From assembly GCA_964418975.1 (NCBI GenBank), contig CAYQNV010000079.1:11938-75937 (forward strand): a stretch of DNA of 64,000 nucleotides. Reading direction: 5' to 3'. Below are positions 1 through 64,000 of the stretch, one piece after another (within the stretch, counting starts at the first letter, position 1; each line of letters opens with the position of its first letter). The translations under genes were made by a program, and so were the position numbers. Origin of the DNA: an uncultured bacterium (lineage in GTDB: Bacteria > Eisenbacteria > RBG-16-71-46). The notes under the pieces are model-generated. The model did no database searches, was not told the DNA's origin, and saw nothing but the letters and a program-made list of their open reading frames with translations.

Positions 1-62
1 CCCATCGCGCCGGGCCCGATTCTCCGGGACCGGCGCGTTGCTTCGTGCCGGGAGGCACCCCG

Positions 63-1970
63 ATGCGCCGACTCGCCGCACTGATCGCTACCGTCCTGCT
101 GCTGCCCGCGCTGTTCCATTCCCGCACCGCGAGCGCGACGATCACGCCAGAAGCCGAGGCTGTGCTGCAGCGCTATGTGCAGGTCTCGGGAGGCGAGGCG
201 GCATTCGCGGCCGAGAGCACGGGATACTCGCATGCGCGCATCCAGGCGTTCGGTTTCGAGGGGAGCTTCTCGGCATGGACCGCGCGCCCCCTGCGCCGCT
301 ACGCGCTCACCGAGCTGGGGCCATTCAAGCTGCGCGAGGGTGTGGACGGTGCCACGGCCTGGCGCACGGACCCCACCACGGGGGTGGTGCGCCCGCTCGC
401 CGACCATGACCTGGACCAGGCGCTCGTGGGGGCGTGGTTCGAGCTGGAGCGTTGGGCGGAACCGGGAGGGGGCGGCGGCAAGGTGACGTGGGTGGGCGTC
501 GAGCGGGACTCACTCGACACTTTCCAAGTGCTCGAGGTGATGCCACCCGACCTCGCCGGCGGCGACCGTCTGCTGCGCTCGCGACGACTGTGGTTCAGTC
601 AGGTCTCGGGCCTGCTCGCGCGCATCGACGGGCGCGACGACCAACGCGAGGTGACCACGCAGCTCACCGACTGGCGTCGCGCCGGTGCGCGGCTGCGCTC
701 GTTCGTGAACGAGTCCGGCATCACCGAGATGCCCGCCAATCGCCTGCGCGCCACATTCGACACGGTGCTCGTCAACGTGGCCGTCGACGGCCTGCCGTTC
801 GCCGCGCCGGCCGAGCGCGGCGGCGGTGTGCGCTGGCTGGCGCAGGCGGGCCGCGCGCGGCTGCCGTTCGACTACCGCGCCCGGCACGTGTGGCTCAAGG
901 CCAGCGTCAACGGCGGGGAGCCGCAGGATTTCCTGTTCGATACCGGCGCGAGCGTGACCGTGCTGGACAGCGGCTGGGTCGCCGAGCGCGGCCTGAAGAC
1001 CGAAGGCCGCATGCAGGCGGCCGGCGCCGGTGCGGCGGGCGGCGCGTCGTTCGCCTCGCTGGCATCGCTCAAGATCGCGTCCAGCTCGGGCGACGGCATC
1101 GAACTGGACGACGTGAAGGTGGCGGTGCTCGACGTGAACTCGAGCTTCGCGCCGCTGTTCTGGCGTCGCATGGCGGGGGTCATTGGCTATGACGTCATCA
1201 GTCGCTTCGTGGTCACGATCGACTACGACGACAGCGTGCTGGTGCTGCACGACCCGGTGAGCTGGCGATATGAGGGCACTGAAAAACCGCTCGCCATGGT
1301 CATGAACGGCACCGTCCCCGCCCTCACGGGCGCGCTGGACGACACGGACGAGGGACTGTTCCGCTTGGACGTTGGCAGCAGCAGTACGGTGGACCTGCAT
1401 GCGCCGTTCGCCCAGGCCAAGCGCCTCAAGGGCCGCATGGGGCGAACCCAGGCCGTGGACGGCGTGGGCTTTGGGGGCGCGTTCTCGAGCGAGATCGGCC
1501 GGCTGCGCCGCATGAACCTCGGACCCTACGAATGGGACGACCCGATCGTGTCGGTGTCGAACGCCACGCAGGGCGCGTTCGCCAGCGAGGATTTCGCGGG
1601 CACCATCGGCAATCGCGTCCTCGAACGATTCCGGGTCACGTTCGACTACCAGCGCCGGCACGTCTACCTGGAGCCCGGCGAGCGCTACGCCGCGCGCGAC
1701 CATCTCACCCGCACCGGCGCGATGTTCGCGCGGCGCAGCGGCGTCGTGACCGTGGTGGATGTGCTGTCCGCCTCGCCCGCGGATCGCGCGGGCCTGCGCG
1801 GCGGTGACGAGGTGCTGGCCGTGGACGGTCGCGGCATCGCCGACTGGGACCTGCCGGCACTGAGCGCGTTGCTGGACGACGGCGAGCCCGGGCAGCGGGT
1901 GACGGTGCGCGTCCGGCGCACGGGCCAGGAACGCACCTGCCGCATCCGTCTCGCCGAGGTGGTGCGCTGA
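63..1970 (+). CDS. Secreted retropepsin-like (clan AA) aspartic protease with two tandem half-domains and a C-terminal PDZ domain
   Basis: ORF 45..1970. GGGAGG precedes an ATG at 63. Signal peptide MRRLAALIATVLLLPALF. Two D-T/S-G catalytic-type motifs, LFDTGASVTVLDSGW and FRLDVGSSSTVDLH. C-terminal PDZ-like segment GDEVLAVDGRGIADW...RVTVRVRR. Confidence 0.7.
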   Translation: MRRLAALIATVLLLPALFHSRTASATITPEAEAVLQRYVQVSGGEAAFAAESTGYSHARIQAFGFEGSFSAWTARPLRRYALTELGPFKLREGVDGATAWRTDPTTGVVRPLADHDLDQALVGAWFELERWAEPGGGGGKVTWVGVERDSLDTFQVLEVMPPDLAGGDRLLRSRRLWFSQVSGLLARIDGRDDQREVTTQLTDWRRAGARLRSFVNESGITEMPANRLRATFDTVLVNVAVDGLPFAAPAERGGGVRWLAQAGRARLPFDYRARHVWLKASVNGGEPQDFLFDTGASVTVLDSGWVAERGLKTEGRMQAAGAGAAGGASFASLASLKIASSSGDGIELDDVKVAVLDVNSSFAPLFWRRMAGVIGYDVISRFVVTIDYDDSVLVLHDPVSWRYEGTEKPLAMVMNGTVPALTGALDDTDEGLFRLDVGSSSTVDLHAPFAQAKRLKGRMGRTQAVDGVGFGGAFSSEIGRLRRMNLGPYEWDDPIVSVSNATQGAFASEDFAGTIGNRVLERFRVTFDYQRRHVYLEPGERYAARDHLTRTGAMFARRSGVVTVVDVLSASPADRAGLRGGDEVLAVDGRGIADWDLPALSALLDDGEPGQRVTVRVRRTGQERTCRIRLAEVVR

Positions 1971-2098
1971 AGCGAGCCTGAGGCCCCGCGCACGCCGTTT
2001 CGTGGGTGGGTGAGGCGGGGGCCGTTCCGGACTCCCCGCGGGCCTCCGGCTGCCGTATGCTTACCTCACCGTCCCGTCACTCGGTTCCCGGAGGCTTG

Positions 2099-4345
2099 AT
2101 GTCGGTAGTCGGTGCCCGCCGCGCGGCCTCGTCCGTGGCGGCGCTCACGATCGTGGCTGTGCTGTGCCTGACGGGCTGCTCGCGCGAGCCGTTGTTGCTC
2201 GGGCCCAACGTGCGCCCCACGCTCGAGGTGACCCAGGCTCCCGCGAATCCCACGCAGCCGTTCTTCTACGGCTACGAGCTGCGCTGGGCGGGCTACGACG
2301 TGGATGGCCACATCGACCACTTTCGCTACGCCATCGATCCGCCCGGCCATGCGAACGCCGAGACCGTGTGGGTGATGACCCGGGAGAACCGGCGCTCGTT
2401 CCTGTTCCATTCCGACCAGCTCGACACGCTCACCGATCGGACCGCCGAGGGTTACCACACCATCGTGTTGCAAGCGGTGGATGACCGAGGCACCCACTCG
2501 GTGCCGGTGTCGCGCTCGTTCACGTCGTTCACCATCGCGCCGACGCTGCAGATCACGCAGCCGCCACCGAACCACCTGTTCTCGCCCACGTTCGGTCCGT
2601 CGTTCCGGCTGGCGTGGACCGGCTCGGACCCGGACGGACGCACGACAAACAAGCCGGTGCAATACAAGTACAAGGTGTTCAGCGAGGGCAGCGGCGAGTT
2701 CGATTTCATCACCGTGCTCGTGAATCCGGACTCGGTGCGACGGCGTTATGCTCCACGATTCAGCGAGTGGGACTCGCTCGGCGGCGACACCACCGCGGTG
2801 GACATACGCGATCTCGTGCCGGGGCAGAAGTACGTGGTGGCGGTGGTCGCGTTCGACGAGGTCGGCGCCTACTCGCCCATCATGAACCTCGACGTGAACA
2901 TGCTGTACTTCAACGTCAGTTACGCCGGCCTGCTCGGGCCCAAGATGACGGTGTACAACGAGGGCTTCTTCTTCAGCTACGGGACCGGCGGGTACTCGCT
3001 CGATCCGGCGACGTTCGTACGCACCGAAGCCGCGGCCGGCCGGCCGCTCCGCTTCAATTGGTATGGCACCACCGCCAGCGGTTCATACGTGACGGGCTAT
3101 CGCTGGATGCTCGACGGCAACATCGGCGACGAGGCCCCGCGCGAGGACGAGAACTCCCAGTTCCATCGCTGGAGCCGCTACTCGCCGCTCACGCTCGGCG
3201 TAGACCTGCCCGCGTTCGAGCCGGCCGGGAACAGCGAGACGCACACGCTCTACATCGAGGCCGTCGACAACAACCACCAGATCAGTCTCGCGGTGGTGCA
3301 GTTCGCCGTGGTTCGCGCCATCTTCGACAAAGAGCTGCTATTCGTGGACGACACGCGGCTGCTCGGCGACCGTCCGGCGGTCGGGGGATGCGTGGACCGG
3401 CCGCGCGGGGTGTGGCCCACGGCCGCCGAGCTGGACACGTTCTTCTTCGCGCGCGGCGGCAAGCCCTGGCGGTGCTACCCCGCCGGCACCCAGTCGCCCA
3501 TCGGGATCTTCCAGGGCTACGCGTTCGACACACTCGGGACTCGGTTCCTGCCGAAGGGCACGCTGACGTTGCAGCAGTTGTCCCGCTATCGGCACATCAT
3601 CTGGTACACGGACAACAAGGCGGGGCGATTCATCAACGAGCCCACGCTGACTCAAGACCCCATGTCGCAGCTTCGCTGGCTCACGCTGCCCGGCCGTACG
3701 AACCCGCTCGGCACCTGGATCACGCAGGGCGGTCAGCTGTGGATGTTCGGCGGCGGCACCGCGACGGCACTGCAGATCAACTGGGAGAAGCCCGGCAGCG
3801 CGGGGGACGTGTACTCGAATACCGACGGCGAGCTGGTGTCGGGGCGGTTCATGTATGACGTGTTCGGGTGGCGCAGCGAGATCACCGCGCGCTCCGTGGC
3901 GCAGGCCACACAGCCTCCGCATCCGCCCGGTCGCAGCACCAGCCCGCTGGACTACACGGGACTTCCCGATTACCTGTTCGAGAAGTCCGTGGACACCGAC
4001 CCGATCGCCCTGTACGCCCCGAATCGCCTCAGCCAGTCGGACTTCTATCAATCGGCGCACATCGCCGAGGGGCTCAGCAAGGCGAACGACGTTCGCGAGG
4101 ATCGCGATCCGAATCCGGACGTACGGGTCGAGGAATCGGTGGTGGACACGCTCTACGAATCCGTCGGCGGGCAGCTGGGCTCGCAGCGGCCGATCATGAC
4201 GGTTTGGCACGGCGGTGCCGGCGGCCAGATCCACGTGTTCAGCGGGTTCCAACTGTGGTATTGGCGACGCGCACAGCAGATCGAGATCCTCGACTGGGTG
4301 CTGCAAAAGGCTTGGGGGCTGTCGCGCGAGAACGTGCCGCGATAG
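2099..4345 (+). CDS. Large lipoprotein of unknown function
   Basis: GGAGG is followed by an ATG at 2099 inside ORF 2006..4345. Lipobox LCLTGCS after a hydrophobic signal peptide. 748 aa with no recognisable catalytic motif. Confidence 0.6.
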   Translation: MSVVGARRAASSVAALTIVAVLCLTGCSREPLLLGPNVRPTLEVTQAPANPTQPFFYGYELRWAGYDVDGHIDHFRYAIDPPGHANAETVWVMTRENRRSFLFHSDQLDTLTDRTAEGYHTIVLQAVDDRGTHSVPVSRSFTSFTIAPTLQITQPPPNHLFSPTFGPSFRLAWTGSDPDGRTTNKPVQYKYKVFSEGSGEFDFITVLVNPDSVRRRYAPRFSEWDSLGGDTTAVDIRDLVPGQKYVVAVVAFDEVGAYSPIMNLDVNMLYFNVSYAGLLGPKMTVYNEGFFFSYGTGGYSLDPATFVRTEAAAGRPLRFNWYGTTASGSYVTGYRWMLDGNIGDEAPREDENSQFHRWSRYSPLTLGVDLPAFEPAGNSETHTLYIEAVDNNHQISLAVVQFAVVRAIFDKELLFVDDTRLLGDRPAVGGCVDRPRGVWPTAAELDTFFFARGGKPWRCYPAGTQSPIGIFQGYAFDTLGTRFLPKGTLTLQQLSRYRHIIWYTDNKAGRFINEPTLTQDPMSQLRWLTLPGRTNPLGTWITQGGQLWMFGGGTATALQINWEKPGSAGDVYSNTDGELVSGRFMYDVFGWRSEITARSVAQATQPPHPPGRSTSPLDYTGLPDYLFEKSVDTDPIALYAPNRLSQSDFYQSAHIAEGLSKANDVREDRDPNPDVRVEESVVDTLYESVGGQLGSQRPIMTVWHGGAGGQIHVFSGFQLWYWRRAQQIEILDWVLQKAWGLSRENVPR

Positions 4346-4356
4346 CCCGGCGCTTC

Positions 4357-5760
4357 CTAAGCCAGCTCCGGGTGCTGCCGGTGGTGCGAGGTGCGGGCTT
4401 GGAATCGCTCGCCGAGGTCGAGCAGCGTGGCCTCCTCGAACGGCGCAGCGACCAACTGGAATCCCGTCGGCATGCCGGCCTTTCCGGCACCGCTCGGCAG
4501 GGCCAGGCCGGGCAGCCCACACGCGGCAGCGAGCGCGCCCATGGGGTCACCGTAGGGGAGCGCCTCGTTCAGGTCCTGCTCCACGGGTGGCGCGACGCTC
4601 ATGAAGTTCGGCGTCACGATCACATCCCAGCGTGCGAAGAAGTCGCGCATCGTGCGCTGGATGGACTCGCGCACGCGCATCGCCTTCAGCGTGTCGGCTC
4701 CGGTCACCACCTCGGCGATCTCGCGCTGGCGTGGGGCCATCCGGTCGGTGAGCTGTCGCACGCGGCCATCGTCGAGGAACGGCTCGAAAGCCGCGAGTGC
4801 CTCGACGCCGATCAGCACGCCGGACACCTCGGCCGCGGGCACGTCCGGGAGCGCGACCGTCTCCAAGGCGAGGCCGGCGGCGCGCAGCTCGGCGACGCCG
4901 GATTCGAATGCGGCGCGCACTTCGGGCTCGCCGACCTTGGACCAATCGAGCGGCACCAACGCCGCCTTGAGCGAGCGGAGCGACCGACCCGTGCCGCGGC
5001 CCAGGCGCACGGGGCGGTCCTGGCACGACGGGTCGCGCGGGTCGGGCCCGGCGATCGCGGCAAGCACCGTGCGGCAGTCGCCCACGGAGCGCGCGAGCGG
5101 ACCGACTTTGTCGAATGTGTAAGCACCCACCATGCCCCCGGCGCGTGAGACGAGTCCGTAGCTGGGGCGGATTCCGGTGAGCCCGCAAAATGCCGCGGGG
5201 CAGAGGATCGAGCCCCAGGTCTCGGTGCCGAGTGCGAACGTGGCGAGCCCAGCCGCCACCGCGCCGCCCGACCCGGAAGACGAGCCGCCGGTCCAGCGCG
5301 ACGGGTCCCACGGGTTTCGGCCCGGTCCGCTCGCCGAGGCGCCGGCGAAGCGATAGCCGAGGCAGCCGGCGAACTCCACCATGGCGGCCTTCCCCAGCAA
5401 CACCGCGCCCGCGGCCTCGAGCCGCGCGATGACCGTGGCGTCCTGGGTGGGCACGCGGTCGCGCAGGAATCGCGTGCCCCATGCGGTGGCGATGCCGCGC
5501 GTGTCGAACAGGTCCTTCGCCGCGTACGGGATGCCGTGCAAGGGTCCGCGCCAGCGCTGCGAGCGAAGCTCGCTCGTGGCGCGCGCCGCCTGCTCGAGTG
5601 CCAACGCGGGCGTCACCTGTTCGAACGCGTTCAAGCGCTCGTTCAGCCGCTCGATGCGCTCGAGGAAGCCGCGCGTCAGCTCCAGCGGCGACAGGCGGCC
5701 GGCGCGCAGCTCGGGTGTGAGCTCCTCGGCGGTCGCGAACCAGATGTTGGACTTGAGCAT
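4357..5760 (-). CDS. Amidase (amidase-signature family, GatA-like)
   Basis: Gly/Ser-rich amidase signature GGSSSGSGGAVAAGLATFALGTETWGSI. 467 aa. Confidence 0.85.
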   Translation of the reverse strand: MLKSNIWFATAEELTPELRAGRLSPLELTRGFLERIERLNERLNAFEQVTPALALEQAARATSELRSQRWRGPLHGIPYAAKDLFDTRGIATAWGTRFLRDRVPTQDATVIARLEAAGAVLLGKAAMVEFAGCLGYRFAGASASGPGRNPWDPSRWTGGSSSGSGGAVAAGLATFALGTETWGSILCPAAFCGLTGIRPSYGLVSRAGGMVGAYTFDKVGPLARSVGDCRTVLAAIAGPDPRDPSCQDRPVRLGRGTGRSLRSLKAALVPLDWSKVGEPEVRAAFESGVAELRAAGLALETVALPDVPAAEVSGVLIGVEALAAFEPFLDDGRVRQLTDRMAPRQREIAEVVTGADTLKAMRVRESIQRTMRDFFARWDVIVTPNFMSVAPPVEQDLNEALPYGDPMGALAAACGLPGLALPSGAGKAGMPTGFQLVAAPFEEATLLDLGERFQARTSHHRQHPELA

Positions 5761-5772
5761 GGCTATTTCGGG

Positions 5773-6111
5773 TCAGCGCCTCCGGCGCTGTGAAGCGGGC
5801 GCCGGCGGCGGGGGCAGTGGACGGAACACCACCGGCAGGTCGCCACCGGGTGGCAGTTCGAAGTCGCGGATCGCCTTGAGCGCCGACAGCGTGCTGGCGC
5901 GCTGGCGGTCGAACTCCTTCTCGTCGGCGCCGGCCACGGGCGGGAGCGGCTTCGCACCTAGCCCCGCGGCGGGTCTTCGACGCGGACGGCTCGCGGCCTC
6001 CGCGGCCGCGGCCGGAGTGGCGAGCAGTACTGCCGAGCCCGCGGCGACCAGTCCCACGAACCGCCGGCGGGAGAGCTTCATGGCCGGGCGGTCTCCGCGA
6101 CGCGCGCTCAT
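5773..6111 (-). CDS. Small twin-arginine (TAT) signal protein, hypothetical
   Basis: MKLSRRRFVGLVAAGSAVLLATPAAAAEA TAT-type signal. Its start overlaps the upstream thioesterase stop by 4 nt, and its stop lies 13 nt from the amidase start. Confidence 0.45.
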   Translation of the reverse strand: MSARRGDRPAMKLSRRRFVGLVAAGSAVLLATPAAAAEAASRPRRRPAAGLGAKPLPPVAGADEKEFDRQRASTLSALKAIRDFELPPGGDLPVVFRPLPPPPAPASQRRRR

Positions 6112-6551
6112 GACCTCACCTCGCGGGTGAGCGGACGGCCCTCAAACGCCTCGAGCCGTTCGCGCATTTCGGGTGGGCAGGGCTGACTGGTCTTGCTGGC
6201 ATAGTCGTAGAACACCTGCACGGTGCGCGCGGACGCCACCAGCCGCCGGGTCGTCGCCTCGCGGACGGCGTACTCGAATCCGAACGACTTGGTGCCCACG
6301 TGCGAACAGCGGATGCACAGCTCGAGCGTCTCCTTCATGAGTGCCTCGGAGCGGAAGTCGATGTCCACGTGCGCCAGGATGAACGGCACGACACGGTAGT
6401 CCTCGTCCTGCTTGAACGCACGCCAGTATTCCTGGCGCGCTACCTCGAGATAGGTCACGTACACCGCGTTGTTGATGTGGCCCATGGCGTCGGTGTCGCG
6501 AAATCGCGGGCGGAGCGGCGCGACGATGGTCCAGCGTTCGGGGTCCGACAC
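6108..6551 (-). CDS. Acyl-CoA thioesterase (4HBT / YbgC-like hot-dog fold)
   Basis: FRDTDAMGHINNAVYVTYLEVARQEYW is typical of 4HBT thioesterases. 147 aa. Confidence 0.7.
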   Translation of the reverse strand: MSDPERWTIVAPLRPRFRDTDAMGHINNAVYVTYLEVARQEYWRAFKQDEDYRVVPFILAHVDIDFRSEALMKETLELCIRCSHVGTKSFGFEYAVREATTRRLVASARTVQVFYDYASKTSQPCPPEMRERLEAFEGRPLTREVRS

Positions 6552-6610
6552 GAGCAGGGGCCTGACTTTCTATGAGCGGCGCCTCCGGCGCCGCCGTGGC
6601 AACAGCGACG

Positions 6611-7891
6611 TCAGAATCCGTTCATGGGCATGAGGAACACGGGCCGCGCGCGGAACCAGTGCTCGAGCATCTCCGCGGCGCCGCGCACGTCCTCGACCAG
6701 CCCGGCCTCAGCCGCGCGTACGGGGCTCACCGCACCGGCGGCGAGGATCGCCAGCGTCTCGGCAGTGCACGTGAGACGTGGGAGCTTGTCGCGGCTCGCG
6801 GCCTGGCGTGCGGTCTCGGCGCGCACGTTCAGGCGGCCCTCGCGCGCGTGCACGCGCCACGCTCGTTCGTTGTGCGGCAGCACGCCGTCGCGCACGTCCA
6901 GCACCAACTCGCCGCGTGCCAGCGACGTCACGGGTAGCGACTCGAGCGCGGCTTTGACGTCCACCAACCGGAGCATCGCGCCATAGCCGGCGTGGCCGGT
7001 GCTGCGCACCACGCCCAGCTTCATGTCCCCGCGCAGGTTCGCCGCGTCCGCGAACTGCGCCGCCCAGGGCGCGTCCATCGGCGTGGACATGATCAGCTCC
7101 ACCGCCTGGTCGCGCAGCCCGTGCAGGTAGCCCGTGAGCCCGCGATGCGCGTCCGGCGTGTGCGCCACGAACTCGTTCACGGTGAGCACCAGCTTCCACG
7201 GCCCGTCGCCGCTGTCGATCTGCAGATGCAGGTAACCCTCGATCTGGCCGCGCCGGCGCTCGTACACGATCCACTCGCCCTCGTAGCCCCACAACCGACG
7301 TTCCCACCATTCCGGACGCCGGGCGATCGCGAAGTGGCCACGCTCGCGCACGTGGCGTTCGTAGAGTTCCTGGACGAGCGGACGGTCGGGCATGCGCAGC
7401 CGGCGCACGCGGCGCGCCTCGTCCGAAGCCGGCAGCAACGCGGGCGGCACCGACAGCATCGTGGGGGTTTCGACCAGCCCCCAGCCGAAGCGGCGGTAGA
7501 AGTCGCCGCGGAACGCGTACAGCAGGCTCAGGGCGTCGCCACGCTGGCGCATGTCGCGCAGCGTCGCGCGCATGAGCGCATCGCCCACACCGCGGCGGCG
7601 ATGCTCGGGCGACACCGCCACCGAGCCGATGCCGGTAACCGGCAACTTCACGCCGCGCACGTAGCCGTGCAGCGGGTAGAGCACCAGGTAGGCCACGATC
7701 TCGCCGTCGAGTTCGCCCACGCGCACGTCTCGCAGGCCGAAGCGCGGATGGTCGCTGAAGAACTCGCGGCGGGACTCCGCACTCGACACGCGATAGGCGC
7801 GTAGCGACAGGTCCACCAGCGTCTCGATGTCGGTGCGCCGCGCCGAGCGATAGCGAAGCGCCGGTGTGCGGGCCGGGCGTGCCGGGCTCAC
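6611..7891 (-). CDS. Eis-like GNAT N-acetyltransferase (GNAT + GNAT + SCP2-like C-terminus)
   Basis: GNAT motif GIGSVAVSPEHRRRGVGDALMRATL. Length of about 426 aa and architecture match Eis-family acetyltransferases. Confidence 0.7.
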   Translation of the reverse strand: MSPARPARTPALRYRSARRTDIETLVDLSLRAYRVSSAESRREFFSDHPRFGLRDVRVGELDGEIVAYLVLYPLHGYVRGVKLPVTGIGSVAVSPEHRRRGVGDALMRATLRDMRQRGDALSLLYAFRGDFYRRFGWGLVETPTMLSVPPALLPASDEARRVRRLRMPDRPLVQELYERHVRERGHFAIARRPEWWERRLWGYEGEWIVYERRRGQIEGYLHLQIDSGDGPWKLVLTVNEFVAHTPDAHRGLTGYLHGLRDQAVELIMSTPMDAPWAAQFADAANLRGDMKLGVVRSTGHAGYGAMLRLVDVKAALESLPVTSLARGELVLDVRDGVLPHNERAWRVHAREGRLNVRAETARQAASRDKLPRLTCTAETLAILAAGAVSPVRAAEAGLVEDVRGAAEMLEHWFRARPVFLMPMNGF

Positions 7892-8427
7892 AGGCGGGCT
7901 TCCTGAACCAGGAACAGCGCGGCAGCGCCATCGCGCGCGCGCGTGATGCCGGGGCCGCGCAGACCCTGCCCACCGCGCAGCGCGCGCAGGACGGCTGGGC
8001 TCTGCCAGTCGGAGTTGAAATGCGTGAGCACTTCGAAACGGTAGTTCCCGGCCGGCAGTGGACCGCGCTCGCCGATCAACGGCGGCGTGTCGAATGTGGA
8101 GCCCTGCACGAACACTTGCGCCATGGCCACGGACACCACGCCGCTCGGCTCCTTGATCGCGATCTGCAACTTGGTGCCGTCCGGCAGTCGCGCCCGGCCG
8201 GTCACACGCACCGCACCGTTCGACATGCGGTAGGGCTCGAAGCGTTCCACGACCGGGGCGCCCTCCGACAGGCCGGTCGTGTCGGGCAGCGTCTCGAACG
8301 AGAGCTCGGGCGCCGCCTTTTCGCGGCTACAGGCCACGAGAGCGAGCACGAGCAGGCAGGGGAGCGCGCACGCCGCACGGGCACGCGGGAGCGGGGCACG
8401 TCGCGGGGCACGTCGCATGCAACGCAA
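7888..8427 (-). CDS. Lipoprotein, hypothetical
   Basis: Signal peptide plus lipobox LVLALVACS. Its start overlaps the stop of the Eis-like gene. Confidence 0.5.
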   Translation of the reverse strand: MRCMRRAPRRAPLPRARAACALPCLLVLALVACSREKAAPELSFETLPDTTGLSEGAPVVERFEPYRMSNGAVRVTGRARLPDGTKLQIAIKEPSGVVSVAMAQVFVQGSTFDTPPLIGERGPLPAGNYRFEVLTHFNSDWQSPAVLRALRGGQGLRGPGITRARDGAAALFLVQEARL

Positions 8428-8466
8428 GGTAGCAACACGCGCGGCGCAGGGGAACCGCGAAGCGTG

Positions 8467-9035
8467 CTACATGCCCACCGCGCGCCGCGTGCGCTCGGCC
8501 TGGGCGAGATGCCGGTGGCCGTGCACCACCAGGATCCGAAACGCGTCGCCCAAGTTGATGCGGAACAGCGGCGAGACCGGCGAGGCGAACCCGGTGCCAA
8601 GGTCGAAGCCGTCGGCCTCGTGCATGAGCTTGCGCAGACGCACCACGCTGCCGAGGAACTCGTCCACGACGTTCGGCCGCGGCTCGCGCCCGACGCGGTA
8701 GAGCTTCGGGGTGGACATGGGCTTGCCGCCCTCGACGAGCGCGCGCGTGAGCCAGCCACCCACGAAGCTCGGCTTCCAGGCTCGCAGCGATGGACCGCGT
8801 GCCACGGCTTTCGCCACCGCCTGCGGCAGCGGGCCGTCCAGGTACGAGTAGCTCGACACGCACAGGTGCTCGAACACCTGCGCCACGCTCCAACCGCCGT
8901 CGGGCGGAACTTCGCGGAATTTCGCCTCGGGCAGGCCCGACACGGCCACGCGCGCGCGCGGCTCGATGCGGTCCAGCTCGACGAGGAGTTGCGCCAGCAT
9001 GGGGGAACGAAGCCCCGGGGCGGCCGTGGTCATGG
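8467..9035 (-). CDS. DinB-family (DinB_2 four-helix-bundle) protein
   Basis: An internal start ATG at 9033..9035 is preceded by GGGAGGAACCC. The sequence VAQVFEHLCVSSY...ILVVHGHRHLAQAERT is typical of DinB/YfiT-like metal-dependent proteins. The long in-frame N-terminal extension in the ORF track is Ala/Gly/Arg-rich and probably not translated. Confidence 0.65.
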
Positions 9036-9307
9036 GTTCCTCCCGTGATCGGGTTCGCGCGGCGCCCAGCGCGCCACTGCGCCGGGCAGCATACGCCAAC
9101 TCGCGGTCCGAACGGAGTTTCGGGGCAGGGCGGGCGCCGCGGACCCCCGCCATGCGTGATTGCGGCGTGCCTCCGGGCTCTGCTAGCTTGCCCTGCCTGT
9201 CCGCGTGCCGGGTGCCTCCGGGAGATCGTCGGCCACGCTGCGCACGCCGGGTCCCGGCGCCACCGTCTGCCCCGACCGGGCCTACGTCGAGTCGAAAGGA
9301 GTTTCGG

Positions 9308-10111
9308 GTGAACCAGTCCGTTGCGAACCTGCGGCGTGCCGCCGCGGTCCTGGCCGCGTTCGCATTGCTCTCCGGTCTCACGCCGGCGCTGTCGCGCGCC
9401 CAGTCGGACGCCAAACCCAGCGATGCCACTCCGACAGACACCACGGCCACGCTTGCCGCCCCGGCGGACACCACCGCGCCGGCGGCGGCCGCGGCTACCC
9501 CCGCGAAGCCGGGCAGGCCGCCGAAGGTCGCCAGGGTCAAGCCGCCGCAGAAATCCTTCGAAGAGCGCAAGAAGGAGGACGGTGTTCACGCTGGTGGATC
9601 CAACTGGCTGTCATTCCGCTTTGGCTATGCCAAGCGCGCCGGCAACGAATCCGGGCAGGGCCTGGTGGGCTACGGCGTCGGCTACCAGCGCATGCTCACC
9701 CACAAGTACGCTTTCGCCGCCGGCGTCGGGCACGATGTCGTCGGCCACTTCGGCGGGCAGATCGACGAAGCCGTGCCGTTCACCGCGGAGTTCCAGCGTC
9801 ACTTCAATTGGAAGACCGCGGTGCGCCCGTTCGTGGGACTGGGCGGCGGATACTACTTCCGCAAGAACTACCGGACCGGCACGAACTACGAAACTGTCAC
9901 GCGGGGCGGGCCGCACGTCTCGCTGGGCTTCAACTCGGCGCTCGACGACAAGCATGTGATCGGATTCGAGACGCGGGTGGCCTATGTCGGACTCGAGGCA
10001 GGAGTCACATACGACCCGCTGACGGCCGTCTCGGGGCAGTTCCCGTTCGGCTTCCAGTCCGGAGCCGAGACGATCTACACGGCCAAGGTGAGCTGGGCCC
10101 TGGTCTACTGA
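9308..10111 (+). CDS. Outer-membrane beta-barrel protein (OmpA-like barrel / porin family)
   Basis: GTG at 9308 follows AAGGAG. Signal peptide LRRAAAVLAAFALLSGLTPALSRAQ. An Ala/Pro-rich linker, then alternating amphipathic strands rich in G/Y/F, ending in an aromatic residue (...SWALVY). Confidence 0.6.
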   Translation: MNQSVANLRRAAAVLAAFALLSGLTPALSRAQSDAKPSDATPTDTTATLAAPADTTAPAAAAATPAKPGRPPKVARVKPPQKSFEERKKEDGVHAGGSNWLSFRFGYAKRAGNESGQGLVGYGVGYQRMLTHKYAFAAGVGHDVVGHFGGQIDEAVPFTAEFQRHFNWKTAVRPFVGLGGGYYFRKNYRTGTNYETVTRGGPHVSLGFNSALDDKHVIGFETRVAYVGLEAGVTYDPLTAVSGQFPFGFQSGAETIYTAKVSWALVY

Positions 10112-10183
10112 CGTCTCCTCCTGGCCTCCGGACCAAGGGGCGCCGGGAGGCCTGCCGCACGCCATCGGCCCTTAGGAGGGCGA

Positions 10184-10699
10184 ATGAAGGCGTTCGCCGA
10201 GGCGTTCGACAGCGCCTGGACGTGGAAACGGCCGCGGCTCTGGCACCGGCGCTACGAGCTTCGCGCGGGCGACGAGGTGCTGGCGGTGCTCGAATCACGC
10301 TCGCCGCTTGGCCCCGGGATGGGCGCCGAGTCGGCCGGCGGGCATTGGCGACTGCGCCACGAAGGCCTGCTGCGCGGGCGCGTACACGTGACGAACACCG
10401 CCGAGACCGGGGATGCGGCGGTGTTCCACCCCCGCTGGTTCGGTGCCGGTGACGTGAGCACGCGGGAGGGCCAGGCGTTGCGCTGGCATCGCGCCGACTT
10501 CTGGGGCAGGCGCTGGGAATTCGTGGACGCAGGCGGCCTCGCGCGGCTCGTCTTCGAGCGCGCGCCGGGGATCCTCTCCCCGGACACGCGTGTCGAGGTC
10601 TCGGAATCTGCGCGCCACGATCCCGAGCTGGAGCCGCTGGTTCTGCTCGGCTTCTACCTGTTGCTGCTCATGGCCCGGCAGTCGCACGCCACGCAATAG
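10184..10699 (+). CDS. Hypothetical protein with C-terminal hydrophobic segment
   Basis: ORF with moderately protein-like composition and a C-terminal TM-like stretch LVLLGFYLLLLMA. No recognisable motif. Confidence 0.35.
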   Translation: MKAFAEAFDSAWTWKRPRLWHRRYELRAGDEVLAVLESRSPLGPGMGAESAGGHWRLRHEGLLRGRVHVTNTAETGDAAVFHPRWFGAGDVSTREGQALRWHRADFWGRRWEFVDAGGLARLVFERAPGILSPDTRVEVSESARHDPELEPLVLLGFYLLLLMARQSHATQ

Positions 10700-10841
10700 T
10701 CCGCCACGGCGTGGTCGTTCTGTCGCCGTCGTGCGCACGGGTATGCGTGGCGAGCCGGCCCCGGACGCGGTCCCGACGGCGGCACGGACAGTGCACGGTG
10801 CTCGACGTGCCCTCGCGGACCCGCCCCCCGGGAGCAGGACC

Positions 10842-11543
10842 ATGCGTGACTGGAAGGCCGTATCCGCCGTGGTCGGGATGTGCGCGGTACTGGTGTCCTC
10901 AACCGCAAATCGCGCCGATGCGGCGTGCAGGGTGTGCGACCCGCTCTTCCGTTGTGTGGACTCGACGCCGGGTGCCAAGATCTGCGTGGAAGGTCCCGTG
11001 AGCTGCACGATGGCGCTGCCGTGCCACGGGGGCGGCGCCCGCGTGCCCGACTCGCCCGAGGAGTACCTCACCACCTGGACGCTGTTCGACGCGGACGCCG
11101 CAGGCCCGTCCTCGATCGGCGCGGACGCGGGGCCGCTGGCGGTGGGCGAGGACATGCGCGACGCCCCGGGCGTGGCGCGCGGACGACTGGTCGACGTCGC
11201 ACTCGCGCACGGACGCGAGTTCGCGTTGCTGCTGACGGACGTGATGGGCGGCGGGTTCGCGCTGCGCCACACGGTGGAGGGGGCGCACGTGCGACTCGAG
11301 GTGCGCGACGTGTGGGGCGAGCAGCCGGGGCGTGTGCTCGCGGACGCGCTGCTGGCGGGGGGCGACCGGTTGCGCGTGTCCGTGCGGGTCGAAGGACGCG
11401 ATCGCTTGTTGATGTTGCAATCGGCGCAGGTCCAGGGCGCAGCACTCCCGGGCGAGTTGGGGCGGCTGCGGGGGTCGCTGCGGGCGGCCGCGCGTCGGCT
11501 TCCGGTGCGATCCGAGCCGTTGCTGCGGTTGCGAGCGTTGTAG
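10842..11543 (+). CDS. Secreted Cys-rich protein, hypothetical
   Basis: GGAG precedes an ATG at 10842. Signal peptide, then a CxxC...C...C...C cluster (AACRVCDPLFRCVDSTPGAKICVEGPVSCTMALPCHGGG). Confidence 0.45.
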   Translation: MRDWKAVSAVVGMCAVLVSSTANRADAACRVCDPLFRCVDSTPGAKICVEGPVSCTMALPCHGGGARVPDSPEEYLTTWTLFDADAAGPSSIGADAGPLAVGEDMRDAPGVARGRLVDVALAHGREFALLLTDVMGGGFALRHTVEGAHVRLEVRDVWGEQPGRVLADALLAGGDRLRVSVRVEGRDRLLMLQSAQVQGAALPGELGRLRGSLRAAARRLPVRSEPLLRLRAL

Positions 11544-11593
11544 GCGATCGCTCCCAAGTACCGTCACCGGGTCCGGCGGGCCGGAGGGTGGCG

Positions 11594-12637
11594 CTACTCC
11601 CTCCGGCGGCGGGCTTGGTGGCGGGCGGTGATCAGGACGGTGAACAGGACGACCGCCAGGACCGCCATGACCGGGGCGGTCCAGCGATGCGGCACGAACT
11701 CGAGCAGGATGGCGGCGGCACCGAACATGGCCGAGAGCGACCACAGCACGGCGAGTGCCGCGCGAGGCGAGAGCCCGGCGTCGAGCAAGCGGTGGTGGAT
11801 GTGTCCGGCATCGCCGCGGAAGACGGGCTGACCACGCAACAGGCGGCGCACGAATGCGAGCGTACTGTCGGCGATGGGCACCCCGAGCGCCACGATCGGC
11901 AGCAGCAGCGTGAGCGCGGCGGTGCCCTTGCGGTTCTCCAGCAGCGACAGCGCCGACAGCGTGAGCCCCAGGAACTGGCTGCCCGTGTCGCCCATGAACA
12001 CGCGGGCGGGCGGGCGGTTCCACCACAGGAATCCGCCGCATGCCCCCAGCAGCAGCGCCGCCACGAACATCACGTAGAAGTCGCCGTGACTGCGGGCCGT
12101 CACCCACAGCGCACCGCACGCGATGGCCACCACGCCCGCTGCCAGTCCATCCAGCCCGTCGATCAAGTTGATGGCGTTGGTGAGCACCACCACCCACAGC
12201 ACGGTGAGCGGCAAGCTCCAGGCGCCAGTCGCGATCGGCTCGCCGAACGGATTGGTGAGCAGCGGCACGCCGTAGCCGAACACGGTGAGCGTGAGCGCGG
12301 CACACGCCTGCACGGCGAGTTTGGCCCACGGGCCCACGCCGCGCAGATCGTCGAGCACGCCCAGCGCGAGGATGGGGATCGCGGCGCAGGTCAGGCCCAG
12401 CAGCGGTCGCGGGTCCAGCTCGTGAGCGGGGCCCGGCAGCACGCGCGCCGCCCATGCCACGGCCAGCACTGCTCCGGCCAGCGCGAGCCCGCCGAATCGC
12501 GGCGTGGACTCGGCGTGCACGCGCCGCGGACCCGGGTGATCCAGCGCCCCGAAGCGGAGTGCCAGGGCGCGGGCCAGCGGTGTGAGCGCGAACGCCACGA
12601 TCCCGGCGGTGAGCGCGAGTTGCAGGGAGTAGGGCAT
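11594..12637 (-). CDS. UDP-GlcNAc:undecaprenyl-phosphate GlcNAc-1-phosphate transferase family (WecA/MraY-like, GT4)
   Basis: Polytopic membrane protein carrying the conserved motifs NAINLIDGLDGLA and VFMGDTGSQFLG. Its start ATG overlaps the stop of the upstream GT2 gene (TGATG). Confidence 0.85.
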   Translation of the reverse strand: MPYSLQLALTAGIVAFALTPLARALALRFGALDHPGPRRVHAESTPRFGGLALAGAVLAVAWAARVLPGPAHELDPRPLLGLTCAAIPILALGVLDDLRGVGPWAKLAVQACAALTLTVFGYGVPLLTNPFGEPIATGAWSLPLTVLWVVVLTNAINLIDGLDGLAAGVVAIACGALWVTARSHGDFYVMFVAALLLGACGGFLWWNRPPARVFMGDTGSQFLGLTLSALSLLENRKGTAALTLLLPIVALGVPIADSTLAFVRRLLRGQPVFRGDAGHIHHRLLDAGLSPRAALAVLWSLSAMFGAAAILLEFVPHRWTAPVMAVLAVVLFTVLITARHQARRRRE

Positions 12638-13512
12638 CAGCTCGGGTGCCGGTTGAACGCCACGAGCAGCCGCGCACGGGCCATGATGAGGAGCGCGGCG
12701 AGCGCATCCAGCGCGGGCGGAGCGGGGTGGTGCTTGCGGAAGTAGTGGATCATGCCGCGGTGGCGCTCGAGGATCACCTGGTTCGACGAGCCGGCGCGAC
12801 TGGCTCCGATGTGGTGCACGATCTCGGCGGCCGGCACGTAGTCCACGCTCCAGCCCGCCTGATTCATGCGCCGGCACCAGTCCACGTCCTCGTTGAACAT
12901 GAAGAATGCCTCGTCCATGCCGCCCACCTCGGCGACCGCGGCGCGACGCGCGAGCATCGCGGCGCCCGAGACCCAGTCCACACTGCGCGGGCTGGCATGG
13001 TCCCAGTCGAGCAGCAAGTAGCGCCGAGTCCACGGATTGCCGGGCAGGAGCCGCGACAGCAACGAGTAGCGGTTGAACAGGAACGCAAGCGGGCCGGGAT
13101 ACGAGCGAGCGCTGTACTCGAGCGAGCCATCGGTGTTGCGGATGCGTGGAGCCGCGATCGCGCAGCGCGGGTGAGCGTCGAGCCACGTGACCAGGTCGTG
13201 CAGGCTCCCTTCGCGCCACACGCAATCCGGATTCGAGATCAAAACGTAGCGGCCGCGAGTCTCGGCAATGCCGCGATTCACCGCCTTCGCGTAGCCGAGG
13301 TTGGCGCCCGTTCGCACGACGCGCGCCTGGCTCGCCTCGCGCTCCACCAACTCGGGTGTGCCGTCGCTCGAATCGTTGTCCACCACCACACACTCCCAGC
13401 GGAGCGGCGGCCCGTCCGCGACTCGCGGCCGCATGGCGGGCTCGAGCGAGCGCAGGCAGGCGAGGATGTGTTCGCAGGAGTGGTAGGTGACGACGACGAT
13501 GGAGAGGTCCAT
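12637..13512 (-). CDS. Family 2 glycosyltransferase
   Basis: MDLSIVVVTYHS...VVVDNDSSDGT...NLGYAKAVNRG and an ED-motif region are typical GT2 features. Translationally coupled to the wecA-like gene. Confidence 0.8.
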   Translation of the reverse strand: MDLSIVVVTYHSCEHILACLRSLEPAMRPRVADGPPLRWECVVVDNDSSDGTPELVEREASQARVVRTGANLGYAKAVNRGIAETRGRYVLISNPDCVWREGSLHDLVTWLDAHPRCAIAAPRIRNTDGSLEYSARSYPGPLAFLFNRYSLLSRLLPGNPWTRRYLLLDWDHASPRSVDWVSGAAMLARRAAVAEVGGMDEAFFMFNEDVDWCRRMNQAGWSVDYVPAAEIVHHIGASRAGSSNQVILERHRGMIHYFRKHHPAPPALDALAALLIMARARLLVAFNRHPS

Positions 13513-13810
13513 GCGTTGGCGCGGGGGGAGCGAGTGGGGCGTGAGAGGTACGGCGACTCTACCCGACACGATGACGCCGGGCGGAGCGGGCAAGGGGCCC
13601 GCTCACACCCGGCGTGTCACCAAAAAAATGACGAACGGCGCGACCGTTATCGAGCCTCTCCCCACGTCTCTCTCCGGGCCCGACTCCCGTCAGCACACGT
13701 TCGTCGCTGAGGATTGTCGGTGAAGGCTACGATTCGTGCAACCGTTGATTCCGGGTTTCGACACTTTTTCCGTGCTTTGGACTTGCGGCGCAACCCCATA
13801 GCAAACGAGG
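13513..13810. promoter_or_regulatory. AT-rich upstream/leader region of the GT2/wecA-like operon
   Basis: GC content here is conspicuously lower than the surroundings (CACCAAAAAAATGACGAACGG, CGACACTTTTTCCGTGCTTTGG). It lies between two divergently oriented gene ends and no convincing ORF covers it. Confidence 0.3.
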
Positions 13811-14037
13811 GTGTTAGCCCACCCTCAACATCGTGACACCCATGCCGATGACCCGGCGTCGCTGGCCAAATTGTTGCCGCTACGACAGTTCGCCGCGCGG
13901 CGCGTTCCCGGGTCCGTCGCCTGTGACAGCACCCCGTTCAGCCTATGCCAACGCTGTGGTCGATCGCCCATGGATTCTCAATGCCGGCCGGGCAGGTGGA
14001 TCGTGGAGGCGTTCGCGAGTCGGCCTTTCGAGCAGGT

Positions 14038-14550
14038 TCACTCGTCGCGTGTCGAGCGCGTCAGGTCCGCCGCGGGTCCGCTGTCGGATCCGCCGCCCAG
14101 GACGCGCTCGAACCAAGCGTTCATGCGGCTCACGTGGCTGCCCGGCCAGAACCAACGCCCGCACGCGGGGCACCACGCGAGCGGCACGTTCATGCGCGTG
14201 ACACTGCCAGGGACCTCGCCGCGTGCCTCGAACGCCGAGCGGCGGTGGAGCGCCGAATTGCACGAGGGGCAGCGACTCCAGCGAGCGGTCGCGGGCGAGT
14301 GGGCCGCGGCGATCGCGCGTACTGAGCCTTCCAGGTCGCCGCGCGTGACCTGCACGATCGGCACGCCGACTCGGCGAGGCACGCGGCGGGCCGAGAGCGT
14401 GAGTACGGTGCGCCCCTCCGCGAGGGCTGACGAGAACAGCTCCTCCAGGCGGGCGCCGCGGTGCGTGACCACGTCGTAGCCGAGGAAGCGCAAGCGGCGC
14501 GCCAGTTGCTCGAGCGAGGAATCGGTGACGAAGCGCGTGGGCTCGCCCAT
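14038..14550 (-). CDS. Mut7-C RNase-domain protein (PIN-like, DUF82 family) with C-terminal zinc ribbon
   Basis: FVTDSSLEQLARRLRFLGYDV is the hallmark N-terminus of Mut7-C/DUF82 proteins. C-terminal CPSC...CPAC zinc ribbon. Confidence 0.6.
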   Translation of the reverse strand: MGEPTRFVTDSSLEQLARRLRFLGYDVVTHRGARLEELFSSALAEGRTVLTLSARRVPRRVGVPIVQVTRGDLEGSVRAIAAAHSPATARWSRCPSCNSALHRRSAFEARGEVPGSVTRMNVPLAWCPACGRWFWPGSHVSRMNAWFERVLGGGSDSGPAADLTRSTRDE

Positions 14551-14676
14551 AGCCCCGCAAGCTAGTCGCGGCACACACCGCCGGCAAGCAAGCCGAAGAC
14601 TGCCAAGCCCGGCAGCCGCAGCGGGTTCGAAACGGCCCGTTGACGCCCCCGCGGCCGTCCCGCACCCTCGGCCCCC

Positions 14677-15891
14677 ATGGCAGGTCAACCACGGCGGGCC
14701 CGACCCGCCGACCGCGGCCCCGAGTTCACCTCGATCACGCTCGATCGCCGCCGCTTCCTCGTACTCCTCGGCGGCGCAACCGCATGGCATCTGCTCGAGC
14801 CGTCGCTCGCGTGGGCGAAGCGCGCGGGCGCCACGCTGCCCGTGCTGCAGCCGTGGTCGCTGCCCGAGAGCCTGCCTGCGCACCCGATCGAGGCCGCACG
14901 CGCGCTGATCGGTGCCGCGATCCTGGCACCCAGTCACTGGAACGCACAGCCCTGGCGATTCGAGGTGGACGCCGCCGAGTTGCGCGTGCTGCTCGACCCT
15001 CGGCGCACGCTGCCGCTGGACGATCCCGACCAACGCTTCGCACAGATGTCACTGGGGGCGGCGCTCGAGAACTTGCTCGTGGCCGCGCGCGCATGGGGCC
15101 AGCAGCCGAGCGTGCGCTACCTACCGTGGGGTACGACGCTGAGGTCAGGCTCGTCGCTCGTGGCGGCCACGGTGACTTGGCAGCCTGCCGAGCGCCCGCG
15201 CGACCGACTGCTCCATGCCGCGCTCACGGAGCGCCGCTCGAACTCGCGCTCGTTCGATGGGCGCGCCATCACCATCCCGAATCGCGCCCAATTGCTGGCG
15301 CAGGTGGGCGGAGAGGTGCGCGTGCACTGGCTCGAGGACCGTGCCGACGTGAACGCCGTGGCGGACGTTGCGCACGACGCGGTGCGTGCGGTCATGGCGG
15401 ATCGTGGCGCCCAGGCGGAGCGGCGCGCATGGCTGCGCGGTTCGGACGGCGACGTGCGCGAGCACGGCGACGGCGTAACGCCCGAGCGCCTGGGCCTGGG
15501 CGGCCCGGCGCGGTGGTTCGCGGGCCGCTCGCTGCATCCGCAGAGCCGCTTCTACGGTTGGGGCTCCGCGAGCATGTCAAAGGACACGCGCGAGCTGGTG
15601 CGCAGTTCGGGCGCGCTGGCGCTGCTCACGCTGCCGGCGCGCAGTGACGCGGGCTGGATCGTGGGGGGCCAGGCGTACGAGCGCTTCGCCCTGCGCGCGG
15701 CGACGCTGGGCATCGCGCAGCATCCGCTGTCGGCGCCGGTGGCATCGGCGCGTCATCGCGCGATCCTCGCGCGACGCTTTCACGCCGAGGGCGAGGAGCC
15801 GCTGCTTCTGGTGCGCTTGGGCCACGCGAAAGCGCCGGATCCGACGCCCAGGCGCGGCGTGGCGTTGGTGAGTACGTACCGGACGTCCTAG
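14677..15891 (+). CDS. Nitroreductase-family protein with TAT signal (Acg-like putative NAD(P)H nitroreductase)
   Basis: RRRFLVLLGGATAW TAT motif. Segments NAQPWRF and LGAALENLLVAARAWG are typical of the nitroreductase fold. About 400 aa tandem nitroreductase architecture. Confidence 0.6.
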   Translation: MAGQPRRARPADRGPEFTSITLDRRRFLVLLGGATAWHLLEPSLAWAKRAGATLPVLQPWSLPESLPAHPIEAARALIGAAILAPSHWNAQPWRFEVDAAELRVLLDPRRTLPLDDPDQRFAQMSLGAALENLLVAARAWGQQPSVRYLPWGTTLRSGSSLVAATVTWQPAERPRDRLLHAALTERRSNSRSFDGRAITIPNRAQLLAQVGGEVRVHWLEDRADVNAVADVAHDAVRAVMADRGAQAERRAWLRGSDGDVREHGDGVTPERLGLGGPARWFAGRSLHPQSRFYGWGSASMSKDTRELVRSSGALALLTLPARSDAGWIVGGQAYERFALRAATLGIAQHPLSAPVASARHRAILARRFHAEGEEPLLLVRLGHAKAPDPTPRRGVALVSTYRTS

Positions 15892-15930
15892 CACCGCTCG
15901 TCCGTCGGCGAAGGCAGTCCTTCTGCGTCG

Positions 15931-16080
15931 CCCCGGGAGTGCGGGGGGTCTGTTTCGTGACCAACGCTCGGGCCGCGCCTCCTGCGCGGCCCTCCCTGTC
16001 GCTCGCGGGCGGCCTCCGGCCATCCTGGCCTCCGGTCTGCTCGCGGCTGGTCACGAAACAGACCCCCCGCACTCCCGGGG
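15931..16080. repeat. 32-bp perfect inverted repeat flanking an 86-bp GC-rich spacer (MITE-like or large hairpin)
   Basis: CCCCGGGAGTGCGGGGGGTCTGTTTCGTGACC at 15931..15962 is the exact reverse complement of 16049..16080. It sits between two convergent genes (nitroreductase end 15891, pmbA end 16100). Confidence 0.8.
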
Positions 16081-16099
16081 CTCGACCGTTGGAGGTGCC

Positions 16100-17473
16100 T
16101 CAGCTTCCGCTAACAGTCATCTCCGCGATCAGCAGCGTCGGAGCGGCCACGGATGAGCGCCACACGAGATCGTCGGCGACACCGACGACGGCGCGGAGCA
16201 TGTCGAGGGAGTTGCCTGCGACCGTTACGCCGTCCACGGGGTAGGTCTTCTCGCCGTTCTCGATCCAGTAGCCCTGGGCCTGGAACGAGTAGTCGCCCGT
16301 CACTGGATTGAAGCCGAACGAGCCCTGGTCATCGTAGTAGAAGCCGCGATCCACCTTGCGCAGCAGCGCCTCGGGCGAGTCGCGGCCCGATTCGAGGTAG
16401 AGATTGTGCGTGCCGATGCCCGGGGTGCCCGACCAGCCGCGCAATCCGTTCGCCGTGCTCGGACGATTCGACCGATGAGCGTGGTAGCGGTCGTACAGGA
16501 ACATCGCCACTCGGCCGCGCTCGAGCAGCACATTGCGGCGCGCGCGCACGCCCTCGCCGTCGTAGGGCGAACTTCCCACGCGCCGCGGCAGCGTCGCGTC
16601 GTCCACGATCGTGACCAGGGGCGTGGCGATGACCTGGTCCAACTGGTCGGTGAGCCAACTGGAGTGCTTGAGCACGGATTCGCCGCTCCAGGCATCGGCC
16701 ATCTCCGAAAGCCACGCCGCGGCGATGTCCGGGTGCATCACCACCGGGACGCGCGCGCTCGGCACGGTGCGCGCGCCGATGCGGTTCGCGGCGCGAGTCG
16801 CGGCGCTGCGCGCCATGGACTCCAGCGAGGCCAGGTCCGCAAGGTGCCGCACGCTCATACCCTCGGCGCCCGTCTGTTGGCGGCCGTCACGATCGTCCGC
16901 CAGCGCCACGACCCAGGCCGCCACATTCGAGCCCTCCCACGCGCGCGACACGCCCAGTGAGTTGGCCATGGCGAACGCGCCGCCCGCGCTCGACACGCTC
17001 GCGCCGTCGGTGCGTGTGACGCGCCGGTCAGCGGCGAGCGTGAGACGCTCGAGTTCCAGCGCCATCTCGATCTTGCGTTCGGGCGCCAGTTCCAGCGCTG
17101 CCGGGTCCACCAGTTGCAAGTCGCCGGTGAACGCGCCAGCGGCCTCCTCGGGACTCGCCACGCCGTTCGCCTCGTCGGGCGTGGCGAAGCGCGCCAACGC
17201 CACCGCGCGCCGCGCGAGGTCGTCGAGTCCCGCGGGGGACAGGTCGGTGCCCGAGGCGAACCCGACCGCGCCACCGACGATGGCGCGCACTCCCAGGCCG
17301 AGCGTGCCGCTTTGCTTGAGCGTGTCCACCGTGCCGCCGTGCACGCGCACGGTGAACGCACGCGAGCCCTCGGCGCACGCGTCAGCGACCGTGGCGCCGT
17401 GAGCGAGCGCGCGCTCCACCGCGCGCTCGCACAGCGAACGCAACGCATCGGGCGTGGCGTGAGGCGCGCTCAC
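16100..17473 (-). CDS. pmbA: PmbA/TldE (TldD/PmbA family protein lacking HExxxH)
   Basis: TldD/PmbA-family protein without the metal-binding HExxxH motif. A GTG start at 17471..17473 overlaps the tldD stop (GTGA). Confidence 0.75.
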   Translation of the reverse strand: MSAPHATPDALRSLCERAVERALAHGATVADACAEGSRAFTVRVHGGTVDTLKQSGTLGLGVRAIVGGAVGFASGTDLSPAGLDDLARRAVALARFATPDEANGVASPEEAAGAFTGDLQLVDPAALELAPERKIEMALELERLTLAADRRVTRTDGASVSSAGGAFAMANSLGVSRAWEGSNVAAWVVALADDRDGRQQTGAEGMSVRHLADLASLESMARSAATRAANRIGARTVPSARVPVVMHPDIAAAWLSEMADAWSGESVLKHSSWLTDQLDQVIATPLVTIVDDATLPRRVGSSPYDGEGVRARRNVLLERGRVAMFLYDRYHAHRSNRPSTANGLRGWSGTPGIGTHNLYLESGRDSPEALLRKVDRGFYYDDQGSFGFNPVTGDYSFQAQGYWIENGEKTYPVDGVTVAGNSLDMLRAVVGVADDLVWRSSVAAPTLLIAEMTVSGS

Positions 17474-18915
17474 AGCGCCGTGCCCCCCACGGTGATGCCG
17501 GTGAATCGCACGGTGGGTTGGCCCACGCCAACGGGTTTCCACTGGCCGTCCTTGCCGCACGAGCCCGTGGTGCCGTCGATGGCCAGGTCCGAACCCACTC
17601 CGTCGATGCGCAGCATGGCGTCATTGCCGTTTCCAGTCAGCGTGGCATTCCGCACCGGGTGCGTGAGCCGACCCTCCTCGATCTGCCAGCCCTCGGTGAC
17701 CTGGAACGAGAAGTTGCCGTCGGCGGGATTCACCGATCCGCCGCCCAGCTTCTTGCAGTAAAGCCCGCGCTTGACCTCGGCGAGGAGTAGGTCGGGCGCG
17801 TGCGGCCCGGGTTCGATCCACGTGTTCGTCATCCGGCACAGCGGGTAGTCGCGGTAGGAGGCGCGCCGCCCATTGCCGGTGGCGCCGTGCCCCGTGAGCA
17901 TGCCGTTCAGCCGGTCCCACAGGTAGCCCACCAGCACGCCGTCCTCGACCAGCACCGTGCGCTGGGCGGGCGTGCCTTCGTCGTCCACGCGGAACGAGCC
18001 GCGGCTCCACGGCACGAGCCCCGAGTCCACGATCGTCACGCCGCGCGCCGCCACCTGGGCTCCCAACTGTGTGGCGCGGATGGACGTCTTTCGGCGGATG
18101 GTGTCGCCCTCCATGCTGTGGCCGAAGCACTCGTGCACCATGACGCCGCCCCAGCCGTTACACACGACCACCGGCCAGGAGCCGGCCTCGGGCTCGCGCG
18201 CCCCGAGCAGCAGCACCGCGCCCGAAGCCGCCTCGAGCGCCACCGCCTCGGGCGTACGCTCGTTCGCGTAGTAGTCGGCTTCGACGCAGCCGCCGGCCGC
18301 GGCGAAACCCTCCTGACGCTGGTCGCCCTCCAGCGCGAGCGTGGACACGACGAGGCGGGACAGGTGCGTTCGGTCCTCCGCCCACACCCCTTCGCTGTTG
18401 GCCACCACGAACGACTTGGCCGACGCGGCGAACGACGCGGACACCTCGCGCACTCGCCCGTCGTGCGAGCGGGCGGCGACGTCGGCGCGGCGCAACAGCG
18501 ACACCTTGCCGGCCTCATCGAGCGCCAGCGTGGCGGGATCCCGAAGCACGAATGGCGGCGCAACGTCCACCACGCGGAACGCGAGCGGCAGGCCCCGGGG
18601 ATCTGTGGCGGCGGGTGGGGCCTCGCGCGCGATTCGGGCCGCCACGCGCGCGGCTTCCCGCAGCGCGTCGGGCGAGAATCCGTCTGCGTAAGCGTAGCCG
18701 GTCGCTTCGCCGTGGATGGCGCGCACGCCCACGCCCTGGAGGACCGAGTGGGAGGCGGTCTTCAACCGCTCCTCGTCCAGCGAGAATCCCGAGACGATGG
18801 CGTGCTCGGCGTAGAGATCCGCGAACTCCGCGCCGCTCGAGCGCGCGAGCGTCAGCAATTCCTCGGCGAGTTCGCGCGGCAGCAACGACGACAGGTCGGG
18901 CAGCGGGGAGGCCAT
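17470..18915 (-). CDS. tldD: TldD metalloprotease
   Basis: HECFGHSMEGD (HExxxH) metal-binding motif. 481 aa. An internal ATG at 18913..18915 is the start. Confidence 0.85.
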   Translation of the reverse strand: MASPLPDLSSLLPRELAEELLTLARSSGAEFADLYAEHAIVSGFSLDEERLKTASHSVLQGVGVRAIHGEATGYAYADGFSPDALREAARVAARIAREAPPAATDPRGLPLAFRVVDVAPPFVLRDPATLALDEAGKVSLLRRADVAARSHDGRVREVSASFAASAKSFVVANSEGVWAEDRTHLSRLVVSTLALEGDQRQEGFAAAGGCVEADYYANERTPEAVALEAASGAVLLLGAREPEAGSWPVVVCNGWGGVMVHECFGHSMEGDTIRRKTSIRATQLGAQVAARGVTIVDSGLVPWSRGSFRVDDEGTPAQRTVLVEDGVLVGYLWDRLNGMLTGHGATGNGRRASYRDYPLCRMTNTWIEPGPHAPDLLLAEVKRGLYCKKLGGGSVNPADGNFSFQVTEGWQIEEGRLTHPVRNATLTGNGNDAMLRIDGVGSDLAIDGTTGSCGKDGQWKPVGVGQPTVRFTGITVGGTAL

Positions 18916-19029
18916 GGGGTCTCGTCCGTGAGGGTGAACTCTGGCGCCGGCGACGTGCGGAGGCCGAATGTAGAGGGCCGGCCGCCGGCGCGGCAAACGC
19001 ACCTGCCCTGCAACGATCCGCACGATTTC

Positions 19030-19110
19030 CTGACCGGGTCAGATAAAGCGCGAACCTCGCCGCCATGTCCCTGCGTCACAAGACACACGACTAATGACCG
19101 CCGGGTCATT
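19030..19110. promoter_or_regulatory. Two operator-like palindromes upstream of tetR
   Basis: CTGACCgGGTCAG at 19030..19042 and AATGACCgccgGGTCATT at 19093..19110 share the half-site TGACC. They lie 44 to 125 bp upstream of the TetR start. Confidence 0.4.
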
Positions 19111-19153
19111 TTCAGGACGTTCCGGCATCCCCTCACCCCCCGGGAGGTCCCCC

Positions 19154-19819
19154 ATGGCGACAGAGATCCAGGAGAAGCGCGCGCCGCGCTGGCGTCGGCG
19201 CAAGGAGACACGGCCCGCGGAGATCCTCGCGGCGGCGCTGGAGATCTTCGGTGAACGCGGCTACGAATCGACACGGCTGGTGGACGTGGCCCGACGCGCG
19301 GGCTGCACCAAGGGCACCATCTTCCTCTACTACGAGAACAAGACCGAGCTGTTCAAGGCGGCGGTACGCGAGGTGATGTTGCCGCTCGTGCTCGAGACCG
19401 AACGGCTCGTCGAGGCGCATTCCGGCACCTCGCGCCAACTCATCGAGGCACTGCTGCGGCTGCGCTGGGATCACATGATCCGCAATCGCCTGTCGGGGCT
19501 CGTGAAGCTCATGCTCGCCGAGACGCGCACCTATCCCGAGCTGGCGCGCTTCTACAACAACGAGTTCATCGAGCGGAACCAGGCGCTTTTGCGACGCGTG
19601 CTGCAGCAGGGCGTCGAACGCGGCGAGTTCCGGCCCATGAACGTGGGGCACGTGGGGCGCTTCCTGGTGGCCCCGATGATGTTCGCCACCGTGTGGCGGC
19701 ACGCGTTCGAGCACGCGGTCGACGCTCCGCTCCAGCTGGACGAGTATTTCGAGAGCTCGCTGGAGATGATGCTGGCCGGGCTCCAGACCGGAAACGTGCC
19801 CGAACCCGCTCGCGGCTGA
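19154..19819 (+). CDS. TetR/AcrR-family transcriptional regulator
   Basis: N-terminal HTH LVDVARRAGCTKGTIFLYYENKTELF. GGGAGG RBS. Confidence 0.85.
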   Translation: MATEIQEKRAPRWRRRKETRPAEILAAALEIFGERGYESTRLVDVARRAGCTKGTIFLYYENKTELFKAAVREVMLPLVLETERLVEAHSGTSRQLIEALLRLRWDHMIRNRLSGLVKLMLAETRTYPELARFYNNEFIERNQALLRRVLQQGVERGEFRPMNVGHVGRFLVAPMMFATVWRHAFEHAVDAPLQLDEYFESSLEMMLAGLQTGNVPEPARG

Positions 19820-19944
19820 GCCCTCGTGGGCCACCGGCCCGCGCGAACACGGCGCCGGCGCGCTCGCGGGGCGGCACGCTCGCGGTTGGCCGCTGCCTCG
19901 CCGGGCGCTACCATCGTACCTTGCCCTCTTTGCCGGAGCCTCGC

Positions 19945-20301
19945 ATGTCCCGTGAATCCCTCACCGTCGTCTTCGCCGTCCTGAGTGTGGTGCTGCTGGC
20001 CTTAGGCGGCTCGCTATGGATGGAGCGCGTGCGCGCGCCCGCCGCCGCCCGGGTCGTGCACGCCGCACTCGAGGCCGGCGAGCGACGCGTCACGCTCGAG
20101 GTCACCGGCCTGACGTGCGCGAGTTGCGCCTCGCGCGTGTCCGAACAGCTCACGGGCACGGCGGGCGTTGTGTCCTGTGACGTGGATACGCCGGCGGCGC
20201 GCGCCTACGTCGTGTGCGGCGAGGCCGTGGCGGATAGCTCACTGGTGCGCGCGGTGGCCCGGGCCGGCCGCGACTACGCGGCCTCCGTCCTTGCCCGCTG
20301 A
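19945..20301 (+). CDS. Membrane-anchored heavy-metal-associated (HMA) domain metallochaperone
   Basis: N-terminal TM helix, then VTLEVTGLTCASCASRV, the GMTCxxC-type HMA motif. 118 aa. Confidence 0.7.
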   Translation: MSRESLTVVFAVLSVVLLALGGSLWMERVRAPAAARVVHAALEAGERRVTLEVTGLTCASCASRVSEQLTGTAGVVSCDVDTPAARAYVVCGEAVADSSLVRAVARAGRDYAASVLAR

Positions 20302-20317
20302 AAGGGAACCCGCCAGG

Positions 20318-22705
20318 ATGACCCGGGAACGTCGCTTCCATCACGGCGCCAGCAGCGGCGGACCCTTGAGCCCGGTCGCCGAGCCGCACGCCCACCTGCC
20401 CGTTCCCGCGGACGGCGGGGGCTGCCTGGAGATCCTCGCCGACCGCCTGCGTGAACGACCCGGCATCGTGGCCATCGAAGCGGATTTCAGGGACAGCACG
20501 CTCACCGTCCGCTACCAACCCTCGCAGGTCACGCCGGACGAGCTGAACGCGCTCGCCGACGACGTGGGCGCACTGTTTTCGCAACGGGTCACCGCCTGCG
20601 AGCAGCGCGAGACGCTCGACGCGTGCGAGGCATGCGCGCTGCGCCTGGGCCACCTAGCGCCCGGCGCGGCCGCCGAGTTCCGCGCCAGCGCCACGCGGGG
20701 CCGCGTCTCGCTCGCCCGTCGCGAGCAGCCCGACGACAGCGTCGAGGTGGTGCGCCCGCTCACGCACAAGCCATGGGGTGCGCGACTCACGCACGCCGAA
20801 CAGGAGGAACGCTCCGAAGGCCGCTCCATGGCGGTGCTCACCGGCGTGTGCCTGACGCTGCTCGTGGGCGCCGCCGTGGTCGGGCGCTTCGGCGTGCCGC
20901 AGGTCGTGACACAGGCCCTCTATCTCGCCTCCGCCGTGACCGGCGGTTGGTACACGGCGCGCAGCACGTGGAGCTCGCTCCGCCGGTTCGAGTTCGACGT
21001 CAACCTGCTCATGTTGCTCGCGGCGGCGGGTGCTGCCGTGATCGGCTACGTCGCCGAAGCCGCGGTACTGATGTTCCTGTTCTCGCTCAGCAACACGCTC
21101 GAGGTGTACACCATGGGGCGCACTCGCCGGGCGCTGCACGCGCTGCTCGACCTGCGGCCGCCCCGCGCGCTCGTGCGCCGCGACGGTCGTGAGGTCGAGA
21201 TCGAGGCCGACTCGGTGCGCGTGGGCGAGACGCTGATCGTGAAGCCCGGCGAGGCCATTCCCGTGGACGGCAAGGTCACGCTGGGCGAGTCGCTGGTGGA
21301 CCAGGCGAACCTGACCGGGGAGTCGGTGCCGGTCACGAAGCGATCCGGAGACAAGCTGTTCGCGGGCACGCTGAACCAGCAGGGCGCGCTCGAGATGATC
21401 GCCACGCGCGTCGCGGCCAACAGCGCGCTCGCGCGCATCGTGGCGCTGGTGCAGGAGGCACAGGAGAAGAAGTCGCGAGCCGAGGAGCTGGCCGAGGTCG
21501 CGGGCCGTTACTACACGGTCGTCGTCATGATCGCGGCCGGGCTCATGCTGCTGGTGCCGCCGCTCCTGCTGGGCGAGGCGTGGAGGGAGTCGTTCTACCG
21601 CTCGATGACGCTGCTAGTGGTGGGCTCGCCGTGCGCGCTGGTGATCGCCACGCCGGCCACGGTGCTGTCGGCCATCGCCAATGCCGCTCGCAACGGCATC
21701 CTGTTCAAGGGCGGCGCCTACCTTGAAGCGCTCGGCCGCGTGCGCATCGTGGCGTTCGACAAGACCGGCACGCTCACGCACGGTCGCTTCGAGGTCACCG
21801 ACATCCTCCCACTCGTGGGCGGCGGAGAACGCGAGTTGTTGGAGTGGGCGGCCAGCGCCGAGAAGCGTTCGCCGCACCCGCTGGCGCAGGCCATCGTGCG
21901 CGCCGCCGAGTCACGCGGCATTCCGGTGGTGCCGGCGGAATCGCTTACGAACCACCTCGGCAAGGGACTCGTCGCCGTGGCCGGCGGCCACGCCATCGAG
22001 ATCGGTACGCCGGAGCTGTTCCACTCCCTTGGGGTCACGCCGCCGCCGGCGGCGGTGGAGCACGTGCGACGCCTTGCGGCCGAGGCGAAGACGCCCATGA
22101 TCGTGCGGCGCGGCGAAGCTTGGGGAGTGCTCGCCGCGGCGGACCGCGTGCGTCCCACCGCGGTCGCCGCGGTGCGCGAACTGCGTGCATCGGGCATACG
22201 CCGCACGGCATTGCTGTCGGGAGACAGTGTGCCCACGGTGCACGCCATCGGCGCCCAAACCGGCATGGACGAGCTGCACGGCCAACTACTGCCCGAGGAC
22301 AAGGTGCGCGTCATCGGCGAGCTCGAGGCCCGGCACGGCCCGGTCGCGATGATCGGCGACGGCGTCAACGACGCGCCGGCGCTCGCGCGCGCGAGCGTCG
22401 GGATCGCCATGGGCGGTATCGGCAGTGACGCCGCCATGGAGAGCGCCGATGTCGTGCTCATGGGCGACGATCTCGCCGCGCTGCCGTACGCGGTCGCGCT
22501 GGCCCAGCGTGCGCGCCGCGTGGTGATCCAGAACCTGGTCATCGCCACGGGAGTCATGGCCGCGCTCGTGGCGTGGGTGTTCGCCGGCCAGTACACGCCG
22601 CTCGGGGCGCTCAAGCTGCCCGTGGCGGTCTCGGGACACGAAGGCAGCACAGTGGTGGTCATCTTGAACGGCTTGCGGCTGCTGCGCGGCCGGCGCAAGA
22701 CCTGA
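20318..22705 (+). CDS. Heavy-metal translocating P-type ATPase, P1B-4 subtype (Co/Zn/Fe-type exporter)
   Basis: DKTGTLT, GDGVNDAPAL, an SPC motif in TM (VVGSPCALVIATP) and HEGST in the last TM helix (AVSGHEGSTVV). A roughly 170-aa N-terminal extension carries a His-rich stretch and CEQRETLDACEAC instead of a canonical HMA domain. Confidence 0.9.
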   Translation: MTRERRFHHGASSGGPLSPVAEPHAHLPVPADGGGCLEILADRLRERPGIVAIEADFRDSTLTVRYQPSQVTPDELNALADDVGALFSQRVTACEQRETLDACEACALRLGHLAPGAAAEFRASATRGRVSLARREQPDDSVEVVRPLTHKPWGARLTHAEQEERSEGRSMAVLTGVCLTLLVGAAVVGRFGVPQVVTQALYLASAVTGGWYTARSTWSSLRRFEFDVNLLMLLAAAGAAVIGYVAEAAVLMFLFSLSNTLEVYTMGRTRRALHALLDLRPPRALVRRDGREVEIEADSVRVGETLIVKPGEAIPVDGKVTLGESLVDQANLTGESVPVTKRSGDKLFAGTLNQQGALEMIATRVAANSALARIVALVQEAQEKKSRAEELAEVAGRYYTVVVMIAAGLMLLVPPLLLGEAWRESFYRSMTLLVVGSPCALVIATPATVLSAIANAARNGILFKGGAYLEALGRVRIVAFDKTGTLTHGRFEVTDILPLVGGGERELLEWAASAEKRSPHPLAQAIVRAAESRGIPVVPAESLTNHLGKGLVAVAGGHAIEIGTPELFHSLGVTPPPAAVEHVRRLAAEAKTPMIVRRGEAWGVLAAADRVRPTAVAAVRELRASGIRRTALLSGDSVPTVHAIGAQTGMDELHGQLLPEDKVRVIGELEARHGPVAMIGDGVNDAPALARASVGIAMGGIGSDAAMESADVVLMGDDLAALPYAVALAQRARRVVIQNLVIATGVMAALVAWVFAGQYTPLGALKLPVAVSGHEGSTVVVILNGLRLLRGRRKT

Positions 22706-22715
22706 CCGACTTACG

Positions 22716-23369
22716 CTACTCCAGCGAGGTCACCACCACGTTGTCGTAGTACACCGTGCACATCCCGACGCCGCCCGTGTACGCCGGCAGTGCCACGCTG
22801 CCCGAGGGGCGGGAATTGCGCGCGTCCACGCGATCGAGCTTGAGATCACCGTTCACGAAAACGCGATAGCGGTTGCCCTTGGCCTCGACCCGGAGATGGT
22901 TCCACGTGCCGTTCGCGTTGGTCGCTTGCGCGCGGCCCATGGGCCATTCGCGCTGGTACATGACCACGTCCTGGTAGCTGCCGCCGCGCAGGTCCACGCC
23001 CATGCCGGACTCGCCCCGCACGCGCACCACCGCGCCCTTGTCCACGCCACGCATCATGCACACGTCCACGTCCACCGCGATGTCCGTCCACGAGGTATCG
23101 CCTGTGTGGATCATGGAGCGAAGTTGCTTCTGGTCCGGCAGGTCGGCGCGCAGCATGCCGCGCCACAACGACCACACGCCGGGCCGATCGGGGTTCCAGC
23201 CGCGCAGCTCCTGGCCCGAGAAGTCGTCGGCGAACAGCACGCCGTGCGTCGGCTTGACCATGCGGGGTGAGGTCGACGGCATGGCGAAACGCGTGTCGTC
23301 GAATCCCGCGCCCGAGAGTGCGAGCGTGACGGCAACGAGCGCGACCATCCGTGGCAGGTGCCTGTTCAT
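22716..23369 (-). CDS. Secreted DUF1080-like (3-keto-disaccharide hydrolase / LamG-like) domain protein
   Basis: Signal peptide. Architecture resembles DUF1080 beta-sandwich proteins (…WNHLRVEAKGNRYRVFVNG…). Internal ATG at 23367..23369. Confidence 0.5.
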   Translation of the reverse strand: MNRHLPRMVALVAVTLALSGAGFDDTRFAMPSTSPRMVKPTHGVLFADDFSGQELRGWNPDRPGVWSLWRGMLRADLPDQKQLRSMIHTGDTSWTDIAVDVDVCMMRGVDKGAVVRVRGESGMGVDLRGGSYQDVVMYQREWPMGRAQATNANGTWNHLRVEAKGNRYRVFVNGDLKLDRVDARNSRPSGSVALPAYTGGVGMCTVYYDNVVVTSLE

Positions 23370-23520
23370 TCCGACTCCGACGATGGCATCCCGGGTTCCC
23401 GACGTCCACCCAGACGCTCGCAGAAGGGTATCGGCCCGCCTCGAGGCGCCCGTGAGCCCCGTTGACCCGCACCACCACTCGCGGTGGTGCGCTCCTCGGG
23501 GGGGTGCTAACTTGGCCGCT

Positions 23521-24441
23521 ATGGCCAAGAAAAAGCGCAGTATCGGCGTGATCGGCGTGCCCATCGACCTCGGGGCAGGCCGCCGTGGGGTCGACATGGG
23601 CCCCTCCGCCGTCCGCATCGCGGATCTTGAAAAACGCCTGGAGGACCTGGGGCACAAGGTCGAGGACTACGGGGACCTGGACGTGATGATCCCCGAGACT
23701 CAGAAGGTGGGGACGGGCAAGCTCCGCTACAAGAAGCCCATCCTGGCGGCATGCCGGGACCTGATGAAGGGCGTGGAGAAGTGCCTCGCCGCGGGGCGCA
23801 TGCCACTGGTGCTGGGGGGGGACCACAGCATCGCGATCGGTTCGGTGGCCGGCTCCACCAACTTCCACGCCCGCAAGGGCGAATCGCTGGGCCTCATCTG
23901 GTTCGACGCCCACGGCGACGCCAACACGCCCGAGACCACCCCGAGCGGCAACATCCACGGCATGTCGCTGGCGGTCTCGCTGGGTTTCGGGGACACCGAC
24001 CTCGTCCACCTGGGCGGCCGCGCACCCAAGGTGCAGCCGCGCAACACGGTGCTCATCGGCATCCGCGACCTGGATCCGGGCGAGCGGGACTTCATCAAGA
24101 AGAGCGGCGTGACCTGCTACACCATGCGCGACCTGGACGAGCGCGGCATGCGTGACGTGCTGGACGAGGCCATCCGCCTCGCCAGCGATGGCACGGCCGG
24201 CATCCACCTGTCGTTCGACCTGGACGTGGTGGACCCGGAGGACGCGCCCGGCACCGGCACGCCGGTGTGGGGCGGCATCAGCTATCGCGAGGCGCACCTG
24301 GCCATGGAGATGTTCAACGACCGCGCGAACATCGTGGCGCTGGACCTGGTCGAGGTGAACCCGGTGCTCGACTCGCAGAACATGACCGGCATCCTCGCGG
24401 CGGAGTTGGCGCAGAGCGCACTGGGCAAGACGATTCTTTAG
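23521..24441 (+). CDS. Arginase-family (ureohydrolase) enzyme, arginase-like
   Basis: Mn-binding motifs GGDHSIAIG, DAHGDANT and SFDLDVVDP. 306 aa. Confidence 0.9.
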   Translation: MAKKKRSIGVIGVPIDLGAGRRGVDMGPSAVRIADLEKRLEDLGHKVEDYGDLDVMIPETQKVGTGKLRYKKPILAACRDLMKGVEKCLAAGRMPLVLGGDHSIAIGSVAGSTNFHARKGESLGLIWFDAHGDANTPETTPSGNIHGMSLAVSLGFGDTDLVHLGGRAPKVQPRNTVLIGIRDLDPGERDFIKKSGVTCYTMRDLDERGMRDVLDEAIRLASDGTAGIHLSFDLDVVDPEDAPGTGTPVWGGISYREAHLAMEMFNDRANIVALDLVEVNPVLDSQNMTGILAAELAQSALGKTIL

Positions 24442-24553
24442 GGAACGCCGTCCTCGCCCTCCGGGCTCGGTCCAGCCGGCGCGAGGGCCCGACGGCGCCG
24501 AATGCCGGGGAGGGCCGCATGGCCGGACCGAGCGGAGCACGGCGGATCACGTC

Positions 24554-24883
24554 GTGACGCTCGCGCGCCGCGTCGCGACGCAGGCGCTGCTGTGGGCGGC
24601 ACCGCTGGGAGCGAGCCTGGCGCTCGTGCTGCTGCTCTCGAACGCGCCCTATTTCCGGTCCGGTCCCGACGTGCCATCGGCCGGGGATGAGCGCGCATGG
24701 GGCGCCCTGTGGGGAGCCGCCGCGCTGGTGGGGGCCGGCTGCGCACTGGGAGCAGTAACGACGCTGGTGTGGCTCGTGCGCGCGTGGCGAGTTCGTCACC
24801 GTCCGAGCGCTGTCGAGTGGTTTCGCACCGTGTTGAACCTGGTGCTGGCGCTGGGCTTCTGCTGGATGTGGTTCGGCGACTGA
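24554..24883 (+). CDS. Small membrane protein, hypothetical
   Basis: GTG start. Three predicted hydrophobic helices. Confidence 0.35.
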   Translation: MTLARRVATQALLWAAPLGASLALVLLLSNAPYFRSGPDVPSAGDERAWGALWGAAALVGAGCALGAVTTLVWLVRAWRVRHRPSAVEWFRTVLNLVLALGFCWMWFGD

Positions 24884-24899
24884 GGTCGTGGCGCCGGGC

Positions 24900-25610
24900 T
24901 CAGGCCGCGCGCCGCGGCGATTCGCCCGCGGAGCGGGGCGAGCCCGGCCGCAAGCGCTCCGCGACGAGGCTCGTGACCAGGAACGCGAGCGCGGCGAGGC
25001 CGAACCCCCACGGGATCCGTGCGTCCACGGGCAGCACGTTCCGGCGCAGCTCGAGTGACGCCTCGCGCAGGTCGTCCATGCTCGAGCCGGACGAGTGCAC
25101 GCGCACGTAGTAGTCGCCCTCCTGCGGCACATCGTACGTGGCAAGGCTCGTGCGCGTCATGACGATCGAGGCCTCGTCGTTTCGACTGCCGAAGAAGCTC
25201 GCGGCTTCCCACTGGCGGGCGCCGCCGGCGTCCTCCAGCGCGACCTCGTAGCGCAGGCGCGTCGAGCCGACCGGGGCGTAAGCCGCGCGCAGGACCGCGC
25301 GCATGGGATTCATGCCCGGATCCAAGCGTAGCGGGCCATACCGCGGAGCATCGGGCGCAGCGCTCACGTACTCCATCGCGTGGGTCACGTCGAGGCTCAG
25401 CACGCGTACGCCCGAGCCATAGAGCGCCCAGAGCCCATAGCCCACCGCCACCGCGGCGCACGGCAGGAAGCCCCAACCGCTCCACCGAGCGAGCGCGCTT
25501 CGCGGCTGGCCGTGCGGGGGGAGACCACTCGCAGCCGCCCGCTCTCGTTCCATCCAGTGGCGCTGATCGTTGTCCGGGTCCGTCATGCGAGGGGTTTCGG
25601 CGCCGCGCAC
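24900..25610 (-). CDS. Hypothetical membrane-anchored protein
   Basis: ORF with an N-terminal TM segment WGFLPCAAVAVGYGLWALYG and a second C-terminal TM. No motif recognised. Confidence 0.4.
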   Translation of the reverse strand: MRGAETPRMTDPDNDQRHWMERERAAASGLPPHGQPRSALARWSGWGFLPCAAVAVGYGLWALYGSGVRVLSLDVTHAMEYVSAAPDAPRYGPLRLDPGMNPMRAVLRAAYAPVGSTRLRYEVALEDAGGARQWEAASFFGSRNDEASIVMTRTSLATYDVPQEGDYYVRVHSSGSSMDDLREASLELRRNVLPVDARIPWGFGLAALAFLVTSLVAERLRPGSPRSAGESPRRAA

Positions 25611-25627
25611 GCCAAGCTTAAGCGGTC

Positions 25628-26842
25628 GGTTGTGCGGCGAAGATTGTGGGTGCGGCTCCGGTGGGCGCTGCCCGCCGGGGCCTCAGGTTGTTTCAGTAGG
25701 CCAGCTTGAGCCGGTGCCTCCGCTCGTTCTGGATGGGTGCCGTGCGGACCTCGCCGCGGTAGTAGCGCTCCCACACCGGTGGCAGTCCGACCCGATCCGG
25801 GAACTGCCGTCGGGCGAGCAGTTCCGCGACCGGGATCGGTCGCGGGAGGATGCCGGCGCGCATCGCTGGCGTGCCGCCGCCGTGGCGCTCGGAGAACGGC
25901 TTGCTCACGTTCTGCCACAGGATCAGCCAGGCCGCGCGCTCCACCACCGACTGGTGCCGCTTGGAGAACGCGATGGTCTCACGCTTGTGGTTGGCGCTGT
26001 TGTGCCGCAGCAGCAGGTCGAGGCGGTTGACCGGGAACAGCGGGTTGCCGGCGGTGCGCGCCGCGAGGCTGCTGGTGCGCTCGTGCGAGACGTCGTAGCC
26101 CGCGAGCCGGCGCAGGGCTCGCGGGTAGTCCGCGTGCTCGTCGGAGCGCACCACCAGGGCCTGCGGCAAGCGGGCGGCGAGGCGCAACGCCTCGGTCATG
26201 CCATGCTCGATGGCGCGCGGGTCGGGCCGGCCGTGCTCGGCTTCGAGGGCGGCCCGCCGTCGTTTCTGTCCCGCGGTCATGCGGCCCTTGCGGCGCAGGG
26301 GCGAGTGGGTCAGGCCATAGACGTAGTGGCTCCCCGCACCGACGACGAGGTTCAGGTGCAGGGGGAAGAACTGGCTCCTGGCGAACGACTCGAACCCGTC
26401 GCAGACGACGGGCTCGAGCAGCGGCCCGTCCGGGAGGAGCTCGCCGAGCTTCACCAGGGCGAGGCGGCCGATGCGGGCGGCATGGCGGCCGACGGTGGTG
26501 GGCGAGCACTTGGCTTCGCGGGCGATCTGGCGGTAGCCCGAGCAGGCGAGCAGCCGGTGGGCGGTGGGCAGGAGCACGTCGGGACGCTTCAACCAGTAGC
26601 TGCCGTGGAAGGTCTGCTCGCTGAAGGTGTGGCCACAGTGGCCACAGCGGAAACGGCGGATGCGCTGCGGCGAGGCCTGGCGGGTGAACGAGCCGTGCCG
26701 GATCCAGCGCCAACCGTCGACGTAACGGTGGAAGGGACACTCCCTTCGCGGACAGTGCGGGGGCACGAACGGCACGCTCGTGCGCGACATGCCCCCGGAT
26801 CACTGCACGACCCGTACCGCCTACATTCTTCGCCGCACAACC
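25628..26842. mobile_element. Insertion sequence (about 1215 bp) with terminal inverted repeats and a single transposase
   Basis: Left end GGTTGTGCGGCGAAGAT (25628..25644) matches the reverse complement of the right end ATTCTTCGCCGCACAACC (26825..26842) at 16 of 17 positions. One ORF lies between. It is inserted in the divergent intergenic region between 24900..25610 and the kinase gene. Confidence 0.65.
25693..26790 (-). CDS. IS transposase with N-terminal zinc ribbon (IS1595-like; family assignment uncertain)
   Basis: N-terminal CPRRECPFH...CGHCGH zinc-ribbon, a feature of IS1595-type transposases. Basic, 365 aa. Flanked by terminal inverted repeats. Confidence 0.55.
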   Translation of the reverse strand: MSRTSVPFVPPHCPRRECPFHRYVDGWRWIRHGSFTRQASPQRIRRFRCGHCGHTFSEQTFHGSYWLKRPDVLLPTAHRLLACSGYRQIAREAKCSPTTVGRHAARIGRLALVKLGELLPDGPLLEPVVCDGFESFARSQFFPLHLNLVVGAGSHYVYGLTHSPLRRKGRMTAGQKRRRAALEAEHGRPDPRAIEHGMTEALRLAARLPQALVVRSDEHADYPRALRRLAGYDVSHERTSSLAARTAGNPLFPVNRLDLLLRHNSANHKRETIAFSKRHQSVVERAAWLILWQNVSKPFSERHGGGTPAMRAGILPRPIPVAELLARRQFPDRVGLPPVWERYYRGEVRTAPIQNERRHRLKLAY

Positions 26843-26866
26843 TTTTGCTTGTGACCCGACAACTGC

Positions 26867-28060
26867 TTGATAGTCTTGGACATGAGGAGGGATGCGAGCG
26901 TGAGGCATCTGTCCACCGCGACCACCCGGACGCTACGGTCCATACGCCGGACCGCTGGCGCGCCGCGGCGCCTGTTGAAACCCGCGCAGGTCGTGACGAG
27001 CCCCGAGACAGGGCTGCAGTACTCCGTCGAAGGACTGCTCGGCGAGGGTGGATTCGGTCAGGCCTACGTGGCGCGCCGATTGGGGCGGTCGTCACGGGTC
27101 GCGGACATCGTCTGCATCAAGATCAGCGTGTACATCGACGGCTGGCTGCGCGAGGCGTACTTCGGGCAACTGCTCGACGGACATCCGCGGGCGATCCGCG
27201 TGTTCGACGCCTTCCCGCTCGTCTCCAGCGACGGCCCCATCCATTACTGCCTGGTGCTGGAATACGCCCGCCACGGAGACCTGAGATCGTTCCTGCACCG
27301 GAATGGCAAGGAGTGGAACGAGAAGCGAGCGCGCACCGAGATCGCGGGGGTGCTCGAGGTATTGCGCAAACTGCATCGCGGCCAGACGCTGCATCGTGAC
27401 CTGACGCCCCTGAACCTGTTCGTGTGCGACGGCCCGACGTTGAAGCTGGGCGATTTCGGGATCGCCCGACCGCAGAGCGACCGGCGTGGCGTCGCCGCGC
27501 GCACGATGAACTCGTTCACCGCGCCGAGCGACATCTTGGCGGGCACCGCGCCCAAGTGGCAGGCGAGGGACGACGTCTACCAGGTGGGGCAGCTGCTCGG
27601 CATGCTCATGCGCGGCGACGCGGACACGCGCGTGCGCACGAAGGAGGTGCGCGAGCTGCCGTGCAGCGATCACATGAAAGAGATCGTCTACCGCTGCATC
27701 GGCGAGCGGCGCAAGCGCTATGAGAGCGCGGACGAGTTGATCGAGGCGCTCCGGAACCCGCCCGCGCCGCTTCGGGTCGGGGCGTTACGAACGCTGAAGG
27801 GCGTGCATCTCGCGTTCACCGGCTTCCTCAGCCGGCCGAGGGCCGAGGCGGCGAAGGCGGCCCGGCGTGCGGGTGCGATCGTCCACACCGGAAGCTCCGC
27901 CAGGACCACGGTGATCGTGCGCGGGCGCCCGAACGCGCTTCAGGCCGCCGGTCGGGATGCCGGGCGAAAGCTCATGGACATCAAGCGCCTACGCGAGAAG
28001 GGCCACAAGATCACGCTGCTCGACGAAGCGAAGTTCTGGCGGCTGGTGGCGAAGCGGTGA
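26867..28060 (+). CDS. Hanks-type Ser/Thr protein kinase fused to a C-terminal BRCT domain
   Basis: Gly loop LGEGGFGQAY, catalytic HRDLTPLNLF, DFGIA, and an APE-like region. C-terminus LKGVHLAFTGFLSRPRAEAAKAARRAGAIVHTGSSARTTVIVRGRP...KITLLDEAKFWRLV matches a BRCT fold as in the LigA C-terminus. Confidence 0.8.
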   Translation: MIVLDMRRDASVRHLSTATTRTLRSIRRTAGAPRRLLKPAQVVTSPETGLQYSVEGLLGEGGFGQAYVARRLGRSSRVADIVCIKISVYIDGWLREAYFGQLLDGHPRAIRVFDAFPLVSSDGPIHYCLVLEYARHGDLRSFLHRNGKEWNEKRARTEIAGVLEVLRKLHRGQTLHRDLTPLNLFVCDGPTLKLGDFGIARPQSDRRGVAARTMNSFTAPSDILAGTAPKWQARDDVYQVGQLLGMLMRGDADTRVRTKEVRELPCSDHMKEIVYRCIGERRKRYESADELIEALRNPPAPLRVGALRTLKGVHLAFTGFLSRPRAEAAKAARRAGAIVHTGSSARTTVIVRGRPNALQAAGRDAGRKLMDIKRLREKGHKITLLDEAKFWRLVAKR

Positions 28061-28127
28061 ACGGGACCCATCTGCCAACGCGCCCGGAGCGGTTCCGCCC
28101 CGGGCGCGTCGCGGCGCGGTGGCAGGC

Positions 28128-30389
28128 TCAGCGGCTGACCACCAACCTTCGGCCGAAGTGCTCGCCACTGGCTTCCACCCGCATCAGGTAGAGACCCGCG
28201 TTCACATTGCGTCCGTGTGTGTCCGTGCCCTTCCACTCCAAATAGTGCACGCCCGCGCCGTGCGCCTCGTCGGCGACCACCGCGACCAGCCGACCGGCGA
28301 CGTCGTGCACGGTGGCACGCACCCAGCCGTCGCGCGGCAACTCGACCGCGAGGCGCGCGCCACCTCGGGTCGGGTTCGGAGCGAATGCGCTCACGCGCAG
28401 CGCCGACGGCGGCGCCGAGCGCGGCGTGTCCAGCGTGGGCTGCTGGCCGCCCACGAAATTCGCTTTCGCATTGGTCGAACCCGACATTCCCGCGAACGTG
28501 CCGCCCGGCGCCCCCACGAAGTCGAACCGGTAGGTGATGTCGAAGAAGCTGTCTACCGCCCAGTCCCCGGTGGCCTGCATCGTGTAGGAAGTGTGGCCGA
28601 GGCTCGGCATGCCGAAGCCGGTGCCGGCTGTGATGCGCAGCAGGTCGAAGTCAGGATCGCCCAGTGGAAGCTGGGCGTTCGTCTGCCAGACGAGCGTCTC
28701 GAAGTGTTGCGTGGGATCGAATGGCGTGCGAGGCGCGGTGTGCGTTTCGAACGGGCCGATCATTGCGAACGTGCGATTGTATCCAGCGAAGATCCCGGTG
28801 CCGTGCAACGCGACTCGATACTGCACATCCGACGCTTCTATGTTGCCGCCGAGCGTCCCGCCCGGCACCGCACTGATGAGAGAGAGCGGCACGATCTCGA
28901 TATCCGCGAGCAGCGGCGAGCCGATCGGCACGCCGCTGATCAGCCCCTCCGCGTGACGCACGCTTGCGTAGGGCGAGCCGCAGAACGGCGGGAAGTCCGC
29001 GGTGCCCGCGCCGTTGTCGGGCGCGTTGCAAGATCCTTCGCGCTCGTGTCCTTTCTGCGCGCGCGTCTCGCCGGTGGTGGAGCCGGACAATCCCGTGAGC
29101 GGGCCCCCGAGAGCGCCGACCATGTCGATTCGATAGGTGACGTCGAAGAAGCTGTCGATCGACCACAGTCCGCCGGGTGCGTACGTGAGCGACGTGTGCC
29201 CCGGGGTCGGCATACCGAAGCCGGAGCCGCTCGAGATCCGCAGCAGATCGAAATCGGGGTCTGCGATGAGCTGGCCGAATTGCGTGTTCAACTGCGCCGG
29301 CATGCCCTGGTGCGAAGCCAGGCTCATGGGCGGCCCCAGGTCGCGATCCCACTGCGTCAGCATGGACCCGAAGTAGCTGTATCCGGAAAGACCGCCCTCC
29401 CCGTGCAGTTCGAGCACAAGCGTCTCGGTGTTGTCCATGGTCGAGCCGCCCAGCGTGCTGCCCGACCCAAACACCGGAGGAACCGGATCCACGAACCAAT
29501 TGAGCCGCCCGACGATGAAGTCGCCGCTGCCGACCGCGCCTTCCCACACGAGCACGTCATGGAGCGTCATGAGTTGAGTCAGCGGCTGGTGGATGTCGGC
29601 CGTGGCGCCGCCGTTGTCGGGCACGAGCAGCGGATCGATCCACGCGCGGCCCGCGCGCTGGCGGTGCGCCGACACCGTGCTGCCCGACAACAGGGCGAAC
29701 GGGCCACCCGGATTGCCGACGAAATCGATGCGATAGACGATGTCGAAGAAGCTGTCCACGTGCCAGTCGCCGCTCGAGTGCTGCGTGAGCGTGGTACGTC
29801 CCGGGCTCGGCAGGGCGAAGTCGCTGCCGGCCGTGATGCGCAACAGATCGAAGTCGGGATCGCCGGTGATCTGTCCGAACAGCTGGAACAGGTCGATGGC
29901 GAAGTTCTGGGGATTCGTGCCGGGCACCTGGGGACCGGTATGGAACGCGCCCACCCCGATGGGCATGTTGATCGTACGCGAGTACCCCGCGAAGGCGCCG
30001 ATGCCGTTGATCTCCAACCCGATGCGTCCGTTGATCGTCGTCGCCTCGCCGCCGAGCGCGCCGCCCGGAACGTCCGAGACGATGGAGAGATCGAAGATCC
30101 GGAGCTTGCCGATCAGCGATGATCCGGCGGGGAGCCCATTGCGGATCAGCAGGATCCCATCGTGGCTGCTGAACCCGCGGGTTCCCTCGGGCGGGAAGCC
30201 GCCGTTGCCACCGGGATCCGAGACGGAGTAGCTCGGCATCGTTGACCACGCAGGCTGTGACGACGCGTTGGAAGGGCAGAGTGCGCCGCATACGGACAAC
30301 ACCAGGAGCGCGCGAATCAGGACATGGCGCGCCGGCGCAAGAGTGCGGTTCGGCCGTGCCGCTCGTGAAAGGCGTGGCGAGGAGCCCAT
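28128..30389 (-). CDS. Secreted protein with three ~200-aa tandem repeats and a T9SS-type C-terminal sorting domain
   Basis: Signal peptide. The repeat hallmark GDPDFDLLRITAG...DSFFD(I/V)(T/V)YR(I/F)D(F/M)VG..GG......SGST occurs three times (aa ~176, 376, 577). C-terminal ...PNPTRGGARLAVELPRDGWVRATVHDVAGRLV...AGLYLMRVEASGEHFGRRLVVSR resembles the Por_Secre_tail / FlgD-Ig-like sorting domain. Confidence 0.75.
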   Translation of the reverse strand: MGSSPRLSRAARPNRTLAPARHVLIRALLVLSVCGALCPSNASSQPAWSTMPSYSVSDPGGNGGFPPEGTRGFSSHDGILLIRNGLPAGSSLIGKLRIFDLSIVSDVPGGALGGEATTINGRIGLEINGIGAFAGYSRTINMPIGVGAFHTGPQVPGTNPQNFAIDLFQLFGQITGDPDFDLLRITAGSDFALPSPGRTTLTQHSSGDWHVDSFFDIVYRIDFVGNPGGPFALLSGSTVSAHRQRAGRAWIDPLLVPDNGGATADIHQPLTQLMTLHDVLVWEGAVGSGDFIVGRLNWFVDPVPPVFGSGSTLGGSTMDNTETLVLELHGEGGLSGYSYFGSMLTQWDRDLGPPMSLASHQGMPAQLNTQFGQLIADPDFDLLRISSGSGFGMPTPGHTSLTYAPGGLWSIDSFFDVTYRIDMVGALGGPLTGLSGSTTGETRAQKGHEREGSCNAPDNGAGTADFPPFCGSPYASVRHAEGLISGVPIGSPLLADIEIVPLSLISAVPGGTLGGNIEASDVQYRVALHGTGIFAGYNRTFAMIGPFETHTAPRTPFDPTQHFETLVWQTNAQLPLGDPDFDLLRITAGTGFGMPSLGHTSYTMQATGDWAVDSFFDITYRFDFVGAPGGTFAGMSGSTNAKANFVGGQQPTLDTPRSAPPSALRVSAFAPNPTRGGARLAVELPRDGWVRATVHDVAGRLVAVVADEAHGAGVHYLEWKGTDTHGRNVNAGLYLMRVEASGEHFGRRLVVSR
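28470..30120. repeat. Three tandem ~600-bp coding repeats (diverged, intragenic)
   Basis: Protein-level period of about 200 aa. It causes the multiple overlapping alternative-frame ORFs in the track (for example 28651..29547 and 29557..30405). Confidence 0.65.
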
Positions 30390-30696
30390 GGGCGTCCTCC
30401 TTCACTCGCGAAGCCTCAGACGCGGGCCGGCCGGGATGCTCCCGGTCGTGCCGACGGCGTGACGAGGGGGACTCGCGGCCCGCAACCTGGGCTGGAACGC
30501 TGGTCGGCGCCTCGACGCTAGCACGGGAGCTTCAGGTTGGTTCGTTAAATCCGCGGGGTGGGCGGACCGTGAGCGGGGCCGGCAGTTTCGCGTTACTGCC
30601 CGCGGCGAGTCGGGCGGATACTGCCGGACGGCTTCGACACCGGATGCCGGCGAACGCTAGGCGCAACTTGCCCCTCACGCAGCGAGCGAGGATGAC

Positions 30697-32082
30697 ATGA
30701 CGAACCTGCAGGTCACGCAACTCGAGGGGTTGAAGGGCAGCTTCAAGGGCGAGATCGTTCTCCCAAGCGACGCCACGTACGACAGTGCGCGCAAGATCTG
30801 GAACGCGATGATCGACAAGCGCCCCGCGGTCATCCTGCGCTGCGCCACCACTTCGGATGTCGTCAGCGCGGTAAACTTCGCGAGGGGGACTGGCCTCGCG
30901 GTCGCCATCCGCGGGGGCGGCCACAACATCGCCGGCAATGCCGTGTGCGATGACGGCATCGTGATCGACTTGTCGCAGATGAAGCGCGCGACCGTGGACC
31001 CTTCAACTCGTCGCGTCACCATCGAAGGCGGCGCAACGCTGGCCGACCTCGACGCCGCGACTCAGGCGTACGGGCTCGCCACGCCGGTCGGCATCAACTC
31101 CACCACCGGCATCGCGGGACTGACGCTGGGTGGCGGCTTCGGCTGGCTGAGTCGCAAGTACGGCATGACCGTGGACAACCTCGAGTCGGCCGAGGTGGTG
31201 ACCGCGGCGGGCGAGGTGGTGCGCGCCAGCGCGACCGAGCATCCCGACCTGTTCTGGGCGCTTCGCGGCGGCAGCGGCAACTTCGGCGTGGTCACCCGCT
31301 TCGAGTACCGGCTTCACCTGGTCGGCCCCGAGTTGCTGAGCGGGCTGATCGTCTATCCCATCGCCGCGGCGAAGTCGGTGCTCCAGCAGTATCGCGAGTT
31401 CGTCGCGAACGCCCCGGACGAGCTCACCGTATGGGCCGTGCTTCGCCAGGCGCCTCCGCTGCCGTTCCTGCCCGAGGAGTTTCACGGCAAGGGAATGGTC
31501 GCGTTGGCGTTGCTCTATGCCGGTGACCCGAAACAGGGCGAGCCGCTGATCGAGCCGCTGCGCCGGTTCGGCACGCCCATCGGGGAGCATGTCGGCGTCC
31601 AGCCGTACACCGCCTGGCAGCAGGCGTTCGATCCGCTGCTCGCCCCCGGGGCACGCAACTATTGGAAGTCCCACAATTTCACGACGCTCCCGGACGGCTT
31701 GCTCGATACCGTGATCGACTCCATCGGCAAGCTACCGTCCCCGCAGTGCGAGATCTTCTTCGGCGCCATCGGCGGCGCCACCACGCGGCCGGCTCCGGCA
31801 TCAGCGGCCTACGCCCACCGCGATACGCAGTACGTGATGAACGTGCACGGCCGCTGGGAGGACGCCGCCGAGGACGAAAGCTGCGTCCGCTGGGCTCGCG
31901 AGTTCTTCAAGGCGTCGGCCCCGTTCGCCTCGGCTGGTGTCTACGTGAACTTCCTCACCGCCGACGAAGGTGATCGCGTGCGTGCCGCCTACGGCCCGAA
32001 CTACGAGCGACTCTCGCAGGTGAAACGCAAGTACGACCCGTTGAACCTGTTCCGCGTGAACCAGAACATCGCGCCGGCTTGA
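30697..32082 (+). CDS. FAD-linked oxidoreductase (PCMH-type FAD-binding, BBE/VAO-like)
   Basis: N-terminal FAD-binding domain (AVAIRGGGHNIAGNAV, ESAEVVTAAGEVVRAS...WALRGGSGNFGVVTRFEY). C-terminal BBE-like region (…YVNFLTADEGDRVRAAYGPNYERLSQVKRKYDPLNLFRVNQNI). Confidence 0.85.
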   Translation: MTNLQVTQLEGLKGSFKGEIVLPSDATYDSARKIWNAMIDKRPAVILRCATTSDVVSAVNFARGTGLAVAIRGGGHNIAGNAVCDDGIVIDLSQMKRATVDPSTRRVTIEGGATLADLDAATQAYGLATPVGINSTTGIAGLTLGGGFGWLSRKYGMTVDNLESAEVVTAAGEVVRASATEHPDLFWALRGGSGNFGVVTRFEYRLHLVGPELLSGLIVYPIAAAKSVLQQYREFVANAPDELTVWAVLRQAPPLPFLPEEFHGKGMVALALLYAGDPKQGEPLIEPLRRFGTPIGEHVGVQPYTAWQQAFDPLLAPGARNYWKSHNFTTLPDGLLDTVIDSIGKLPSPQCEIFFGAIGGATTRPAPASAAYAHRDTQYVMNVHGRWEDAAEDESCVRWAREFFKASAPFASAGVYVNFLTADEGDRVRAAYGPNYERLSQVKRKYDPLNLFRVNQNIAPA

Positions 32083-32106
32083 GGACGTGGGGGCTGCGGA
32101 GCTCCG

Positions 32107-33294
32107 TCAGCCCTCGCGCGCCCAGCGCCACAGTTCGGGCAGCGTCAGCTCCTTGCCGTACATGAGCATGCCGATGCGGAACGCCTCGCCGGCCGCGCGG
32201 CGCAGCAGCATCGTCGTGCCGAGCAGCACGAGCAGTGCCACCGGCGCCTCCCAGGCCTGGGTGGCCCCCAGCATCATCCGCATGGGGAGGAGCATGGGCG
32301 AGAACAGCGGGAAGTGACTCAACGCCATCACCCAGGGTGCGTCGGGCGTGCGCAGCGCGCTCTCGGCGAAGAAGAACGGGATCATCGGCACGAAGAACAG
32401 GTAGGCTTGGAGCTTCTGCGTGCTCTGCAGATCTTTCACCGTCGCCATCACCAGGGCGAACAACGCGCAGAACTGGACGAAGCCGATCATGGCGAACGCC
32501 AGCACGGCCCCCAGCAGCGGCAGGTTGATGCGAAGTGACAGCACCAGGCCCAGCATGCCCGCGAAGATCGCGAGCGATACGCCCCACAGCGCCGCTTGGA
32601 GAATTCCGACCGAGGCGTACGCGACGATCTTGCCGTCCATCCACGACTGCGGTCGGATCGCCGAGACCACCACTTCGGTGACCCGCTGCTGTTTCTCGCC
32701 GCTGATCCCGACCGCCATGTACATGCCGGTCGTGAACACCGACAGCATCATGAGCGAGAGCAGGCCGAACGCCGCCAATCGGTCGCTGCGCGAGATGCGC
32801 GACGCGAGCACGCTTCGGTCGGACCACGCAAGCTTGCGGTCGAACGAGGCGAGCGAGGCCGAGTCGAGTCCGTGCACGGCTGCCCGCCGCAGTCGAGCGT
32901 GGTGCGCGAACTGGCTCTTCACGTCCGCCACCCAGCCGGGCGTGCCGCGCCGCACCAGCACGCGCAGGCTCTCGCCTTCGAGCCAGCCGCTCGGAACGCG
33001 CAGCGCAGCGTCCACCTCACGCGCCGCGACCATGCGCTCGAGCGCTGCGTCGTCCGCACCGGTCGGCGGCGTCACCCACGTGACCCGCGCCGGCGGAGGC
33101 ACGGAGTCCCCTGCCGGCTGGACGATCGCCACGCGGTGCCGCTCGCGCTCGCCGCGCGACTTGGCCCAGTTCGCCACGAACCCTCCGCCGATCGCCAGCA
33201 CCGGCACCAGCAGTGTCGAGATCAGGAAGTCGGCCCGCTTGAGCATGCGGATGAGTTCCCAGCGCGCGACCGGCAACCACTCGAGCCTAGGCAT
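32107..33294 (-). CDS. ABC-2 type transporter permease
   Basis: Six-TM ABC-2 permease topology with a large first extracytoplasmic loop. Its start overlaps the stop of the ATPase gene by 8 nt. Confidence 0.7.
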   Translation of the reverse strand: MPRLEWLPVARWELIRMLKRADFLISTLLVPVLAIGGGFVANWAKSRGERERHRVAIVQPAGDSVPPPARVTWVTPPTGADDAALERMVAAREVDAALRVPSGWLEGESLRVLVRRGTPGWVADVKSQFAHHARLRRAAVHGLDSASLASFDRKLAWSDRSVLASRISRSDRLAAFGLLSLMMLSVFTTGMYMAVGISGEKQQRVTEVVVSAIRPQSWMDGKIVAYASVGILQAALWGVSLAIFAGMLGLVLSLRINLPLLGAVLAFAMIGFVQFCALFALVMATVKDLQSTQKLQAYLFFVPMIPFFFAESALRTPDAPWVMALSHFPLFSPMLLPMRMMLGATQAWEAPVALLVLLGTTMLLRRAAGEAFRIGMLMYGKELTLPELWRWAREG

Positions 33295-34258
33295 GCGTTT
33301 CCTCCGCGGCAGGTGTGCCGCGCGTCCCGGCGACTGCGCGCACGTAGATCTCGTGGAGTCGCATCGCACGCATCGTCACGCGCTGGACCTGGGCGAGTGT
33401 GGCGGCCTCGGCGAGCAGCGGCGACACGTCAACGCCTTCGGGCACGAGCACGTCCACGCGTATGGCGCCGCCCGGCAACGGCTCCACCTCGGCGACAGCG
33501 CCGCCGAGCCGCGCCGCCAGCCGCGCGCCGACGACCGATGCGGCAAGCCCGTCGCGTGGCCGCAGCTCAAAGCTCGCCACGTCGCTCGCTCCACCGATCG
33601 TGCGGCGCACCTCGGCAAGCGTGCCCGCGAGGAGCTCGCGGCCGCGCGCGATGAGCAGGAAGCGGTCACACAGGCGCTCCACCAGGTCGAGATGGTGCGC
33701 CGAGAGCAGCACGGCCGCGCCGCGGTCGCGCTGCTCGCGGATCAGCTCCATGAACAACTCTTGGTTGAGCGGGTCGAGGCCAGCGAACGGCTCATCCAGC
33801 ACCGCCACGGCGGGCTGGTGGAGCACCGCGCCCGCGAACTGCACCTTCTGCTGGTTACCCTTGGAGAGCGTGTTGAGCTTGGCCTTGAGCTGGCCGCCCA
33901 GCTCCAGGCGCTCGAGCCAGACCCGCCCGGCGCGACGCGCCTCGGAGAGCTTCATGCCGCGAAGCGCGCCGAGGTACTCGAGCGTGTCGAGCAGCGAGGC
34001 GTCTTCGTAGAGTCCGCGCTCCTCCGGTAGGTAGCCCACGCGCGAGCGGTCGAGTCGCTCGCGGCCCTCGAAGCGCACGGTCCCACGATCCGGACGTGTG
34101 ATCCCGAGCAGCATGCGGAGTGTGGTGGTTTTGCCGGCTCCGTTGGGGCCCAAGAAGCCGAAAATCTCGCCCGGCCGCACCTCGAACGACAGTCCGTCCA
34201 CCGCGGCCAAGTCACCGAAGTGCTTAACCACGGACTCCACCACGAGCATGGATTCCAT
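33287..34258 (-). CDS. ABC transporter ATP-binding protein
   Basis: Walker A GPNGAGKTT, signature LSKGNQQKVQFAGA, Walker B LLDEPFAGLDP. Confidence 0.85.
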   Translation of the reverse strand: MESMLVVESVVKHFGDLAAVDGLSFEVRPGEIFGFLGPNGAGKTTTLRMLLGITRPDRGTVRFEGRERLDRSRVGYLPEERGLYEDASLLDTLEYLGALRGMKLSEARRAGRVWLERLELGGQLKAKLNTLSKGNQQKVQFAGAVLHQPAVAVLDEPFAGLDPLNQELFMELIREQRDRGAAVLLSAHHLDLVERLCDRFLLIARGRELLAGTLAEVRRTIGGASDVASFELRPRDGLAASVVGARLAARLGGAVAEVEPLPGGAIRVDVLVPEGVDVSPLLAEAATLAQVQRVTMRAMRLHEIYVRAVAGTRGTPAAEETHA

Positions 34259-34318
34259 GGCGCGGCATCCTAGCATTCGCGCGCGCGCCGGGGCGTGCGG
34301 TCGAGTCTGTCCGCCCGG

Positions 34319-36004
34319 CTACGGCTTCTCGCCCAGTCGCGCCAGTATCGTGCGGGCCGCCAGGCCGCGCGGGTTGACCGCCAGCGCCTTTCTCAGGCAC
34401 TCGACGGCGCGCGCTCGCTCGCCACGGATCGCGTTCGCTTCGCCGAGCACGCGCCACGCCGAGTAGGAATCGGGGGCGACACGCACGAGCGCCTCGCCAA
34501 GTGCGGCAGCGTCCTCGGGGCGGCGGTCGTCGAGGAGCGAACTCGCGAACGTCAGCACACGTCCTTCGAGTCCCTGGACCCACGGATTCGGGAATCGGCG
34601 GCGCCACGCCTCGCGCACTGCGACCGCCGCCTCGGGCCCGGTCTTGCGGCTCGCCGCCAGCATGCGTTCACCGAGCGAGCCGTCGCGCGCCGACTCCAGC
34701 GCCGCCTCAATCGCCGCGTCGCGGCCGGTCCGCCAGTCCGCGAGCGTGGAGGGCGTCGCCACTTCGGGCGCGATCCAAGCGCGATCGTCTGATGGATAGC
34801 GGCCACTCCAGAACAGCGTCGAGACCTGCGCCATCATGCCGAGGTTCGGGGTGTTGAACTCGGGCGCGTCGCCGTAGTGATTCACGCGACCTCCCGTTGG
34901 CTCGCCCACGAACGTGACGCGAGTCTGGTTCTCGAGGAACACCGCCGCGTTCATGGCCGCCGAGAACGTGCCGCGGTCAACGAGCGCGAACAGCCCCCCC
35001 TCGCGATCCAGCCACGGCCGCTGGACGATGCCGCGCACGAGCGCATCCAGGACGCCGTTGTTCCCGCCATGGTTCTGTCGCAGGTCGATCACCAGCGCCC
35101 AGGGCTTGAGGCTGTCGGCCGCGGCGAACAGTCGCCGGTAGAACTCGAAGTAGAGGACGTCGTTCGAAGCCACGTCCACGCTGCGCATGCGCAGGTAGAG
35201 CACACGCGCGGCCGGCAGGTACTCGAACCACCACGCGTCCTCGGGACGCCGGTCGCAGCGCGGCGGGCCACCCGCGCCGAACCGGCGGGCCGAGGTCCAG
35301 CCCTCCGGGAACCGCGGTTCGCTCTCGAGGAATGCGTGCGGGTAACCGGGCGGCGGTGCGCCGCCGGTGACCGTCACGCGTTCGCGCTTGCCACCCGGCC
35401 GTTCGATCTCGAGTGTGACTTTCCCGCGATCGGTGGCCAGTCCGAGCGTGTGCCACACCGCGGGCAGCATGAGGAACAGCGGGGCGCGATCGAGGCGCGT
35501 GTAGCGGTTGTCGCCGCTGGTCATGGAGAGCACGCGTTCGAGCGCCTGGTCCGCGGGCACTCCGCCAAGACTCACCACCCGCGTCCCCGCCAGCCCGACG
35601 GCCTCGCCGCTTGCGGCGCCCACGTAGAGCCCGTCCTCGAACGGGCGAATCCACAGCGGCAGCACGGAGTCGAACCCGAGCTGAGGAAGTGTCCCGATGA
35701 GCATGGTATGGCCATCCCCGAGCAACGCGACCATGCGCATGCATTCGACCGCCAGCCCGGCGTCGTCCGTGCGCGGGATGCGCTGCTCGATCGCCGCGGC
35801 GGCCGAGTCGAACGCGGTGCGGGAGGCGAACGCGAACGGCCGCGGGTGGGTCGTGGTGATGCGCTCGACCACGAAGCGGAGATCCTCGCGCCAGCGGCGC
35901 ACGCGAGCGGTATCGGCGAGCGAGTCGCTACGGGCCATTCGCGGGTCCGGGAGGGTGGCGAGCAACATCAGCAGGAATGCCAGGGCAGCTGGCGGCCGAA
36001 CCAT
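34319..36004 (-). CDS. Secreted S41-family (C-terminal processing/tricorn-like) peptidase with C-terminal TPR repeats
   Basis: Signal peptide. LVIDLRQNHGGNNG is an S41 hallmark. C-terminal TPR-like helices (…YSAWRVLGEANAIRGERARAVECLRKALAVNP…). GGGGAGGAAGC RBS before the ATG at 36002..36004. Confidence 0.6.
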   Translation of the reverse strand: MVRPPAALAFLLMLLATLPDPRMARSDSLADTARVRRWREDLRFVVERITTTHPRPFAFASRTAFDSAAAAIEQRIPRTDDAGLAVECMRMVALLGDGHTMLIGTLPQLGFDSVLPLWIRPFEDGLYVGAASGEAVGLAGTRVVSLGGVPADQALERVLSMTSGDNRYTRLDRAPLFLMLPAVWHTLGLATDRGKVTLEIERPGGKRERVTVTGGAPPPGYPHAFLESEPRFPEGWTSARRFGAGGPPRCDRRPEDAWWFEYLPAARVLYLRMRSVDVASNDVLYFEFYRRLFAAADSLKPWALVIDLRQNHGGNNGVLDALVRGIVQRPWLDREGGLFALVDRGTFSAAMNAAVFLENQTRVTFVGEPTGGRVNHYGDAPEFNTPNLGMMAQVSTLFWSGRYPSDDRAWIAPEVATPSTLADWRTGRDAAIEAALESARDGSLGERMLAASRKTGPEAAVAVREAWRRRFPNPWVQGLEGRVLTFASSLLDDRRPEDAAALGEALVRVAPDSYSAWRVLGEANAIRGERARAVECLRKALAVNPRGLAARTILARLGEKP

Positions 36005-36327
36005 GCTTCCTCCCCGAGTCGGGTGCGGAACGTGTACCCGGCCCACCCGACGGACGGAATGGCGGGCGAGTTCGCCCTCGGGCGACCGACGCGGGGGATG
36101 GAGCGCCCAGCGCCGCCTCAAGTTCGCGTGGACCTGAGCAGCGCCGCGAGCTCCATGCCGAGCCTGGGGTGTGCGTCGAAAGCGCGCACAAACGCGTCCC
36201 CACACCGTCAATCCCGCCCCGGAATCAGCCGCGAGCCCGGCTAGAGGCTTGTGCGTGCGGGCCACCCGCAGGACAATAGTCACGCAGCGCTCCCTGCGCT
36301 CGGCGGGCCACGCCCGCCTGGAGGTGC

Positions 36328-37155
36328 ATGATCATGATTCCTCTCCACCGGCTTGCCCTGTCGGCAGCCGTGCTGGCACTGGCGTTTGGCGTCGCGTGGC
36401 CATCCGCAGCTGGCGCCGAGCCCGAGGGGCGCGGCAAGAATCGCCGAGGCCAATCGTCCGAAGCTCGCGGCGGTCAATCCGGCAAGCGCGAGTACTCCCG
36501 GAGCGAGAGAACCCGATCGTCCAGCGAGCGCGGGTATGCCCATCGCGTGCACGAGCGTGAGCGCACGATCCGGCGTGACCACGGCTCGCGAGAACGTGCC
36601 GTTTGGCGTGACTCGGGCTCACGTGGCTCGGGCTCGCGTGACCGCGGAACGTGGCGTGACCGCGTCGTGCAGCGTGACCCTGCGTCCCGTGGCCAAGGCT
36701 CGCGCGATCTCGCGGACCGGCGTAGCTCGGGTTCGCGAGGAGAAGTGCGCTATAAGGGGCCCCGAGAGGACCATGGGGCAGACCGGCGGTGGCGCGATTC
36801 GGACGGACGGAGCGATGCGCCTTTGCATCAGTCGTGGACCGACTCACGATATGAAGGCCCGAGCTATTCCCGCCACCACGGGCGACCCTACTACACCGGT
36901 TCGTTCCACCGTCCCAGGTACCTCTACCGGAGCGGGTTCTCGCTCGGGATCGTGATCGGCTCGGTGCCGTGGTACGGATACCGATACTTCGATCCCTACT
37001 GCGATCTGGAATTCCGAAACCTCGACATCTATTACGACCACTGCTACGACCACGGTCATGCTGAGACGATTCTCGTGCTGGACCGCCGTTCCGACCATCC
37101 GTTCGCGTCTTGCATCTACCGCGATGGGGATTGGGTCATCGACGACTGCTACTGA
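36328..37155 (+). CDS. Secreted Arg/Ser/Asp-rich low-complexity protein with a Cys/Tyr-rich C-terminal domain
   Basis: Signal peptide, then about 150 aa of RS/RD/RE dipeptide-rich sequence (SRSERTRSSSERGYAHRVHERERTIRRDHGSRERAVWRDSGSRGSGSRDRGTWRDR…). The last ~90 aa form a globular domain with 4 Cys and many Tyr. Confidence 0.5.
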   Translation: MIMIPLHRLALSAAVLALAFGVAWPSAAGAEPEGRGKNRRGQSSEARGGQSGKREYSRSERTRSSSERGYAHRVHERERTIRRDHGSRERAVWRDSGSRGSGSRDRGTWRDRVVQRDPASRGQGSRDLADRRSSGSRGEVRYKGPREDHGADRRWRDSDGRSDAPLHQSWTDSRYEGPSYSRHHGRPYYTGSFHRPRYLYRSGFSLGIVIGSVPWYGYRYFDPYCDLEFRNLDIYYDHCYDHGHAETILVLDRRSDHPFASCIYRDGDWVIDDCY

Positions 37156-37244
37156 CGCAAGGTTCGGCTTCGGCGCGCCCGCTCGCGCCGCATACTTCGC
37201 CGCCGCCGGTGAGTACCCCACTCCCGGCGGCGTTTGGTTGGCCC

Positions 37245-39722
37245 TCAGTCGTCGTCGTCCTTGCGGCCCTCGGCCGCCATCCGCGCGCTGAACACTCCGC
37301 GCACCATGGGCGGGGGCGGCGCAAGGGGGCCGCGCGCGTTGTACCACAGGATCTCGTTGACCTCGTCGGGTGGCACGACGTCCGCGACTCGCCAGTTCAT
37401 CCGGTCGGAGCGCTCCTGCCCATAGGCGCCTGCCATGTTCATCTCGTCCAGGTCCATCTGCGCCGGCCGATACTTGTAGGGCGTGAGATCGACCCGGCTC
37501 GTGAACGACTCGAACATCGGCGTGGCGCCGGCGTCGAACTGCGACATCGGCTGGAGTCCGAGGATCAGTTCGATCGTGCGCAGCATGCCGGCGTTCGTGT
37601 AAAGCTGGCTGTCCACCGCGCCGCGCTTCGCCCACGGGCTCGCGACCAGCGCGACCGTGCGGTGCGCGTCCACGTGGTCGGGGCCGTTGGCCGCGTCGTC
37701 CTCGATCACGAATATGGCGCACTCGGGCCAGTACCGACTGCGGCTGATGCGGTCGACCATCATGCCGAGGGCCAGGTCATTCTCGGCAACGTAGGCGCGT
37801 GGCGTGCGGCGCCCTGAACAGGTGCCCGACGTGTGGTCGTTCGGCAGCCGGATGATCGACAGCCGCGGCAAGCCCCCGTCGCGGTCGTAGCGGTCGAACT
37901 CCTCGAGCCACGCCTGATAGCGGTCGAGATCCGAGTACTCGGTGTCGTAGCCGCGGTAGCGTGGCGCGACGTGACCGACCAGGCCCTCGATCGCGGCGAC
38001 GACCGTGTCGCGCGGATCCTCTGGATTGAACACGAACTCGCCGTAGCTCCTATAGCTCACGCCCGCCCGCGCGCATGCGTCCCACAGATAGCCGCCGCTC
38101 GGGTAAGCGAGCGGGTTGCCGCCCTCGTAGTCGTAGATCGGGCTCGTGCCAACGGACTTGGTGACGTAATCGGTCGAATAGGCCGCCATGCCCCAGTTGT
38201 GTCCGTCCGCACTGCCGTCGGCTTCGCAGTAGGTATTGTCGAGGAGCACGAACTCGTTTGCGATTGCGTGATGATTGGGCGTGACCGGCTCACCGAACAG
38301 GCACAGCGACGCGTCCCCATTGCCTTTCGCCATGTCGCCCATGACCTGATCGTACGATCGGTTCTCCTTGAATATGTAGAACACGTACCGGATCGGCGTC
38401 GGCCGACCCGGCTTCGCCGGGATCGGCGAACCCTTGGGCGGTCGCACATTCCCGCCCACCGGCGCAGGCATGTTCGCGAGCACGCGCCGCGAGCCGCGCG
38501 CGAGGTCTTGCGGGCTCGGCGCAGCGAGGATCGAGAGCGCACCGCGATCGTGGAGGCGGTACGACAGGTAGCGGCAGAAGTCCCCGGTGTCGGGCGGTGC
38601 CACGTTCGAGGGTGACGAACCGGTGCCCTTGCCGTTCGCCACCACGATCACGCCGCTGGCCGAATCGACCTGCACCGCGGTGGGATACCAGCCCACGGGC
38701 AAGAAGCCCAGGGGCCGGCTGTGCCAGGGCTTGCCCACGTCGAACAGCGCGAGGCAGTTGTTGTCGGCATTGGCCACCACCAGTCGCCGCCCCTCGCGGT
38801 CGAGCGCGACGGCGTTCGGCGTGCTGCCCGTGGGAGCGCGGGAGTCGATCGACGTCGTGAGCGTCTCCCGCGTGCGCCCGAGCGCCACGTCCACGACGGA
38901 GACGGTGTTCAGGTTGGCGTTCGCCACGAACAGCCGGCTCCCGTCCGGGCTCTCGACCAGGTCGCAGGGATGGTCGCCGACAGCGATCGTGCGCTCGACG
39001 GTTCCACGTTCCGGATCGACAACGGCGACCGATGCGGCGCTCCACAGGCTCACGTACACGCGAGCGCCACCGCGCGCGACGCGGCAGGTGTACGGCACCG
39101 CGCGGAGCGGCACGCGGCGGAGCACCGCGCGCGACTTGAGATCCACGACGTACAACGCCGAGTCGAGCCGCGTCACGACATACAACCGACCGAGCGAGTC
39201 GTCAACCGCTAATCCGGTGGGCCAGATCGCTCCGGCTCCGTAGTCGATCGTCCGGCCCTGCGGATACTGCCCGCCGGCCGACCACGGCGGCCCCAGCGAG
39301 ATCGAGTCGGCGAGGCTCGCTCGGCCGCTTGCGAAGTCGTACAGGTAGACGCGGTTGTTGAGCCCACCCGCGGCAGCGATGCGCCGACCGTCGTCCACGA
39401 ACGTCACGCCGAGCCAAGTGCCCGCGATCGGCACGCTCTGCACCCGCCGGGCGGTGCCGAGGTCGACGATGGCCAGGCCCGCGCCTCGCTCCCCACTGCA
39501 GCTCGCGACCGCAAATCTCCCATCCGGGCTCAGGCAGAGCCCGAGCGGAAAATCTCCCGTCTCCGCGGTGCGACCTCCGGGGGTCAGCAGCCACCCGGTC
39601 GGAAGGCGCGTGCCGCCTCCGGGCAGACGGCCGGGCCACTCGGGAGCGGAGAGCGCGATCGTCGCGAGAGCGAACGGCGCGACGAGCGCGAACGCGAGAA
39701 CGACGAGGAGTCGGTTCCTCAT
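37245..39722 (-). CDS. Secreted YVTN-type beta-propeller fused to a phosphoesterase (phospholipase C/acid phosphatase PF04185-like) domain
   Basis: AGGAAAGG RBS. Signal peptide. Repeated ...VYV.....SVVD... propeller blades. C-terminal half has YVFYIFKENRSYDQVMGDM and ENDLALGMMVDRISRSRYWPECAIFVIEDDAANGPDHVDAHRTVALVASPW, typical of phosphoesterase-family enzymes. Confidence 0.7.
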   Translation of the reverse strand: MRNRLLVVLAFALVAPFALATIALSAPEWPGRLPGGGTRLPTGWLLTPGGRTAETGDFPLGLCLSPDGRFAVASCSGERGAGLAIVDLGTARRVQSVPIAGTWLGVTFVDDGRRIAAAGGLNNRVYLYDFASGRASLADSISLGPPWSAGGQYPQGRTIDYGAGAIWPTGLAVDDSLGRLYVVTRLDSALYVVDLKSRAVLRRVPLRAVPYTCRVARGGARVYVSLWSAASVAVVDPERGTVERTIAVGDHPCDLVESPDGSRLFVANANLNTVSVVDVALGRTRETLTTSIDSRAPTGSTPNAVALDREGRRLVVANADNNCLALFDVGKPWHSRPLGFLPVGWYPTAVQVDSASGVIVVANGKGTGSSPSNVAPPDTGDFCRYLSYRLHDRGALSILAAPSPQDLARGSRRVLANMPAPVGGNVRPPKGSPIPAKPGRPTPIRYVFYIFKENRSYDQVMGDMAKGNGDASLCLFGEPVTPNHHAIANEFVLLDNTYCEADGSADGHNWGMAAYSTDYVTKSVGTSPIYDYEGGNPLAYPSGGYLWDACARAGVSYRSYGEFVFNPEDPRDTVVAAIEGLVGHVAPRYRGYDTEYSDLDRYQAWLEEFDRYDRDGGLPRLSIIRLPNDHTSGTCSGRRTPRAYVAENDLALGMMVDRISRSRYWPECAIFVIEDDAANGPDHVDAHRTVALVASPWAKRGAVDSQLYTNAGMLRTIELILGLQPMSQFDAGATPMFESFTSRVDLTPYKYRPAQMDLDEMNMAGAYGQERSDRMNWRVADVVPPDEVNEILWYNARGPLAPPPPMVRGVFSARMAAEGRKDDDD

Positions 39723-39939
39723 TTCGAGTGCACCTTTCCTTGCGGGAGTCCGAAGCACGATCGGTTGGCCGCACTGAAGAAGCGGCCGGCCGATCTTGTC
39801 ACCATAGGCTACGCCGCACCGCCCGACGCGGCCATCCCTGCTACTAGGCATAACACCGGCCTCGTATTGCCGGTCTTCCTCGGCACTCGTGCGGGAGTCC
39901 TTGACATGGCCCCACCGCGCACGGAATCCTCGGTCCGTC

Positions 39940-40227
39940 ATGAACCGAACCTCGACCATCACGCTTCACGTTCCGGGCTTGTTGCGCGATTGCTGCGCGG
40001 GTGCCCGGGCGCTCGAGCTGGCGGCTCCGAGCGTGCGCGCCGCGCTCGACGAACTCGAACGGGGTTACCCATTGCTGCACAGGAGCATCTGCGATGAAAC
40101 AGGCGCGGTTCGTCGCCATGTGGGCTTGTTCGTGAATGTGTCTCACATTCGCGACCTTGACGGACTCGATACGGCGCTGGTGCCCGGTGACGAAGTGATG
40201 ATCGTGCCTGCGGTGTCAGGAGGTTGA
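39940..40227 (+). CDS. MoaD/ThiS-family ubiquitin-like small protein ending in Gly-Gly
   Basis: 95 aa, beta-grasp-like. C-terminal …PGDEVMIVPAVSGG* is the canonical MoaD/ThiS ending. Its stop overlaps the RBS/start region of the next gene. Confidence 0.65.
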   Translation: MNRTSTITLHVPGLLRDCCAGARALELAAPSVRAALDELERGYPLLHRSICDETGAVRRHVGLFVNVSHIRDLDGLDTALVPGDEVMIVPAVSGG

Positions 40228-40229
40228 TC

Positions 40230-41342
40230 ATGCCAGAGCGACTGATACTCACCATCGGTACAAAGAAGGGCCTGTTCGTCGCCGAAGCATCGAAGGCGCG
40301 TGAGAAGTTCGCGCTGCGCGGGCCGTTCGGCGAGGGAGTTGGCGTGTACGCGGCGCTGGTCGACACGCGCGGCACGCCACGAATCTACGCCTCGAGCTGT
40401 AACCCCTTCTTCGGCATGAAAGTCCTACGATCGACCGATCTCGGCAATACCTTCAAGCCGACTGAGTCCGCTCCGGCCTTCTCGAAGGACGACGGCCGGG
40501 CGCTCGCCAACATCTGGTCGCTCGAGGTCGGCGCGGGCGATGAGGACCTGCTGTGCGGTGTCGAGCCGGCCTCGTTATTCCGCAGCGGCGATGGGGGTGA
40601 CAGGTGGGAGATGGTCGCCAGCATCAGCAATCATGAGCATGCGAGCAAGTGGCAGCCCGGCAACGGCGGGCTCTGCATGCACACCATCTTTCGTGACGGC
40701 GATCGCGTGCACCTCGGCATCTCCACGGGTGGGCACTACCTGAGCGAGGACGGCGGCTCGACGTTTCGGGCAGCGAACACCGGCGTCGGCGCCGGCTTTG
40801 CACCCGACCCCTATCCAGAGTACGGCCAGTGTGTGCACAAGATCGTGGGTCACCCCGACGCACCCGGCCGGCTCTACATGCAGAACCACGGAGGTTGGGC
40901 CAACTGGGATGGGCCGGGGGGGCCGCGGCCGGACATCGGTGTGCTGCGCAGCGACGACCACGGCCACACATGGAGGTCGATCGCGAAGGGGTTGCCGTCC
41001 GATTTCGGCTTTCCGATCGTCGTGCATCCGCACGATGCCGAAACGGCTTACGTGCTGCCGCTCGAACCCATGACTCGCACGTGCCCTGACGGCGCACCCG
41101 CAGTGTGGCGCACCGAGAATGGCGGCGATTCTTGGAATCGACTCTCCCTCGGATTTCCGAAGAAGGACAGCTTCTTCACCGTGCTTCGCGACGCGATGGA
41201 CATCGACAAGCTCAAGTCGCCCGCGCTCTACTTCGGCACCACGACCGGGCAGCTCTGGATCGGCCGGGACGGCGGTGAGGAGTGGAGCTGTCTGTTCGAC
41301 TCGCTCCCGCCGATTCACTGCGTCAAGGTCGCTGTGGTCTGA
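40230..41342 (+). CDS. BNR/Asp-box repeat protein (sialidase/Ycf48-like beta-propeller)
   Basis: AGGAGG six nt upstream of the ATG at 40230. Four Asp-box motifs (SGDGGDRW, SEDGGSTF, SDDHGHTW, TENGGDSW). Confidence 0.7.
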   Translation: MPERLILTIGTKKGLFVAEASKAREKFALRGPFGEGVGVYAALVDTRGTPRIYASSCNPFFGMKVLRSTDLGNTFKPTESAPAFSKDDGRALANIWSLEVGAGDEDLLCGVEPASLFRSGDGGDRWEMVASISNHEHASKWQPGNGGLCMHTIFRDGDRVHLGISTGGHYLSEDGGSTFRAANTGVGAGFAPDPYPEYGQCVHKIVGHPDAPGRLYMQNHGGWANWDGPGGPRPDIGVLRSDDHGHTWRSIAKGLPSDFGFPIVVHPHDAETAYVLPLEPMTRTCPDGAPAVWRTENGGDSWNRLSLGFPKKDSFFTVLRDAMDIDKLKSPALYFGTTTGQLWIGRDGGEEWSCLFDSLPPIHCVKVAVV

Positions 41343-41462
41343 AGCGACGCGCGGAGAGGCGAGCAGGTTGGCGTCCCCAACGGGATTCGAATCGGTTCCT
41401 CAGCGCGCCACGCGGGCACGGCGTGAGTGATTGCGCAGGTCCGCGTTGGGTCCCGCGCCACG

Positions 41463-43151
41463 TCAGGGCCGCGCCGACCTGAGCAGCGCGCTGAGCGACT
41501 TCCCGAGCCTTGGGTGCGCGTCGAACGCGCGCACGAACGCGTCCTCGCGCCGACCGCCCTTGGCGCGGATCACGCCGATGAGCGCGGCACGGTCGGCAGC
41601 GGCCCAGCGCGACACGCCCGGCAACAGCGTCACGATCGGCGCCCAGCGCGACCATGCGTGGCGCTCGGCGATGCTCCAGCCCGCGAGCGAACGCACTCCC
41701 AGGCGCGAGGCGGCGGTGCGTTCACACGCGGCCGCGGCCTGCACGCGATTCCCCCCGAAGCGTGAAGTGATAAGCCGGGTCACCGCGAGGCCTGCCGATG
41801 CCAGAGGCAGCTCGCCGATGATGTCGCGTCGCGGCGGGCCGCTCGACCAGTAGAGATTCTCGCGCGCGAGCCGGCGTAGGATCACGGGGGTGGAGCGATG
41901 GCCGGGGGTGCTCGCCATACGAGCCAGCTCACGCCGCATGAGGGCACGGGTCGAGCGCGCGCGAGGGCGAAAACCCAGCTTCTGATAGAACCACCACGCG
42001 CCCGACTCGATGGCTTCGTCGTTCCCCTCGCCCAGTTGGTAGGGGAAGATGGTGAACGTGTCGGTGCCGAACAGCGCGCGCGTCATGCCGAGGGCTTTTC
42101 CATACACCGGACCGGCCTCGGCGCCACGGAACGTGTCGAACACGTTGAACGCGATCTCGGCGGACCGGTAAAGCGCGCTGGTGAGCACATACCCGACCGG
42201 CACTCCGTTCTTGAGCGTCAGAAAGCCGTACACGCTCTCGAACAGCAGCCGGCGTTCGGGGAGCGCGCCGATCATCAGGAACTCGAGGCCGTCGCCGCAG
42301 TCCACGCGCCGCACGTCACGCGCATCACCCCAGGCGAACACATCGAGGTCGCGACTGCGCGTGACCATGCACTCCATGGCCAGCGTGAGCGCTCGCTCCC
42401 CCTCGCGCGCGGAGAGCGGGCGGATCGAGCGAGGCGCGCGTTCCACGACCCGCGCCAGGTCGGGGCGGCCGTCGAACGGGCCGCCCTGGAAGTGCACGCG
42501 TCGCACCGGCCAGCGCGCATGCGTGCGTGACGGCGTCGTGGCGTCGCCGCGCAGCCGGTACGCCATGCCGAGCCCGTCGTGCACGCGCTCGAACACCGTG
42601 TCGTCTGCGAGGCGTTCCGAAAGTCGCCGCGCCACAAACGCTCCGGGGGCCTCGCCACGGCCGGCGAGGAGCTTGAGCCAGCCCTCGAGCCCGTAGTCGA
42701 GCTCATCGAGTCCCGGCACTTCGGCGTCGTGCGCGAGCTGCGGCAGCCACGCCTCCAGCGCGTCGGGCGACTCCAGAGCCTGCCAGTCGATCTCCAAACG
42801 ATTCGGCCAGCGCGCCGCCAGGCGTCGCACGGTCGGAGCGAAGAACCCGAACCGGATGTCACAGCCCGCGACGCCGGAGTCCACGAGCACCGCCGCGTGC
42901 CGGCGCACGTCGGGCCTGCGCCCGAAGCTCGCGAGCGCACGGGTCACGAGCGCCAGCGTGGCGCGATCATCCGGGTAGGCGCGCGCCGCGAGCAGCGCTT
43001 CATGTAGCCGCTCGACCTGCCCCACCGTGGCGAGTCGCGTGCGGAGCAGGCTTCGGAATGTGCCGCGCCGCTGACGCGCCGCGGCGGGCCCGAATTCCCA
43101 TCTCAGCGAATCGAGGCGCGCCAGATCGCGCGAGATCCGGCCGATCGCCAT
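41463..43151 (-). CDS. Hypothetical 562-aa protein with a GNAT-like segment
   Basis: Protein-like composition. IFPYQLGEGNDEAIESGAWWFYQKLGFRP resembles the C-terminal beta-strand/helix of GNAT/FemAB-like folds. Last gene of an apparent three-gene operon with the S9 peptidase. Confidence 0.5.
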   Translation of the reverse strand: MAIGRISRDLARLDSLRWEFGPAAARQRRGTFRSLLRTRLATVGQVERLHEALLAARAYPDDRATLALVTRALASFGRRPDVRRHAAVLVDSGVAGCDIRFGFFAPTVRRLAARWPNRLEIDWQALESPDALEAWLPQLAHDAEVPGLDELDYGLEGWLKLLAGRGEAPGAFVARRLSERLADDTVFERVHDGLGMAYRLRGDATTPSRTHARWPVRRVHFQGGPFDGRPDLARVVERAPRSIRPLSAREGERALTLAMECMVTRSRDLDVFAWGDARDVRRVDCGDGLEFLMIGALPERRLLFESVYGFLTLKNGVPVGYVLTSALYRSAEIAFNVFDTFRGAEAGPVYGKALGMTRALFGTDTFTIFPYQLGEGNDEAIESGAWWFYQKLGFRPRARSTRALMRRELARMASTPGHRSTPVILRRLARENLYWSSGPPRRDIIGELPLASAGLAVTRLITSRFGGNRVQAAAACERTAASRLGVRSLAGWSIAERHAWSRWAPIVTLLPGVSRWAAADRAALIGVIRAKGGRREDAFVRAFDAHPRLGKSLSALLRSARP

Positions 43152-43154
43152 GCC

Positions 43155-43418
43155 TCAGGTCCCGGCCGGCATGGTGTCGCCGAGGCTGTCAGGGGGTGCC
43201 TCGACCGGAACCCAGCCCTCGTCCGGAATCAACATGTCGGCGCGGCCCGTGATGCGGTCCACGCGTATGGGCACGATGTTGCCTTCCACCGTCATATGGT
43301 CGTTGCGCCAGCGCGTGGGCCACACCCACGCGGCGAACGCGAGTACCAGCAGCAGGCCAATGAGCGGAGCGAACCAGCGCCGGTCCATGCCGCTCACTTC
43401 ACCCAGCGGTCGAACCAC
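43155..43418 (-). CDS. Small single-TM membrane protein
   Basis: WFAPLIGLLLVLAFAAWVW TM helix. The alternative start at 43388 leaves a 5-nt gap after the peptidase stop. Confidence 0.4.
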   Translation of the reverse strand: MVRPLGEVSGMDRRWFAPLIGLLLVLAFAAWVWPTRWRNDHMTVEGNIVPIRVDRITGRADMLIPDEGWVPVEAPPDSLGDTMPAGT

Positions 43419-45403
43419 GCCGCCTGTCGCGTAAACCAGTCGGCGCGGTGACGCGGCTCGCGCAGCGTGTGCCCCTCGCGTGGATAGTGCACGAACTCCG
43501 TGGGCACTCCGAGGAACTTGAGCGACTGATACGTCTCCTGCGCCTGCGGGTTGGGGATGCGCACGTCGGCCTCGCCGTTCAGCACCAGCGTGGGCGTCTT
43601 AACCCGCTCAATGAACGCGATCGGTGAACTCCGGCGCCACTTGTCGAAGCTCACCCACGGCTCGCCCTCGAACTCGAACGCGCGATAGCGGTGCACGTCG
43701 CTCTGCGCCCAGAGCGCCGCCAGGTCGGGCGCGCCGGCCGAGACCACCGCCGCGTCGTAGCGATGGCTGTGCGTGATCGCCCACAGCGAGAGGTAGCCGC
43801 CGTAGCTGTGACCGAACACGCCGAGCTTCGTGCCATCGGCGAGCCCCCAGCGCACCAGGCTGTCCACGCCTGACTCCACGTCGCGCCAGTCCTGCCCGCC
43901 CCAGTCAGCGCGCTTGCGTAGCATGAACGCGGTGCCGTAGCCGCCGCTCGAGCGGAAGTTCGGCAGGAACACCTGGTAGCCGCGGCCGGCCATGAACTGC
44001 GCCATGGCCTGGAAGCCGACGCCATAGCGCGACTGGTAGGGCCCGCCGTGCAGCAGCACGAGCGTCTTGAGCGATCCGCGTTCGGATGCGCCTGCGGGCC
44101 GCACCAGCACGCCTTCGACCTGCACGCCGTCGTCGCTGGTCCAGCGCAGCGTGCGGACGGTGCCGAACACGCACGCCGCGGCCGCGGCGTGCAAGCGCGA
44201 GACCGCGCGCGGTTCGGCCGCGGCATGGTCGGCCACGTGCACCTCGGCCGGCCGGTCCGCGCGCGACGCCACGAAGCCCACCCGGCCGCCGGGTCCCTCG
44301 ACGAGCGGTCCCGCCGTCTCGCCGCGCAGGTCAGGGCCCAGCGTCACGTCACCCCCGGCGCGTGGCACCGACGCCACGCGCGTCGAGGTGCCTTGCGTGC
44401 TCAGGAAGAACAGCGTGTCGGAGCTAGTGTTCCACACGGGTGGAGACGCGGACTCGTCGAAATCGGCAGTCAGGCGCGTCGCCCGCCCGCCGGCGGGGGG
44501 CATCAGCCACAACTCGGTTTTTTCGACGTGCTTCGCTCGGTCGGTCCCGCCCGCCCAGGCAAGCCAGCGGCCGTCGGGCGACCATGCCGGGCCGGCGTCG
44601 GACATCACGTCGAGCTTTCGCACCGCACCTCCGGCCGCGGGCACGATTGCCAGGTCCCGGAAGTTCCCGTCGTCCACCGCGCCGGTTGGGCTCCACACGA
44701 ACGCGATCGACTTCGAGTCCGGTGACCAGCGTGGATCGGCCACCATGAATGTGCCCGATGTGAGTCGGTGGTGCTTCCCGGAAGCCACATCCAACACCCA
44801 CAGGTGGTTGTATTGCGGGATCGCGTCCTCCACCACGTGGTCCCATTTCTTCTTGCGCCAGGCCTTCACCTGCCCGGACAGCGTGTCGAGCAATGTGAAC
44901 GCGAGCGAGCGCCCGTCCGGCGACCAGCGCATCTCGCCGACGGATTCGGCGAACGTGGCGAGCTTCCACGGCTCGCCACCGCGCAGCGGCAATAGCCAGA
45001 TCGAGGGCTTGCCCTCGTCGCTGTCGCGCGCCGAAAGAAATGCCAGCGTGTCGCCGCCGGGCGAGAACTGCGGGGCATAGTCGTTCTTGGCGTGCCGCGT
45101 GAGCGCGCGACAACTGTCGGTCGCCGCCTCCCACACCCAGACATCCTGGTTCGTGGTGCTCTCGGCGGTGTCGGGCGCATTCACCGTGAACGCGAGTCGC
45201 GCGCCGTCACGCGACCACGTCAAGCCCTGCACCTGCTTCAGCGTGAGCGCATGCTCCAGCGAGAACGTGCGTGAAGCGGAAGGCTTGGGAGCCGCGCGGC
45301 TACGCGTGGGTGCCGCGTGGGCCGCGAGCGGAGCGCCGATTCCGAGCAGGATCGCGACGAGCCGTGCCGTGGCCACGGCGGTCGAGCGGCGGCGAACGTG
45401 CAT
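43394..45403 (-). CDS. S9-family serine peptidase (prolyl oligopeptidase / acylaminoacyl-peptidase type) with N-terminal beta-propeller
   Basis: Signal peptide. WSPDG-type propeller repeats. Catalytic GHSYGGYLSLWAI (GxSxGG), with downstream D and H in …VLNGEADVRIP… and …PREGHTL…. Confidence 0.85.
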   Translation of the reverse strand: MHVRRRSTAVATARLVAILLGIGAPLAAHAAPTRSRAAPKPSASRTFSLEHALTLKQVQGLTWSRDGARLAFTVNAPDTAESTTNQDVWVWEAATDSCRALTRHAKNDYAPQFSPGGDTLAFLSARDSDEGKPSIWLLPLRGGEPWKLATFAESVGEMRWSPDGRSLAFTLLDTLSGQVKAWRKKKWDHVVEDAIPQYNHLWVLDVASGKHHRLTSGTFMVADPRWSPDSKSIAFVWSPTGAVDDGNFRDLAIVPAAGGAVRKLDVMSDAGPAWSPDGRWLAWAGGTDRAKHVEKTELWLMPPAGGRATRLTADFDESASPPVWNTSSDTLFFLSTQGTSTRVASVPRAGGDVTLGPDLRGETAGPLVEGPGGRVGFVASRADRPAEVHVADHAAAEPRAVSRLHAAAAACVFGTVRTLRWTSDDGVQVEGVLVRPAGASERGSLKTLVLLHGGPYQSRYGVGFQAMAQFMAGRGYQVFLPNFRSSGGYGTAFMLRKRADWGGQDWRDVESGVDSLVRWGLADGTKLGVFGHSYGGYLSLWAITHSHRYDAAVVSAGAPDLAALWAQSDVHRYRAFEFEGEPWVSFDKWRRSSPIAFIERVKTPTLVLNGEADVRIPNPQAQETYQSLKFLGVPTEFVHYPREGHTLREPRHRADWFTRQAAWFDRWVK

Positions 45404-45554
45404 GGGAACTCCCGGGAAGGAGAGGGGATGTCCGAGCCGGGGAAGTTAGCAGAACGGGCGCGGTCCCGGCGGCGTACGGCGAAGTGACCGGCGCGATCGA
45501 CGGCGCCGGCGAAACGGGCCGGGCGTCCATGGCGCCCGGCCCGTGTCGGCCGCC

Positions 45555-45926
45555 TCAGCGAGCGGTGCTGTCCGTGGCGGGCTTCACCACGACGCGGTGC
45601 GCTACCGGGTGTCCGGCCTCGTCACGCCAGTACACGGTCACGCGGGCGTCCTTCTCCACATCGCCCGCGGACCGCATGCCGGTGTGACGCGCGAACACCA
45701 TCTGCTTCGGCGCCTTGCCACCCTTCTCCACGGTGATCGTGGAGGCGTCGAGCGCGACCACGGTGCCGGTGAACTGGCGGTAGTTCGAGCTCTTCGCCGT
45801 CGCCGCGACCTGCGCCGCTCGCTTCGGTGCCGCGACGGCGAGGCCGGCGGGCCCAACGAGCGGGGCCGCGAGCACCGCCGCCAGCGCCATCGGCGCGAGC
45901 ATGCGTGCATACATCATGCGTATCAC
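45555..45926 (-). CDS. Small secreted protein, hypothetical
   Basis: Signal peptide MIRMMYARMLAPMALAAVLAAPLVGPAGLAVAAP. 123 aa. Confidence 0.4.
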   Translation of the reverse strand: MIRMMYARMLAPMALAAVLAAPLVGPAGLAVAAPKRAAQVAATAKSSNYRQFTGTVVALDASTITVEKGGKAPKQMVFARHTGMRSAGDVEKDARVTVYWRDEAGHPVAHRVVVKPATDSTAR

Positions 45927-46171
45927 CTCCCCTCGGCTGCTCGGGGGCCGGGGCTCCAGAAGGGTCGCGCGCGACCACGGCGCGCGTCAATCGTGGCGAG
46001 TGTGTCGCCAGCGTGCGCGATCGCGTGAGCGATGCGGACGGTCAGCATGAGACGGCGCCGCGCGGGCGTGCGACTGCCGTGCGAGGGTCACCCACCACAA
46101 CGTGGACAGTTGGCGGGGCCAGCCACCGTGAACGCCGATGGCAGGACGGCGCCATCGGCGCGGGCGTTGCC

Positions 46172-46792
46172 TCAGCGCCCGCGGCGTTCCGACGCCGCGT
46201 TTCGCAGCGCCGGCGGCGCGATCAACTCCCACGCCAGCTCGATGTGAGCGGCCAGGCGCCGGTCGGTGATGCGCGCGAGCTCGATCCCCACCCAGCCGTT
46301 CACTCCCACGTACGGCGGGCGGAAGTACGTGCGCGGGGTCTCCGCGATGAGCGCGGCCTGCACGCCCTCGGGCACGGGCAGCCACACGGCGACGTGGCCG
46401 TCACCGTGATGGTCGTTCGCAAACATCACGAACACCTTCTTCTTCACGAACCAGGTGGGCTCGCCGTGCGACAACCGCTCCGAGGTCTCAGGCTGTGCGA
46501 GGCAGAGCTTGCGCACGCGAGCGAGCGCGGTGACGCGCTTTCGCTCGGCGGTGTAAGCCCACCACGGCTTCGCCGGCGCGCCCTCCATGAAGCGCACCAC
46601 CGACAGGAACACGTCCATGACGCATGGGTCGTGACGCTGGCGCGTCGCTCGGCAGAGCTCCTCGTAGAGCGCGTACGGGTCCTTGCCCACGAGCGCCTGC
46701 GGACGCGAGATGCCGAGCAATTTCAGGTCCCGAGCGGTCGCGGGACCCACGTTCGGGAGTTGTTCGAGCTCGGTGTAGCGCGCGCGATTCAT
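46172..46792 (-). CDS. MmcQ/YjbR-family DNA-binding protein with N-terminal helix-hairpin-helix domain
   Basis: N-terminal HhH ELEQLPNVGPATARDLKLLGI (TfoX-C-like). C-terminal half is YjbR/MmcQ-like. Confidence 0.5.
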   Translation of the reverse strand: MNRARYTELEQLPNVGPATARDLKLLGISRPQALVGKDPYALYEELCRATRQRHDPCVMDVFLSVVRFMEGAPAKPWWAYTAERKRVTALARVRKLCLAQPETSERLSHGEPTWFVKKKVFVMFANDHHGDGHVAVWLPVPEGVQAALIAETPRTYFRPPYVGVNGWVGIELARITDRRLAAHIELAWELIAPPALRNAASERRGR

Positions 46793-46958
46793 GACGGCGC
46801 CGCGCTCGGCGCGATCGAGCGCTGCGAGACGGCGAGCAGCCGCTCACGCACCAGTGCGTATTTGGCGAGTGGGAACGGATGCGTCCCCGGCAGCGGGAAT
46901 ATGATGTGGTCGCTCGCCCACGCCAGAAGCGGGCGCAGTTCCGCCGTCGTTGACGCCC

Positions 46959-47486
46959 TCACGAGGCGTTCACCTCCGCGCGTAGGACAAGCGGCTGCAC
47001 ACGATCGATTCGGCAACTGAAGCAACCCGGCCGCGCGTTGTGGACGTGCACGTAGGCCACGTCCGCTTCCGCGAACATCGCGGCCACGACGGCCTCGAGT
47101 TTGCGGCCTTCGCATACTTCGGCCACGCGCAGCATGCCCCCGGCGTCGTAGGCGCGCAGCGAGAGCAGCCGCGTTCGTACCTGCTGCGGCACCTCGCCCG
47201 GCGCGGGCGTGGCCGTCACAGCGCCCGTGCGAACGTAGATCGGGCCCGACGCGCGATACGGCGTGTGCACGTCGTGATGCAGGTGGTGGAGCAGCAGGAG
47301 CGTCTCGCCCGGTTCGGCGTCCACGAGGCTCACGCGGCACGGGAAGCCCGGGTGCGCGTCGGCCACCACTCGACGGATGTCACGCGCCGCGAGTTCCGAG
47401 TCGGACAGCGCGAACAGGTGTTCGAACTGCGCCGCGGGCAGCGCCGAGATGCGGAACGTGGTGTTCACGGCAGTGGCAGCGCTCAT
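46959..47486 (-). CDS. Hypothetical protein translationally coupled to ogt
   Basis: The internal ATG at 47484..47486 overlaps the ogt stop (ATGA). 175 aa with His-rich LLLLHHLHHDVH. Confidence 0.45.
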   Translation of the reverse strand: MSAATAVNTTFRISALPAAQFEHLFALSDSELAARDIRRVVADAHPGFPCRVSLVDAEPGETLLLLHHLHHDVHTPYRASGPIYVRTGAVTATPAPGEVPQQVRTRLLSLRAYDAGGMLRVAEVCEGRKLEAVVAAMFAEADVAYVHVHNARPGCFSCRIDRVQPLVLRAEVNAS

Positions 47487-48025
47487 AGCGGCAACGCCTC
47501 CTGCCGTGCGAGCGGCCGGAACGTGGCCCGCTCGTGCGTGAGCAGCCACTGCTTCATGGGCAGCCCGCCGCCGTAGCCCCACAACGTGCCATCCGCGGCG
47601 AGCACCCGGTGGCAGGGCACGAACAGCGCGACCGGGTTCGCGCCGTTCGCTGCGGCCACTGCACGCACGGCCTGCGGCCGGCCGATCACGCCGGCGACCG
47701 AGCCGTAGGAGCGTGTCGTGCCCGCTTTGATGTCGCGCAGTGTCGACCACACCGCGAACTGGAACGGCGTCCCGAGCAGCCGCACGGGTTGCTCGTCGAG
47801 AGCGCTCATCTCGCCGTCGAAGTAACGAGCAAGGCGCGCTGCGGCGCCGGCCGTGTCCGGCACGCGGCGCGTGATGACCGGACCCAGGTGGCGCGCGACG
47901 TGGCGTTCGACCGGGTGCGCCGGGCCGTGATCGCCGTCGAGCGTAACGCCCACCAACTCATCGTCCAGCCCGTAGAGCGCCATGGGTCCCAACGGCGTGT
48001 TCGTGATTGCGAGTTCGAGTGTCAT
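47483..48025 (-). CDS. ogt: Methylated-DNA-protein-cysteine methyltransferase
   Basis: Active-site PCHRV motif. HTH region GSVAGVIGRPQAVRAVAAANGANP. 180 aa. Confidence 0.85.
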   Translation of the reverse strand: MTLELAITNTPLGPMALYGLDDELVGVTLDGDHGPAHPVERHVARHLGPVITRRVPDTAGAAARLARYFDGEMSALDEQPVRLLGTPFQFAVWSTLRDIKAGTTRSYGSVAGVIGRPQAVRAVAAANGANPVALFVPCHRVLAADGTLWGYGGGLPMKQWLLTHERATFRPLARQEALPL

Positions 48026-49502
48026 CGCCTGCCCTTTCGTGAAGAAGTGGAGCGGGATCGCTTCGGCGCCGGTCCGCGCGGCTCGGTCCACAGCGCGAGT
48101 ACCGCATACGAGCGCCACGGTCGCCAACGCTCGGCGCGGGCGCGCACCTCGCGCTCGCTCGGCAGTCGCCCCGCGCGCGCGAGCGCCTGGCGCACGCCCA
48201 GGTCCCCGGCCGGAAACGCGTCGGGTTCACCGAGCGCGCGCATCGCAGGTACTGCGCGGTCCAATCACCGATGCCGGGTCGTGCCGTGAGCCGTGCCACC
48301 GCGTCGTCGAGCCCGCGGAACGCGCCCAGGTCCAGTTCACCGCTCGCCACCGCGCTCGCGAAACCACGCAACGCGGCGGCCCGTGCGCGCGTGAGCCCCA
48401 GCCGCTCGAGCGAAGCGGCCGCGACGGCGGCGGGCGTGGGGAACACGTGCGTGATCGAGCCGTCCGGCGCCGCGAGCGGCGCGCCCGCCGCGGCCGCGAG
48501 GCGCCCCGCCAGCGTGCGCGCCGCGGCCACGCTGACCTGTTGCCCTAGCAACGCGCGCACGCCGGCCTCGAATGCGTCGAACGCTCCGGGCACGCGCACG
48601 ACGCGCCCGCGCAACGCCCGGGCGAGCCGGGGGTCGCGCGCAAGCCACGCCGCGATCGTGTCCACGTCGGCGTCCAGGTCGAACATGCGAGATACGCGCG
48701 CGGACACGCGCGGCAGCGCTGCGGCTGCGCGCGGCGGCAGGCGCAAGCGCACCGCGTCAGCGGACGCACGCACTTCGAGCGTGGCGGGCTCGCCCTCGAG
48801 CGCGAACGATCTCCGGTAGACGCCGTCGCGCACCTCCTCCACGCCGGGGATCGCGCGCGCGGCGAAGAACGTGAGCAACGGCACGGCGCCGAACGGCGGG
48901 CGCGCGGCCAATCGCAGTTCCAGCGCGCCATCGCTTCCGGCTGCCGGTCGGCGGCGTAACGCGGCGGGCGCGCGCTCGAATGTCTGTTGCATCGCCGCGC
49001 GCAGCCGGCGCGCGCTGCCGTAGCCCGACGCGGCTGCGACGTCCTCCATGGGCAGCGCCGTCTCCTCGAGCAGCTTGCGCGCGAGATGCGCCCGGCGCGT
49101 GCGCGCCACGTCGAGCGGCGCGGCGCCGACGTGGCGCTCGAACAACTCGCGCAGCCAGCGTGACGTCACGCCGAGCCGCGCGGCGAGCGTCTCGAGCGAA
49201 CCGTCCGCCAATGCGCCCTCGTCGATCAGCCGCAGCGCGCGCGCAACGGTCGTGGCGGTGCCGGCCGCCGCCGGTGCGCCGGGCGCGCGGTCGGGCCGGC
49301 AGCGCAGGCACGCGCGGAAGCCGGCGGACTCGGCAGCCGCGGGCGTGGCGTAGAACCGCACGTTCCGGCGAGCCGGCAGTCGTGCCGGGCAGCCGGGTCG
49401 GCAATAGACGCGCGTCGAGGTCACGCCCATCACGAAACGGCCGACGAAGCGCACATCTCGCGCGGTCCAGGCGCGCCAGCAGATCTCGGGATCGAGCGTC
49501 AT
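48022..49502 (-). pseudogene. ada-alkA fusion (Ada N-terminal Zn methylphosphotriester domain + AraC HTH + AlkA 3-methyladenine glycosylase) with a -1 frameshift near 48255
   Basis: N-terminus YCRPGCPARLPARRNVRFYATPAAAESAGFRACLRCRP matches the Ada Cys4 Zn domain. The AlkA domain reads up to GIGDWTAQYL. The conserved continuation MRALGEPDAFPAGDLGVRQALA...ERWRPWRSYAVLALW then lies in another frame (ORF 48022..48264) that ends 3 nt before the ogt start. Confidence 0.7.
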
Positions 49503-49556
49503 GCCCCTATGGATAGCACGACAGCTCCCCCGGGTGCGGACGAATTCGGAACTGTG

Positions 49557-51332
49557 TCAGGGGCGCGGCCGGAACCGCGCCAACACCAGCACGGGTGAGC
49601 TCGCCAGCACCTCGGGCGGCTCGCCAAGCGCGGCGACACTCGCGAGCGCGACGCGTTCGCGGGCCGGACGCCACGCCGCGTAGACGTAGCCGTCGCGCGC
49701 GACCGCAATCGCGGCGCCCGGGCCCACCTGCGAAGGCGCGAGGAAGTTGCGCTGCAACGCCTGCCGTAGCGACGGTGGCGGCGGATCCCATAACACGAGC
49801 GGCGCCTGCGGCGGCGACACGCGCATGAGCGTCTCCGCCACGCCGCGCGCGTTCAACCACGGCTCGAGCGCCGGCAGGACACGCGTATGCAACACCGGTG
49901 CGCCGAGCGCGGCCGGCAACGCGAAGCACGCCACCGCGAGCCGCCGCGCGCCCCGCAAGTCGGCCAGTAGCGGCGCCCATGTCGCGAGGAACACGACCGC
50001 GGCGAACAGGCGCAGGCTCGCCGAAACTTCCGGCAGGCGCAACGACAGCGCGGCGCCCGCGAGCGCGAACGCTGTGCCGATCGCGGCGAGTAGCCGCGTC
50101 GCCTGCGTGAGCGCACGCGCGTCGCCACCGCCGGCCAACACGCGGTCCGCGAAGCGTCCCACGAGCAGTGCCACCGCCGGCAGCACGGGCAGCGCCGCCG
50201 TGAGCGGCGGCCCCGGGTACAGCGCCATCGGCCACGCGGCCGCGAGCGCGAGCGCCAACAGCAAGTGCTCGACGTGTTCGGGATCGAGCGGCAGTGGTGC
50301 CACCGCGCGCGCCGCGCCGCGCCGCAAGCGCAACGCCGCGTCCGCGAGCGCGGCGGCGAACAGCGGTGTCCACGGAAAGCTCGTCACTACTGCGAACGAC
50401 AACGCCAATGGCGCGCCCGTGAACCACGAGCCACGCGTGCCCGACGCGTACGGGAACCACGGCACGTGCGGCAGGAACGACGACCCGTGGATCGCGAGCA
50501 TGAGGCCGTACCACGGCAGGCTCACGCCGACCAGGATCAGCACACCGGCGACCGGGTCCAATACTTTCCAGCCCGCGTGATGCCGTGCGAGCGCGAAGTA
50601 CAGCGCGAGGCCGGCGAGCGGCCACATCGCCGGCAGCGGGCCGCCCGTGACGAGCGCGCCTCCGAGTGCCAGCCAGCCGAGCGCCACCGACAAGCCCGGG
50701 TGGCGCGCCCGGCCCGCCAGCACCGCGAGCCACGCGCCGAGGCCGAGCCATGTAAGCAAGGTGGCGAACACCTGCACGCCGTCGGCGCGCGCCGCAAGCG
50801 GAAGCCCCAACATGCTCGCGAGCGCGCAACCGGCGAGCCAGCCGCTGCGCGCGCCGAACACGGACCCGCCCGCCGCGGCCACTACGAATGCGAGCGCCGC
50901 GGCGAGTAGCGCGCGTACTGCGCGCGAGATGGCCACGTCGCCGGGCGCGTATTCGTCCCGCGACCCGATGCGGCGCAGCACGCGGTTTGCGAGCACCTCG
51001 GGGGCGTAGCCCGGCAGCGGTTTCTCGAAGAACGGCTCGCGCGCCAGAATCGGCGACAGCCACTCGCGCTCGAGAGTGGACTCGTGCGCCGCGAGGAGAT
51101 CACGCGCCTCGCGCTCGTCCAGCGCGTCCACGGCAGCAAGCCCTGGCACGAGCGCGAGCACGAGCAGCGCCAGCATCGCGAGCGGGAGGTAGCGCCGCAG
51201 CGGAGACGGTGCGGCGTCCGGCCGGCCTGGAGATCGGCCGTTCACGGCAGCGGAGTGGGTTGGGGTCGGGCGTGGAGTCGAGGGAGGTCCATCTTCGCGG
51301 CGTAGGATAGTGGAGCGTCGCCGACTCGGCAC
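49557..51332 (-). CDS. GT-C fold glycosyltransferase (ArnT/PMT-like, GT39/GT83-type)
   Basis: Polytopic membrane protein (at least 10 TM). A DE-containing first loop (VDALDEREARDL) follows TM1 and there is a C-terminal periplasmic domain. Start uncertain (51332, or later at MLALLVL). Confidence 0.5.
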   Translation of the reverse strand: MPSRRRSTILRREDGPPSTPRPTPTHSAAVNGRSPGRPDAAPSPLRRYLPLAMLALLVLALVPGLAAVDALDEREARDLLAAHESTLEREWLSPILAREPFFEKPLPGYAPEVLANRVLRRIGSRDEYAPGDVAISRAVRALLAAALAFVVAAAGGSVFGARSGWLAGCALASMLGLPLAARADGVQVFATLLTWLGLGAWLAVLAGRARHPGLSVALGWLALGGALVTGGPLPAMWPLAGLALYFALARHHAGWKVLDPVAGVLILVGVSLPWYGLMLAIHGSSFLPHVPWFPYASGTRGSWFTGAPLALSFAVVTSFPWTPLFAAALADAALRLRRGAARAVAPLPLDPEHVEHLLLALALAAAWPMALYPGPPLTAALPVLPAVALLVGRFADRVLAGGGDARALTQATRLLAAIGTAFALAGAALSLRLPEVSASLRLFAAVVFLATWAPLLADLRGARRLAVACFALPAALGAPVLHTRVLPALEPWLNARGVAETLMRVSPPQAPLVLWDPPPPSLRQALQRNFLAPSQVGPGAAIAVARDGYVYAAWRPARERVALASVAALGEPPEVLASSPVLVLARFRPRP

Positions 51333-51422
51333 GCGGATCGCGTCACGGACATGGTTGACGAGCAGAACCCGGCGACGTCACGCTCGCCGGTCACGATCGG
51401 CAAGGGAGGGAGCGGCGTGCGG

Positions 51423-52415
51423 ATGAACCGAGAGACACCGAGGACGATGGCGCGCGGCGCGCTGGCGATACTGCTCGCGACACTCGCGGGCGCCGGCTGT
51501 GCGCCCGAGCCCACGCCCGTGAAGCCCGCGCCCGCGCCGGGCCCCGTGTTCGGCGACGTGTTCTGGAGCGAGTGGGGCGACGGGCGTGGGGAGCTCGCGG
51601 CCTACGACCTGGAGACTCCGCGCTACGGCGCGCTCCGACGCGGCACGGCGGTGGCGATCTTCGTCACGGAGACGTTCTCGAACACCGACCGCGTGAAGGC
51701 CGATCCCGGCCGGCATCCGAAACGCGACGAGTTCCCGGTATTGAAGCTCAACCTGGTGCAGGATTTCGCGACCGGTCTCTACGACTACAACCTCATGACC
51801 AGCGCGTTCGTCGCGCTCACCCCGGTGAACGGCCGCGCGAGCGGCGCACCCACGAAGCTGTCGTTCAGCACACAGGAGTGGTGCGGACACGTCTGGGCGC
51901 AACTCCTGTTCGATGCCCGCTATGCGCGCTTCACGGCGCACAGCTACTTCGACGGCGAGGCCGACAGTGCCGCGTCGCTCAGCATGCCCGCCGACGCCCA
52001 GTCCGAGGACGCGCTGCTGGCCTGGGCGCGCGGGTTCGCGACGCCGCTCGTGGCGCCGGGCGATTCCGCCACCCGAATGCTCGTGGGCTCGCTGCGCGTG
52101 GCGCGACTCACGCACGCGCCACTATCGGTGGCGCGGGCGCGGTTCGTGCGCGCCGCCACGCCGGACCGAGTCACGGTGCCGGCTGGCACGTTCGACGCCG
52201 ACGTGGCCCGCGTGCAACTCGACAGCGGGCGCACGTGGACGTTCTGGGTGGAACGCGAATCCCCGCGCCGCGTGCTGCGTTGGACGTGCAGCGACGGCGA
52301 GCACGCGGAGCTGCTCGGAAGCGATCGATTGGAGTACTGGAAGCTCACCGCGCCCGGGGACGAGTCGGCACTCGCGCGGCTGGGACTCCGGCCACGCGAG
52401 CGCCGCACGCCGTGA
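51423..52415 (+). CDS. Lipoprotein, hypothetical
   Basis: GGGAGGGA RBS. Signal plus lipobox LAGAGCAP. Confidence 0.5.
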   Translation: MNRETPRTMARGALAILLATLAGAGCAPEPTPVKPAPAPGPVFGDVFWSEWGDGRGELAAYDLETPRYGALRRGTAVAIFVTETFSNTDRVKADPGRHPKRDEFPVLKLNLVQDFATGLYDYNLMTSAFVALTPVNGRASGAPTKLSFSTQEWCGHVWAQLLFDARYARFTAHSYFDGEADSAASLSMPADAQSEDALLAWARGFATPLVAPGDSATRMLVGSLRVARLTHAPLSVARARFVRAATPDRVTVPAGTFDADVARVQLDSGRTWTFWVERESPRRVLRWTCSDGEHAELLGSDRLEYWKLTAPGDESALARLGLRPRERRTP

Positions 52416-52422
52416 GCACGCG

Positions 52423-55400
52423 CTACTTCATGAACACAAACCGTCGCACGATCGTGCGACCCGGCACCACGAGCCTCACGAAGTAGAGCCCTGGGTCCAG
52501 GTGGGTGCGCGCGAGGCTCGACCCGTCCACCGAGTGCCGGCCCGCGGGGAACGTGCCATCCGCCAGCACGAGCAGTTCGCGGCCCTGCACGTCGTGCACG
52601 CCGAGGTGCACGTTCGCGTCACGCGGCAGCGCGAACAGGAAGCGCATCGCGGCGCGCACGGGATTTGGCCACACCGGCGCCAACGCGAACTCGGTCACCG
52701 GGCCGTCCAGCACGCCGGTCGAGTTCGCGATCGAGAACACCGCGTCGGACACGTCCTGGCTTGCGTTCGAGGCGGCGTCACGCGCGGTCACGCGCAGCAG
52801 CGCGTCCGTGGTGAGCGCGCCGGACACGGCCCAATCGAACGAGCCCGTGTTCGCGAGGCTGGTGGCGACGGACTCGAACGGGCCGCCGACCCCGGCGCGC
52901 GACAGCTCCAGATCCACCGACGTCACGGCAGCGTTATCCGACGCAGTCCAGGTGAGCGACGTGTTCGTGCCCAGCGTGATCACCTCGCCGCCGTTCGGCG
53001 CGGTCACGGCCACCGTGGGGGGTGCGATGTCGAGGAACGTGGAGGTGACGGTTTTCGCATCGTCCATGAGCAGGTTCTCGGGATCGTTCGTGCTCACGAG
53101 ATCGCCGCTCCACGCCGAGAACGCCCAACCCGTGCCCGGGATGGCGTCCAACTGGACCGACGAGCCGTGAGGATAGCTCGGCTGGTCCGGTGTCTTCGTG
53201 ACCGCGCCACCGCCCACCACATTCACCGTGAGCGAGCGTGCGTCACCCGCGAAGCTCGCGGCGATGGTGTGGTTCGCGGTCACGTTCGTGAACGAATAGC
53301 CGGTCACCGCGCCCACGCTCACGCCGTCCACGAGCACGTCCGCCACGTGGTAGCCGGGGTCGGGCAGCATCGCGAACGACTGATCGCCGTTCACGGCGAC
53401 CGCGACCGCTCCGCTCGGATCGATCGCGCCACCCGCACCGGCGCTCGCGCTGATCGTGAGCGACTGGAGATTCGCCACCGCGAACTGCGTGCCCGGTGTG
53501 GCCGACGTGAGGCCCGACGCCTCGGTGCTGTTCGACGTACGTGCGTTGATCGCGAGCGGCGACCACGCCGAACCATCGTGGACCTGCGCTCCGAACGTGT
53601 TCGGATCGGCGCCCAGATCCACGTCGGCGGTCGGAAAGTTGAACCTGGCGCTCCACGTGGCGCCGGCCGCGCTGGCGGGTGCGAGCGACCAGCGGCGGTT
53701 CACCGAGCGCGCCGGGTCGAGCGTCGAGCCGGCGAGCAGCGGGTGGTCGCCGGCGGTCGTGCTGGCGGTGAGGTTGAAGCCGGCGCCGGCGCCCGACCCG
53801 CTCACGACGATCGGCGCGTGGGTGACCGCGTCGCCCACGTCGAGCGAGCCGGAGAACACCCCGGAGGCGTACGTCTTCCGCAGCGTGCCGTTCACCCAGC
53901 CCGTGCCCTGCGAGGCGCCGGTCGTGCTCGACGTGCTCGACTGGTGCAGCGTGCGCGCCCCGGTGCTCAGGTTGCCGATGGTGAACGACAGCGCTCCATT
54001 CAGTGATAGGTCGGTGACCAGCGACAGGCCGGCCGCGTTGTTCAGGTTGATGCCGGCGTTCGCCGTGCTGTTGAACGTCCCTTGCACGTCCACCGACTGC
54101 GGGGACGGGCCGTCGAACGAGAACACCGGCGATCCCGATGCGGGGTTGAACCCCAACGTCGCGCCCGGCTTCACGTGCATGTCACCGCGGATGAAGGCGC
54201 CGCCTGTGAGGTTCAGGCTGAACGAACCCTGTGAGACGATGAGGCTGTCGAGCGTCATGGGTGTGCCGCCCGAGGCCGATATCGTGCCGCCGTTGTTGAA
54301 CTCGAAGTCGGCGTAGGCGCGGCCCGACGCGGACGGTGTGATGGCTCCGTCCACACGGTATCGGCTGCCGGCGAGGAACGTTACCACCGAGCTGGGCGCC
54401 GAGGCGCCGAATGGGTTGGCACCCGCGGTGTGCTGGTAGAGCGAGCCAGCCCGAAACTCGACCGAGTTGAGCGACGTGGCGCCGAAAGGATTGCCCACAA
54501 AGCCCACGCCGGTCACGCACGTGGCGCCGCCCTGGTAGATGAGCGAGCCCGGGTCGGCCGCGGTGATGCGATGCGCCGCGCCCGCGAGTGTGGTGGTGCC
54601 GGTGATGGCGCCGGTCGCGCCCGAGGTGATCGCCAGCATGATCGCGGGCGAGCCGGTGAGTTGCAGCGTCGAACCCGTCGCCACGCTCAGGTCGATGCCG
54701 GCGCCGCCGGAGATCGTCACTGTGGCCACGCCCGAGGTCTGAAGTGTGATGTTCGTAAGGCCGCTCACCAGGATCTGGCCCACCGTCTGGGTGGGCACGC
54801 TCGACGCGATCGCGGCGGCCGCACCGTTGTTGAAGATGAGCACGTCGTTCGTCGCCGGCACCGTGCGGGCGGGGGTCCAGTTCGTGGCCGTCGTCCAAGC
54901 GGCCGTGCCGGTCTGGTTCCAGGTGTAGGTGCGCTCGCCGAAGTTCGCGGTGATGCTCTTGTTGCCGTCCATCACCAGGTTCAACGGGTTCACGCTGCCG
55001 GACGCGTCGCCGGTCCAGAAGTCGAAGTTCCAGCCCGCCGACGGCGTGGCCGTGAGCTGCACCGCCGTGCCGTGGTCGTAGGTGGCCTGATTCGGCACCG
55101 CCGCCACGCCACCATTGCCCAACGTGCCCAGCGTGAGCGTGTACGTGTTGATCGCGAACGTCGCAGCGATGGTCTGGTCCGCATGCACCGCCGGGAACGT
55201 GTAGAGCGTCACCGCGCCGACGGACACGTCGTTCACGAGCACGTCCTGCACGTGATAGCCGACGTTCGGCGTGATCGTGAACGCGGGCGTGGCGCCGTCC
55301 GCCACCGCCAGCGCGCCGCTCGGCGCGATCGCGCCGTTCGGGCCCGCCGACGCGCTGACCGTCCAGCCAGTGATGGCGAAGTTCGCGGCGCTCGAATCCG

Positions 55401-57915
55401 CGCCGAGGTTGCCCGTGCCGTCGCACGCGCGCACGCGCACGCGCGCGGTGCTGGTGAGCGTCACCGGCACTGCCCAGGTGTAAGTGCCGGTGTTCGCGAG
55501 GCCCGTGGCGATGTTGGTGGGGAACGTGGCGCCGCCGTCGGTGGAGAGCGCCAGGTCCACCGAGGCCACGACCACGTTGTCCGTGGCGGCCCAGGTGACG
55601 GCGTGCGACGAGCCCGCCGCCCAGGTCTCGCCGCCCACGGGTGACGTCACGTTTACGACCGGCGCCTCGGTGTCGGGCGTGCCGAGGATGGTGAGCGTCT
55701 GGCCGTTCGACGTGCCTCCGCCCGGCGTGGGCGTGAACACGGTGATGGTCTTGCTGGCGCCCGCGGCCTGGTCCACGGCGGTGATGACGGCCGTAAGCTG
55801 TGTGCTGGAGACGAACGTGGTCGCGCGGTCCAGGCCGTCGATGCGCACGACGGAGCAGGTGGAGAAGCCAGCGCCGTTCACGGTGAGCGCGAACTCGGGA
55901 TCGCCCGCGGCGCGCGCGCTGGGAGCGATCGAGGCCGTGGCCGGCAGCGGCTTGGCGCTGGCCACCACGAAGTGGTTGCCACTCGACGCCTGCGCGTTCG
56001 TCATGACGATCTGCACGTCGCTGGAGCTCACGCGCGTCTGCGAGGTCGCGCCCGTTCCCGCCGTGGCATCCACGGAGGCGCCACCGGCGGGCGGCGTGAC
56101 CACCACGTCGTACGTGCCCGACTCGAGGTAGCCGAAGCTGTACTGGCCGAGCGCGTTCGTGGTGGTGCTGACCAGCGTGGTCACGCCCTGCTTGAGCGCC
56201 ACGGACACGCCCGCGATGGGTGTGCGATCACTCGTCGTGCCGGCGGCGCCGTCGCAGTCGTCCGCCACCGATCCGAACACCTGGCCGTAGGTGTAGGAGA
56301 GCTTGTTGATCCACGTGCCGAACGTGTTCGTGCCCTTGGTCCACTGCCCGGCGTACCAGGCCACGGTCTGGCTGGGCGAGAACTGCGCGACATCCTGGTC
56401 CATGCCGGTGTAGTCGCCCCAGCGCGATTGCGCCGTGTGCGACGTGCCGGCCTTGAGCAGTGCGCTCGGCTGGATGCTGGCATCGCCGCGCCGCTTGCCC
56501 GAGGCGTAGGCCGAGGGGAACTCGGTGCTGCTCGAGCGGCCGAAACCCAGGAAGACAGTGCCGACCGAGTCCACGGTGACGGCGGGGTAGTAGTAGAACG
56601 TGTTCGCCGCGCCGAACGTCTCGTCGGTGAGCACGACTCGGTCGGAGAGCCGCATGCGGAACAGCCGGATGGCCGAGACGTTTCCGCCGCCGATATTCGC
56701 GGACGTGTGCCACGCGGCCGTGAGCGCGCCGTTGCGCGTATAGAAATCGGTCGGCCGGCAATCGTTCGTGGCCACGAGCCCGGCGGAGCCCATCTGCGGC
56801 GCGTCCGGCGGCGGACTGTACGTGCTCACCGTGACAAAGTTGCCTGCGGACAGCACCGGTGCCGTCGGCGAGCCGGTGATGGTGCGATACGTGATCCGCG
56901 TGCCGCCCCCTGTGCGCACACACATGCAGTGGATGGTGTTGTCACCCGGCGTGAGGTTGCGCGCGGGCTTGGTGACGAACACGTCACTGGAGGTGCCGCC
57001 CGGCGGCGCGGCAACCGGGGCGAGATCCACGTACGTGAGCGCCGCGCCGCTGTACGCGGCCGCACGGTCGAGCACACGGAACTTGGAGTACTGGTACATG
57101 TTGCCCGCGAAGCTGAACTGCTGGCTGCTGAAAACGATCTTGTCGTCGGAGATGCCGAGGCCCTGATAGTCGCCCCAGTTGTTCGTGGGCGTTGCGCCGT
57201 CGAGCGACATGTCGAACGAGTAGAGCCACCACGCACCGCGCGCGTCATTGGTCTTGGAGATGGCCAGATAGAACTTGGAGAAGTTCGGGGATGTGCCCTG
57301 CGTGAAGCACAGCGCCACGAATCGTCCGCGCAGCGCGTCGTAATAGCACTGTGCGTCCGAGATGGCACCCTCCGCCGCGGGCACGCCGAAGAACGTGATG
57401 CCGCTCGTCTCGACGCGGTTCGAGCCGTCCTTGTTCGTGACCGTCACGCTCACGTTGCCGGCGGTGAACATGTTGAGCGGCCCGCCCGCCACCGTGGGCT
57501 CGGACGGGATGAAGCCGCCCTGGGTGATGCCCTCAAAGCCGTTTCCCAGCGTGGGTGCGAGCGGGTCGAACGAGCCCTTGCCCGTCGCGGGGGCGGGCGT
57601 CGTGTCCAGCGTGAACTTGGCGAACGACGTGATGGGCAGGAACGGAGGGTTCGCCTTGAGGCGCGCGATCTCCTCGTCGTAGGCCAACCAATCGCGCGGC
57701 GGGCGCTTCTGGATCGGCAGGTGCTCGCTGGGCGCGCGCGCGGGCAGGTCGCGGAAGTTGAACGACCGGGGCGAGACGCGTTCGCTCGAGACCTGGCGGG
57801 CCGTGGCTACGTCCTCGGGCGCGGACGGCAAGTCGGACTGGGCGGCGACCGGAGGCGCAAAGCCGAGCACGAATGCGAACAGCAGGGATGCGGCGGAGAG
57901 GGCCGGCCTGGGCAT
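52423..57915 (-). CDS. Giant (~1830 aa) secreted multidomain surface protein with T9SS-type C-terminal sorting domain
   Basis: Signal peptide MPRPALSAASLLFAFVLGFAPPVAAQ. Carboxypeptidase-regulatory-like domain (VSVALKQGVTTLVSTTTNALGQYSFGYLESGTYDVVV). Multiple Ig/CARDB-like units, including two divergent InlB B-repeat-like segments (…LTATPSAGWNFDFWTGD…, …LDAIPGTGWAFSAWSGD…). C-terminal PNPVRAAMRFLFALPRDANVHLGVHDVQGRELLVL...GLYFVRLVVPGRTIVRRFVFMK sorting domain. Confidence 0.8.
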   Translation of the reverse strand: MPRPALSAASLLFAFVLGFAPPVAAQSDLPSAPEDVATARQVSSERVSPRSFNFRDLPARAPSEHLPIQKRPPRDWLAYDEEIARLKANPPFLPITSFAKFTLDTTPAPATGKGSFDPLAPTLGNGFEGITQGGFIPSEPTVAGGPLNMFTAGNVSVTVTNKDGSNRVETSGITFFGVPAAEGAISDAQCYYDALRGRFVALCFTQGTSPNFSKFYLAISKTNDARGAWWLYSFDMSLDGATPTNNWGDYQGLGISDDKIVFSSQQFSFAGNMYQYSKFRVLDRAAAYSGAALTYVDLAPVAAPPGGTSSDVFVTKPARNLTPGDNTIHCMCVRTGGGTRITYRTITGSPTAPVLSAGNFVTVSTYSPPPDAPQMGSAGLVATNDCRPTDFYTRNGALTAAWHTSANIGGGNVSAIRLFRMRLSDRVVLTDETFGAANTFYYYPAVTVDSVGTVFLGFGRSSSTEFPSAYASGKRRGDASIQPSALLKAGTSHTAQSRWGDYTGMDQDVAQFSPSQTVAWYAGQWTKGTNTFGTWINKLSYTYGQVFGSVADDCDGAAGTTSDRTPIAGVSVALKQGVTTLVSTTTNALGQYSFGYLESGTYDVVVTPPAGGASVDATAGTGATSQTRVSSSDVQIVMTNAQASSGNHFVVASAKPLPATASIAPSARAAGDPEFALTVNGAGFSTCSVVRIDGLDRATTFVSSTQLTAVITAVDQAAGASKTITVFTPTPGGGTSNGQTLTILGTPDTEAPVVNVTSPVGGETWAAGSSHAVTWAATDNVVVASVDLALSTDGGATFPTNIATGLANTGTYTWAVPVTLTSTARVRVRACDGTGNLGADSSAANFAITGWTVSASAGPNGAIAPSGALAVADGATPAFTITPNVGYHVQDVLVNDVSVGAVTLYTFPAVHADQTIAATFAINTYTLTLGTLGNGGVAAVPNQATYDHGTAVQLTATPSAGWNFDFWTGDASGSVNPLNLVMDGNKSITANFGERTYTWNQTGTAAWTTATNWTPARTVPATNDVLIFNNGAAAAIASSVPTQTVGQILVSGLTNITLQTSGVATVTISGGAGIDLSVATGSTLQLTGSPAIMLAITSGATGAITGTTTLAGAAHRITAADPGSLIYQGGATCVTGVGFVGNPFGATSLNSVEFRAGSLYQHTAGANPFGASAPSSVVTFLAGSRYRVDGAITPSASGRAYADFEFNNGGTISASGGTPMTLDSLIVSQGSFSLNLTGGAFIRGDMHVKPGATLGFNPASGSPVFSFDGPSPQSVDVQGTFNSTANAGINLNNAAGLSLVTDLSLNGALSFTIGNLSTGARTLHQSSTSSTTGASQGTGWVNGTLRKTYASGVFSGSLDVGDAVTHAPIVVSGSGAGAGFNLTASTTAGDHPLLAGSTLDPARSVNRRWSLAPASAAGATWSARFNFPTADVDLGADPNTFGAQVHDGSAWSPLAINARTSNSTEASGLTSATPGTQFAVANLQSLTISASAGAGGAIDPSGAVAVAVNGDQSFAMLPDPGYHVADVLVDGVSVGAVTGYSFTNVTANHTIAASFAGDARSLTVNVVGGGAVTKTPDQPSYPHGSSVQLDAIPGTGWAFSAWSGDLVSTNDPENLLMDDAKTVTSTFLDIAPPTVAVTAPNGGEVITLGTNTSLTWTASDNAAVTSVDLELSRAGVGGPFESVATSLANTGSFDWAVSGALTTDALLRVTARDAASNASQDVSDAVFSIANSTGVLDGPVTEFALAPVWPNPVRAAMRFLFALPRDANVHLGVHDVQGRELLVLADGTFPAGRHSVDGSSLARTHLDPGLYFVRLVVPGRTIVRRFVFMK

Positions 57916-58110
57916 GGAGGGCGTTCCGGGGTGGGGGAAGTGGGGCGAGGCAGGGTGTATTCGCACGAATCCTACCGGCCGACTGCGGGGCGCGACAACG
58001 AAAGAGTTGATCGGATGAGCGAGCCGGGTACTTGAGCCACGGGTGCGGGACTCGCGCAATGCGGTCCGCGATGCCTTCGTCCGGCCTCCCCGGGGTGCCG
58101 CCGGCGCGCC

Positions 58111-59220
58111 TCAATCCCCGAAGCAGATCCCCAGGTCGCGTGCCGTCGCCACCGTGTCACTGGCCAGCGACACCACCTTCATGCGACCCACCGCGGCCTC
58201 CAGCGGCTGGTAGCGCACGTGTGGCGGCTCGAGCGACACCATCACCGAACTGTGCCCGGCCTCCAGCGCGCGCACCGCCGCGGCGCCGAAGCGCAGCGCC
58301 ACCAGTCGGTCGAAGCTGGTCGGCGAGCCGCCACGCAGCAGGTGCCCGAGCACGGCCACGCGCGTCTCGCGGCCCACGAGTCCTTCCAGTTCGCGACCCA
58401 CCTTTTCGCCCACGCCGCCCAGTCGTTCGGCTTGGCCGGCGGCCGTCCCCAGCACAGTGACCGTGCCGCCTTCGGGCCGGGCGCCTTCGGCGACCACGAC
58501 CAGCGTGTAGAGCCGGCCCTTCCGCTCACGGCGGCGGATGTGGTCGGCGACCTTTTCGATCTCGTAGGGGATCTCGGGAATCAGGATTACGTCGGCGTTG
58601 CCGGCGATGCCGGCGTGCAGCGCGATCCAACCCGCATAGCGGCCCATCACCTCCACCACCATGAGCCGATGGTGCGACGCGGCCGTGGAGTGCAGCCGGT
58701 CGAGGCACTCGGTGGCGAACGACACCGCCGTGTCGAAGCCGAACGTCATGAATGTGCGCTGGAGATCGTTGTCGATGGTCTTCGGCACGCCCACCACCCG
58801 CAGGCCGCGCTTCGCCAGTTCGTAGGCGATACCGAGCGAGCCGTCGCCGCCCACCGCCACGATCGCGTCGATGCCTTGCTCGTGAAGCTTCGCCACCAGC
58901 TCGTCGCCACGGTCCACCTCGGCTACGGTTCCGCCCGGCTGCGGCATCGGGAAATGGAACGGATCGCCGCGATTCGTGGTGCCGAGTATGGTTCCGCCCA
59001 AGTGCGCGATGCCCGACACCCGGGCGCGGTTGAGCCGCGTGAGGCCGTCGCCGCCGTAGCGCTCGGGCGCCAGCACGCCGTGGTAGCCGTCGCGGATCCC
59101 CCAGCACTCCCAGCCGCGATTCTCGGCGGCGAGCACCGTGGCGCGAATGACGGCGTTCAACCCCGGCGCGTCGCCGCCGCCCGTGCTGATCGCGATCCTG
59201 CGAATGGGAGTCGGGTTCAC
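58111..59220 (-). CDS. pfk: 6-phosphofructokinase (PfkA family)
   Basis: RIAISTGGGDAPGLNAVIR substrate/ATP-binding N-terminus. GWECWGIRDGYHG. MGRYAGWIALHAGIAG. Start assigned to a GTG with GGAG seven nt upstream. An in-frame ATG at 59289 is an alternative. Confidence 0.8.
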   Translation of the reverse strand: MNPTPIRRIAISTGGGDAPGLNAVIRATVLAAENRGWECWGIRDGYHGVLAPERYGGDGLTRLNRARVSGIAHLGGTILGTTNRGDPFHFPMPQPGGTVAEVDRGDELVAKLHEQGIDAIVAVGGDGSLGIAYELAKRGLRVVGVPKTIDNDLQRTFMTFGFDTAVSFATECLDRLHSTAASHHRLMVVEVMGRYAGWIALHAGIAGNADVILIPEIPYEIEKVADHIRRRERKGRLYTLVVVAEGARPEGGTVTVLGTAAGQAERLGGVGEKVGRELEGLVGRETRVAVLGHLLRGGSPTSFDRLVALRFGAAAVRALEAGHSSVMVSLEPPHVRYQPLEAAVGRMKVVSLASDTVATARDLGICFGD

Positions 59221-59363
59221 CGTCACGCTCCGTGTGATTCGGGCCGCGGGGCGCGGGCGCACCGCGCGTGGAAAGGGTCGAGGTAGCATAGCGCGTGCGC
59301 CCGCAACACGAGAGCCCCGCCAGGGGGCAGGGCTCTCGGTGCGGCTCGGGGGAGGGGCTGCGA

Positions 59364-60074
59364 CTAGCGGTACAGACCCTTCAACCGTCCCCACGTGCTC
59401 TTCTGCGTGGACACGGGGCACTGCAGATCGACCTTGCCGTCGTGGCGGAACAGGTAGCCGGGGATGCCGATGCCGGGCGAGGTGTTCCACGTGGCGCCAC
59501 CCGTGAACAGCCCGGGACAGACCTGTTCATTGGGGCCGATGAAGTAGGGAAGCAGTGTGCCGCCGGTCCAGGCGATGTCGCCCTCGATGCTGCCGACCTG
59601 GAACGCGGTGAAGTTGTTCGTGGTCACGAGCAGCGACGTGAACTGCCCGGTGAGTATCGCCGGCGGGTCATCCAGGAACGTACTCGGCACGTCTCCGTTC
59701 GGGGGGAACGGCGTGAACAGCGCGTTCGGCGTGGCGTCGGCGTACACCTCGATCGTGCCGCCCGTGTAGAACGTGGTGTAGATCTCGGTGGCCGGTGGGC
59801 CAAACGTGCTCGTGCCGAGCGACGTGAGTCCATCAACGTAGAACGTGTACTCGATCGAGGGGATGGTCGCGTTCAGGAAGTCGAGCGGCGGGCCGAACGC
59901 GCTCACGGTGCCGACGCACTTGAGGATGCCCCCGGCCGGCAGGTTCGTCGGCGTGGCTCCCGTCTGCCAGAAGTAGGCAGGGTCCCAATCGAATACCGGG
60001 CCGATCGCGCGGGCCGGCGCGGCCGCGCTCGCGAGCATCAGGCTCGCGCACATCATCGTCATCCAACGCTTCAT
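59364..60074 (-). CDS. Secreted protein, paralog A (conserved C-terminal WGRLKGLYR)
   Basis: GGAG RBS. Signal peptide MKRWMTMMCASLMLASAAAPARA. 236 aa, Thr/Gly/Pro-rich beta-type composition. Confidence 0.6.
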   Translation of the reverse strand: MKRWMTMMCASLMLASAAAPARAIGPVFDWDPAYFWQTGATPTNLPAGGILKCVGTVSAFGPPLDFLNATIPSIEYTFYVDGLTSLGTSTFGPPATEIYTTFYTGGTIEVYADATPNALFTPFPPNGDVPSTFLDDPPAILTGQFTSLLVTTNNFTAFQVGSIEGDIAWTGGTLLPYFIGPNEQVCPGLFTGGATWNTSPGIGIPGYLFRHDGKVDLQCPVSTQKSTWGRLKGLYR

Positions 60075-60115
60075 GTTCGTCTCCATTTCGGCTGCCGTCG
60101 CACCCAGGCGCCGGA

Positions 60116-60796
60116 TCACCGGTAACCGGCCTTGAGCCGTCCCCAGCTGGTGCGGCGTGCCGAGACCGGGGCGTTCAGGAACGTCTGCCCGTCGATCTGG
60201 TGCGCGTAGCCGGGAGGGGTGTTGAGCGCGTTGCCGCTCGAGCCCGCGAACGTCCAGCCCGCGCGCTGATTGAGCGGGAAGTTTCCGAGCTGCGTGCCGT
60301 CGGTGACCGTGAAGACGGCCTCGAAGCTGCCCGTGCCGTTCGACGTGTCGAGCACGAATTGGAAGTTGGTGAGGGTGCCCACCAGGATCGAGGCGCCGTC
60401 CTGGAAGGTGCCGGGGGCGAGCGCGTTGGGTGGGTTGGACCCGTAGTCTCCGGTCGTGCCGCCCACCTTCGCATCCTCGTAGATCGTGATGGTGCCCGAC
60501 GAGTAGCTGATGATTCGGAAGTTGCCGATCGCCGTGAAGCCCGTGGACGACAGGCCCTGCATCACGTACGTGTATTCGTTGGCGACCGTGTTCGACGTGA
60601 GCGGAGTGAACAGGAACGGGCACGTGCCGAGGCCCACGTAACCGCTGCCGACTTCACCGAATTCCGCTGGCAACGGATTCGGGAATTCGTAATCGAACCC
60701 GACGTAGTCGAACAACAGCGACTGCGCGCGAGCGTTGGGAACCAAGGCCAGAACGGCGAAAGTCGCGAACAATACCGTGGTCAGGATTCTACGCAT
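60116..60796 (-). CDS. Secreted protein, paralog B (conserved C-terminal WGRLKAGYR)
   Basis: Signal peptide MRRILTTVLFATFAVLALVPNARA. 226 aa. Shares overall composition and C-terminal motifs (NTPPGY/NTSPGI…, …TSWGRLKAGYR) with paralog A. Confidence 0.6.
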   Translation of the reverse strand: MRRILTTVLFATFAVLALVPNARAQSLLFDYVGFDYEFPNPLPAEFGEVGSGYVGLGTCPFLFTPLTSNTVANEYTYVMQGLSSTGFTAIGNFRIISYSSGTITIYEDAKVGGTTGDYGSNPPNALAPGTFQDGASILVGTLTNFQFVLDTSNGTGSFEAVFTVTDGTQLGNFPLNQRAGWTFAGSSGNALNTPPGYAHQIDGQTFLNAPVSARRTSWGRLKAGYR

Positions 60797-61102
60797 GCAT
60801 ACACCTCGCGGCTCCGGTGAGGGACCGAGACAACCTGGCGAATGGAAGCCGGGCGCGGGTTCAGCCACGCACCGACTCTGGGAACCGTCCATGGAGGGAT
60901 CCGGCTGATCCGGAGTCACCGCGCGTCGACGCAGGGGGATGCGCCGCGGCAACAGACGCGGGGAGAGGCTTCGGAGGAACAGCAGTGCGGCAAGTCTAGA
61001 GATTCCCTGCATTTTCAGCAATCGGAGATTCGGGTCAGGAACGATGAACTCGTCGAGCAGCGGGACCGACGAACCGCATCCGGAGTCTCGCACGTACGGC
61101 GT

Positions 61103-64000
61103 TCAGGCCGGCCGAATCTCGTTCGCCAGCGCTGCCGCCTCCTGGAGCGCCTGTTCCAGCCCGAGGCCCTCGCCGTCTGCTCGCAGACGAGCCGCTTCGC
61201 TCTCGCCCAGCGTTGCCGAGAGCCGGGCGGCGAGACGTTCCACTTCGACCGCCTCCGCCGACAGGAGGGGAGAGCTGAGCGCCGCCCGCGCAGTGGCCGC
61301 GGCCGCCAGCAGGCGCGCGGACTCGGCCGGGCGGCCACAGGCGAACAGCCACTCCGCCATCGCCTCCAGCGCGTACACCGCCTCACGCGGGGCCTCGAGG
61401 CCTGCGAGCACCTTGAGGCACTCGCGCAACCGCTCCCCGGCCTCGGCCGGCGCCCCCACGCGGAGCAGCGAGGAGACGAGCGAGGCCAGGCACAGCGCCT
61501 CAGTGCTGCGGTCACCCACTTCACGGAAGATCGCGAGCGCGGTCTCCAGCTTCGCGCGGCCGTGGTCTCCAGTCCCCTGAGCCCATTGCACCGTGGCGAT
61601 GTTGTGCAGCGCCATCGCGGCGCCGCGGCGTTCGCCGAGCGCTTCGTAATGCGCCAGGCTCTCGGCGCTGATCGCCAGCGCGTCCTCGAAACGCGACTGG
61701 AGCATGGCCACCACGCCGAGGCCGGCGAGCGCGCGAGCCACGCCCTTTTCGTCCTGTTGAGCCCGGCAGATGGCGAGGCTCTCCTCGAGCAGCGGACGGG
61801 ACGAGGTGTAGTCGCCCTTGATGCCCGCGAACCCCGCCGCGCGCGTGAGCACCTTGGCGCGGAGCGGCGTGGGCAAACGGGCGGTGTCGCGTGCCAGCGC
61901 TTCCTGGCACAGGCGAAGTCCGAGCGCGTAGCGCCCGCGCACCGACCAGAAGCGCTGCGCCCCTGCGACCAGGCGGAGTCCGCGCGCGGCGCCATCCTCG
62001 GCGTGGGAGCACCACGACAGCGCGGCGAGCAGGTTCTCCTCCTCGGGTCCCAACTCGCGCAGAGTCGCCTGCATCCGCGGGCCGCTCATGGCAACCTCGG
62101 CGCCCTCGGCCAGCGCGAGGTATTCGGCGAGGTGTCGCTCGCGAAGCGCAGCGTGCTCCAGGTGCGCCTCGAACTTCTCCAGCGCGAACCGCCACACGCT
62201 CTCGAGGAACCGGTAGCGGGGCACCCCGCCCTCGCCGTGCTGCACCACGACGAGGGATCGCTCGACCAATCGCGTGAGCAGGTCAAGCACGTCGAACTCG
62301 TCGCCGTCGTCGGAACAAACAGCGGTGGCGCGCTCGAGCGTCCAGCCCCCCGTGAACACCGCGAGGCGGCGGAGCAGGTCCTGTTCCGGCGCGAGCAGGT
62401 GGTCCCAGCTCCACTGGATCACGGCGAGGACCGTCTGCTGCCGCGACGGCGCGCCGGCTCCCGCACGCGTCAACAGCTTGAACCGGTCACCGAGGCGGGC
62501 ACGGATCTGGTCCACGCCCAGGAGCCGCACGCGCGCGGCCGCCAGCTCCAGCGCCAGCGGAATACCATCCAACCGGCGGCAGATCTCGGCCACGGCCGAA
62601 GCGTTCGCGTCGGCGAGCTCAAACGCGGGCGAGGCGGCGCGCGCGCGTTCGCTGAACAGCCGCACGGCCTCGCTGGCGTCGGCCGCGGCGGCCGTGCGCA
62701 CGTGCTCGCCCGGCACCGACAGCATCGGCACGATGTAGAGCGTCTCGCCTTCGATGCCGAGGGGTTCTCGGTTCGTCACCAGCAGTTTCGCCTGAGGACA
62801 GGCGCGCAACAGCTCCGCGGCCAGGGTGGAACAGGCCGCCGGATGCGTCTCGGCGTTGTCCAGCAACACCAGCGCGCAGCGCGGCGCAAGCCAGGCGGTC
62901 ACGCCCTCGCTGAGCGGGCGCCCGGGTTCGTCGCGCACGCCGAGCGTCGCGGCGAGCGCCTCGATCAGTCGCTCGGGCTCGGTGAGCGGCGCCACGTCCA
63001 CGAACCACACGCCGTCGCGGAATGTCTCGAGCTGGCTTTCGGCCAACTGCAGCGCCAGGCGCGTCTTCCCCGAACCGCCGATGCCGCTGAGCGTGAGCAG
63101 CCGCGTCTCGCCCAGCGCGCGCGCGCACTCGGCCAGCGTGACCTGTCGTCCCACGAAGCTCGTGGCCTGCGCGGGCAGGTTGTTTGGCGTGGTAACGTGC
63201 TCGCCCTCGCGTAGCGCGGCAGCACGCCGGATGCCGAGCGCCTCCTCGAGCGTGAAGCGTAGCTCGCGAGCCGATCGCGGACGCAGCTCGGTGTCCTTCG
63301 CGAGGCACGCCTCGACCATGGCGCGCACGGTGGCCGGCGTGCGCTCGGGCAGCGCACCGAGGTCGGCGTTGTCGTTCAGAACCTGCGCCATGGCCACGTA
63401 CGGGTCGTCCGCCGGGAACGCGCGCCGGCCGCTCAAGCACTCGTAGAGCAGGCATCCGAACGCGAACACATCGGTGCGCTCGTCCTGCGTTCCGGCCAGC
63501 ACCTGTTCGGGACTCATGTAACCCGGCGTGCCCGACACGGGCCCCGACATCGAGGCCGACTGCTGGCTCGAGACGCTCATGAATCCCGCCACCGGCGGGC
63601 TCGCGGCGCTCACGGATGGCCGCGGATTGGCGAGCCCGTACGTGCGCTTGGCGAGTCCGAAGTCGAGCACCTTCACGAGCCCGCGCGGTCCGAGCATGAC
63701 GTTGCCCGGCTTCAGGTCGCGGTGTACGACGCCACGCTCGTGCGCCACCTCGAGCGCCTGCGCCACCTGGGCCAAAACCTGAAGTGCCTCGTCCACGGTG
63801 AATCGTTCGCGCACCAGCCGCTGGGCGAGCGACTCGCCCTCGACCAGCTCCAACACCAGCACCATGGTGCCGCCCGGCATCTCCTCGAGGCCGTGGATCG
63901 TGGCGATGTTCGGATGGTTCAACGAAGCCAGCGCCAGCGCCTCGTTCCGGAACAGTGCCAGTGCCTCCGAATCCGCGGTGAGCCGCGACGGGAGCAGCTT
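61103..64000 (-). CDS. Ser/Thr protein kinase fused to STAND/NB-ARC-type NTPase and TPR repeats (5' end beyond window)
   Basis: The kinase catalytic core is visible at the window edge (HRDLKPGNVML, DFGLA, GTPGYMSPE). A P-loop NTPase follows (LTLSGIGGSGKTRLALQLAE, hhhhD Walker B ALVLLDNAETH), then about 350 aa of TPR-like helical repeats. The reading frame stays open to nt 64000. Confidence 0.75.
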   Translation of the reverse strand, partial: KLLPSRLTADSEALALFRNEALALASLNHPNIATIHGLEEMPGGTMVLVLELVEGESLAQRLVRERFTVDEALQVLAQVAQALEVAHERGVVHRDLKPGNVMLGPRGLVKVLDFGLAKRTYGLANPRPSVSAASPPVAGFMSVSSQQSASMSGPVSGTPGYMSPEQVLAGTQDERTDVFAFGCLLYECLSGRRAFPADDPYVAMAQVLNDNADLGALPERTPATVRAMVEACLAKDTELRPRSARELRFTLEEALGIRRAAALREGEHVTTPNNLPAQATSFVGRQVTLAECARALGETRLLTLSGIGGSGKTRLALQLAESQLETFRDGVWFVDVAPLTEPERLIEALAATLGVRDEPGRPLSEGVTAWLAPRCALVLLDNAETHPAACSTLAAELLRACPQAKLLVTNREPLGIEGETLYIVPMLSVPGEHVRTAAAADASEAVRLFSERARAASPAFELADANASAVAEICRRLDGIPLALELAAARVRLLGVDQIRARLGDRFKLLTRAGAGAPSRQQTVLAVIQWSWDHLLAPEQDLLRRLAVFTGGWTLERATAVCSDDGDEFDVLDLLTRLVERSLVVVQHGEGGVPRYRFLESVWRFALEKFEAHLEHAALRERHLAEYLALAEGAEVAMSGPRMQATLRELGPEEENLLAALSWCSHAEDGAARGLRLVAGAQRFWSVRGRYALGLRLCQEALARDTARLPTPLRAKVLTRAAGFAGIKGDYTSSRPLLEESLAICRAQQDEKGVARALAGLGVVAMLQSRFEDALAISAESLAHYEALGERRGAAMALHNIATVQWAQGTGDHGRAKLETALAIFREVGDRSTEALCLASLVSSLLRVGAPAEAGERLRECLKVLAGLEAPREAVYALEAMAEWLFACGRPAESARLLAAAATARAALSSPLLSAEAVEVERLAARLSATLGESEAARLRADGEGLGLEQALQEAAALANEIRPA

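Follow-up and report, generated by a model that had tools for sequence, protein, structure and literature searches.

The kinase-BRCT gene and its upstream region

The 64,000-nt stretch of DNA analysed here, referred to as the window, carries an apparently intact gene in which a Ser/Thr-type protein kinase is fused to a BRCT domain of the DNA-ligase type (Table 1). The GC content of the gene is 68%, compared with 70% for the window. The open reading frame called mechanically (26867..28060, plus strand) encodes 397 residues from a TTG codon, and residue numbers throughout follow this frame. The true start is almost certainly the GTG at 26900, because an AGGAGG sequence precedes it, its exact product is on record and the starts of homologues fall in the same alignment column. 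The 386-aa product is present, identical, in a protein collection (on a 77,642-bp contig of NCBI source), and the window protein is 93% identical to homologue P0001. Upstream of the GTG column no conservation is found in the alignment of relatives, and the in-frame extension is probably 5' UTR.

Table 1. Features of the kinase-BRCT locus (positions in the window, residues in ORF numbering)
Feature	Position	Strand	Details
Insertion sequence, 1,215 bp	25628..26842	.	23-nt imperfect inverted repeats at 25628-25650 and 26820-26842
Transposase-like ORF of the IS, 365 aa	25693..26790	-	Homologues
In-frame 5' extension of the mechanical ORF, probably 5' UTR	26867..26899	+	TTG 26867, ATG 26882; Shine-Dalgarno AGGAGG 26885-26890
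Kinase-BRCT coding sequence	26900..28060	+	386 aa plus stop, counted from the likeliest start, GTG 26900
N-terminal tail, residues 12-49	26900..27013	+	First part predicted disordered; 'ATTR' motif
Hanks-type protein kinase domain, residues ~50-297	27014..27757	+	Pfam Pkinase; G-loop G59-G64, K85, E96, catalytic loop, DFG 196-198, D236
Catalytic loop HRDLTPLN	27392..27415	+	Thr180 where the canonical Lys stands; read directly in the sequence
Single C-terminal BRCT, residues ~305-397	27779..28057	+	Net charge +16; pocket T318/G319 (27818-27823), R325 (27839-27841), K368 (27968-27970)

An insertion sequence lies next to the gene, as the preliminary description reported. Its inverted repeats (complementary at 21 of 23 positions) flank a transposase-like ORF that has 3,334 homologues, mostly of 365 aa and on IS-sized contigs of 1.2-2 kb, some of them labelled 'transposase-like protein'. 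None of the 120 homologues listed has a recorded Pfam family, and the profile matches of the ORF are weak: zinc-ribbon, HTH, ISL3 and IS1 (N-terminal). A target-site duplication is not found at the element, whose flanks (AAGCGGTC and TTTTGCTT) differ, and collinearity with an IS-free relative (L084) restarts at 26840. An IS-associated deletion would fit the absence of a duplication, since L084 has sigma factor and YCII genes that this locus lacks. Between the right repeat and position 26867 lie 24 nt, and with the start at GTG 26900 the gap between IS and gene is 57 bp rather than the 25 bp given earlier. The IS has replaced the native upstream region, and transcription of the intact coding sequence would now have to start within the 57 bp left or come from the IS by read-out. 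A scan of positions 26600-28300 for promoters and terminators finds nothing, neither a promoter nor an SOS-like element is found in the window copy, and no upstream motif common to the Eisenbacteria-labelled clade is found.

The product is predicted to be a soluble cytoplasmic RD-type Hanks kinase with a linker of about 10 residues after the C-lobe, followed by one BRCT domain. Residues 1-25 have a pLDDT below 50 in the AlphaFold model, and the 'ATTR' motif of the N-terminal tail is invariant in the clade. Its threonines, T19 and T20 (encoded at 26921-26926), are invariant in 28 close homologues and absent from distant relatives, and the site is a gap in 43 of the 58 aligned family members. 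The full-length AlphaFold model has a pTM of 0.88, so the kinase and BRCT domains are predicted to pack rigidly.

Kinase and BRCT domains

Pfam Pkinase (PF00069) matches residues 52-255 with E 8.4e-21 and 75 bits against a cut-off of 31.7, and it is by far the best-scoring model for the domain. A sequence search of solved structures retrieves PknB structures at E 1.6e-15. The AF2 model (pLDDT 91.1) has a bilobal kinase fold, and Foldseek matches it to PknB, CDK6, Aurora and others at E ~1e-14 with a target-normalised TM of about 0.7. A chain combining a kinase with a BRCT domain is not found in the PDB by Foldseek, where the best matches cover the kinase domain only (query-normalised TM <=0.54). 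The Gly-rich loop (G59/G61/G62/G64), the RD arginine and a full activation segment are retained in the window protein, and nine residues are invariant in 58/58 family members: the beta3 Lys (K85), the alphaC Glu (E96), H176, the catalytic Asp (D178), P181, the catalytic-loop Asn (N183), the DFG Asp (D196), G198 and the alphaF Asp (D236). Loss of the catalytic Asp or Lys, which the preliminary description had named as evidence against a kinase, is therefore not what the family displays. That description had also pointed to a catalytic loop with T in place of the usual K, and this substitution is a family trait; position 180 is T in 51 members, S in three and K in four, so that 54 of 58 deviate from the canonical HRDxKxxN pattern. 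Because this Lys is missing, kinase activity is a prediction.

The C-terminal region, also described earlier as BRCT, scores below the cut-off when the single sequence is compared with Pfam BRCT (PF00533; residues 310-387, 17.8 bits against 21.3, E 0.004). It is nevertheless a true BRCT on the strength of family-level matches, profile matches to LigA and RFC1, and predicted fold. BRCT is detected in 42 of the 58 family members with a best E of 4.2e-7, and a profile of the C-terminal 100 residues matches the BRCT domains of LigA (1l7b, 4e-12) and RFC1 (2k6g, 6e-12) and E. coli LigA (2owo, 7.5e-11) in the PDB. The C-termini of DnaQ-BRCT and LigA models also match the window protein. Both AlphaFold models have the b1-a1-b2-b3-a2-b4-a3 topology by DSSP, and nearly all of the 50 Foldseek matches listed for the BRCT models are BRCT domains or BRCT-bearing chains (LigA, RFC1, Rad4, Dbf4, XRCC1, TopBP1), with 34-35% identity to RFC1 in the structural alignment. 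The profile searches and structure prediction that had been proposed as checks confirm a genuine BRCT in the last ~90 residues, not some other fold.

The phosphate pocket, defined as S/T-G in the b1-a1 loop, Lys in a2 and Arg in a1 as in RFC1, is well conserved among the 58 family members (T318 in 55, G319 in 53, R325 in 52 and K368 in 56), and in the alignment its residues fall in the ITG, ERDEA and GTKI stretches of RFC1. The net charge of the domain compares with a family median of +10. Sequence and model together place the domain in the DNA-binding LigA/RFC1 class, and it would be expected to bind DNA. The RFC1 BRCT binds DNA with a Kd of ~10 nM and prefers 5'-phosphate ends (PMC9293009).

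Family distribution and links to phage defence

Relatives are encoded by at least 342 species representatives, the best 80 of which are 67-76% identical and come from MAGs labelled Eiseniibacteriota and Acidobacteriota. The closest ones carry the label Candidatus Eisenbacteria or Acidobacteriota and not Gemmatimonadota, the one phylum named in the survey proposed earlier. Hundreds of uncultured soil bacteria have the fusion in strongly conserved form, and it is abundant in soil metagenomes. It was earlier called unusual, and this is true in that the fusion is not found described in the literature searched (Hanks kinases, kinomes, phage defence, TY-Chap); neither an atlas of bacterial Ser/Thr kinases nor a review of BRCT domains mentions it. 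It is not rare, however. The gene tree roughly tracks taxon labels, and dN/dS between the window gene and that of L084 is 0.09 at dS 0.48, indicating strong purifying selection.

The neighbours of the gene in the window are housekeeping genes (P-type ATPase, arginase, oxidase, ABC permease). Once shadow ORFs are masked, even the commonest neighbour family recurs at no more than 10 of 81 loci, and the immediate neighbours of relatives span 150 Pfam families, with almost no defence-model matches among 137 flanking ORFs. A DNA-repair gene is not found as a consistent neighbour. Two candidate partners were rejected: the downstream gene common to 64 of 81 loci consists of shadow ORFs that overlap the kinase in other frames of the 70% GC DNA, and an Exo_endo_phos gene overlaps the kinase stop in L002, an arrangement that is not general. 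The window gene stands alone on the chromosome, behaves like a vertically inherited gene and is strongly constrained by purifying selection, and its clade does not lie in defence islands.

The same architecture is present in distant relatives at 42-47% identity, and these have other neighbours. L085 adjoins a type I R-M system plus Mrr, L087 adjoins an SNF2 gene, a PLD-like gene and IS3, and L090 adjoins a Lit-type Peptidase_U49 gene. An operon with a 2,106-aa DEAD/YjiV_N/MZB helicase has L086 at its 3' end, with IS3 after it; from the domains we read this helicase as Druantia-like. Defence genes thus lie beside four of the eight distant relatives sampled, and a fifth has an uncharacterised helicase operon upstream. 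The ~200-aa genes next to L086 and L087, considered as a shared neighbour, are unrelated to each other. A profile search with the distant relatives only yields no new architectures or names and is dominated by the abundant close clade. An N-terminal TY-Chap3 domain, a predicted peptide-binding chaperone of counter-viral systems (PMC9503650), is present in six of the eight long members of the alignment.

The main rival reading, which we consider unlikely, is that the window protein acts alone against phage as an abortive-infection kinase like Stk2 or PD-T4-6. Its BRCT would recognise ends or nicks in phage DNA, or a phosphorylation or ADP-ribosylation mark that arises during infection, and switch on the kinase, which would phosphorylate host or phage proteins and stop the infection. 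Besides the defence genes and TY-Chap3 domains of the relatives, the best matches in the PADLOC defence library argue for it (mad6, E 8.5e-27, and many PD-T4-6 models, best E 1.9e-24 for PDLC04042), as does the top NCBIfam match, MAD6 (NF047741). However, the PD-T4-6 models, for which the PADLOC output gives no curated threshold, span the generic kinase domain only, and the MAD6 match reaches 57.9 bits against an equivalog cut-off of 460. No MADS genes lie beside the window gene and no MADS models match the 137 flanking ORFs of relatives. In IMG/VR a BRCT-bearing relative is not found, only generic kinase domains, mostly of giant viruses. The literature on MADS yielded nothing useful on MAD6, and a paper combining BRCT, kinase domain, phage and defence systems is not found in the literature searched. 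The core-gene-like behaviour of the window clade, its housekeeping neighbours and the near absence of defence models around it also speak against this role.

The two functions suggested earlier, DNA or nucleic-acid sensing and a role in a conflict system, are still the leading candidates. The family probably originated among defence-island kinases, and the window clade looks like a fixed, housekeeping-like derivative. The strong matches to mad6 and PD-T4-6, the lack of a DNA-repair neighbour and the lack of a promoter or SOS-like element argue against the DNA-tethered kinase that we favour below, and a defence role for the window clade is still conceivable given the setting of the distant relatives and the TY-Chap3 domains of some.

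Possible function and comparison with known systems

We tentatively favour, as the best explanation, a kinase tethered to or activated by nucleic acid through its basic BRCT. The BRCT would hold the kinase on nucleic acid, most likely at DNA nicks, gaps or 5'-phosphate ends, as the BRCT domains of RFC1 and LigA do. Binding would raise the local concentration of the kinase and promote trans-autophosphorylation, and the activated enzyme would phosphorylate DNA-associated targets, giving a phospho-signal responsive to DNA damage or foreign DNA, much as the DNA-activated YabT of Bacillus works. This reading is supported by the reality of both domains, the invariance of the catalytic residues other than the catalytic-loop Lys, the basic BRCT with its phosphate pocket, the LigA and RFC1 domains as closest BRCTs in the PDB, the predicted rigid packing of the two domains, the conservation and genomic setting, and the precedent of YabT. 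Against a DNA-specific reading stands the fact that the same pocket binds phosphopeptides in other BRCT domains.

The T-G...K pocket is used for pSer and pThr by the BRCT domains of BRCA1, TopBP1 and Rad4, and the domain could be a phosphopeptide reader instead of a DNA binder, which we regard as improbable. It would then recognise the protein's own phosphorylated 'ATTR' threonines, in autoregulation or oligomerisation, or dock substrates that are already phosphorylated, like the FHA domain in Chk2 and Rad53. The BRCT domains of Rad4 and TopBP1 are among the sequence and fold matches, and T19 and T20 are invariant in the disordered tail of the close clade. However, the pocket is family-wide and the TT motif is confined to that clade, and the nearest BRCTs belong to the DNA-binding LigA/RFC1 class, with which the strongly positive charge agrees. 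It is very improbable that the kinase domain is unconventional (a Bud32-like ATPase or scaffold, or a kinase acting on something other than protein, such as a nucleotide or the end of a nucleic acid, which the BRCT would recruit): small-molecule kinases of the protein-kinase fold typically lack the catalytic-loop Lys, as nearly all members of this family do, and the domain has weak matches to Bud32, Kdo/WaaP, ABC1, APH and RIO models, but the remaining protein-kinase hallmarks are invariant, Pkinase is the best model, and the closest structures are bona fide protein kinases.

Tethering to DNA and an origin in defence may also be combined. We consider it rather unlikely, as a whole, that an anti-phage kinase family sensing DNA ends or nicks through its LigA/RFC1-type BRCT gave rise, by domestication in Acidobacteriota and Eiseniibacteriota, to a core, single-copy kinase that answers DNA breaks or replication stress. 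If true, the domesticated kinase would be the bacterial equivalent of the eukaryotic checkpoint kinases that work with a reader domain (Chk2/Rad53, DDK), with an unusual Lys-less HRDLTPxN loop. The split of the family into defence-island relatives and a highly conserved chromosomal clade may illustrate how an immune sensor was taken into housekeeping service, or how a housekeeping kinase was turned to defence. The usual partners of bacterial Hanks kinases are PASTA, FHA, TPR or transmembrane sensors; a BRCT in that place would link phospho-signalling directly to DNA structure. The family is abundant in two poorly studied soil phyla and provides a compact, soluble 386-aa test case with K85, D178, T180, T318, R325 and K368 as mutational targets.

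Among known systems, PknB of M. tuberculosis (PDB 1o6y/1mru) is the best solved sequence relative. The two share the fold, the G-loop, beta3 Lys, alphaC Glu, HRD, DFG and RD-kinase character at ~24-26% identity, whereas the window protein has neither a transmembrane helix nor PASTA domains, reads HRDLTPxN in place of HRDVKPxN and carries a C-terminal BRCT. That BRCT is closest to those of LigA and RFC1 by profile and fold and keeps their TG, R and K pocket; all three are single, basic and of the DNA-binding type (predicted for the window protein), but in LigA and RFC1 the domain is attached to a ligase or an AAA+ clamp loader and here to a kinase. PD-T4-6, Stk2 and MADS MAD6 resemble the window protein in the kinase domain only, and the window gene differs from them in having no mad, BREX or other partner genes nearby; we know of no PD-T4-6, Stk2 or MAD6 protein that carries a BRCT. 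Bud32/PRPK and RIO resemble the window family in that Thr or Ser takes the place of the catalytic-loop Lys (HGDLT/SxxN), but the C-lobe of the window protein is full-sized and includes an activation segment, and the RD arginine is present.

By analogy, Chk2/Rad53 (FHA plus kinase) and Cdc7-Dbf4 (kinase plus BRCT-bearing subunit) follow the same logic of joining a reader of damage or replication to a Ser/Thr kinase. The Dbf4 BRCT is itself a Foldseek match of the window BRCT, although in DDK the BRCT sits on a separate subunit and there is no orthology with the window protein. For the proposed tethering to DNA, the functional analogue would be YabT, a Hanks kinase of B. subtilis whose activation requires a DNA-binding motif (PMC3708118, PMC6333020) and which phosphorylates RecA. 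YabT is membrane-anchored, lacks a BRCT and relies on a short basic juxtamembrane motif, and the likeness would lie in the kinase fold and in activation by DNA.

Start of the gene and the insertion sequence upstream

The first in-frame codon of the kinase-BRCT ORF is TTG 26867, from which residues are numbered here, but on the sequence evidence the real start of the gene is GTG 26900. The GTG is preceded at suitable spacing by AGGAGG, its product has an exact match recorded on a 77,642-bp contig (NCBI source), the homologue starts (ATG or GTG) fall in the same alignment column, and no conservation is found among homologues 5' of that column; the coding sequence is therefore assigned from this GTG. 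It is intact in the window, and its GC content (68%, vs 70% for the window) is native.

The preliminary description placed an insertion sequence (IS) 25 bp from the start codon. A real IS of 1,215 bp with inverted repeats does lie directly upstream, present in one copy in the window, but the gap to the GTG is 57 bp. These 57 bp, Shine-Dalgarno sequence included, are the only native sequence left 5' of the start, and consensus scans detected no promoter in them. Homologues of the transposase-like ORF of the IS, also 365 aa long, number in the thousands in metagenomes and on IS-sized contigs; the 120 listed are 69-87% identical, some are labelled 'transposase-like protein', and no Pfam family is recorded for any of them. 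With only a weak N-terminal zinc-ribbon/HTH resemblance of this ORF to ISL3 and IS1, the element looks from its sequence like an uncatalogued IS family.

From 26840 onwards, the window is collinear with the IS-free locus of a 93%-identical relative (L084). Divergently upstream of the kinase gene, L084 has a gene for an ECF sigma factor (DUF6596) plus two YCII genes, none of which is present in the window. Because these genes are missing and comparison of the IS flanks in the window shows no target-site duplication, the sequences suggest an IS-associated deletion or rearrangement.

Upstream of the kinase-BRCT gene in other relatives, we also observed a 13-nt palindrome (TCAGC-TAT-GCTGA) at loci belonging to several clades. 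Its exact core CAGCTATGCTG occurs at 12 Acidobacteriota loci, and tolerating up to two mismatches to the 13-mer raises the number to about 16. Nowhere else in 870 kb of these loci, on either strand, was the exact core found. Neither the window nor the Eisenbacteria-labelled clade has the palindrome, which might act as a gene-specific operator or as a -10 region.

Features of the window and of the loci of relatives
Feature	Position	Strand	Remarks
Kinase-BRCT ORF from TTG	26867..28060	+	397 aa
Kinase-BRCT coding sequence from GTG	26900-28060	+	386 aa
Shine-Dalgarno AGGAGG	26885-26890		nine bases 5' of GTG
HRDLTPLN motif	27392-27415		read directly from the sequence
IS inverted repeats	25628-25650, 26820-26842		23 nt, 21/23 complementary
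IS transposase-like ORF	25693-26790	-	365 aa
IS and ~280 bp unmatched sequence	25348-26842		compared with L084 756-3175
FlgD_ig protein	28128-30389	-	753 aa; FlgD_ig domain C-terminal
Internal repeats of FlgD_ig gene	~28470-28661, 29074-29261, 29682-29864		all match one ~190-bp L084 segment
Long overlapping ORFs	25570-27399, 27957-30122	+	shadow ORFs (others also present)
Long overlapping ORF	26589-27095	-	shadow ORF
939-aa ORF	61103-63922	-	weak tblastn match to kinase domain (E 0.001, 26% identity)
Long relative at locus L085	8001-9644		L085 coordinates
13-nt palindrome	L008, L014, L020, L023, L024, L036, L037, L039, L040, L046, L047, L051, L053, L056	+	26-140 nt upstream of kinase-BRCT start

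Kinase and BRCT domains

Residues 52-255 match Pfam Pkinase (E 8.4e-21, 75 bits vs a cut-off of 31.7), and among solved structures the nearest are PknB kinase domains (E 1.6e-15). Neither the beta3 Lys (K85) nor the catalytic Asp (D178) is missing: across the 58 aligned family members, whose identity to the window protein is 29-93%, the residues G61, K85, E96, H176, D178, P181, N183, D196, G198, and D236 are invariant. R177 makes the protein an RD kinase. The catalytic loop had been described as HRDLTPLN with T in place of the usual K, and this reading holds; the position is T in 51 members, S in 3, and K in 4, indicating a conserved family trait rather than decay. By sequence, the protein belongs to the Hanks kinase superfamily but lacks one defining feature, the catalytic-loop Lys.

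The proposed C-terminal BRCT domain falls below the Pfam cut-off when the window protein is searched as a single sequence (17.8 vs 21.3 bits), but evidence from the family and from predicted structure confirms the assignment. Pfam BRCT is matched individually by 42 of the 58 members (best E 4e-7), and the last ~100 residues, used as a profile, retrieve the BRCT of Thermus thermophilus LigA (1l7b, E 4e-12), that of human RFC1 (2k6g, E 6e-12), and Escherichia coli LigA (2owo, E 7.5e-11). NCBIfam models of the DnaQ type (E 6e-6) and of LigA match this C-terminus as well, through their own BRCT-bearing C-termini. The AlphaFold2 model of the whole protein (pLDDT 91.1, pTM 0.88), with disorder limited to residues 1-25, predicts a b1-a1-b2-b3-a2-b4-a3 topology at residues 314-395. 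PDB matches to the C-terminal part modeled alone are almost exclusively BRCT domains (LigA, RFC1, Rad4, Dbf4, XRCC1, and TopBP1), with 34-35% identity to RFC1. Profiles and predicted fold thus agree that the protein carries a bona fide BRCT, and neither of the two grounds for rejection set out in the preliminary description holds. The PDB fold search with the whole model returned kinase-domain matches only, indicating that no solved structure has the kinase-BRCT architecture.

Distribution and gene neighborhoods

The fusion had been thought uncommon, a view contradicted by the genomes: more than 120 proteins are 72-93% identical to the window protein over the full length, and one-genome-per-species data hold relatives in at least 342 species. 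The best 80 of these are 67-76% identical; their source MAGs, some of them complete chromosomes, bear the labels Candidatus Eisenbacteria, which is a candidate phylum, and Acidobacteriota (Vicinamibacterales and Thermoanaerobaculia). In a neighbor-joining tree, the window groups with Eisenbacteria-labelled sequences and the Acidobacteriota fall in other clades, as would be expected for mainly vertical descent. Compared with the L084 gene, dS is 0.48 and dN/dS is 0.09. Representatives clustered at 50% identity were searched exhaustively and gave 204 clusters at E <= 1e-30, among them kinase-BRCT proteins of full length (31-47% identical) and others extended to 500-547 aa.

A role in a conflict system had also been suggested, and the surroundings of the window clade speak against it. 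The window neighbors are of housekeeping type (P-type ATPase, 3-keto-disaccharide hydrolase, arginase, FlgD_ig secreted protein, BBE oxidase, and ABC-2 permease), and the annotated contexts of four relatives are just as ordinary. When all ORFs of 81 close-clade loci were clustered and shadow ORFs removed, no neighbor family was common to more than 10 loci; an apparent 'conserved downstream gene' was rejected as shadow ORFs of real genes in 70% GC DNA. The nearest flanking ORFs of about 75 loci fall into 150 Pfam families, each in at most 4 loci, with only sporadic matches to defense models. Among them (L004-L080), an AlkZ-like DNA glycosylase and adenylate kinase occur in 4 cases each and a PP2C (SpoIIE) phosphatase in 3, which probably reflects sub-clade synteny rather than functional linkage. 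Elsewhere in the window, the FlgD_ig protein contains three internal repeats, and the 939-aa ORF probably encodes another Ser/Thr kinase, unrelated to this one.

Of eight distant relatives sampled, four have defense-type neighbors. P0142 (L085) adjoins a HigA-like gene as well as Mrr and type I R-M genes; P0125, which is followed by an IS3, overlaps the end of an operon whose 2,106-aa DEAD/YjiV_N/MZB helicase we take to be Druantia-like; P0127 adjoins SNF2 and PLD-like genes and an IS3; and P0135 adjoins a Lit-type Peptidase_U49. A fifth, P0131, follows a DUF6361/helicase operon, and three others lie on short, uninformative contigs. Long relatives (500-547 aa; at L085 and P0131, P0143, P0153, P0155, P0157, and P0167) have an N-terminal extension of ~130-180 residues before the kinase-BRCT core, and 6 of the 8 aligned, P0142 and P0131 being bearers, match TY-Chap3 (PF22552; best E 1.6e-20). 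Proteins with this three-domain layout lie in defense-type neighborhoods, and TY-Chap3 itself is predicted to act as a peptide-binding chaperone in counter-viral systems (PMC9503650). A search of IMG/VR phage contigs yielded no BRCT-bearing relative.

Proposed mechanism and comparison with known systems

The BRCT residues T318 (55/58), G319 (53/58), R325 (52/58), and K368 (56/58) are kept across the family, and their counterparts in the RFC1 alignment are its ITG, R, and GTK segments; we take them to be 5'-phosphate or phosphoserine pocket residues. The domain has a net charge of +16 over 93 residues (family median +10). The isolated RFC1 BRCT binds DNA at ~10 nM and prefers 5'-phosphate ends (PMC9293009). 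Building on the observed domain identities, conservation, and context, with a putative ligand and a putative activity, the best supported mechanism, which we favor tentatively, is a BRCT-tethered kinase clustered on DNA. A basic, pocket-bearing BRCT of the LigA/RFC1 class would tether the kinase to nicks, gaps, or 5'-phosphate ends, and clustering would allow trans-autophosphorylation and then phosphorylation of DNA-associated targets.

The main rival, a single-gene anti-phage kinase, draws on the PADLOC matches of the window protein and the defense islands around distant relatives, but we consider it less likely, and the core-gene behavior of the window clade speaks against it. Reading of phosphopeptides by the BRCT is less probable still: the close clade has an invariant 'ATTR' with T19 and T20 in its disordered N-terminal tail, but distant relatives lack this tail, whereas the pocket is family-wide. 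That the kinase domain is an ATPase, a scaffold, or a kinase for a non-protein substrate, as only the missing catalytic-loop Lys might suggest, is very improbable.

For the DNA-tethered kinase, the DNA-activated kinase YabT may serve by analogy as a model of DNA-driven activation. The window protein is not an equivalog of MAD6 of the MADS system (NCBIfam score 57.9 vs 460 bits), no NCBIfam family claims it in an NCBIfam search, and source annotations among the matches listed are all generic protein kinase or hypothetical protein. The fusion was rightly called unusual with respect to described architectures: BRCT goes unmentioned in an atlas of 42 bacterial kinase families, the only bacterial BRCT proteins treated in a BRCT review are LigA and the Pol III epsilon subunit, and the literature searched contains no paper joining BRCT, kinase domain, phage, and defense systems. 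Because atlas, review, literature, and NCBIfam are all silent on it, kinase-BRCT appears to join known domains in a combination that is widespread and highly conserved but had gone undescribed.
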